A stretch of 58,764 nucleotides of DNA from Leucoraja ocellata (Eukaryota): contig JAWMAR010004164.1 of assembly GCA_036785375.1 (NCBI GenBank), forward strand, positions 1-58,764. Reading direction: 5' to 3'. Shown here one piece after another: positions 1 through 58,764 of this stretch. The translations under genes were made by a program, and so were the position numbers. Positions within the stretch are counted from its first letter, which is position 1. Each line of letters begins with the position of its first letter. Under the pieces are notes generated by a model. The model did no database searches. It was not told the DNA's origin and saw only the letters and a list, made by a program, of their open reading frames with translations.

Positions 1-308
1 AGTCCAGAACCAGGGGCCACACAGTCTTAGAATAAAGGGGAGGTCATTTAAGACTGAGGTGAGAAAAAACTTTTTCACCCAGAGAGTTGTGAATTTATGG
101 AATTCCCAGCCATGGCAGTGGAGGCCAAGTCACTGGATGGATTTAAGGGAGTATTAGATAGAGCTCTAGGGGCTAATGGAGTCAAGGGATATGGGGAGAA
201 GGCAGGTACAGGGTATTGATAGAGGACGATCAGCCATGATCACAATGAATGGCGGTGCTGGCTCGAAGGGCCGAATGGCCTCCTGCACCTATTTTCCATG
301 TCTATGTC
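1..308 (+). mobile_element. CR1 (HER1-like) LINE 3' fragment
   Basis: FFTQRVVNLWNS motif and conserved tail ggctcgaagggccgaatggcct. Confidence 0.9.
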
Positions 309-1324
309 TAAGGCCATCAGCAGTCACCAACTTAATATTTGTCCATTGTTTACTGCACGCCTTTGCTTTTGGTTCTTTGAATGAGAGTGGAGGATATGGT
401 GACAATTTAGCTGGTGCTGTATCTTTGTGTCACTCCAGGCAGATGGCAGATTTCCTCTAGAGAATGTCGGGAGGAAACAGCTGGGTCTACAACAATCACA
501 CCCACTTACTCATACCCCTCATGACAGATTCACTTGGCTAAATTTAAACGTTGCTAGTGCTGTGTGTGTATTTACATCATCCTGTCCTTGATCACTGTGT
601 AACCATCTGTCTGCCATTCCCAGACAATATATAGAGTCATATACTTACCCACACCGGCCAACATGTTTTGTTTTGTTTAGTATAGAGATACAGCAGGGGA
701 ACAGGCCATTCGGCCCACTGAGTCCGGGCCGGCCAGCGATTCCCACACACTAACACTATCCCACACACACACACACTGGGGGACAATTTACATTTATACC
801 AATTAACCAAGCCAGAGGGTGGTGAATCTGTGGGATTCTCTGCCACAGACGGCGGTGGAGGGTTGTTAATGGAGCTGACCAGTGATCCCCGCACACTAAC
901 ACTATCCTACATACACTGGGGCACAATTTACTATCTTTACCGAAGCCAATCATGGCTGATCATCTAAAATCAGTACCCCGTTCCTGCCTTCTCCCCATAT
1001 CCCTTGATTCCGCTAGCCCTTGTTTGACAGTCTCAATCTAACACTTTAAGACTCCCTCAGCACATATTAATGTTGTTACATACAACATAGACCATTCAGC
1101 CCTTCGAGCCAGCACCGCCATTCAATATGATCATGGCTGATCATCTAAAATCAGTACCCCGTTCCTGCTTTCTCCCCATATTCTTTTGTTCCGTTAGCCC
1201 AAAGAGCTAAATCTAACTCTCGCTTGAAAACATCCAGTGAATTGGCCTCCACTGCCTTCTGTGGCAGAGAATCCCACAGATTCACAACTCTCTGGGTGGA
1301 CAACAGGCCCTTTGGCCCAACTCG

Positions 1325-1771
1325 CCCACACCAACCAAAATGTCCCATCTACACTAGTCCCACACCGACCAACATGTCCCATCTATACTAGTCCCACACC
1401 GACCAACATGCCCCATCCACACTAGTCCCACACCGACCAACATGCCCCATCCACACTAGTCCCACACCGACCAACATGCCCCATCTACACTAGTCCCACA
1501 CTGACCAACATGCCCCATCTACACTAGTCCCACACCGACCAACATGCCCCATCTACACTAGTCCCACACCGACCAACATGCCCCATCCACACTAGTCCCA
1601 CCCCGACCAACATGTCCCATCTACACTAGTCCCACACCGACCAACATGCCCCATCCACACTAGTCCCACCCCGACCAACATGCCCCGTCTACACTAGTCC
1701 CACCCCGACCAACATGCCCCATCCACACTAGTCCCACACCGACCAACATGTCCCATCTATACTAATCCCAC
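1325..1771 (-). repeat. 34-bp minisatellite (~13 units) expanded from a CR1 3' UTR
   Basis: Unit ccccatctacactagtcccacaccgaccaacatg, inside a minus-strand CR1 at ~1303-2160. Confidence 0.95.
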
Positions 1772-2244
1772 TTGCCTGCTTATGGGCCAAATCCCTCTAA
1801 ACCTGCCCTATCCATGTACCTGTCTAATTGCTTCTTACATTTTGCGATAGTCCCTGTCTCAACTACCACTAAACGCCCACCACCCTTTGTGTGAAAAAGT
1901 TACCCCTCAGATTCCTATCAAATCTTTACCCCTTCACCTTAAACCAATGTCCTCTGGTCCTCGATTCCCCTACTCTGGGCAAGAGACCCTGTGCGTCTAC
2001 CCGATCTATTCCTCTCATGATTTTATACACCTCTGTAAGATCACCCCTCATCCTCCTGCGATCCAAGGAATAGAGACCCAGCCTACTCAACCTCTCCCTG
2101 TAGCTCACACCCTCTAGTCCTGGCAACATCCTTGTAAATCTTCTCTGCACCCTTTCCAACTTTGAACTGTGTTTGGTTATTGAAGATGCAGGAGGGTGGT
2201 TCTGTTTTTTTTTAATTTTTATTAGAACCAATTGTACAAGAATT

Positions 2245-2670
2245 GCCCCGCCTTACCTCTCTGAGCTGCTCCACCCATACGCTCCTGCCCGGTCCCTCAG
2301 GTCAGCTGCTCCTGGAGGTACCGAGGTCTAATCGGAAGCTCAGAGGGGATAGAGCCTTCTCTGTTGCTGCTCCGGCACTCTGGAACACCCTGCCGTTGCA
2401 CATCAGACAGGCCCCCTCACTGTCCATCTTCAAATCCAGTGTTAAAACACATTTGTACGCCCTGGCTTTTGACCATGCCTGAGGCTTTGCTTCTGTTTTT
2501 TATTGTTTTTAATGTTTCTTTATTTTACATGTCTTTTCCTACTATTTCTTTTGATTGTTATTATTGGTGTGTATTAACTTTTTTGTCAATGATTAGTGAT
2601 GTACAGCACTTTGTTGCAGCTATGATTGTTTTTAAAGTGCTCTATAAATAAAATTATTATTATTATTATT
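2245..2670 (+). mobile_element. L2-clade LINE 3' fragment
   Basis: GDRAFSVAAPALWNTLP.HIRQAPSLSIFKSSVKTHLY followed by an (att)n tail. Confidence 0.85.
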
Positions 2671-2842
2671 AAGAATAAACCATTCGGCATGTAAAATTAT
2701 ACAATTGTTGTACAGCTTCAATTTTTAACCCGAAAACGAGGGAAAAGAAGAGAAAACGAACCTCCAGTTTAAATTCCATTTGGGATATTTTGGAGGACCA
2801 AGAAACAAGGGAGGGAAAAAATGAAAAGATAGGACCCCTAGA

Positions 2843-3155
2843 CTGATTCCCACCCTGGGGCCATATCATGGGGTGGGGGGGCACAGAAAAATGTTGGGAT
2901 CTAGGGGGCCACAGGTTCAATGAAGGGGGCCACAGAATTACCTCCTAAATTACAGTTCTAATACATTAACATCTATGTAGTTGAAATATTTTTGATGTTT
3001 GTGGAATAGAATAAAAGGGAATATATGTGCAATTAATACACACTGATATTTTTATGGAAGGTATTATATTGAGGTACTTTTGGTCAGGGGGGGGGCCACC
3101 GAAAAATTAAAAGATCCCGGGGGGGGCATGAGCTAAAAAAGTTTGGGAACCACTG
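2843..3155. mobile_element. hAT (Charlie-like) non-autonomous DNA transposon
   Basis: Right end gtttgggaaccactg is followed by GTCTAGAC; the left end tgattcccaccctgggg follows cctagac. Confidence 0.65.
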
Positions 3156-3414
3156 GTCTAGACCAAAGTAGTGTGGAGAAAGCGTGAATATAGATATAAG
3201 CGAAAAAAGCAAAAAGCATCGTACACTCACTCACACTCAGTCTGAAGAAGGGTTTCGGCCCGAAACATTGCCTATTTCATTCGCTCCATAGATGCTGCTG
3301 CATCCGCTGAGTTTCTCCAGCATTTTTGTGTAACCTTCGATTCTCCAGCATCTGCAGTTCCCTCTTAAACACACCCTCCTGCATATTGGGGGAAATGAAT
3401 GACTTTTACACCAA

Positions 3415-3840
3415 CAGGATTGTGAAGACCGCCAGCAGGATTATTGGTGCTCCACTCCCTTTCCTGCTGGACATATACAGGAAGAGATGTATCAACAGAG
3501 CCATCTCCATCATCAAAGACCCCTACCACCCATCGCATCACATATTCTCCATCCTGCCATCTGGGAAGAGGTACAGGAGCATTAGCTGCAAAACCAGCAG
3601 GATGCTCCTCAGCTTCTTCCCGCAGGCTATAAGACTGATAAACGGACTTTGCCCCCTGCCAAAGTATCGCGCACCAACCACCAACCTGGACACACTGCAG
3701 CAGCTGTCGATCGGAACGCCTGTTGATGTTTAGGAGAGAGTAGTGTTTAATTTAATTTGTTCATGATATATGTATTTTTATTTCTATTTATTTGTTGTTA
3801 TTTGTACTGCACACTGAATGGACACTGGTTGAGCAACGTT
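3415..3840 (+). mobile_element. Rex1/Babar-type LINE 3' fragment
   Basis: RIVKTASRIIG..LP...IIKDPYHPSHHIFSILPSGKRYRSI...SFFPQAIRL. Confidence 0.85.
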
Positions 3841-4559
3841 TTTTTAGAAACATAGAAATTAGGTGCAGGAGTAGAGGCCATTCGGCCCTTCGAGCCTGCA
3901 CCGCCATTCAATATGATCATGGCTGATCATCCAACTCAGTATCCCGTACCTGCCTTCTCTCCATACCCCCTGATCCCCTTAGCCACAAGGGCCACATCTA
4001 ACTCCCTCTTAAATATAGCCAATGAACTGGCCTCAACTACCCTCTGTGGCAGAGAGTTCCAGAGATTCAACACTCTCTGTGTGAAAAAAATTCTTCTCAT
4101 CTCGGTTTTAAAGGATTTCCCCCTTATCCTTAAGCTGTGACCCCTTGTCCTGGAGTTGTAGCAGGGTAGGTAGGAGGTAGCTCTGTGGCCCCCTTCATTG
4201 AACCTGTGCCCCCTAGATCCCAACATTTTTCTGTGCCCCCCACCCCATGATATGGCCCCAGGTTGGGAATCACTGGTCTAGGTGTCCTATCTTTTCATTT
4301 ATTCCCTCCCATGTGTCTTGGTCCTCCAAAATATCCCAAATGGAATTTAAACTGGAGGTTTTTTTTCGCTTCTTTTCCCTTGTTTCCTCTGGGTATGTGA
4401 GTACTCAGGAAATTACAATAAAGATATCCTGATACTGACACTGCTGGCCCACCTCGCCCAACCCAGAATCGGATTGAAATGCGTTTGTGATTTGTGGTGG
4501 AGTGGAGTTTGTACATAGTGTAGGCAGGACCAAAGATCCTATAGCAGAGCTCTGCTGTA

Positions 4560-4887
4560 AGATCTTTGGGCAGGACGGAGACAGGGAGTGAGATACGGAC
4601 CCGCGTTTGGAAACTCCTTCAAACTCTTGCCCTTAAAGTTGCAACCAATGAAAAGTAGCTGAGAACATTTTTTCCCAGCGCGACACCACCGGCTCCGGGC
4701 AAGATTGCAAGAAATCCACGTTGTTTGTCCCCCCCCCTTGAAGTTTGGACCCTCCGGTTCTGTGTAGGGAGGGTCCCCGCTAAACCAGAGCCCGCTGAGC
4801 TTGGCTTTGACCAGCGCCCGGTGTTGGAGCCCCGCGGCCGCTCCACTCGCTCCGGCCCCGGCCCCGGACACAGACACGCCTCGCAGG
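4560..4887 (+). promoter_or_regulatory. CD276: Probable CD276 promoter and non-coding exon 1 (TSS not determinable)
   Basis: TE-free GC/CpG-rich island upstream of the coding exons, with CCAAT at 4645-4649, kB-like TGGAAACTCC at 4608-4617, GC-rich ccggccccggccccgg and a strong donor CAGG|GTAAGG (GT 4888-4889). The ATG exon begins with an acceptor, so an upstream exon is required. Confidence 0.55.
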
Positions 4888-5917
4888 GTAAGGTCCGCTC
4901 TTTTGTCTCCATTAACGTTGAAAATGCTCCAGAAAAAAAAACTGGGAAGAGCTGGAGGGAGGGAGGGCTGACGGAAACGGTGGCTCATAAAGAGGAAGTC
5001 TGGTGGATCCAAGCTGAGGATATTTTTGCAATTGAGCTTAAAATGAAATTGCATCTTAAAGGAATATCAGCTTTGAATCAGTGAGCACCGGCAGTCAGTA
5101 CAACCCCTTTTATTTTTTTCTTTAGTTATAACACACTTGACTCTATTGACTAGTTCACGGTTCCTTTGTGTAGGAAGAAGCTGCTTTAAACAGTGGACAC
5201 AAAAAGCTGGAGTAACTCAGCGGGACAGACAACATCTCTGGAGAGAAGGATTACTTACTGTAGGTAATGTTTTGGGGTCGAGACTCTTCCTCGTTTTAAT
5301 AACTGTCTTGTTGCAAGGGGTTGGACAGGCTAGATGCAGGAGGATTGTTCCCGATGTTGGGGAAGTCCAGGACAAGGGCTCACAGTTTAAGGATAAGGGG
5401 GAAATCTATTAGGGCTGAGATGAGAAAAACATTTTTCACACAGAGTGGTGAATCTGTGGAATTCTCTGCCACATAAGGTAGTTGAGGCCACAGTTCATTG
5501 GCTATATTTAAGAGGGAGTTAGATGTGGCCCTTGTGGCTAAAGGGATCAGGGGGTATGGAGAGAAGGCAGGTACAGGATACTGAGTTGGATGATCAGCCA
5601 TGATCATATTGAATGGCGGTGCAGGCTCGAAGGGCCGAATGGCCTCTACTCCTGCACCTATTTTCTATGTTTCTTGGGGGATTGTTTCAGGAGCTACTAA
5701 AGAACGGTTCTGTGTGCCAGCAGAACTATTTCACCCCCAACTGTATCGGTCTGTAACGAGTTTGTAGGAGTTTGTAGAGATATCGTAGTGGCTCGTAATG
5801 CCGGCCGTAGGTACTCGTGGCATCAGGTAAGTCGGGACATTTTTTCCAGCCCAATAAAAAATGTCCACGAAGAAAAAAATGGTCGGGATGAAAGAAATTG
5901 CAACTTTTTAGTCGTAA

Positions 5918-6264
5918 TGGCCCTGTCCCACTGTATGAGTTAATTCCAAGAGTCTCCTGAGTTTAAAAAAAATCAAACTTGTGGTAAGCACGGAGAATGT
6001 ACGTAGCGGGTACGTCGGAGCTCGGGGACGTCTCTTAGCGGCTCGTAACGCTAACGGCAGGTACTCGGGAAGCTCGGGAAGACTCGTGAAGATTTTTCAA
6101 CATGTGTTGGTCGGGGTGGGACTAGTGCAGATGGGGCATGTTGAAAAATGTCCACGAGAGCCCCGAGTACCGACGAGCGGCCATTACTGTAAATCTCTGA
6201 GTTCGAATCAGGGGCAAACTCGGGAGAACTCTTGGAAATGAACTTGTACAGTGGGACAGGGCTA
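5918..6264. mobile_element. PIF/Harbinger-like MITE, subfamily A
   Basis: TIR TGGCCCTGTCCCACTGTA / TACAGTGGGACAGGGCTA with TAA on both sides (5915-5917, 6265-6267). Confidence 0.85.
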
Positions 6265-6407
6265 TAAGGAGGGCATCGAAATAGTCGTGGGATTTCGAAG
6301 ACGTACTTGTAGGAGTTCGTAGATTACCACGTTCTTGATTTTTTTAGGTCCTTTAAACTAGGCAGAGGTTTTGAATTAATTGTGAGAGAGGGAACCTGAG
6401 GGGCAAC

Positions 6408-6615
6408 TGGGGTAGTGATGAAGATGTGGGGCCTCGTGGACAGCGAGCATCTCCTGCGGGTGTGGGGACCCAACACAGACAGTGGAGCACATAGTCACCA
6501 GTTGCCCCAAACACCGGTCGGCCACCCAATGGTGAACGAGGTCTGATTGGCCTGGACGTTGGCCTGGCTCGCCTCAACGGAGCTGCAGGTCTAAAAGACA
6601 CACGACCGAAGAAGA
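6408..6615 (+). mobile_element. 5'-truncated Ingi/Vingi-like (I-group) LINE 3' end
   Basis: Encodes SCGCGDPTQTVEHIVTSCPKHR (CCHC knuckle) followed by a stop, a very short UTR and (GAA)3. TSD AGGGGCAAC at 6399-6407 and 6616-6624 within a CR1 fragment. Confidence 0.7.
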
Positions 6616-6766
6616 AGGGGCAACCTTTCTTGTGCTAAGGGTGGTGGGCGTTTGGAATGAGGGGGCAGTTGTGGCAGGAACTATCACAATGATTAAAAAA
6701 AACATTGGGACCGGAACATGGATCGGAAAGCTTTAGAAAGGTACTAGATGGGCTAAATGCAGGTAG

Positions 6767-7411
6767 GTGGGACTAGTGTAGATGGGGCATGTTGGTCGGG
6801 GTGGGACTAGTGTAGATGGGGCATGTTGGTCGGGGTGGGACTAGTGTAGATGGGGCATGTTGGTCGGGGTGGGACTAGTGTAGATGGGGCATGTTGGTCG
6901 GGGTGGGACTAGTGTAGATGGGGCATGTTGGTCGGGGTGGGACTAGTGTAGATGGGGCATGTTGGTCGGGGTGGGACTAGTGTAGATGGGGCATGTTGGT
7001 CGGGGTGGGACTAGTGTAGATGGGGCATGTTGGTTGGGGTGGGACTAGTGTAGACGGGGCATGTTGGTCGGGGTGGGACTAGTGTAGATGGGGCATGTTG
7101 GTCGGGGTGGGACTAGTGTAGATGGGGCATGTTGGTCGGGGTGGGACTAGTGTAGACGGGGCATGTTGGTCGGGGTGGGACTAGTGTAGATGGGGCATGT
7201 TGGTCGGGGTGGGACTAGTGTAGATGGGGCATGTTGGTCTGGGTGGGACTAGTGTAGACGGGGCATGTTGGTCGGGGTGGGACTAGTGTAGATGGGGCAT
7301 GTTGGTCGGGGTGGGACTAGTGTAGACGGGGCATGTTGGTCGGGGTGGGACTAGTGTAGATGGGGCATGTTGGTCGGGGTGGGACTAGTGTAGATGGGGC
7401 ATGTTGGTCGG
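6767..7411 (+). repeat. 34-bp G-rich minisatellite (~19 units), reverse complement of the 1325-1771 array
   Basis: Unit gggactagtgtagatggggcatgttggtcggggt. Confidence 0.95.
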
Positions 7412-7748
7412 CATGTGCCTTACAGTTCTCCCTGTGACTGCTGGGTTTTATCCGGGTGCTCCGGTTTCCTCCCACATCCCAAAGACCTGTAGGCTAATTG
7501 GCCCCTAGTGTGCAGGGAGTGGTTGAGAAACTGGGATACCACAGAACTAGCATCAATGGCCGGCGTGGATTTGGCGGGCCGAAGGGCCTGTTTCCAAGCT
7601 GATCTTTCAATCCATCAATTTGCCGTGATGTCTCGTCCACAAGGCACATTAAAGACCAGCAGTGTAATTGGTGTAAAAGTCATTAATTTCCCCCAATATG
7701 CAAGCGGGCATGAGTGTACAATGCTTGCAAGGAACGAGCTGGTGAGAC

Positions 7749-7803
7749 GGGGTGGGGAGATTGCAACCTTCACGTGGTCAGCCCTGTTTCGACGAATGCA
7801 ATC
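7749..7803 (+). ncRNA. Minimal HDV/CPEB3-like self-cleaving ribozyme motif
   Basis: P1 GGGGTGG/CAGCCCT (G1.U wobble, one mismatch), P2 GATTGCA/TGCAATC, P3 ACC/GGT, L3 TTCACGT, J4/2 CGAA; P4 reduced to GTTTCGA. Confidence 0.8.
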
Positions 7804-7879
7804 AACCTGGCGTGCACAATCAAATAGAACAAGTTGTCCTGCAACTTTAGGCTGTGCCCGCCACTCGCAAGAAGAAGAC
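7749..7879 (+). mobile_element. ~130-nt non-autonomous retroelement with 5' HDV-like ribozyme, copy 1
   Basis: TSD GCTGGTGAGAC at 7738-7748 and 7880-7890, (GAA)n tail, near-identical copies at 11408 and 44474. Confidence 0.9.
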
Positions 7880-10564
7880 GCTGGTGAGACCAGGAAAGCT
7901 ACCTTCGGCAATCAGACTTGTGATGAAGTCTTAGCGAGACTTCATCATCCCCTGGCTCTGTGAAAGGAAATGAAACATTTGCCAGAATTCTTCCCTCTCT
8001 ATATCATCGTTCCTCAATTGCGATGTGAATAACAGAGTCTGTATCCAAGGCTGTGACCCCACCCATCAGTCCCCGCCAACTGACCTACTTTACATTCCGG
8101 CTCGGAAGAGCAGCTTTAAAACCTGCATTCTAGGTTGAAATCCTCTTAGAAGCATAGAGACATAGACAATAGGTGCAGGAGTAGAGGCCATTCAGCCCTT
8201 CGAGCCTGCACCGCCATTCAATATGATCACGGCTGATCATCCAACTCAATATCCTGTATCTGCCTTCTCTCCATACCCCCTGATCCCTTTAGCCACAAGG
8301 GCCACATCTAACTCCCTCTTAAATATAGCCAATGAACTGTGTGGCCTCAACTACCCTCTGTGGCAGAGAATTCCACAGATTCACCACTCTACGTGAATTT
8401 TTTTTTTCTCAGCTCTGTCCTAAAAGACTTCCTTCCTCCTTATCCTTAAACTGTGTGACCCCTAGTTCTGGACTTCCCCAACATCGGGAACAATCTTCCT
8501 GCATCTAGCCTGTCCAACCCTTTAAGAATTTTGTACGTTTCTATAAGATCCCCCCTCAATCTTCTTAATTCTAGCGAGTACAAGCCGAGTCTTCCCTAAC
8601 TGTTCCTCATAATAATTTGTGTTTGCACAGGGAACAGGCAGGGCGAGGACTGCAGGCTCTCGTCTCTGAGTGGTATCAGTAAACCAGACGGCTTACTACA
8701 CCAATCTGGTAGTCTTGTAATTATTACCAATGACTATATAAATCGTAGGAGTGGAATTAGGCCATTTGGCCCATCACGGTAGATCTGTGACTCTTCAAGT
8801 TGGAAGATAGACACAAAATGCTGGAGAAACTCAGCGGGTCCAGCAGCATCTATGGAGCGAAGGAAATAGGCAACGTTTCGTGCCGAAACCTGCTGTTTTA
8901 ATCAGTATCCAAACTAGCTTGGTCAACATGGAGAGACATAAAATGCTGGAGTAACTCAGCGGGACTCTGGAGAGAAGGAATGGGTGACGTTTCAGATCGA
9001 GACCTTTCTTCTGTTCTCGACCCGTTCCTTCTCTCCGGAGATGCTGCCTGTCCCGCTGAGTTACTCCAGCATTTTGTGTCTATCTTCCAACTTCTTTACT
9101 ATATCTGAGGCATCAAAAACCAAGGCCATGAAGCTTGGCACCAGTTGTAGTTTGATGAAGAGTTGACCTCAGTTGTACTTGCTTTCCCTGTCTGGTTTGA
9201 CAACGTCCTTCTTTCCTACCCGCTGGTCAGCACGGGTTCAGATTAAGGACGGAAAGTGACCTCATCCTGTTATTTTTAGACCTTGCGTCTGGAGAAAAAA
9301 AAAGCTGACTGTTTCTTGAGAATCCAATCTTGCCTCTCCCTCCCTCACATAGTAAATGCACTGCGGAGTTGTTGGCAGGAGAAGAATATCGTTGCTTTGA
9401 AGAAAGTTAGAGAGTGGCACAGTGGTGCAGCGGTAGAGTTGCTGGCTCACAGCACCAGAGACCCAGGTTCGATCCTGACTACGGGTGCCGTTTGTGCCTT
9501 CTCCTTTTTCTTTCAAATTCTTTTTATTTGTTTTTTTCAAAAGCAAAATAGTAATGATAAACATAACAGTGATATTGATCCAGAGGGATCAGGGTTACAT
9601 TAATGGCAGGTAAAACCTAAATACGAGCCCAGTGTCAACATACACATTGAATATAGACTTCCTGGTCTCTATGTAAATATAGTTACGTGTTTAAAAGAGC
9701 TTATATGTATAAAAACAAAAAGATTTTTTTTTAAAAGATCGAAAAAATGAAATAACAAAACCCCCCTAAACTAAAGAAGAAGAAGAAAAAAATAAATAAA
9801 AACTGAATCTGGACGGCAAAGAGTTTCAACAATTTAAGTCCTTGTTTGTCATCAAGTCCGTTGCACTGTATACCAGTAAAATTATTATAACAGTTGGAGA
9901 GGAGACAGTTCTTGTCGTATGAAAATGTTGAATAACTCTTCCCCAAGTCCGATCAAATTTAACCAAGGGTTCAACAATGTTTGTGTCTTCTCCCTGTGAC
10001 CTGCGTGAGTTTTCTCCAAGATCTTCGGTTTCCTCCCACACTCCAAAGACGTACAGGTTTGTAGGTTAATTGGCTTGGTGTGAATGTAAATTGTCCCCAG
10101 TGTGTGTAGGGTAATGTTGGTGTGTGGGACTCGGTTGGCCGATGAGCATGTTCCCGCACTGTATCTCTAAACTAAACTGAAGTTGTTTCTTTGCTCTGCC
10201 TTTGATACTTCATTTTGAAGGAATCGGATGGAAGGAAGGACAAGGAATTAGTGAGACTGCCTCACCTTTACACCTGCACCTACTGCTGACACTAATTGAA
10301 CCTTGCAGGCAGTATCGCAGTGAGTCATGCCCCATACATCCCACAAAGCTTTGCCCACCAGCTGACATCTGTGTGTTATATTGCTCTTAACTCCCTCTAA
10401 ATGGTGATTATCTGTGTGTGCCTTGTGCTTAAATACATTTGCACTTTGTCAGGAGTGTCGAGAGAAAAAATACAGCGCAGTATTTGGATAGTGTCATTGG
10501 AAACATGAGCCACCAGAATGCACACACATAACCTATGCCAAGAGCCAAGAGCTTCTTCAGATCC

Positions 10565-11128
10565 TGGAGTATTGCGTACAGTTTTGGTCTCCAAATCTGA
10601 GGAAGGACATTATTGCCATAGAGGGAGTGGAGAGACGGTTCACCAGACTGATTCCTGGGATGTCAGGACTGTCTTATGAAGAAAGACTGGATAGACTTGG
10701 TTTATACTCTCTAGAATTTAGAAGATTGAGAGGGGATCTTATAGAAACTTACAAAATTCTTAAGGGGTTGGACAGGCTAGATGCAGGAAGATTGTTCCCG
10801 ATGTTGGGGAAGTCCAGGACAAGGGGTCACAGCTTAAGGATAAAGGGGAAATCCTTTAAAACCGAGATGAGAAGAACTTTTTTCACACAGAGAGTGGTGA
10901 ATCTCTGGAACTCTCTGCCACAGAGGGTAGTTGAGGCCAGTTCATTGGCTATATTTAAGAGGGAGTTAGATGTGGCCCTTGTGGCTAAGGGGATCAGGGG
11001 GTATGAAGAGAAGGCAGGTACGGGATACTGAGTTGGATGATCAGCCATGATCATATTGAATGGCGGTGCAGGCTCGAAGGGCCGAATGGCCTACTCCTGC
11101 ACCTAATTTCTATGTTTCTATGTTTCTA
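10565..11128 (+). mobile_element. CR1 LINE 3' fragment
   Basis: [40 protein letters not shown]...RTRGHSL...FFTQRVVNLWNSLP, with (tttctatg)n tail. Confidence 0.92.
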
Positions 11129-11407
11129 TCTGATATCGAGGGGCAATCAAAACTGTTTGATCACAAATATTCAGTTTCCCTACTTTTGATTTTCAAGTCT
11201 TTGGAAGGTTGATTGCTCAGGGTTTAGGGTGTAGATAGAGTGGATGTGGAGTGGATGTTTCCACTTGTGGGAGAGTCTAGGACTCGGAATCGATGTGTCG
11301 AAAGGAACTGCAGATGCTGGTTTACACTGAAGAGTAATTCTTCGGAGTCTGCAGAAGTGTCTCGACCTGAAAGGTCACCTATTCCTTCTATCCAGTGATG
11401 CTGCCTG

Positions 11408-11542
11408 GGGGTGGGGAGATTGCAAACTTCATGTGGTCCGCCCTGTTTCGACTAATGCAATCAACTCGACGTGCACAAACGGAAGATCAAATAGAACAAG
11501 TTGTCCTACAACTTTAGGCTGTGCACGCCACATGCAAGAAGA
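11408..11542 (+). mobile_element. HDV-ribozyme retroelement copy 2, inserted in a Penelope terminal repeat
   Basis: TSD AGTGATGCTGCCTG (11394-11407) / AGTGATGCTCTCTG (11543-11556). Ribozyme 11408-11462 has J4/2 CTAA and substitutions in P3 and L3. Confidence 0.88.
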
Positions 11543-24725: not shown

Positions 24726-25340
24726 GAGTTACTCCAGCACTCTGTGAAACGTCACCTATCCATGTTCTCCACAGATGCTGCCTGACCCGCTGAGTTACTC
24801 CAGCACTCTGTGAAACGTCACCTATCCATGTTCTCCACAGATGCTGCCTGACCCGCTGAGTTACTCCAGCACTCTGTGAAACGTCACCTATCCATGTTCT
24901 CCACAGATGCTGCCTGACCCGCTGAGTTACTCCAGCACTCTGTGAAACGTCACCTATCCATGTTCTCCACAGATGCTGCCTGACCCGCTGAGTTACTCCA
25001 GCACTCTGTGAAACGTCACCTATCCATGTTCTCCACAGATGCTGCCTGACCCGCTGAGTTACTCCAGCACTCTGTGAAACGTCACCTATCCATGTTCTCC
25101 ACAGATGCTGCCTGACCCGCTGAGTTACTCCAGCACTCTGTGAAACGTCACCTATCCATGTTCTCCACAGATGCTGCCTGACCCGCTGAGTTACTCCAGC
25201 ACTCTGTGAAACGTCACCTATCCATGTTCTCCACAGATGCTGCCTGACCTGCTGAGTTACTCCAGCACTCTGTGAAACGTCACCTATCCAGGTTCTCCAC
25301 AGATGCTGCCTGACCCGCTGAGTTACTCCAGCACTCTGTG
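24726..25340 (+). repeat. 66-bp minisatellite (9 units plus a partial) derived from Penelope pLTR
   Basis: Unit gagttactccagcactctgtgaaacgtcacctatccatgttctccacagatgctgcctgacccgct, nearly invariant. Confidence 0.95.
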
Positions 25341-26179
25341 TCCTTTTACAAAATAAACTAAACGCTGACCAAAACTAAAATGTCCAGCGACGTTGGTGCT
25401 GTTGTCAAACATGGCTTTTGACTCATTCGCAAAGAATTGCACGCAGCTAGACTTAATTTCCGCACCTTTTGCCAAACGCTTCAGAAACTAAAATCCTTGG
25501 CAAATGTTCCGTCCTCAGAAGCTGCCCGAACTCATGAATCTTTAATGTTAATCCCCAGTTTTTATTTCAAATCCCATGTGCTTTGCAGTTAAGCAGGAAC
25601 TTGGAGCCCAGAGGGGAAGCTATCTAATGATTGCACGATACTGTATGGAGTAATCCCACACAAACTGGGACTCTAACTTAACTTAACCATGGAGTGTGAG
25701 CCTGTTTTATTCATCGTATTAATTATACAGTGAAGCCTTATGGAACCATCATCATCAATGAGGAATATTAGAATAACTCAAAAGTCTTGCAGATATCTGG
25801 AATAAACCAGCAGCTTCATTGCATTTTACCGGGCTGCATCACAGCATGGTTTGGGATGTGGGAGGAATCTGGAGCTCCTGAAAGAAACGGGGAGAACATG
25901 CAAACTCCGTACAGACAGTATAGAATCTGTATAGAGTTTTGTTCTCCCTGTCTCCACGTGTAAAAGTTTCATGTATTCAAGAGAGATAGCTAACGGAATC
26001 GAGAGATATGGGGAGAAAGCAGGAACGGGGTACTGATTGTGGATGATCAGCCATGATCATATTGAATGGGGGTTCTGGCTCGAAGGGCCGAATGGCCTCT
26101 ACTCCTGCACCTATTTTCTATGTTTCTGTTTTGTGCTGCTGGCTTCCTTCACTGATGAATTCTCTTTCAATGCTTGCAG

Positions 26180-26530
26180 GAGCTCTGGACATCCAGGTTC
26201 CAATGGACCCAGTGATTGCCCGCTACGGGGAGGATGTGACACTGAACTGCACGTTCACCATCGAGGGCAACTTCTCCCTGGGGGATGTGAGTGTGATCTG
26301 GCAGCTGACAGAGACCAAGGCCATGGTGCACAGCTACTCGCAGCAGTGGAACGTGCAGAGCGACCAGGCGGACAGCTTTGTCAACCGGACCGCATTGTTC
26401 ATGGACCAGCTGGGCAAGGGCAACGCCTCGCTGCTGTTGAGGAATGTGAAGATTGAAGATGAAGGCAGCTTCACCTGCTTCGTCCGTGTCCTAGACTACA
26501 ACAGTGCCCCCATCATGCTCCAACTCGCAG
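26180..26530 (+). CDS. CD276: CD276/B7-H3 IgV exon (351 nt, phase 1/1)
   Basis: ttgcag|GA...GCAG|gtac boundaries. Translation ALDIQVPMDPVIA...TLNCTF...IWQLTETKAMVHS...NRTALF..GNASLLL..DEGSFTCFV matches recalled B7-H3 motifs (ALEVQVPEDPVVA, IWQLTDTK, NRTALF, GNASL, DEGSFTCFV). Confidence 0.96.
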
Positions 26531-26641
26531 GTACAACACTATCCTAAACATACTTCCAAATGTGACGTGGAACATAGAATGTTACAGCACAAAGATACAG
26601 GAAAGATATTGTCAATCTTCAAAGGGTTCAGTAAAGATTTA

Positions 26642-26947
26642 AAGCCCTGTCCCACGGTACGAGTTCATTCCAAGATCTCTCCCTCCCGAGTTTGCCCTGA
26701 TTCGAACGCGGAGATTTACGGTAATGTCCACTCGTCGGTACTCGTGGCTCTCGTGGACATTTTGCAACATGTTGAAAAATCTTCACGAGTCTTCCCGAGT
26801 ACCCGCCGTTAACGTTACGAGCCGCTAAGAGACGTCCCCGAGCTCCGACGTACTCGCTATGTACATTCTCCGTGCTTACCACGAGTTTGATTTTTTTTTA
26901 AACTCGGGAGAGCTCTTGGAATGAACTCGTACAGTGGGACAAGGCTT
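26642..26947. mobile_element. PIF/Harbinger-like MITE, subfamily A, inserted in a CR1 fragment
   Basis: TIR AAGCCCTGTCCCAC / GTGGGACAAGGCTT with TSD TTA (26639-26641, 26948-26950). Reverse-complement homolog of 5918-6264. Confidence 0.85.
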
Positions 26948-27811
26948 TTACGAGGATGTTGCCAGGACTAGAGGGTGTGAGCTGCTATAGGGAGAGGTTG
27001 AGTAGGCTTGGGTCTCTATTCCATGGAGCGCAGGAGGATGAGGGGGATCTTATAGAGGTGTATAAAATCATGAGAGGAATAGATCGGGCAGATGCACAGA
27101 GTCTCTTGCCCAGAGTAGGGGAATCGAGGACCAGAGGACACAGGTTCAAGGTGAAGGGGAAAAGATTTAATAGGAATCTAAAGGGTAACTTTTTCACACA
27201 AAGGGTGGTGGGTATATGGAACGAGCTGCCAGAGGAGATAGTTGAGGCTGGGACTATCCCAATGTTTAAGAAGCAGTTGGATAGGTACATGGATAGGACG
27301 GGTTTGGAGGGATATGGACCAAGAACAGGCAAATGTGTAGCTGGGACTTGTTGGTCGGTGTGGGTGAGTTGGGCCAAAGGGACTGTTTCCATACTGTCTA
27401 TGACACTCTATGACACAAGGAGTTACCCTTCCCACAATGTCCATGCTGAACATGATGTCAAGACCATCTTTTATCTGCCTGTCTGAGATCCATTTCCCTC
27501 CATTCCCTGCAAGTGTGTCAATCTAAATGCCACCATCATATCTGCCTTCACCACCACCCCTGGCAGCGTGCTCCTGGGATTCATCACTCTCTGTGTAAAA
27601 AAATGTGTAATCACTCTCTTCCCATTTGATTGTTCCATCCTAGGGGAAAAGGTTCAGGCTGTCTACCTTATCTACACCTCTTATTATTTTATATACTATT
27701 ATCAAGTCTCCCTTCAATCTTCAACATTTTATGTTTGTTTGTGATAGGAGCAGAATTTGGCCATTCGGCCCATCAAGTCTGCTCCGCCATTCAATCATGG
27801 CTGATCTATCA

Positions 27812-28582
27812 TAAAAACATAGAAATTAGGTGCAGGAGTAGGTCATTCGGCCCTTCGAGCCTGCACCGCCATTCAATATGATCATGGCTGATCATCCAAC
27901 TCAGTATCCCGTACCTGCCTTCTCTCCATACCCCCTGATCCCCTTAGTCACAAGGGCCACATCTAACTCCCTCTTAAATATAGCCAATGAACTGTGGCCT
28001 CAACTACCCTCTGTGGCAGAGAGTTCCAGAGATTCACCACTCTCTGTGTGAAAAAAGTTCTTCTCATCTCTGTTTTAAAGGATTTCCCCCTTATCCTTAA
28101 GCTGTGACCCCTTGTCCTGGACTTCCCCAACATCGGGAACAATCTTCCTGCATCTAGCCTGTCCAACCCCTTAAGAATTTCTCCCTCCTATCTCTCCCTC
28201 CTAACCCCATTCTCCATAACCCCTGACACCCGTACTTATCAAGAATCTATCTATCTCTGCCTTAGAAATATCCACTGACTTGGCCTCCACAGCCGTCTGT
28301 GGCAAAGAATTCCACAGATTCACCACCCTCTGACTAAAGAAATTCCTCCTCATCTTCCTAAAGGAACGTCCTTTAATTCTGAGGCTGTGCCCTCTAGTCC
28401 TAGACTCTCCCACTGGTGGAAACATCCTCTCCGCATCCACTCTATCCAGGCCTTTCACTATTCTGTACGTTTCAATGAGGTTCCCCCTCATCCTTCTAAA
28501 CTCCAGCGAGTACAGGCCCAGTGCCGACAAACGCTCATCGTATGTTAACCCACTCATTCCTGGGATCATTCTCGTAAACCTC
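27812..28582 (-). mobile_element. Two adjacent minus-strand CR1 3' fragments
   Basis: ORFs 27963-28166 and 28201-28569 carry CR1 ORF2 C-terminal motifs. Confidence 0.9.
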
Positions 28583-28868
28583 CTCTTTCTTATTTATTAA
28601 TTCATCCTAGATTAACCCAAAGCTGCAGCTTCTTATTAGACAAAGAAACATAGACAATAGGAGCAGGAGTAGGCCATTCGGCCCTTCGAGCCAGCACCGC
28701 CATTCAATAAGATCATGGCTGATCATTCAGAATCAGTACCCTGTTCCTGCTTTCTTCCCATATCCATTGATTCCATTAGCCCCAGGAGCTAAGTCTAACT
28801 CTCTGTTGATGGGGCACAAGCCCTCAGATGTGGGTCCACCATGCTGATGCCCCTACCTCTTCTTTCAG

Positions 28869-29165
28869 CCTCTTACTCCAAGCCCAACCTGCACCTGGAG
28901 CCCAGCAAGAACCTGAAGCCTGGAGATGAGGTGAGCATTGCCTGCCATTCCTCTGGGGGCTACCCGCAGGCAACGGTGCTGTGGTTTGACGGGAAGGGGG
29001 GCAACGTGACGGAGAATGTCAGCACCTCACAGGTAGCTAATGAGCGGGGCCTGTTCGAGGTGAGCAGCGTGATGCGAGTCACCCTGGAGCCCAACAGCTC
29101 GTACAGCTGCACGGTGAGGAACAAGCTACTGGGAGAGGAGACCCATGCTGCAGCGACAATCACAG
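28869..29165 (+). CDS. CD276: CD276/B7-H3 IgC exon (297 nt, phase 1/1)
   Basis: tctttcag|CC...ACAG|gtcagt boundaries. ASYSKPNLHLEPSKNLKPGDEVSIAC..GYPQA.V.W...NVSTSQVANERGLFEV...YSCTVRN...TITG matches B7-H3 IgC (YSKP..LEP.K.L.PGD, SQMANEQGLFDV). Confidence 0.96.
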
Positions 29166-29399
29166 GTCAGTCCCACCTCACCGCCACGCCCAACACCCTC
29201 CTCTCCTCTCCTCTACCCACCAATGCTAACATGCACATCCCACACGGTATGGAACAAGCTGCCAGAGCATGTAGTTGAGGCTGGGACTATCCCAACGTTT
29301 AAGAATGGTCCCTGTGGCTAAAGGGATCAGGGGGTATGGAGAGAAGGCAGGGTTGGGATACTGAGTTGGATGATCAGCCATGATCATATTGAATGATAT

Positions 29400-29825
29400 T
29401 GTACTCGCTAGAATTTAGAAGATTGAGGGGGGATCTTATAGAAACTTACAAAATTCTTAAGGGGTTGGACAGGCTAGATGCAGGAAGATTGTTCCCGATG
29501 TTGGGGAAGTCCAGAACTAGGGGTCACACAGTTCAAGGATAAGAGGGAAATCTTTTAGGACTGAGATGAGAAAAACATTTTTCACACAGAGAGTGGTGAA
29601 TCTGTGGAACTCTCTGCCACAGAAGGTAGTTGAGGCCACACAGTTCATTGGCCATATTTAAGAGGGAGTTAGATGTGGCCCTTGTGGCTAAAGGGATCAG
29701 GGGGTATGGAGAGAAGGCAGGGATGGGATACTGAGTTGGATGATCAGCCATGATCATATCGAATGGCGGTGCAGGCTCGAAGGGCCGAATGGCCTACTCC
29801 TGCACCTATTTTTTATGTTTCTATG
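29400..29825 (+). mobile_element. CR1 LINE 3' fragment
   Basis: Same subfamily as 27812-28180, opposite orientation. Confidence 0.9.
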
Positions 29826-31131
29826 TAAGAAACAGTTAGACAGGTACATGGATAGGACAGGTTCGGAGGGATATGGACCAAACGCAGGCAGGTGGGACTA
29901 GTGTAGCTAGGACATGTTGGCCGGTGTGGGCAAGATGGGCCAAAGGGCCTGTTTCCACACTGTATCACTCTAAGACACTATCTGCCGCCTGAGATCAGAT
30001 GCCATTACTGAAACCCGAAATGAGACAAGAGTAATATCTGGTGAAAATTGTGATTTCCGTAAGCTTATTGGATTTGAAAAGCTCCACTTAATGCCGTGTA
30101 AGTTGAAGGAGGGCTGTTTGAATCTGTATTTACAAGCACACATGCAAAATGGTCTTAAAAGACATGATTGTTACTGTGTGATTGATGTGGAATCCACTGG
30201 GTCCTGGGCCCTGTCACATTGACATTAGATCAAAGGTTTGATTGATGGAACCTTCTGGTTCATTCCGCAATCATCTATCTTGCCCGTTAATGGCTGAGTG
30301 TGTAATCCCGCTGATATTAAATGCCGTTGACTTGCCAAATATTAAGTGAGCTAACTTTAGACGAAGGAACCTGGCCTCTAACAAGGTGGAAATATCCACC
30401 TGAGACCCAGTCCCTGAAGTCAGCCTTTAGTTCTGTTAACATACAGAGGGAATTATTAACTAAATGCTACATGTATAAAGCAAGTTGGAAGAGCAACGTG
30501 TTTGAGGAATATAGAACTCTACAGCGGAAATGTTCCATCTGGAATCCCTCTGGTTTTAACACCAATGGAATGAAAGGATATATTTAAGGCAGAGATAGAT
30601 AGATTTTTGATTAGTGCGGGTGTCAGGGTTATGGGGAGAAGGCAGGAGAATGGGGTTAGGAGGGAGAGATAGATCAGCCATGATTGAATGGCGGCGTAGA
30701 CTCGATGGGCCGAATGGCCTAATACTGCTCCTATCACTTAAGACCGGATAGAGTGGATGTGGAGAGGACGTTTCCGCCAGTGGGAAGTCTAGACCATAGG
30801 TCGTAGAAACATAGAAAATAGGTGCAGGAGTAGAGGCCATTCGGCCCTTCGAGCCTGCACCATTCGCCATTCAATATGATCATGGCTGATCATCCAACTC
30901 AGTATCCTGTACCTGCCTTCTCTCTATACCCCCTGATCCCTTTAGCCACAAGGGCCACATCTAACTCCCTCTTAAATATGTCATAGCCTCATAATATGAG
31001 TCGTAGCCTCAGAATTAAAGGGCGTTCCTTCAGGAAGATGAGGAGGGATTTATTTTGTCAGAGGGTGGTGAATCTGTGGAATTCATTGCCACGGAAGGCT
31101 GTGGAGGCCAAGTCAGTGGATTTTTTTTTTA

Positions 31132-31793
31132 AATGCTGGAGTAACTCAGCGGGTGAGGCAGCATCTCTGGAGAGAAGGAATGGGCGACGTTTCGGGTCGA
31201 GACCCTTCTTCAGACTGGTGTCGGGGAGAGGGTGGGACAAGGAAAATACTGTAAGTAGAGACAGTAAGAGTAGTGGGAGAACTGGGAATGGGGAGGGGGA
31301 GAGAGGGAAAGCAAGGGGTATTTGAAGTTAGAGAAGTCAATGTTCATACCGCTGGGGTGTAAGCTGGCCAAGCGAAATATGAGGCGCTGTTCCTCCAATT
31401 TGCGTTGGGCCTCGCTCTTGACAGTGGAGGAGGCCCAGGACAGAAAGGTCAGTGTGGGAATGGGAGGGGGAGTTGAAGCGCTGAGCTCAAGTAGGAGATC
31501 AGGATAGGTTGGGGCGGACTGAGCGAAGGCGTTCAGCAAAACGATCGCCGAGCCTGCGCTTGGTCTCGCCGATGTAGAGAAGTTGACACCAGGAACAGCG
31601 GATACAGTAGATGAGGTTGGAGGATGCTGGTTTAAACTGAAGGTCGACACACACAGTGCTGGAGTAACTCGGCGGGACAGAAGGAATGGGTGACGTTTCG
31701 GGTCTGAAGAAGGGTCTCGACCCAAAACGTCACCCATTCCTTCTCTCCAGAGATGCTGCCTGCCCCGCTGAGTTACTCCAGTATTTTGTGTCT
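31132..31793 (-). mobile_element. Penelope-like element 3' part: GIY-YIG endonuclease remnant, pLTR and inverted pLTR
   Basis: Minus strand from ~31622 reads SSNLIYCIRCSWCQLLYIGETKRRLGDRFAE and, after frameshifts, EAQRKLEEQRLIFRLASLHPSGMNIDFS. An inverted terminal repeat lies at ~31700-31793. Confidence 0.9.
31186..31213 (-). ncRNA. Minimal type-I hammerhead ribozyme core in Penelope pLTR
   Basis: CTGAAGA-A-GGGTC TC GACCC-GAAAC-GTC on the minus strand. Confidence 0.6.
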
Positions 31794-33552
31794 GTGGAGG
31801 TGTATGGATTTTGTACAGACAGAAAAGAGTTGGCATGGCCTTTGTGTTCGACACAGACAATGTGGGCTGAAGTTGGTCATGTGTGGGGTTTTGTCAAAGA
31901 GCAGTCACTGTCTTCCTGAGGAACCATGAACACAGCTGCAGTGTTGATCATCAACAGTAGGTGTCAGTGCCACATCATACCTTGGGCCATGAATCCCTTC
32001 CAATCCAGTCTTGGGGATGAGCCTATTAATTGGATCATAAGATCAAAAGTGATGGGAGTAGAATTAGGCCATTCGGCCCATCGAGTCCACTCCGCCATTC
32101 AATCATCTCTGCCTCCTAACCCCATTTTCCTGCCTTCTCCCCATAACCCTTGACACCCGTTCTAATCAAGAATTTCTCTTTCTCTGCCTTAAAAACATCC
32201 ACTGACTTGTGGCCTCCGCAGCCGTCTGTGGCAAAGAATTCCACAGATTCACCACCCTCTGACTAAATAAATTCCTCCTCGTCTAAATAAACTCCACACT
32301 CCTCCACGCTCCCGTCTCACGCTACCACACGCACCCGTGAGTTGCAACGCGTCGATCTATTTTACATATATCGCGGAAATGAGGCGCAAATTACAGCCAT
32401 GTGGGACAGGCCCTTCAAGTCTGTAGGTTAATTATTCTTAGTTTGTTTTGTAGGTTAATTGGCCACTGGGAATTGCCCTTAGTGTGTAGGGAGTGGATGT
32501 GAAAGTTTAGTTTATTGTCACGTGTACCGAGGTACAGTGAAAAGCTTTTGTTGCGTGCTAACCAGTCAGCAGAAAGACAATACATGATCACAATCGAGCC
32601 GTCTACAGTGATTAGGGAATAACGTTTAGTGCAAGGTAAAGCCAGCAAAGTCCGATCAGGGATAGTCCGAGGGTCACCACTGAGGGCCACCAGCTACCAA
32701 GACAGATGTGTACAGCAATTCGTTCTTCCCCCGCACACACAATTAAAGCATGGAATAATCTCCACCCAACTATATGAAGAAAGACTGGATAGACCTAGTT
32801 TATACTCTCTAGAATTTAGAAGATTGAGATGGGATCTTATAGAAACTTACAAAATTCTTAAGGGGTTGGACAGGCTAGATGCAGGAAGATTGTTCCCGAT
32901 GTTAGGGAAGTCCAGGACAAGGGGTCACAGCTTGAGGATAAGGGGGATATCCTTTAAAACCGAGATGAGAAGAACTTTTTTCACACACAGAGTGGTGACT
33001 CTCTGGAACTCTCTGCCACAGAGGGTAGTCGAGGCCAGTTCATTGGCTATATTTAAGAGGGAGTTAGATGTGGCCCTTGTGGCTAAAGGGATCAGGGTGT
33101 TTGGAGAGAAGGCAGGGATGGGATACTGAGTTGGATGATCAGCCATGATCATATTGAATGGCGGTGCAGGCTCGAAGGGCTGAATGGCCTCTACTCCTGC
33201 ACCTAATTTCTATGTTTCTAACTATAGTTACCCAACCAGATGCAACTAAATTTAGGGTAGCTCTTTCTTCCCAAAAAACCCTTCCTCCCTCCGCCACCTC
33301 CAGTTTAAATTCCATTTGGAATATTTTGGAGGACCAAGAAACGGGGTGGACCAAGAACCAAGAATGTGGTGGACAATCTGGTGTGACGGCTAGTTGGCTT
33401 GGTCCAGGTGAATGGGAATGAAACACAAACCAAAGGGATAATTCGATCTCAAGCTCAAGTTGAGCAGCCAGGCTGTTGTCTCTGTTGGGGTCAATGTCTG
33501 CCAGGCCCTGACACAGCTCCATGTGGTGGGTGGTAGAGCGGGCACCCAGAGA

Positions 33553-34300
33553 TAGAAACATAGAAACATAGACAATAGGTGCAGGAGTAGAGGCCATTCG
33601 GCCCTTTGAGCCTGCACCATTCGCCATTCAATATGATCATGGCTGATCATCCAACTCAGTATCCTGTACCTGCCTTCTCTCCATACCCCCTGATCCCCTT
33701 AGCCACAAGGGCCACATCTAACTCCCTCTTAAATATAGCCAATGAACTGGCCTCAACTACCTTCTGTGGCAGAGAGTTCCAGAGATTCACCACTCTCTGT
33801 GTGAAAAAAGTTCTTCTCATCTCGGTTTTAAAGGATTTCCCCCTTTATCCTTAAGCTGTGACCCCTTGTCCTGGACTTCCCCAACATCGGGAACAATCTT
33901 CCTGCATCTAGCCTGTCCAACCCCCTTAAGAATTTTGTAAGTTTTTATAAGATCCTATAAGATAAGATTTGCAGTTCCTATAAGTTTCTATAAGATCCCC
34001 TCTCAATCTCCTAAATTCTAGAGAGTATAAACCAAGTCTATCCAGTTCTTCATAAGACAGTCCTGACATCCCAGGAATCAGTCTGGTGAACCTTCTCTGC
34101 ACTCCCTCTATGGCAATAATGTCCTTCCTCAGATTTGGAGACCAAAACTGTACACAATACTCCAGGTGTGGTCTCACCAAGACACTGTACAACTGCAGTA
34201 GAACCTCCCTGCTCCTAGACTCAAATCCTTTCGCAATGAAAGCTAACATACCATTCGCTTTCTTCACTGCCTGCTGCACCTGCATGCCTACCTTCAATGA
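33553..34300 (-). mobile_element. CR1 LINE 3' fragment (among the longest in the window)
   Basis: QAVKKANGMLAFI...LYSVLVRPHLEYCVQFWSP...[13 protein letters not shown]. Confidence 0.92.
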
Positions 34301-36173
34301 CATGGTTGGCTGTGTGTACCTCTGCTCCACATTCACAGGCTGGGCTATGGCGGACTGACTGAGGGGAGCTAATGGATATTTATCGCCGAGAGTCGGTGCA
34401 GCTTTTGTGCATTCACTTTTCAAGCTGTCAATGATTTTTTTGTTTGCCTTGAGATGTGGCATTGTTCCTTGTGATCAGCGGGGATTACTGATGGATTTCA
34501 TATTGTGGGTAAAACTACTGGGCAACCTGTCACATTGGAAGGAAGGCTTTGTCCTGCCACTGTGTGTTTTTTGACGTTCATGTTCGTATCATCGAGAGGG
34601 TCAGAGTTTATTGGCGTTTCTTAACCCACCCTCTCTAGAGAAGAATGGTGTTAGGAAGGAACTGCAGATGCTGGTTTACACCGAAGATAGGCGCACAAAA
34701 ATGCTGGAGTAACTCAGCGGGACAGGCAGCATCCCTGGAGAGAAGGGTCTCGACCCGAAACGTCACCCCTTCCTACTCCGCAGAGATGCTGCCTGTCCCG
34801 CTGAGTTACTCCAGCTTTTTGTGTCTGCCTTCCTTTCAGGGAAGGGTTGTTTGAGTACAATATACAATAGAAAATAGGTGCAGGAGGAGGCCATTCGGCC
34901 CTTCGAGCCAGCACTGCCATCCACTGTGATCACGGCTGATCATCCACAATCAGTACCCCGTTCCTGCCTTCTCCCCATATCCCCTGACTCCGCTATCTTT
35001 AGAAACATAGAAAATAGGTGCAGAAGGAGGCCATTCGGCCCTTCGAGCCACCACCGCCATTCATTGTGATCATGGCTGATCGTCCCCAATCAATAACCCG
35101 TGCCTGCCTTCTCCCCATATCCCTTGACTCCACTAGCCCCTAGAGCTCTATCTAACTCTCTCTTAAACCCATCCAGTGATTTGGCCTCCACTGCCCTCTG
35201 TGGCAGGGAATTCCATAAATTCACAACTCTCTGGGTGAAATTTTTTTTTCTCACCTCAGGCTTAAATGACCTCCCCTTTATTCTAAGACTGTGTGTGGCC
35301 CCTGGTTCTGGACTCGCCCACCATTGGGACCATTTTTCCTGCATCTAGCTTGTCCAGTCCTTTTATAAATTTATATGTTTCTATAAGATCCCCCCCTCAT
35401 CCTTCTAAACTCCAGTGAATACATGCCCAGTCTTTTCAATCTTTCCTCATATGACTGTCCCGCCATCCCAGGGATCAATCTGGTGAACCTACGCTGCACT
35501 GCCTCAATCACAAGGATGTCCTTCCTCAAATTAGGAAACCAAAACTGTACACAATACAATCTTTAAGAGCTCTATCTAGCTCTCTCTTGAAAGCATCCAG
35601 AGAATTGGCCTCCACTGCCTTCTGAGGCATAGTTCATTGCAGCCAGTGCTGTGCTAGATTAATCTGCAGCCTCAGACAGCCTATCTTTCAAGCAATGGGC
35701 TCTGCCTTGGTCAACATAGAGTGAAAAATCTTTGTCTGCCGACTGCTATACCATACGGTGGAAGCACAGTGGCCCTGGTTATTGAAGCTGTGTTAGAGGA
35801 TTAAGTGGGATCCAGTCCCACTTTCGGCTTTGCTATATCTTAGTAGAGATATAATTCTAAATTCTCTTAACTTGGCAAACCAGCGCTAAACTGTGATTTA
35901 TCAGAGTATTCTGCAAAAAGTGACAAACTTCACCTTTTCTCAATCCACTCCTGCTGTGTCGACCCAGAACCGACATCAGAGGTCAATAGACAAAGACTAA
36001 AAATAGGCTAGTGTGATCCGGTCAAAGCTGCCCGCAAGTCCTGACAGAAAATTGACGTATTTCACCTTTATCTTCCTTCACTCCAGTTATTTTTGCTGAA
36101 GTACTTTGTAGGGGAAGGCAACGCAGAGGCTGGAAATCTAAAAATAACACGAGGGGAGGTCAGAGATGCTCAG

Positions 36174-36174
<1 letters not shown>

Positions 36175-36227
<53 letters not shown>

Positions 36228-36652
36228 CTGCGTGTATGTGCGTGTGTCTGTACTTGTGTGTGTATGTGCGTGTGTGTACGACTGCGTGTGTGTGCGTGCG
36301 TGTGTGTATGTGTGTGTACGACTGTGTGTATGTGCGTGTCCATACATGTGTGTACGTGTGTGTACGACTGTGTGTATGTGCGTGTGTCTATACGTGTGCG
36401 TGTGTGTACAACTGCGTGGGTGTGCGTGTGTGTATGTGTGTGTACGACTGCGTGGGTGTGCGTGTGTGTGTATGTGTGTGTGTACGACTGCGTGTATGTG
36501 CGTGTGTCTACGTGTGTGTACGTGTGTGTACGACTGTGTATGTGTGCGTGTCTATACGTGTGTGTACGTGTTTGTACGACTGCGTGTATGCGTGTGTCTA
36601 TACGTGTGTGTGTACAACTGCGTGGGTGTGCGTGTGTGTGTACGTGTGCTAT
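36175..36652. repeat. (TG)n microsatellite with higher-order tacgactg punctuation
   Basis: Direct reading. Confidence 0.95.
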
Positions 36653-37087
36653 GTACATGACACAATAGAACTTTATTTATCCCAGGAGGGAAACTGATCA
36701 TCCAACAAGATACATGAGATTAAAGGGATGAGTGGAAAGGATTGGGGTTCCTCGGTGTATAACCAGCATCTGCAGTTCCTTCCCACACTGTATTTCTCTG
36801 CTGCCTGAACAGTTGAAGGTCTCAGGAAGACTGAATATTGTTCTCACTTCCTTTCATTATTTCAGCTGGTAGCTTGGTGGTGCATCAGTTAGTGCTGCTG
36901 CCTCCCAGCTCCGGGGCCTTGGGTTCAGTCCTGACCTCGTTATTTCCCCATCTGACCTGCAAATATTTTAAACCGGGCTGCTCCGGACTCCTGTACTTGG
37001 GATCATTGTACCCGTGTGGGTGATTTGACAGGCGGCAGGCAAACCTTTTCACTGTGTCACGGTACATGTGACAATAGCAAGCCAATT

Positions 37088-37378
37088 GGTGGCACGGTGG
37101 CTCAGCGATAGAGTTGTTGCCTCACAGCGCCAGAGACCACGGTTCAATCCTGACCTCAGGTGCTGCCTGTGTGGAGTTTGCATGTTCTCCCCATAACCAC
37201 GTGTGTTACCTCTGGGAGCTCCGGTTTCCTCCCACACTCCAAAGACATACAGGCTTGTGGCTTGGTAAATTTGTAAATAGTCCCTAGTGTGTGTAGGATA
37301 GTGTTAGTGCTGCTGGTCGGCAGAGACTCGGTGGGCCGAAGGGCCTGTTTCCGAGCTGTATCTCTAAACTAAAAAACT
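37088..37378 (+). mobile_element. tRNA-derived V-SINE (HE1-like), near full length
   Basis: A box ggtggctcagcg, B box ggttcaatcc, V domain gagtttgcatgttctcccc...ggtttcctcccaca and CR1-like tail gggccgaagggcctgtttcc...ctctaaactaaa. Confidence 0.85.
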
Positions 37379-37907
37379 AACCCAAACTTTTGCACAAGTT
37401 CACTCAAGTCTGGGAATATTCTCCCGAGTGAAATGGTTGAGTAAAGATTTATTATTTTAAGATGAATTAATATGTGTTGCATGTAGGAGCAATCTCATTT
37501 GTGTGATTTAGTTATGACATGTTTTATGAGTGTCAAATGTACATAATTCAAAATGAAGGGGTGCTTTTAAATTATGATGGGCTTTTAAAGGAATGAGAAA
37601 GAACATATAGATGTCTTGATTTCAAGCCCAGCTCGTCCAAGCTGGGAGCTGGACATCTGCCAGATCTTAAACTGCCTTCTCCCCAGGATATTAGTCCACG
37701 GACTAACGCTCGCTGGCACGTAAGTAGGTTTCACGCCTTTCAACTACGTTCAGTATCTCAGTACTAAACGCAAAGGGATTTGATGGGCATGTGAGAAAAG
37801 GGGGAGAGAGAGAGGGAGGGGAAGAGGGGGAGGGGAAGAGGGGGAGGGGAAGAGGGGGAGGGGTAGGGAAGGATTGTGTGGGAGGGAGGGGGAGAGAAAT
37901 ATAGATA

Positions 37908-38124
37908 NNNNNNNNNNNNNNNNNNNNNNNNNNNNNNNNNNNNNNNNNNNNNNNNNNNNNNNNNNNNNNNNNNNNNNNNNNNNNNNNNNNNNNNNNNNNN
38001 NNNNNNNNNNNNNNNNNNNNNNNNNNNNNNNNNNNNNNNNNNNNNNNNNNNNNNNNNNNNNNNNNNNNNNNNNNNNNNNNNNNNNNNNNNNNNNNNNNNN
38101 NNNNNNNNNNNNNNNNNNNNNNNN
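37908..38124. other. Assembly gap (N run) flanked by purine-rich and (ATAG)n repeats
   Basis: Run of n. Confidence 1.
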
Positions 38125-41100
38125 ATATATATAGATAGAGGGATAGATAGATAGACAGATAGAGAGATAGATAGATAGAGAGATAGAGAGAGAGATATAT
38201 AGAGCTATAGATAGATAGACAAATAGACAATAGACAATAGGTGCAGGAGTAGGCCATTCGGCCCTTCGAGCCAGCACCGCCATTCAATGTGATCATGGCT
38301 GATCATCCCCAATCAGTACCCCGTTCCTGCCTTCTACCCATATCCCCTGACTCCGCTATCTTTAAGAACCCTATCTAGCTCTCTCTTGAAAGTATCCAGA
38401 GAATTGGCCTCCACTGCCCTCTGAGGCAGAGAATTCCACAGACTCGCAACTCTCTGGGTGAAAAAGTGTTTCCTCGTCTCCGTTCTAAATGGCTGACCCC
38501 TTATTCTTAAACTGTGGCCCCCGGTTCTGGACTCCCCCAACATCGGGAACATGTTTCCTGCCTCTAGCGTTTCCAAACCTTTAATAATCTTATATGTTTC
38601 AATGAGATGCCCTCTCATCCTTCGAAATTCCAGAGTATACAAGCCCAGCCGCTCCATTCTCTTAGCGTATGTCAGTCCCGCCATCCCGGGAATTAACCTT
38701 GTAAACCTACGCTGGGCTCCCTCAATAGCAAGAATGTCCTTCCTCAAATTAAGGGGCCAAAACTGCACACAATACTCCAGGTTCACCACGCTATCATTTG
38801 ATGTAATCACCAGTGACTGAAGCGTGACACATCTTTCTGATGATACTGTCACTGCTAAATCCAAGTAATAAATCTCTGACCTACCCAGTTATGAGAGTAC
38901 GTCTAATTTAGATGGTGTTTTAGGTTGCTTAGTAACGGCCGTTAGTAGCCCTGGTTGTGTTATTGAGGGAGAAGGAACATTGACAAAGAAAGGGTAGACT
39001 GGGCTTGTTATATTCGCTGGAACTTAGAAGGATGAGAGGATAGAAACATATAAGATTCTTAAAGGATTGGGCAGGCTAGAATGCAGGAAACATGTTCCCC
39101 ATGTTGGGGGAGTCCAGAACCAGGGACCACACAGTTTAAGAATAAGGGGCAGGCCATTTAGGACTGAGATGGGGAAAAAACGTTTTCACCCAGAGAGTTG
39201 CCAATCTGTGGAATTCTCTGCCACAGAAGGCGGTGGAAGCCAATTCACTGGATGTTTTCAAGAGAGAGTTAGATTTAGCTCTTAGGGGTAACGGAATCAA
39301 GAGATATGGGGAGAAAGCAGGAACGGGGTACTGAGTTGGATGATCAGCCAAGATCATATTGAATGGCGGTGCTGTCTCGAAGGGCCGAATGGCCTCTACA
39401 CCTGCACCTATTTTCTATGTTTCTATGTTTCCTTTTCCACTTCTCAGTCCTAATTCTTAAACTGTGTGACCCCTGGTTCTGGACTCCCCCAACATCGGGA
39501 ACATTTTTCCTGCATCAAGCCTGTCCAATCCCTTAAGAATTTGATATGTTTCTGTAAGATCCCCTCTCATCCTTCCAATTTCCCAGTCGACCCATTCTTT
39601 CATTATACGTCATGGGATGTTGGGAGCAGATTTAGGCCATTCGGCCCATCAAGTCCACTCTGCCATTCAATCATGTCTGATCTATCATCCCGTTGAGTTA
39701 CTCCAGCATTTTGTGTCGATCTTCAAATGACGTCACGCGCTCCAGACGGCTGTGCGTACGCATGTAATCGCGCCCGACCATCGCGGCGGCTCAACGCAAC
39801 CACGAGGTTGCGTAATTTGCGTGCCAAGGACACGCAAGTGGGACAGGCCCTTAAGGAAGCCAGCAAAAGCAAGATTCATTCTTTGCCGGTAAGACATCGC
39901 TGGGCCGTGTAATTACATCGACTTCTCAGTTAAATTAGCATTACACTGGAGACCTGGCTCCTCCCTGACTCATCTCACATTCCCAGCGGTAGCCTTCACT
40001 AACTGCTGAAGAGACCGATGCTAATCACAGCCCTCCCCTGGAATTGTCTGCATGTTCTGTGGGAAGGAGCTGCAGATGCTGCTTTCCACCAAAGGGAGGC
40101 ACAGATAATGCTGGAGCAACTCAGCGGGACAGGCAGCGTCTCTTGAGAACATGGATGGGTGACGTTTCAGATTGGAAAGAAAGGTCTCGATTGGAAACGA
40201 TAGACACAAAATGCTTGAGTAACTCAGCGGGGCAGGCAGCGTCTCTTGAGAGGAGGAATATCGGTGACGTTTCGGGTCGAGACACGTCCCAAAACGTCAC
40301 CCATTCCTTCTCTCCAGAGACGCTGCCTGTCCCGCTGAGTTACTCAAGCATTTTGTGTCTATCTTCGGTGTAAACCAGCATCTGCAGTTCCTTCCCACAC
40401 AATAAAATGAGGCCATTCGGTCTTCTGAAGGAACTATCCCTGGACTGTTCCGTTGCCAGACTGCATAACTCCACATAGACTGGGGGGTTTGAAACACAAT
40501 TCCTGTGCATAGGCTCCCATGTCTGAAGAAGGATTTCGGCCCGAAACGTCGCCTATTTCCTTTGCTCCATAGATGCTGCTGCACCCGCTGAGTTTCTCCA
40601 GCACTTTTGGGTGAGATGCTCTTCTGGGTGAGATGCTAACTGCATTCCGTTGACTCTGTACTGTACACTGCACAATGATAATAAAGATTGAATCTAAATC
40701 TGAATCTGACCCTGCGGGTTTCCTCGGGCGCTCCAGTTTTCTCCCACATCACAAAGACGTGCGGAGGTTTGTAGGTCGACTGGCCTCGGTAAGATTGTCC
40801 CTGGTATGTGTAGTATTGTATTGTATTGTATTCAAATTTGAGACAACGAAATGAATTTCCCTTACAGGCAGTATCATAAAAAAAATCACAAAAAAAAATC
40901 ACACAAAAATAAATAAATAATAAAACATTTAAAAAATAAAATTGAAATTGAATTTAAAAAAAAAAAAAAAAAGCCCAAACACAGAAAGTCCACGACACAA
41001 CATAACATAAATGGCACCAATGCATTTCGTTGTCTCTGTACTGTACACTGACAATGACAATTAAAATTGAATCTGAATCTGAATCTGAATCTGACCAAGG

Positions 41101-41125
41101 TGAGTGTAGGACAGAACTAGTGTGA

Positions 41126-41360
41126 ATGCTGGAGAAACTCAGCGGGTGCAGCAGCATCTATGGAGCGAGGGAAATAGGCAACGTTTCGGGCCGAAACCCG
41201 GAAGGGTTTCGACCCGAAACGTTACCTATTTCCTTCAGGATTTCGGCCTGAAACGTTGCCTATTCCCTTCGCTCCATAGATGCTGCTGCACCCGCTGAGT
41301 TCCTCCAGCATTTTTGTCTACCTTCGATTTTTCCAGCATCTGCAATTCTTTCTGAAACAC
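41126..41360. mobile_element. Palindromic Penelope pLTR pair
   Basis: Head-to-head copies joined at gaaacccggaagggtttc; the same junction occurs at ~16391-16408. Confidence 0.8.
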
Positions 41361-41829
41361 CCCAGTAACCTTTGATCACTTAATAATTTAACAGTAATCA
41401 TTTATCAAGGGATCTAAGTGGCTACATGAGGCCTTGTCAAATGGCGATTACTAAATTATTAAGGTGGCGGTAATTGTTTGAATCCGTGCTATGTACCTTC
41501 GATTTTCCAGCATCTGCAGTTCCTTCTTAAACACTCCCATGCAGTATGTTGGGGAGATACTTATCCTTGATGCGGGCTGAAGGGCCTGCTTCTGTGCTAG
41601 ATCTCTAAGCTCAGTTGCATCCATTATAGGCACATTCTATGGGGAATGCACGCAGATTTTTTTTTTTAAAAAGGTCGTAGAGTCTATGTGGAGTTAGAGA
41701 GCCTGGCAACCCTGGATAGTTTCTCCAGGGATAGTTTCTTCAGAAGGCCGAATGGCCTCATTTTTATTGTGCAGGAAGGAACTGCAGATGCTGCTTTGCA
41801 CCGAAGATAGACACACAATTCTGGAGTAA

Positions 41830-42038
41830 TGCCCCCTGTCCCACTTAGGAAACCTGAACGGAAACCTCTGGAGACTTTGCGCCCCCACCCAAGGTTTCCG
41901 TGCGGTTCCCGGAGGTTTTTGTCAGTCTCCCTACCTGCTTCCACTACCTGCAACCTCCGGGAACCGCACGGAAACCTTGGGTGGGGCGCAAAGTCTCCAG
42001 AGGTTTCCGTTCAGGTTTCCTAAGTGGGACAGGGGCAT
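41830..42038. mobile_element. PIF/Harbinger-like fold-back MITE, subfamily B, inserted in a Penelope pLTR
   Basis: Homolog of 21664-21889; TAA duplicated in host ctggagTAActcagc. Confidence 0.85.
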
Positions 42039-44473
42039 TAACTCAGCGGGACAGGCAGCATCTCTAGAGAGAAGGAAATGGGTGAAGTTTCCTTCTCTCC
42101 ACAGACGCTGCCTGTCCCGCTGAGTTACTCCAGCTTTTTTGTGCCTATCTTTGGCCACATGTTATCGCTGCTCCACTTGTACACTTCAACATGAGGAGAG
42201 GAGTTATCATTCTGTTTTTGCTCAGCGCAGAAAGAATTGAATGGGAGTGAGCCAGTGATGTTAGTGGCCAAGCGATCAGTCACAGATATCGCTCCTCACA
42301 CTGACATCCACGTCCCCACAAATCAATTAGAACATTCATTGTGTGAAACAAAGTCCTTCCAAACATCAAGTCCTTTATCACTTTGTTAACCCTGCTCGAC
42401 AATCGAGTTACAGTCACTGTCATCGAAACATAGAAAATAGGTGCAGGAGGAGGCCATTCGGCCCTTCGAGTCAGTGCCGCCATTCATTGCGATCATGGCT
42501 GATCGTCCCCTATCAATAACCCTTCTCCCCATATCCCTTGACTCCACTAGCCCCTAGAGCTCTATCTAACTCTCTCTTAAATCCATCCAGTGACTTGGCC
42601 TCCACTGCCCTCTGTGGCAGGGAATTCCACAAATACACAACTCTGGGTGAAAAAGTTTTTTCTCACCTCAGTCTTAAATGACCTCCCCTTTATTCTAAGA
42701 CTGTGTGTGGCCCCTGATTCTGGACTCGCAACATTGGGAACAATTTTCCTGCATCTAGCTTGTCCAGTCCTTTTGTAATTTTACATGTTTCTATAAGATC
42801 CCCCCCTCATCCTTCTAAAACTCCAGTGAATACACGCCCAGTCTTTTCAATCTTTCCTCATAATGACAGTCCCGCCATCCCAGGGATCAATCTGGTGAAC
42901 CTACGCTGCACTGCCTCAATCACAAGGATGTCCTTCCTCAAATTAGTCTCTGGAGCTGTGCGGCTTTGGACTGTGGGAGGAAACCTAAGATCTCGGAGAA
43001 AACGCACGCGGGTGATGAGGAGGAGCTACAAACTCCGTCGATCAAACCCGGGGTCTCTGGCGCTGTGAGGCAGCAACTCTACCGCTGCACTACCATGCCG
43101 CCCCAACCCGTCATTCTCTGCTTTAAAAATACCCGATGAAACCAACTAAAACCTCATGCAAGATTTTCTCTTTGCATTCAATAAAGTGCCCTGCAAATAC
43201 ATTCCTGCAGTGTATATTTTTGGAAGCTATTAAATAAATGAAGCTAAGTAGAAATGCTAATATTAGGCAGTCAAGTGATCCTCAAGCATGGTTTACAAAA
43301 TGGGATTCATAATCTCAGCCAACAATCCCATCTCCTCAATTGGTTTGAAGGAATAGGGATTATTCCATCAGTATTTGATGAATTCCTTGCAATCATTAAC
43401 CACTTGATATTATGGATCTTGTCACTGCTTTATGAGCATGCTGTCATTTATAGAATACTTTTATTATGCAACTGGATTGAAGATTTACCCAGGAGATGAA
43501 TGAGTAGGACCCAGTGTGCAGTCTCTGGCACATAGACTATGTCATATGCTGAGAGAATGGAGCGGCTGGGCTTGTACACTCTGCAGTTGAGAAGAATGAG
43601 GGGGTCTTATTGAAACATATAAGATTGTCAAGGGTTTGGACATGCTAGAGGCAGGAAACATGTTCCCGATGTTGGGGGAGTCCAGAACCAGGGGCCACAC
43701 AGTTTAAGAAGGTACACATAAATGCTGGAGAAACTCAGCGGGTGCAGCAGCATCTACGGAGCGAAGGAAATAGGCAACGTTTTGGGCCGAAACCCTTCTT
43801 CAGACACGGCCACAGTTTAAGAATAAGGGGTTAGCCATTTAGAATGGAGACGAGGAAACACTTTTTCTCACAGAGAGTTGTGAGTCTGTGGAATTCTCTG
43901 CCTCAGAGGGCGGTGGAGGCCGGTTCTCTGGATATTTTCAAGAGAGAGCTAGATAGGGCTCTTAAAGATAGCGGAGTCAGGGGATATGGGGAGAAGGCAG
44001 GAACGGGGTACTGATTGGGGATGATCAGCCACGATCACATTGAATGGCGGTGCTTGCTCGGGGCCGAATGGCCTACACATATTGTCTATGTGATCATCAA
44101 AGGAACCATCGTCAGCTGAAGTACATTGGATAGATTGAGGGGTCTGAAGAAGGGTCTCGACCCCTGTCTCCTTTCGGTAAGGTTTAGAGGGAGATGGGCC
44201 AAATGCAGGCAGGTGGGACTAGTGTAGATGGGACATCTTGGACGGCATGGGCAAGTTGGGCTGAAGGGCCTGTTTCCATGTTGTATGCCTCGAAAGTAAA
44301 TTTACGATTCACTAAACTAAATGAGCACGCTGTCGTTGATAGAATATTTTTATTATGTAACTGGATTGAAGATTTACCCAGGCTGGAGATAAATGAGTAG
44401 GACCAGCGTGCAGTCTCTGGCACGTGGACTATGTCATATGCTGAGAGAATGGAGGTGATACAGGAGCAAAAAT

Positions 44474-44600
44474 GGTGGGAGATTGCAACCTTCACGTGGT
44501 CCGCCCTGTTTCAACGAATGCAATCAACCTGGTGTGCACAATCAAATAGAACAAGTTGTCCTACAACTTTAGGCTGTGCACGCCACACGCAAGAAGAAGA
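44474..44600 (+). mobile_element. HDV-ribozyme retroelement copy 3 (lacks the first two G residues)
   Basis: Perfect TSD AGGAGCAAAAAT at 44462-44473 and 44601-44612. Ribozyme body to 44525 with intact P2, P3, L3 and CGAA. Confidence 0.88.
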
Positions 44601-45425
44601 AGGAGCAAAAATAATATCTTCATAAATGTGGAGAATAGAGGATGTTTGCATGAGGCCAAGATCATTGTATATATTTACAGTAGTGTGCAGGGCAGGCTGG
44701 ATTGATGGGGAATTTGCCCAATTATCCCCATTTTGATGGGTTCTAGTAATGACACCAATCGGTGCCAGAAACTCCCACATTTCACTGATGAAGAACAGTA
44801 AAGCATGAACGGTTTAAGAAACATGCCAATTGTTTTTGTTTGTGATGAGCTTCACACAGCAGCCTAATGGAAGTCATTACTGCAGTTGACAGTGTTGGTT
44901 CTGCTGCATATCATCCGCTAATTCTCCCAGCTCCCGCACAACAACTCATTGGAATAATTTCAATTGGTGCCTTTTTCTGGATGACACTGAATCTTATGCT
45001 GAAGGTCCCCACTCACTCGCTGCTCTCTTAATGTACCAGCTGGTTGACCTTATTCAACACTGCAAAACTAAGGGGACTTTGTTCTTCTTGTTCTACAAGG
45101 CGCAGTGTGTATGAAGAGAATCATTTATGAAGGGAATTTGTTTATTTAGTTTAGTAAGTAAGTAAGTTTATTGGCCAAGTATTCACATACAAGGAATTTG
45201 CCTTGGTGCTCCGCCCACAATTGTATTGTATTGTATTGTATTCAAATTTATTGTCATTGTCTCAATTTGAGACAACGAAATGAATTTCCCTTACAGGCAG
45301 TATCATTAAAAAATAAAAATAAAAATCATTCAAAAAAAGAAAGAAAAAAATAAATAATAAATAAATAATAAAACATATTAAAAATAAAATTGAAATTGAA
45401 ATTGAGCAACAAGTAACAACATGAC

Positions 45426-45983
45426 ATACTGCGTACAGTTCTGGTCTCCTAAACTGAGGAAAGACATTCTTGCCATAGAGGGAGTACGGAGAAGGTTCAC
45501 CAGACTGATTCCTGGGATGGCAGGACTTTCATATGAAGAAAGACTGGATGGACTCGGCTTGTACACGCTAGAATTTAGAAGATTGAGGGGGGATCTTATA
45601 GAAACGTACAAAATTCTTAAGGGGTTGGACAAGCTAGATGCAGGAAGATTGTTCCCGATGTTGGGGAAGTCCAGAACTAGGGGTCACAGTTCAAAGATAA
45701 GAGGGAAGTCTTTTAGGACCGAGATGAGAAAAACATTTTTCACACAGAGAGTGGTGAATCTGTGGAATTCTCTGCCACAGAAGGTAGTTGAGGCCACACG
45801 GTTCATTGGCCATATTTAAGAAGGAGTTAGATGTGGCCCTTGTGGCTAAGGGGATCAGGGGGTATGGAGAGAAGGCAGGGATGGGATACTGAGTTGGATG
45901 ATCAGCCATGATCATATTGAATGGCGGTGCAGGCTCGAAGGGCCGAATGGCCTCTACTCCTGCACCTATTGTCTATGTTTCTA
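45426..45983 (+). mobile_element. CR1 LINE 3' fragment
   Basis: YCVQFWSPKLRKDI...RRFTRLIPG. Further copies near 3.8-4.2, 5.3-5.7, 8.2-8.6, 16.0-16.3, 18.7-19.1, 32.8-33.2, 35.0-35.6, 38.2-38.8, 39.0-39.4, 42.4-42.9, 43.5-44.1, 49.0-49.5, 52.5-52.8, 55.6-56.0 and 58.3-58.8 kb. Confidence 0.92.
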
Positions 45984-46104
45984 TACAGTGACAGTTACGA
46001 ATTACTAGATATACAGATAGAAATTCTAGATGTACAGTGCGGAAACAGGCCCTTCTGCCCAGTGGGTCTGCGTTGACCAGCGATCCCTGCACATCAACAC
46101 TACC

Positions 46105-46138
<34 letters not shown>

Positions 46139-47422
46139 GGGACAATTTTTGTCAAACAGGTGCTGACTGAGTGGAGTTTGCACGTTCTCCCTGTGTGTTA
46201 TGATTGTGTTTATAATTTGTTTGGTTGTTTTGTTGTTTGTCTTTTGCACAAAAGTCCGCGAGCATTGCCACTTTCATTTCACTGCACATCTCGTATGTGT
46301 ATGTGACAAATAAACTTGACTTGACTTGACTTGACTTGACTGTGTGGGTTTCCTCTGGGTACTCCGGTTTCCTTTCAAATCCCCAAAGACGTGCGGGGTT
46401 TGTAAGTCCATCGACCTCTCTAAATTGCCTCTCGTGTGCAGGGAATGGATTAAAAAATTGGGATAACATAGAACTAGTGTGAACGGGTGACCGATGGGCT
46501 CGGAGGACCAAAGAGCCCGTTTCCATGGTGTAGCTCTAAACCAAAGATCTTTGGGCATAACAGAGATGGGGTTCTTATTCCTAAAATGGCGGAAGTGACG
46601 TTCCGTTGCGCTCCGATCCGTACTACACATCAGTCCATTGGAGCGATCTGCCTTGCTCCTCTAGAATCTTTCCTTTAAACTACACTACATTTAGTTTTGA
46701 ATATAACACAGTTTCTTTCGTGAGTTAGACCATTCAGGGTAGTCTGCTTGGATTGGTAAAATTGCCCGAATTCTCTCCTAGAATATAAATCGGTTCAATT
46801 TGGGTCACGGTATCCAACCCTCATAATATTAATGACCTGTTCTAATGCTGAAACCTAATATTCTGTGATTGTGGCATAATATTGGGTTATTAATGATTTA
46901 TTTGTTTTTCGTTACTTTTATAGTTTGTCAATGGTCTGTGAAACATTAAAATCTAAATGGAAGCAGCTGAAAAATCCCAATAAAACCCACCAGAGCATTA
47001 ACAACGCTTTCATAAACAAGAAAACAGGGAAACATTAATGTTTCCCAAGAATGGGGTAAAACTATAACTCAAACCGCTTAGACTCCTTGCATCTCGTATG
47101 AATAAATTTTTACGAATTCGTAACATTTTTTTAATTACTTGTGTGTGTTCTGCGGTGGGAAGATTCTGCATGATCAGAATGCATGAACTAATTGCAGCAG
47201 ATCTCTGATACAAACTAACTGAGATGCATCTCTGGTCTGTTCAAGACTGTTCATCACAGTGGAGGCCAAGTCAATGGGTATTTTTCGGGATATACTTGGA
47301 AATGAGGAGGAATTTCTTCAGCCAGAGGGTGGTGAATCTGTGGGTTTCAATGCCGCAGACAGCTGTGGGGTCCAAGTCATTGGGTATTTTTAAGGCGGAG
47401 ATTGAATGATATTTTATTAGTA

Positions 47423-47772
47423 GGTACACAAAAAAGCTGGAGAAACTCAGCGGATGCAGCAGCATCTATGGAGCGATGGAAATAGGCAACGTTTTGGGCC
47501 CGAAACCCTTCTGGAAATAGGCAACGTTTCGGGCCCGAAAACCTTCTGGAAATAGGCAACGTTTCGGGCCCGAAATCCTTCTGGAAATAGGCAACGTTTC
47601 GGGCCCGAAAACCTTCTGGAAATAGGCAACGTTTCGGCCCGAAACCCTTCGGGTTTCGACCCGAAACGTTGCCTATTTCCTTTGCTCCATAGATGCTGCT
47701 GCACCTGCTGAGTTTCTCCAGCTTTTTTGTGTACCTTCGATTTTCCAGCATCTGCAGTTCCTTCTTAAACAC
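47423..47772. mobile_element. Palindromic Penelope pLTR pair with an internal ~35-bp tandem array
   Basis: Inverted arms (acacaaaaaagctggagaaactcagc / gctgagtttctccagcttttttgtgt) around about five copies of ggaaataggcaacgtttcgggcccgaaaaccttct. Confidence 0.85.
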
Positions 47773-49980
47773 TTAGATATTTGATTAGTACGGGTGTCAG
47801 GGGTTATGGGGAGAAGGCAGGAGAATGGGGTTGAGAGGGAGAGATAGATCAGCCATGATTGAATGGCAGATTTTAGACTTGGAGTCTACGGCCCACTGAG
47901 TCTGCACTGACCACCGAACTACCTCTACGCCAGCACTATGGGACTATTTACAACTTTACAGGAGCCGATGAACCTGCACGTCATTGGAGTGTGGGGGAAA
48001 CCGGAGCTCCCGGAGAAAACCCACGCTGTCACGGGGAGAGCGTGCAAACTCTGTACAGACAGCGCCCGTGGTCAGGATCGAATACGGGTCTCTGGCGCTG
48101 TGAGGCAGCAACTCTATCGCTGCGCCACCGTGCCGCCCACAGTTAACTCCAGAAATAGGTGAAAGAGTATATCAGCGATTGGGTGTTAGCAGAGTTTACA
48201 CATGAGACGGACTCACCTCTACAAGGTCAACATAGAAGGCGGCCTTCTCAATCAAACCCATTTCTCAAAATAACCAGAATGCCAGATTATGTCGCCGTTT
48301 CTGTGGGGGAGAGTTATTTACTGCGTGCCCGTGCCGTTAAACGTTGATTTACAAGCCTTCAGATTTTTTGCCGTAACCATGGCAACGCAAGTTAATTATC
48401 GGGAGTCACAAAGCAGAGACGGATTCTGTTCATTCCAGACATTTACAGGTTCAATATCTGCGGCGCTAATAAATGTTTTATCTGGTGTTTCAGATATGAA
48501 TAATTTTGGTTCCCGGCCGTTGAAATTAATTTATTTCCCGTTCGATGAGCGATCGAATCATTTCTTGTCTTTAATTTCATTTAATTAGCTTGTTTGCACA
48601 GTGACACGTTCTTAAAGGGGCATTGACCCATCTAATGGCAATTCCACGCTGGGATCAGTGAAGAAGTTTGCTCCTCCTACACATAGTGTGTAAAACATCT
48701 CATGGTAGCGCAGTGGTAGAGTTGCTGCCTCACAGCGCCACGGACCTGGGTTTGATCCTGAACTCAGGTGCTGTCCCCACGGAATTCATAAAGTCATAAC
48801 TGATAGCCATAGAATGAGGAGAAGAGGAGATGTAAGGACAGGTGTTGCATCTCCAGTGGATGCAGGCGAAGATTCTCTGTACAATCGGTCTCCATCCGTG
48901 GCCTTCTACTGAATGTTTACCTTTTCCAATTGAGGAGCATGACTGAACCTTTCATCGCCTTGCATTAGTTTTATAAAAAGCTTCATTGGTTTCTGTGTCC
49001 AGTTTTGGTCTCCTAATTTGAGGAAGGACATCCTTGTGATTGAGGCAGTGCAGCGTAGGTTCACCAGATTGATCCCTGGGATGGCGGGACTGTCATATGA
49101 AGAAAGATTGAAAAGACCAGGCTTGTATTCACTGGAGTTTAGAAGGATGAGGGGGAATCTTATAGAAACATATAAAATTATAAAAGGACTGGACAAGCTA
49201 GACGCAGGAAAAATGTTCCCAATGTTGGGCGAGTCCAGAACCAGGGGCCACGCACACAGTCTTAGAATAAAGGGGAGGTCATTTAAGACTGAGGTGAGAA
49301 AAAACATTTTCACCCAGAGAGTTGTGAATTTGTGGAATTCCCTGCCACAGAGGGCAGTGGAGGCCAAGTCACTGGATGGATTTAAGAGAGAGTTAGATAG
49401 AGCTCTAGGGGCTAGTGGAGTCAAGGGATATGGGGAGGACGGGTTATTGATTGGGGACGATCAGCCATGATCACAATGAATGGCAGGGCTGGTTCAAAGG
49501 GCCAAATGGCCTCCTCCTGCACCTATTTTCTATGTTTCTATGAATACTTTTATTCCGTTTTCTGTTGCCGTGGTGATTTGCTGCAAGGTTTCCCGATAAA
49601 GATATCTGACTGATTCAACAATTGAGCTTTCTTTACTCATTTCTGTCATTTTTGAGTAGTTTTGTTCAGTTTAGACTTGTGTTGTCGTGTGGGAAACAGT
49701 CCCAACATGTTCACGCCAGCCATCGATCACCTCCTACTCTGGGTCTATGTCCCACACACACACTAGGGGACAATGTACACAAGCCAATCAACCTACAAAC
49801 CCACCCGCCTTTGGAGTGTGGGAGGAAGCTTGGAGCACCCGGAGAAAACTCGCTTGGCCACGGGGAGAACGTACAAACTCCGCACAGACAGCAGCACCCG
49901 TGGTCAGGATCGAACCTGGCGCAGTGAGGCAGCAACTCCACCGCTGCCTATTGTTTCTATCATTGAACCGTGGTTCTCTT

Positions 49981-50008
49981 CTGAAGAAGGGTCTCGACCC
50001 GAAACGTC
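49981..50008 (+). ncRNA. Minimal hammerhead core in Penelope pLTR fragment
   Basis: CTGAAGAAGGGTCTCGACCCGAAACGTC; stem I is poorly supported. Confidence 0.45.
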
Positions 50009-50149
50009 ACCCATTCCTTCGCTCCAGAGACGCTGCCCGTCCCGCTGAGTTACTCCAGCGTTTTGTGTCCATCTTGGTTCTCTGGCGTTCTGTTGCAATG
50101 AATCCCCCTTTTTTTTTCTTTTTTTTTTTCCCTCTGTTTAGTGCTTTGT

Positions 50150-50725
50150 GCATTTATTTATCTATTCATCTATTTATTTATTTATTTATTTATTTATTTA
50201 TCTATTTATCTATTTATTTATTTATTGCTTATTTTATTAGAAGTTAATACAGCACAAAACAGTACAGTGGAACCTAATTTTAGGTGCCAACTATGTAATA
50301 CCGTAATCCATTCTATGTACAACCTCTAGTTTTATGTAATCAGAAGGAAGTAAGCAAAACAAGAAAAAGAAAACAATAGAAAGGGGAAAAAGTGGAAAAA
50401 TAGACGGTAGAGAGTAGAAAAACGTGAAGTGTGTATATATATAAAAAATAAAAAAAGGAAGAGAGAAAGTGGAAAGTAGAAATAGAAGAGAAGGCCCCTT
50501 AAAAGAGAATTTTTCACATCTGTATTCGGAGATGTAGATCTATCCGCGTCATGAACTGAAATCAGCAATCCTTACGGTACCGCTGCATCACATGATTCCA
50601 AAAAGTCGATGAAAGGAGACCAACTCCTTAAGAATTGGTCATATTTATCTATTAGTCGGAGTCTCATTTCTTCAAGGCGTGCTATGTCCATCATATTCCT
50701 AATCCACATTTTAACAGTTGGTGTG
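50150..50725 (-). mobile_element. L1-clade LINE 3' fragment with (TAAA)n tail
   Basis: Minus strand TVKMWIRNMMDIARLEEMRLRLIDKYDQFLRSWSPFIDFL. A similar L1 end lies at ~9500-9978(-). Confidence 0.75.
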
Positions 50726-52195
50726 GTTGTTGCAATAAATTCCTATCCAATTTCTTGCGGATGAGAGTCTGTGGTGCAGTAAACACCGGCTCCACGTTGC
50801 CTTTAATTGAACAATCGAGCTCCGAGGACAAATGTGGCTTGAGTGTCCCGTGAATAGATTTGTGTCCCAACCAAATCAATCCTGATGTGTAATATAAAGC
50901 GGTTACTTTGTGCAACAAAATCATTCAGCGACCTAGTTAAATAATCAATAATAAATGTATTTATTGTCAATTTCTGATTGAAACCGGATGGATCTGTTGA
51001 GATATAGATTGCCCTTCATTGTTATTGGAGTGTGTGGTTTTCACATTGCTCTCGACCAGCGATCACTGCACACTGCAGATGGTTTAGTTTAGGTTTGAGA
51101 CATAGAAACATAGAAACATAGAAATTAGGTGCAGGAGTAGAGGCCATTCGGCCCTTCGAGCCTGCACCATTTGCCATTCAATATGATCATGGCTGATCAT
51201 CCAACTCAGTATCCCGTACCTGCCTTCTCTCCATACCCCCTGATCCCCTTAGCCACAAGGGCCACATCTAACTCCCTCTTAAATATAGCCAATGAACTGT
51301 GGCCTCAACTACCCTCTGTGGCAGAGAGTTCCAGAGATTCACCACTCTCTGTGTGAGACACAGCGCAGAAACAGGCCCTTCGGCCCACCGAGCCCGTGCC
51401 GGCCAGCGATCCCCGCACACTGGTCGAGGGAGGTGTGTGTTGTGCAGGAGAGTGGGTGGACTACCAAGACTCCATCTTAGGGAGCAGCCGTGAGCTCAGT
51501 GAAATGTCTGCTGCTTGCACCGTGCTCCGATCCGACCAGGAACTCCACGCTGAACACAGTCTCCCCCCGTCCCTGTCTGGCTCATGAACTCACACCGTGC
51601 CAACCCACAGACAGAGATGTCTGTCAGCGCTAACAATGACAGCTCAGGCTAACCTATAGGGCGGCACAGCGGTAGAGTTGCTGCCTCACAGCGCCAGAGA
51701 CCCCGGTCCGATCCTGTCTTCTCCCCATAACCCCTGACACCCGCACTAATCAAGAATCTATCTATCTCTGCCTTAAAAAATATCCACTGACTTGTGGCCT
51801 CCAAGGCCTTCTGTGGTAAAGAATTCCACAGATTCACCGCCCTCCGACTAAAGAAATTTGAAGCCTTTTACAGTCAGTCTGAAGAAGGGTCTCAACCCAA
51901 AACATCACCAAATCCTTCTCTCCAGAGACGCTGCCTGTCCCGCTGAGTTACTCCAGCATTTTGTGTCTACCTTCGATTTTACCAGCATCTGCAGTTCTTT
52001 CTTAAACATTAGGGACTTCTGATGCTGGTTTACACCGAAGATAGACACAGAATGCCGGAGTTACTCTGAGAGTCTCTGGAGAGAAGGAATGGGTGACGTT
52101 TTCGGGTCGAGACTTCTTCAGGTTGTGATCTATTGTGCTCCTGTGAATCTGCCCAGCGGTGTGACACACCTGTTCTCTGCCTCTCTCCACCACAG

Positions 52196-52327
52196 GGCAG
52201 CACCTGAGGTTCCCAGCCGTGGCCTTGTGGCTGACTGTCGGCCTGTCCATCTGCCTGCTGGCGTTGCTGGCTGCCCTGGGCTACGTGTGCAGGAGGAAGA
52301 TTCAGCAGAGCTGCAAGGACGAGGGAG
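52196..52327 (+). CDS. CD276: CD276 transmembrane exon (132 nt, phase 1/1); this reading frame is absent from the ORF track
   Basis: ctctctccaccacag|GG...GGAG|gtgagt boundaries. Encodes GQHLRFPAVALWLTVGLSICLLALLAALGYVCRRKIQQSCKDEG, versus recalled human GQPMTFPPEALWVTVGLSVCLIALLVALAFVCWRKIKQSCEEE. Confidence 0.95.
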
Positions 52328-53064
52328 GTGAGTCCATGTTTTGTAGGTGACCCGAGCGGAATTAGGCCATTCGGCCCATCAAGTCTACTCCGCCATTCAA
52401 TCATGGCTGATCTACTCTCAACCCCATTCTCCTGCCTTCTCCCCCTTACAATAGACAATAGACAATAGGTGCAGGAGTAGGCCATTCGGCCCTTCGAGCC
52501 AGCACCGCCATTCAATGTGATCATGGCTGATCATCCCCAATCAGTACCCCGTTCCTGCCTTCTCCCCCTATTTTTAAGAGCCATATCTAGCTCTCTCTTG
52601 AAAGCATCCAGAGAACCGGCCTCCACCGCCCTCTGTGAGGCTGAGAATTCCACAGACACCACTCTCTGTGAGAAAAAGTGTTTCCTCATCTCCGTTTTAA
52701 ATGTCTGACTCCATATTCTTAAACTGTGTGGCCCCTGGTTCTGGACTCCCCCAACATCAGGAACATGTTTCCTGCCTCCAGCGTGTCTTCTGACAGGTAA
52801 GTCTGATGAGAGTCCCCAGCTTCGAGACTAACGTTTCCTCCTCTAGAATGAATGAACTGATGACAAATCACAATGAAATCCTTTGCTTGCCTGCCCAAGG
52901 TATGCGAATAGTCGTTACATAAAGGACAAAGTCACAAAGTGTACACATTATTCACGCCAGCTCCCAGTTTGTCCACCCCCCCTCGAGATATTGGAATATT
53001 AATAAATAGGTAAATGAAGCCATTCTTCAATTTCCTTAGTTTGATCAATATGGGTGTTTTTAAT

Positions 53065-53808
53065 AGTAATAATAATAATAATAAATTTAATTTATGGGCG
53101 CCTTTCAAGAGTCTCAAGGACACCTTACAAAAATTTAGCAGGTAGAGGAAAAATGTGTGAGGGGAATGGAATAAATAGTAGAGACATGACTAGTACACAA
53201 AGTAAAGACAGAATTCAATACAAAACACAATATGAGGCAATTAATGCACAGATGAAAAGGGAGGGGGACGTGGGGCTAAGGATAGGCAGAGGTGAAGAGA
53301 TGGGTCTTGAGGTGGGACTGGAAGATGGTGAGGGACACGGAATTGCGGATCAGTTGGGGGAGGGAGTTCCAGAGCCTGGGAGCTGCCCTGGAGAAGGCTC
53401 TGTCCCCTAAACTGCCGAGGTTGGACTTGTGGATGGAGAGGAGACCGGCTGATGTGGATCTGAGGGACCATGAGGGTTGGTAGGGGGAGAGGAGGTCAGT
53501 GAGATATGGGGGGGGGGGGGCAGATGGTGGAGGGCTTTGTAGGTGAGGACCAGGATTTTGTAGGTGATCCGGTGGGAGATGGGAAGCCAGTGAACTTGTT
53601 TGAGGACTGGAGTGATGTGATGCCAGGATTTGGTGTGGGTGATGAGTCGGGCGGCTGCGTTCTGGACCAGTTGGAGTCGGTTGATGTAGGTGGAGCTGAT
53701 GCCAAGGAGAAGTGAGTTGCAGTAGTCAAGTCGGGAGGAGATGAAGGCATGGATGAGTCTTTCAACAGCAGGAGGTGTGAGAGAGGGTCTGAGTTTGGCG
53801 ATGTTGCT
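53065..53808 (-). mobile_element. L2-clade LINE 3' fragment
   Basis: ERLIHAFISSRLDYCNSLL...LQLVQNAAARL...HITPVLKQVHWLPI. Confidence 0.9.
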
Positions 53809-54082
53809 AAATAGTAAGTTGTGGTTGAATGAGTGGAAAGGAATGCAGTTCATGAATTGAACTTCAGGCCACCAGTAAATGACAAAGTGATTGCTCATAC
53901 ATGTAGCGCTGATCAGTCACACGGTAGCAACTGAACGCTTTTATAACATTACTTCACAAAATTAATCAACGCCATTTAATAACACACCATTGAGTGACAA
54001 CGAGTCTCAAAGTCATCAGATTTTCACCACGTTTGAAGCTCACCTTAAGCAATAGTATCGGCTTATTAGTTATCAGTAAGTT

Positions 54083-54370
54083 GGTGGCGCAGCGGTAGAG
54101 TTGCTGCCTCACAGCGCCAGAGAACCGGGTTTGAACGGCTGCTGTCTGTACGGAGTCTGTACTTTCTGCCTCGGACAGTGTGGGTTTTCTCCGGGTGCTC
54201 CGGTTTCCTCCCACACTCCAAAGACGTGCAGGTTTGTAGGTTAATTCGGTAAAAGTTGTAAATTGTCCCGGGGTGTAGAATAGTGTGCGTGTAAGGGGTG
54301 ATCGCTGGTCCGTGGACTCGGTGGGCCAAAGACCTGTTTCCGCGCTGTATCTCTAAACTAAACTAAACTA
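54083..54370 (+). mobile_element. V-SINE (HE1-like)
   Basis: Same architecture with (ctaaa)n tail. Further copies or fragments at ~9413-10178 (split by L1), 21630-22070, 47890-48137(-), 49700-49945(-) and 55120-55415(-). Confidence 0.85.
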
Positions 54371-54921
54371 AAATAAATATCAGATTGACATCGCAAGGCA
54401 TGGATCGGAGAACTGATAGATAGACACAAAAAGCTGGAGTAACTCAGCGGGACAGGCAGAGAAATGTATGGGTGCCGTTTCGGGTCGAGACCCCTTCATC
54501 AAACCTGTACGTCTTTGGAGTGTGGGAGGAAACCGGGGCACCCAGAGAAAACCACGCAGGTCCACGGGGAGAACGTGCAAACTCCATACAGACAGCACCC
54601 GTAGACAGGATCGAACCTGGGTCTCTGGTGCTGTGAGGCACCACCTGCCACCCCAATAATGGAGTGATTTGCATTGAATAATATTTACATACAGAAAGGG
54701 AAAGTCTTGGCACTGACATTTGCATGTGTACAGACACATTCTAATTTTAAATGATTTTAAAGATGAAAATCTTCACAACAAAAATTCTGACATATTATTT
54801 GCATTATTTCATTCAATGTTTTAAAATTATTTCACTTCAAAAATTGGGTTGATGGTGTAAATATGTGCATGCCCACATGTATGCATATGCTTATATATGT
54901 ACATATCTTGTGCACACTTAG

Positions 54922-54992
54922 AAAGCAAAGAGTCCTTTGATGAAAATCCCACAGGCCTGACTGCTCAGGAACTGGAGCTGCTCACGAATTAA
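54922..54992 (+). CDS. Candidate terminal cytoplasmic exon of CD276 (speculative)
   Basis: After cacttag, phase-1 reading gives acidic ESKESFDENPTGLTAQELELLTN*, which would complete a 302-aa protein. The polypyrimidine tract is weak and there is no homology support. Confidence 0.25.
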
Positions 54993-56094
54993 CAAATTAT
55001 TAATTATCAGAGAGCTCACATCAAAGTGCTTGCCTATTAGAGGTGTACGTGAAGTTGATTTGCTCCATGAATCCACAGAATAAATTGCAAACATTGAAGT
55101 ACTCGCAATAGTTTTTAGTTTCAGAGACAACGAGGAAACAGGCCCTTCGGCCCACCGAGTCCGTGCCGACCAGCGATTCCCCTAGCACTGATACACAACC
55201 CTGCCTCAACTGGGGACAATTTTACATTTGTGCAATTTTTACCAAGCCACTAAACTGTCGTCTTGGAGTGCGGGAGGAAACCTGGAGCACCCGGAGAAAA
55301 CCCACGCAGGTCACGGGGAGAACGTACAAACTCCGTACAGACAGCACCCGTAGTCAGGATGGAACCCGGGTCTCTGCGCTGTGAGGCTGCAACTCTACCG
55401 CTGGGCCACCGTGCCTCCCAATAATGGAGTGATTTGCATTGAATAGTAACTGAAGGCGGAGAGAGAAAGACTTGTGTATAACTCATGCAGGAAGGGAACT
55501 GCACAGTAGACAGACACAAATGCTGGAGTAACTCAGCGGGACAGACAGCATCTCTGGAGAAAAGGAATGGGTGATGTTTTGGGCCATTCAGCCCATCGAG
55601 TCACTCCACCATTTAATCATGGCTGATCCCTTTTTGCTGCCTTCTCCCATAACCCTCGACACCCATTCTCATCAAGAATCTATCTATCCTGCCTTAAAAA
55701 ATATCCACTGACTTGGCCTCCACAGCCGTCTGTGGCAATGAGTTCCACAGATTCACCACCCTCTGACTAAAGAAGTTCCTCCTCACCTCCTTTCGAAAAG
55801 AGCGCCCTTTAATTCTGAGGCTGTGACCTCTGGTCCTAGACTCTCCCACCAGTGGAACATCTTCTCCACATCCACTCTATCGATGCTTTCATTATTCTGT
55901 ACGTTTCAATGAGGTCTTCCCCCCTCAACCTTCTAAACTCCAGCGAGTACAGGCCCAGCGCTTCAAACGCTCATCATATGCTAACCCATTCATCCCACTG
56001 TTATCCTTGCAGTGCCAGAGACCCGGGTTCGATCTTGACTGCGGGTGCTGTCTGTACGGAGTTTGCAGGTTCTCCTTGTGATAGTGGACAAGTT

Positions 56095-56628
56095 GAGTCA
56101 AGTCAAGTCAAGTCAAGTCAAGTCAAGTTTATTTGTCACATACACATACGAGAAATGAAAGTGGCAATGCTCGCGGACTTTTGTGCAAAGACAAACAACA
56201 AAACAACCAAACAAATTATAAACACAATCATAACACACATATCTTTTACATAATAAATAATGGAAGGAAAAACGTTCAGTAGAGTTAGTCCCTGGTGAGA
56301 TAGGCGTTTACAGTCCGAATTGCCTCTGGGAAGAAACTCCTTCTCAACCTCTCCGTTCTCACCGCATGGCAACGGAGGCGTTTGCCTAACCGTAGCAGCT
56401 GGAACAATCCGTTGCAGGGGTGGAAGGGGTCTCCCATGATTTTGTTTGCTCTGGAGTTGCACCTCCTGTTGTATAGTTCCTGCGGGGGGGGGGGTGAGTG
56501 AAAGTTCCCATAGTGCGTTCGGCCGAACGCACTACTCTCTGCAGAGCCTTCTTGTCCATTGGCAGAGCAATTCCCAAACCAGATGGTAATGTTCCTGGAC
56601 AAGATGCTTCCACCGCCGCTGCGTAGAA
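56095..56628 (-). mobile_element. Rex1/Babar-type LINE 3' fragment with (CTTGA)n tail
   Basis: ALQRVVRSAERTMG...DPFHPCNGLFQLL..GKRLR...SFFPEAIR. The same tail segment recurs at ~46192-46340. Confidence 0.85.
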
Positions 56629-57189
56629 GCACTGGAGCCTGGGCCTTGGGGACTCTATGAACAGGACATACACTGGTCCACAGAAGAGATGGACATTTCC
56701 CATGGGATGGTTTTGTACACCATCTTGTTGGAAAGGCCGCAATATTTTGATTGCTTCGCTGAAAAATAACGTTTGTTGTTTTCTTCAAAAGAGATAAATA
56801 GATGGCGACAGCTTTTCTGCCGCTTGTTACATTGAATAACCCATCTGTTCGAAGAATTTTGTGTTCTTACAATCAGCAAACAAAAAAAAAAAACGCGCAA
56901 AGAATTGTTATATTTGAAACAATGTGGAAACAGGCCCTTCAGCCCATCGAGTCCATGCCGACCAGCGATCGGCCGTATACTATTCTTTAGTCAGAGGGGT
57001 GGTGAATCTGTGCGATTCTCCCACGACCGTTACATGTGGCCAGCTTCATTTAATACCCAACAAACTGATGCCCCCTGGCCTTCCTAGGCAGAGAGAGGAA
57101 TGTTACAGCAAGTGCAGGGAAGAGAGGGATAAAGATGCAATACCGCGTGGAAACAGGCCTTCGGCCACTGCCCACGGCCCATACCTGGC

Positions 57190-57468
57190 AACTGGAGGAG
57201 CAGCACCATCATATTCCGCTTGGGCAGTCTGCACCCTAGCCAGCATAAACATTGACTTCTCCCAATTTCCGGTAGCCCTTGCTGTCTCCTCCCCTTCTCA
57301 GCTCTCCCTCAGCCCTTGGGCTCCTCCTCTTCCTTTCTCTTTCTCTCCCCCCCCCCCCCCCCCACACATCAGTCTGAAGAAGGGTTTCGGCCCGAAACGT
57401 TGCCTATTTCCTTCGCTCCATCGGTGCTGCTGCACCCGCTGAGTTTCCTCCAGCATTTTTGTCTACCT
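57190..57468 (+). mobile_element. Penelope-like 3' end with hammerhead core at 57374-57401
   Basis: Frameshifted LEEQH..IFRLGSLHP...NIDFSQFR*, then CTGAAGA-A-GGGT TTCG GCCC-GAAAC-GTT. Confidence 0.8.
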
Positions 57469-58764
57469 GTCCCAGCTACACTAGTCCCACCTATCCCTCC
57501 AAAGCTGTCCTATCCATGTACCCGTCTAACTGTTCCTTCAACGTTGGGCTAGTCCCAGCCCTGTGGCAGCTTGTTCCGTACACCCACCACCCTTTGTGTT
57601 ATGGATGGTGTGAGGCAGATGACATCACTGTAACTTGGCATCATGTTTGACACAGGCACTAAATGCGCTTGTACTAATCGCTCATTGCCCTGTCATTTTT
57701 TGCATTAAATTGTCAAACGCTCACAGGGAGACGGCAGCGAGATCTGTCCTCAGCTTTGGAGATAAACAAGAGCATCTGGCCCGATGTATCACTAACAGCC
57801 CTGCCTCTTATTGTGTTCACTGCCACTCATTAACTACTGCTGGGAGGAAACAAATTTGCTGAAAGTAATTTTCATAACAGCATCTTCCCAAGGGAGGGAG
57901 AGATTGCCATGTCGCCTTTGGTAGTTCCTGTCGGTGTTGCTGTTGCGTTCCACAGCTGGTTAGACAGACACAAAAAGCTGGAGTAACTCAGCGGGACGGG
58001 CAGCAACCACGGAGAGCAGGAACGGGTGACGTTCCGGTCGAGACTTTTCTCAGATCATCCCAGAATCGGCAATAACAAGATGGTACAAACAACAGAAGGC
58101 AACATCCATGCTGGGAACGTGCAAAGTGGGCATGAGAACTCAATCCTAAAGTTATCGCGCTTTCGGCTCGTATTTCACTTGGGTAGTTTACAACCCAGCA
58201 GTTTGAATATTGATTTATCTAACTGAGAGGGTGGTGAATCTGTGGAATTCTTTGCCACTGGAGGCTGCTGAGGAGGACAAGTCAGCGGATATTTTTAAGG
58301 CAGAGATAGATAGATTGTTGATTAGTGCGGGTGACATAGAAAATAGACAATAGGTGCAGGAGTAGGCCATTCGGCCCTTCCGAGCCAGCACCGCCATTCA
58401 ATGTGATCATGGCTGATCATCCCCAATCAGTACCCCCGTTCCTGCCTTCTCCCCATATCCCCTGACTCCGCTATTTTTAAGAGCCCTATCTAGCTCTCTC
58501 TTGAAAGCATCCAGAGAACCGGCCTCCACCGCCCTCTGAGGCAGAGAATTCCACAGACTCACCACTCTCTGTGAGAAAAAGTGTTTCCTAAATGGCTTAC
58601 TCCTTATTCTTAAACTGTGCCCCCTGGTTCTGGACTCCCCCAACATCGGGAACATGTTTCCTGCCTCTAGTGTGTCCAAACCCTTAACAATCTTATATGT
58701 TTCAATGAGAAACCCTCTCATCCTTCTAAACTCCACAGAGTGTACAAACCCAGCTGCTCCATTC

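What the first reader, a model, noticed from the sequence alone, without database searches (positions are those of the whole stretch)
7749..7879. A ~130-nt mobile element consisting of a minimal HDV/CPEB3-like ribozyme plus a LINE-type tail (copies at 7749, 11408, 44474)
Seen: three dispersed copies, each with its own 11-14 bp TSD and a (GAA)n tail, and no Pol III A/B boxes. The consensus first 55 nt parse as GGGGUGG(P1)-GGA-GAUUGCA(P2)-ACC(P3)-UUCACGU(L3)-GGU(P3')-CCGCCCU(P1')-GUUUCGA-CGAA or CUAA(J4/2)-UGCAAUC(P2'). In copies 1 and 2 the TSD abuts the predicted G1 exactly. Known: this is the HDV nested double-pseudoknot order with a G1.U wobble and the catalytic C in J4/2. L3 UUCACGU and CGAA match the mammalian CPEB3 ribozyme as I recall it. 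HDV-like ribozymes process the 5' ends of R2 and ingi/L1Tc-type retroelements. Inference: a promoterless SINE-like parasite that cuts itself out of host transcripts, with P4 reduced to a loop, and is copied by an Ingi/Vingi LINE. I am not aware of a description in elasmobranchs but cannot search to confirm novelty.
Basis: partly seen in the sequence, partly recalled or inferred. Interest (0 to 1): 0.9.

Follow-up and report, generated by a model that had tools for sequence, protein, structure and literature searches.

The report
Ribozyme-headed mini retroposon family
A very abundant jumping element of about 130 bases whose first 55 bases have the shape and key letters of a minimal hepatitis-delta-type self-cutting RNA, so it could cut itself out of host transcripts; the cutting has not been shown.

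Summary
The window has three copies (7749-7879, 11408-11544, 44474-44600), each with an 11-13 bp target-site duplication and a (GAA)n tail. Contigs from public runs show a very large family in several coded organisms. Its 5' end is sharp at GGGGT and its 3' end is a variable (GAA)n.

The first 54-55 nt fit the HDV-like nested double pseudoknot, with the predicted cut exactly at base 1. They carry G1.U, a 3-bp P3, L3 UUCACGU, CGAA before P2', and no P4. A strict descriptor hit only 7749 on both strands, against 4 hits in 150 shuffled windows, but I tuned it after seeing the element.

Rfam's CPEB3 model is the only ribozyme model reported, at 12.9 and 12.7 bits against a threshold of 35. Three copies give no covariation, and no raw RNA reads were available. 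No tRNA or B-box signal was found.

Best reading: a bipartite non-autonomous LINE (SIDE-like) headed by a minimal HDV-like ribozyme. Catalysis is untested and the LINE partner's clade is unresolved. Eight other first-reader notes on this genome describe the same element, none followed up. I found no paper describing it.

The parts
7738..7748 (+). 5' target-site duplication of copy 1 (GCTGGTGAGAC)
   Evidence: Identical 11-mer at 7880-7890
7749..7803 (+). Predicted minimal HDV-like ribozyme head of copy 1 (55 nt; 54 nt in most family members). The predicted cut is just 5' of 7749.
   Evidence: Descriptor hits; CPEB3 model alignment; pair counts
7749..7755 (+). P1 5' strand GGGGUGG. G7749 would pair with U7785 (G.U at the cut site).
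   Evidence: Pairs with 7779-7785. 6 of 7 pairs in copy 1 and 7 of 7 in copy 2. 7780 reads C in 89% of X1 depth.
7759..7765 (+). P2 5' strand GAUUGCA
   Evidence: 7 of 7 pairs with 7797-7803 in all 3 copies
7766..7778 (+). P3 (ACC), L3 (UUCACGU) and P3' (GGU)
   Evidence: L3 is identical to the Rfam CPEB3 consensus. ACC...GGU with a 7-nt L3 also appears in the Drosophila R2 catalytic-region primers printed in PMC3414825.
7779..7785 (+). P1 3' strand (CAGCCCU in copy 1; C at 7780 in most copies)
7786..7792 (+). J1/4 (GU) plus a 5-nt linker UUCGA where P4 would be. G7786 can pair with the L3 C at 7771 (a one-pair P1.1).
   Evidence: 7791 G>A in about 15% of depth.
7793..7796 (+). J4/2 CGAA. C7793 is the predicted catalytic C.
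   Evidence: Aligned to CGAA of the CPEB3 consensus. No variant of 10% or more is listed at 7793.
7797..7803 (+). P2 3' strand UGCAAUC
7808..7863 (+). 3' domain: an 11-bp outer stem (7808-7818 with 7853-7863) around a 7-bp hairpin (7831-7837 with 7841-7847). Probably the module a LINE reverse transcriptase recognises.
   Evidence: RNAalifold consensus of the 3 copies: 20 pairs, no compensatory change. Also seen in the MFE fold.
7869..7879 (+). (AAG)3 tail plus AC
   Evidence: Tail length varies between family members (loose ends behind 7878).
7880..7890 (+). 3' target-site duplication of copy 1
11408..11544 (+). Copy 2, the older long subfamily with 8 extra bases after GCACA. TSDs at 11395-11407 and 11544-11556.
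   Evidence: Perfect P1, but P3, L3 and J4/2 each carry one change. The indel subfamily shows as loose ends at 7819 and 7826.
44474..44600 (+). Copy 3. It lacks the first 2 G. TSDs at 44462-44473 and 44601-44612.
   Evidence: CPEB3 model 12.7 bits.
6408..6616 (+). 5'-truncated LINE fragment: end of an ORF with a zf-RVT-type Cys/His motif, about 13 nt of 3' UTR, and a (GAA)3 tail. TSD GGGGCAAC at 6400-6407 and 6617-6624. A candidate relative of the partner LINE, not shown to be the partner.
   Evidence: Terminal 18 nt are 15/18 identical to the element's end.

Best explanation
The element is a bipartite non-autonomous LINE derivative (SIDE-like) with no promoter of its own. It is transcribed as part of longer host or read-through transcripts. 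Its first 54-55 nt fold into a minimal HDV-like ribozyme without P4 and cut the RNA just 5' of G1. That gives an RNA whose 5' end is the element's first base. The 3' stem-loop domain and the (GAA)n tail are bound and primed on by the reverse transcriptase of a LINE with the same tail type. That enzyme copies the RNA into a new nick by target-primed reverse transcription and creates the 11-13 bp TSDs. Shown here: the retroposon anatomy, the very high copy number, the sharp 5' and 3' ends, the absence of a Pol III head, and the fit of the head to the HDV-like fold and core letters. Inferred: catalysis, read-through transcription, and the identity of the partner LINE.
For: There are three TSD-flanked copies with (GAA)n tails. 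In four public runs, 7915, 7426, 382 and 142 contigs were laid on the element. Summed depth reached 3-4 million against 23-50 in the flanks. The tool warns this is no copy number, but 3 copies in 58 kb agrees in order of magnitude. The best-supported 5' loose ends lie at 7755 and 7758. Their loose letters end in GGGGT or GGGGTGGA, and the sequence upstream of that does not agree between contigs (agreement 0.43-0.6). So the family's 5' end is the first G. The head fits P1(7)-J1/2-P2(7)-P3(3)-L3(7)-P3'-P1'-linker-CGAA-P2' with G1.U. With core letters required, the only hit on both strands of the window is 7749, against 4 hits in 150 dinucleotide shuffles. The CPEB3 ribozyme model is the only ribozyme family reported for copies 1 and 3. 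Its alignment matches L3 UUCACGU, CCCUGU and CGAAU. No variant of 10% or more is listed at the predicted catalytic C, and the 10% C>T at 7780 would keep a G.U pair. P1+P3 (-8.7 to -8.9 kcal/mol) plus P2 (about -6 to -7) together exceed the pseudoknot-free MFE of -10.8 to -12.5. Precedent seen in passages: Drosophila R2 and R2/R1 SIDEs need only a 5' ribozyme and a 3' end (PMC3414825). P4 is absent in active silkmoth R2 ribozymes (PMC3774820). Minimal HDV-like ribozymes lack P4 (PMC10879173). Bipartite non-autonomous LINEs are known for RTE, Ingi, Vingi and R2 (PMC5786205).
Against: No cleavage data exist. Rfam scores are far below threshold (12.9 and 12.7 bits against 35; E 0.84 and 0.97, similar to plainly spurious hits in the same calls), and copy 2 gave no ribozyme hit. 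No HDV-family model other than CPEB3 was reported. cmscan placed P1 in a shifted 4-bp register rather than the 7-bp one. There were no compensatory changes (0 of 18 pairs, 3 copies). MFE z-scores are unremarkable (+0.59 and +0.41). Base pairing alone is weak evidence: the lax descriptor gives about 10 chance hits per shuffled window with a perfect P1 and about 97 with one mismatch. With a perfect P1 required, the strict descriptor hits none of the three real copies. I tuned the strict descriptor after seeing the element. A sharp 5' end would also follow from a defined transcription start. In the runs guessed to be RNA, several contigs run through the 5' end into upstream sequence (records 9, 17, 22). 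Those are uncleaved RNA or DNA. No LINE carrying this head was found.
Confidence: 0.62

Rival explanations
1. The head is the retained 5' end of a parent LINE and is kept for another reason, such as an internal Pol II promoter or a protein-binding site. It has an HDV-like shape but little or no catalytic activity in this family. The 5' end would then be set by transcription initiation.
For: A sharp 5' end fits a defined start site equally well. In trypanosomes the same 77 nt act as both promoter (Pr77) and ribozyme (abstract of PMC3383444 seen in the listing). Rfam scores are sub-threshold. There is no covariation.
Against: All the core features are present together and the predicted cut falls exactly at base 1: G1.U, U and G in L3, one-pair P1.1, C then AA in J4/2. 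No parent LINE with this head was seen. A 54-nt promoter of this kind is not documented in vertebrates, to my knowledge.
Confidence: 0.17
2. The HDV-like parse is a chance resemblance. The element is an ordinary LINE-dependent retroposon of unknown head origin, and only the P2 hairpin or some other fold matters.
For: The lax descriptor is common by chance. The MFE folds prefer other inner pairings. I chose the strict descriptor after the fact.
Against: The strict descriptor gave 1 real hit at 7749 against 0.027 expected per window. That hit coincides with the 5' end defined independently by TSDs and contigs. L3 is 7 of 7 identical to the CPEB3 consensus, and CCCUGU and CGAAU also match.
Confidence: 0.13
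3. It is a classical Pol III SINE with a degenerate head derived from tRNA, 5S, 7SL or an snRNA.
For: Its size, copy number, TSDs and LINE-type tail are SINE-like.
Against: No Rfam match to any small RNA at gathering level in the window, nor at E<=10 in the three copies. ARAGORN finds nothing in the copies. No B-box match with <=2 mismatches lies inside them. A 55-nt head is shorter than a tRNA.
Confidence: 0.03

Closest known systems
R2 SIDEs and R2/R1 hybrid SIDEs of Drosophila (Eickbush and Eickbush 2012, PMC3414825; abstract and passages read)
   Same: Both are short, ORF-less non-autonomous elements made only of a 5' HDV-like ribozyme and a 3' end recognised by a LINE's machinery. Neither is a Pol III element. 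P3/L3/P3' here (ACC-UUCACGU-GGU) resembles the R2 catalytic block printed in that paper's primers.
   Different: SIDEs are site-specific in rDNA, present in few copies, co-transcribed by Pol I, and have larger ribozymes. This family is dispersed and very abundant, sits in a vertebrate-type repeat landscape, has a 54-55 nt head without P4, and ends in a (GAA)n tail. Its activity is untested, whereas SIDE ribozymes were shown to cleave.
NARTc/L1Tc and other Pr77-bearing elements of trypanosomatids (PMC3185411, PMC4035085, PMC3383444; abstracts seen in the listing)
   Same: These are dispersed non-autonomous partners that share the LINE's 5' HDV-like ribozyme and release themselves from co-transcripts.
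   Different: The Pr77 ribozyme is 77 nt and doubles as a promoter. Those elements have poly(A) tails and a protist host. No sequence relation was tested here.
Mammalian CPEB3 ribozyme (Rfam RF00622)
   Same: It has the same order of helices, the same L3 (UUCACGU), the same CCCUGU after P1, and the same CGAAU before P2'.
   Different: CPEB3 is a single-copy intronic ribozyme of mammals with a P4 helix. Here P4 is replaced by 5 nt, the P1, P2 and P3 letters differ, the score is 12.9 bits against a threshold of 35, and the context is a retroposon head. The element is not a member of this family.
Minimal HDV-like ribozymes without P4 (metagenomic drz, theta ribozymes; PMC10879173, passage read) and silkmoth R2 ribozymes lacking P4 (PMC3774820)
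   Same: They have the double-pseudoknot core without a P4 helix.
   Different: Those are phage, metagenome or insect rDNA elements. This one heads a dispersed vertebrate-type retroposon.
Bipartite non-autonomous LINEs of RTE, Ingi, Vingi and R2 (Kojima 2018, PMC5786205; section 23 read)
   Same: They have a 5'-end-plus-3'-end architecture without an ORF. The paper suggests a 5' ribozyme may explain why the true 5' end is kept.
   Different: Membership needs identity to both ends of an autonomous LINE. Here only 15 of 18 terminal bases match a nearby LINE fragment, and no LINE with this head was found.

Membership tests
HDV-like ribozymes | Nested double-pseudoknot order P1-P2-P3-P3'-P1'-(P4)-P2', with P1' directly after P3' and P2' directly after J4/2 | tested here: met
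   Descriptor hits at 7749 and 11408. 88.9% of 54 cells are paired, against 20-46% when partners are slid by 1-3 columns. The structure was derived from these same sequences, so that control favours it.
HDV-like ribozymes | About 7-bp P1 that starts at the cut site with a G.U pair | tested here: met
   Copy 2 has 7 of 7 pairs and copy 1 has 6 of 7. The majority letter C at 7780 (89% of X1 depth) restores 7 of 7. G1.U is present in copies 1 and 2. Copy 3 is 5'-truncated.
HDV-like ribozymes | Catalytic C in J4/2 followed by purines, and the L3 core letters (U at L3 position 1, C for P1.1, G near the 3' side). The roles of these residues are recalled from HDV structures, not taken from a call. 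| tested here: met
   CGAA lies directly 5' of P2' in copies 1 and 3, and CUAA in copy 2. L3 is UUCACGU in copies 1 and 3, and UUCAUGU in copy 2. PMC3774820 states that the catalytic C and an L3 G matter in R2.
HDV-like ribozymes | P4 helix | tested here: not met
   Only 5 nt (UUCGA) lie between J1/4 and J4/2. P4 is not a strict requirement: it is absent in active silkmoth R2 ribozymes and in minimal drz.
HDV-like ribozymes | Covariation supporting the helices | tested here: inconclusive
   0 of 18 pairs show a change on both sides, and only 3 near-identical copies were available. No further copies were found in the collections. Per-site variants of 10% or more fall at 3 sites in the head (7780, 7791, 7794; the first two are CpG transitions) and 3 in the 3' part, leaving out 7841 and 7865 where copy 1 itself differs from the majority. 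This is not informative.
HDV-like ribozymes | Score at or above an Rfam gathering threshold | tested here: not met
   There were no gathering-level hits in the window. The best was CPEB3 at 12.9 and 12.7 bits against 35, and copy 2 gave none.
HDV-like ribozymes | Site-specific self-cleavage giving a 5'-OH at G1 | not testable with these tools
   All runs were kept as contigs, which cannot show RNA ends.
CPEB3 ribozyme (RF00622) | Gathering score and a conserved P4, in an intron of CPEB3 in mammals | tested here: not met
   The score is 12.9 bits against 35, and P4 is replaced by 5 nt. The sequence is the head of a dispersed repeat, not a single-copy locus.
Bipartite non-autonomous LINE / SIDE | No ORF, TSDs, a LINE-type 3' end and tail, and precise ends | tested here: met
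   The element is 125-137 nt and has no room for a protein.
Bipartite non-autonomous LINE / SIDE | 5' and 3' parts match the ends of an autonomous LINE in the same genome | tested here: inconclusive
   Only the terminal CACACG-NNN-(GAA)3 matches the LINE fragment at 6408-6616 (15 of 18).
Pol III SINE | Head derived from tRNA, 5S, 7SL or snRNA, with A and B boxes | tested here: not met
   The B-box consensus I used is recalled.

The most novel reading that the evidence does not exclude
This family, or its unseen LINE parent, belongs to an old vertebrate lineage of ribozyme-headed retroposons with a CPEB3-type active site, and the single-copy mammalian CPEB3 ribozyme is an exapted head of such an element. 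In addition, the roughly 10^4-10^5 copies would be the largest set of potentially active self-cleaving ribozymes in any vertebrate genome. Sense-oriented intronic copies would cut host pre-mRNAs and so come under orientation-dependent selection.
Probability: 0.15. Interest if true: 0.85.

Novelty: new member of a known kind. Interest (0 to 1): 0.62.

Why it matters
If the head cleaves, this would be one of the smallest natural eukaryotic HDV-like ribozymes. It would also be by far the most numerous in a vertebrate-type genome, since it heads a 130-nt retroposon that makes up a sizeable repeat family in several organisms. That would extend the idea of a ribozyme head plus a LINE tail from rDNA-specific insect SIDEs and trypanosome elements to a dispersed, highly successful family. 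It would give a natural test bed, with thousands of variants, for sequence-function maps of a minimal ribozyme without P4. It would also raise two testable questions. Do tens of thousands of intronic self-cleaving RNAs affect host transcripts? Is there a link to the CPEB3 ribozyme, whose active-site letters it shares?

Tried and rejected
**Rfam.** The gathering-level search of the whole window found nothing. In E-value mode, copy 2 gave no ribozyme hit.

**Pseudoknot-free folding.** The whole element and the head fold no better than shuffles (z +0.59 and +0.41).

**Lax base-pair descriptor.** I rejected it as evidence. It fires on GT-rich arrays and about 10 times (perfect P1) or about 97 times (one mismatch) per shuffled window.

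**Strict descriptor with perfect P1.** It hit 0 real copies, because each of the three copies carries one defect. I relaxed it to allow one P1 mismatch. I did not build a majority or consensus sequence.

**Covariation.** There is none with three copies, and none in the 3' domain either.

**More copies.** Exact or degenerate head patterns gave 0 matches in metagenome contigs (2 scans), viral contigs and genome contigs. My own covariance model found only the three copies. The next best hit was 12.2 bits at E 0.3.

**Partner LINE.**
- A 37-aa C-terminal piece gave 11 hits at E<=0.001.
- Several were unrelated repeat proteins (P0001, P0003, P0005).
- The relevant ones were short zf-RVT fragments without names, one of them from a teleost.
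- The clade is not resolved. Ingi/Vingi is neither supported nor excluded.

**RNA 5' ends.** They could not be read. All 23 runs were contigs and none is on record as RNA.

**Papers.**
- Searches found no description of this element.
- Repbase and Dfam could not be consulted, so an existing repeat-library entry cannot be excluded.
- Ruminski 2011, Webb 2009, Webb and Luptak 2011 and Kojima 2011 are not held. What I say of them comes from other papers' citing passages or from recall.
- Supplements were not opened.
Full report
**What is there.** The window holds three + strand copies of a 125-137 nt element: 7749-7879, 11408-11544 and 44474-44600.
- blastn of copy 1 against the window (word 7, E<=10) gave these 3 matches (100%, 95.2% and 86.1% identity). 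The only other matches were 6 chance hits of 11-14 nt.
- Copy 1 is flanked by an exact 11-bp TSD (7738-7748 and 7880-7890). Copy 3 has an exact 12-bp TSD (44462-44473 and 44601-44612). Copy 2 has a 13-bp TSD with 2 mismatches (11395-11407 and 11544-11556).
- All three end in (AAG)3-4.
- Copy 2 carries 8 extra bases in the middle and more substitutions, so it belongs to an older long subfamily.
- Copy 3 lacks the first two G.

**The family outside the window.** Sampled words of 7700-7930 are held by 23 listed public runs from 12 studies and coded organisms A-G.
- Fourteen runs, from organisms A-E, hold 0.30-0.50 of the words, which is about the element's share of the query.
- All runs are stored as contigs, and none is on record as RNA.
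- I laid four runs on 7650-7980 at 85% likeness or more. This placed 7915, 7426, 382 and 142 contigs (X1, X3, and the runs guessed to be RNA, X18 and X16).
- Summed word depth in the element reached 3.07 and 4.04 million, against 23 and 50 in the flanks. The tool warns that this is not a copy number. Three copies in 58 kb points to the same order of magnitude, 10^4 to 10^5.
- In X1 the contigs split 636 / 2336 / 3614 / 1329 at >=99%, 95-99%, 90-95% and <90% likeness to copy 1.
- Contigs of X1 and X3 bridge from the unique flanks into the element on both sides (records 1, 8, 25, 32). So this particular insertion is shared by organisms A and B.

**The ends of the family.**
- The best-supported 5' loose ends lie before 7755 (171, 156, 21 and 3 contigs) and before 7758 (66 in X1, 16 in X18).
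- Their loose letters end in GGGGT or GGGGTGGA. Further upstream the contigs do not agree (agreement 0.43-0.6).
- So the family starts at the first G. Most members have one G fewer after the T than copy 1, which makes the head 54 nt.
- No other 'before' position inside the head is among the listed rows, but 304 rows were not shown.
- The 3' loose ends lie behind 7877-7878, after (GAA)n of varying length.
- Loose ends at 7819 and 7826 mark the indel subfamily of copy 2.

**The head.** In copy 1 the parse is:
- P1, 7749-7755 (GGGGUGG)
- J1/2, 7756-7758
- P2, 7759-7765 (GAUUGCA)
- P3, 7766-7768 (ACC)
- L3, 7769-7775 (UUCACGU)
- P3', 7776-7778 (GGU)
- P1', 7779-7785
- GU plus UUCGA, 7786-7792
- J4/2, 7793-7796 (CGAA)
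- P2', 7797-7803 (UGCAAUC)

P2 pairs 7 of 7 in all copies. P1 pairs 7 of 7 in copy 2 and 6 of 7 in copy 1. The A at 7780 is private to copy 1: 89% of X1 depth reads C there, and 10% reads T, which would still pair with G. P3 is intact in copies 1 and 3. The L3 C at 7771 can pair with G7786, giving a one-pair P1.1. There is no P4.

**Is the fit more than chance?**
- Base pairing alone is not. A descriptor that asks only for the helices gave 5-14 hits per shuffled window (10 shuffles) with a perfect P1, and 86-104 with one mismatch. It also fires on the window's GT-rich arrays.
- I then added L3 = 7 nt, P2 of at least 7 bp, C-N-A-A directly before P2', and the C-G P1.1 pair. With a perfect P1 this left 0 real hits, because each copy has one defect. 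The 150 shuffles gave 7 hits without the P1.1 rule and 0 with it.
- With one P1 mismatch allowed, the only real hit on either strand was 7749. The 150 shuffles gave 60 hits without the P1.1 rule and 4 with it, or 0.027 per window.
- I chose these settings after seeing the element, so the figure is indicative only.
- The stronger point is that the predicted cut site coincides with the 5' end fixed independently by the TSDs and by thousands of contigs.

**Rfam.**
- Nothing in the window reaches a gathering score.
- In E-value mode on 221-nt stretches, the CPEB3 ribozyme model was the only ribozyme family reported. It scored 12.9 bits (E 0.84) on copy 1 and 12.7 bits (E 0.97) on copy 3, against a threshold of 35. 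It was absent on copy 2.
- Unrelated families scored similarly in the same calls, so the score alone proves nothing.
- The printed alignments do show identity to the CPEB3 consensus at L3 (7 of 7), at CCCUGU after P1, and at CGAAU before P2'. P4 (16 model positions) is replaced by 3 unaligned bases.
- cmscan put P1 in a shifted, shorter register.
- The block ACC-L3-GGU also resembles the Drosophila R2 catalytic region as printed in primers of PMC3414825.

**Other structure tests.**
- MFE folding without pseudoknots is unremarkable (z +0.59 and +0.41).
- P1+P3 evaluates to -8.7 to -8.9 kcal/mol, P2 alone to about -6, and the isolated duplexes to -11.3 (P1, copy 2) and -7.4 (P2). The MFE alternatives are -10.8 and -12.5. 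So the double pseudoknot is energetically plausible.
- Covariation is uninformative: 0 of 18 pairs changed on both sides.
- Across the family, variants of 10% or more in the head are at 7780, 7791 and 7794. 7780 C>T and 7791 G>A are CpG transitions; 7794 reads both A and T. None is listed at the predicted catalytic C, 7793.

**It is not a Pol III SINE.** ARAGORN's only hit in the window is at 13939. None of 99 B-box-like matches lies in a copy, and the window has fewer such matches than shuffles do (the motif is recalled). No small-RNA family matches.

**The 3' part.** An 11-bp outer stem (7808-7818 with 7853-7863) encloses a 7-bp hairpin (7831-7837 with 7841-7847), followed by about 6 nt and the (GAA)n tail. 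Two one-sided changes keep G.U pairs, and there are no compensatory changes. This is the usual look of a 3' module recognised by a stringent LINE reverse transcriptase. That is inference.

**The partner LINE.**
- At 6408-6616 lies a 5'-truncated LINE end with its own 8-bp TSD. It holds the end of an ORF with a Cys/His motif (C-x-C...H...C), a very short 3' UTR and (GAA)3.
- Its 37-aa piece found 11 proteins at E<=0.001. Six of the 11 show sub-threshold to significant zf-RVT (PF13966) matches. The closest are unnamed short fragments, and one is from the teleost Aldrovandia affinis.
- The element and this LINE share only CACACG-NNN-GAAGAAGAA at the very end, 15 of 18 bases.
- The clade is unresolved.
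- No LINE with this head was found in the window.

**Expression.** The element occurs in 382 and 142 contigs of two small runs that the tool only guesses to be RNA. Several of those contigs run through the 5' end into unrelated upstream sequence (records 9, 17, 22). This could be read-through RNA, unprocessed RNA or DNA. Contigs cannot show RNA ends. In X18 the upstream letters tend to be (GAA)n, and one joint (7817 to 7755) carries GGGGT, so head-to-tail or partial tandem copies exist.

**Comparison with what is known.**
- Next are trypanosome NARTc and L1Tc (abstracts seen in the listing).
- Kojima 2018 lists RTE, Ingi, Vingi and R2 as the clades with bipartite non-autonomous derivatives. 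[quoted passage not shown]
- P4 is absent in active silkmoth R2 ribozymes (PMC3774820, passages and section 16). P4 is also absent in minimal metagenomic HDV-like ribozymes (PMC10879173, passage).
- So the mechanism is a known kind. New here would be a dispersed, extremely abundant family with a 54-55 nt head lacking P4 and a CPEB3-type core.
- It is not a member of the CPEB3 family: threshold, P4 and locus are all unmet.

**Novelty search.** The paper searches, and a search for an 18-nt string of the head, found no description. Repbase, Dfam, supplements and several key subscription papers could not be seen. Eight other first-reader notes on other pieces of this genome describe the same element, and one describes its 3' module. 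None has been followed up, and they are not independent evidence.

**Verdict.**
- The retroposon reading is secure.
- The ribozyme reading is well motivated but rests on fit, position and precedent, not on covariation or cleavage.
- The Ingi/Vingi and elasmobranch statements are untested.
- I put 0.62 on the full mechanism as stated.

Noticed in passing
window 1325-1771 and 6766-7411 (plus one unit near 6110-6140): Two 34-bp tandem arrays (13 and 19 units) have consensus units that are reverse complements of each other apart from one base. They form a large inverted pair around about 5 kb.
   Followed up: no
window 6408-6616: A 5'-truncated LINE end with an 8-bp TSD, a frameshifted ORF end with a zf-RVT-type motif, about 13 nt of 3' UTR and a (GAA)3 tail. 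Its relatives are short unnamed fragments, one from a teleost.
   Followed up: partly
window 13939-14013: ARAGORN calls a tRNA-Ala(GGC)-like fold, probably the head of a tRNA-derived SINE.
   Followed up: no
window 24726-25340; 47477-47650; 34867-35135: Further tandem arrays: 66 bp x 9.3 at 99% match, 35 bp x 5, and 140 bp x 1.9.
   Followed up: no
window 7650-7980, as laid in runs X1 and X3: The copy-1 insertion is present at the same locus in coded organisms A and B. The flanks differ at a few sites, and X1 has a 14-nt deletion at 7903. So the insertion predates their split, or they are close strains.
   Followed up: partly
window 7749-7817, as laid in run X18: In the run guessed to be RNA, the letters upstream of the element's 5' end tend to be (GAA)n, and a joint from 7817 to 7755 carries GGGGT between. 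Head-to-tail or partial tandem copies therefore exist.
   Followed up: no
window 31186-31213: Another first-reader note reports minimal hammerhead cores in Penelope-like terminal repeats here. I did not examine it.
   Followed up: no
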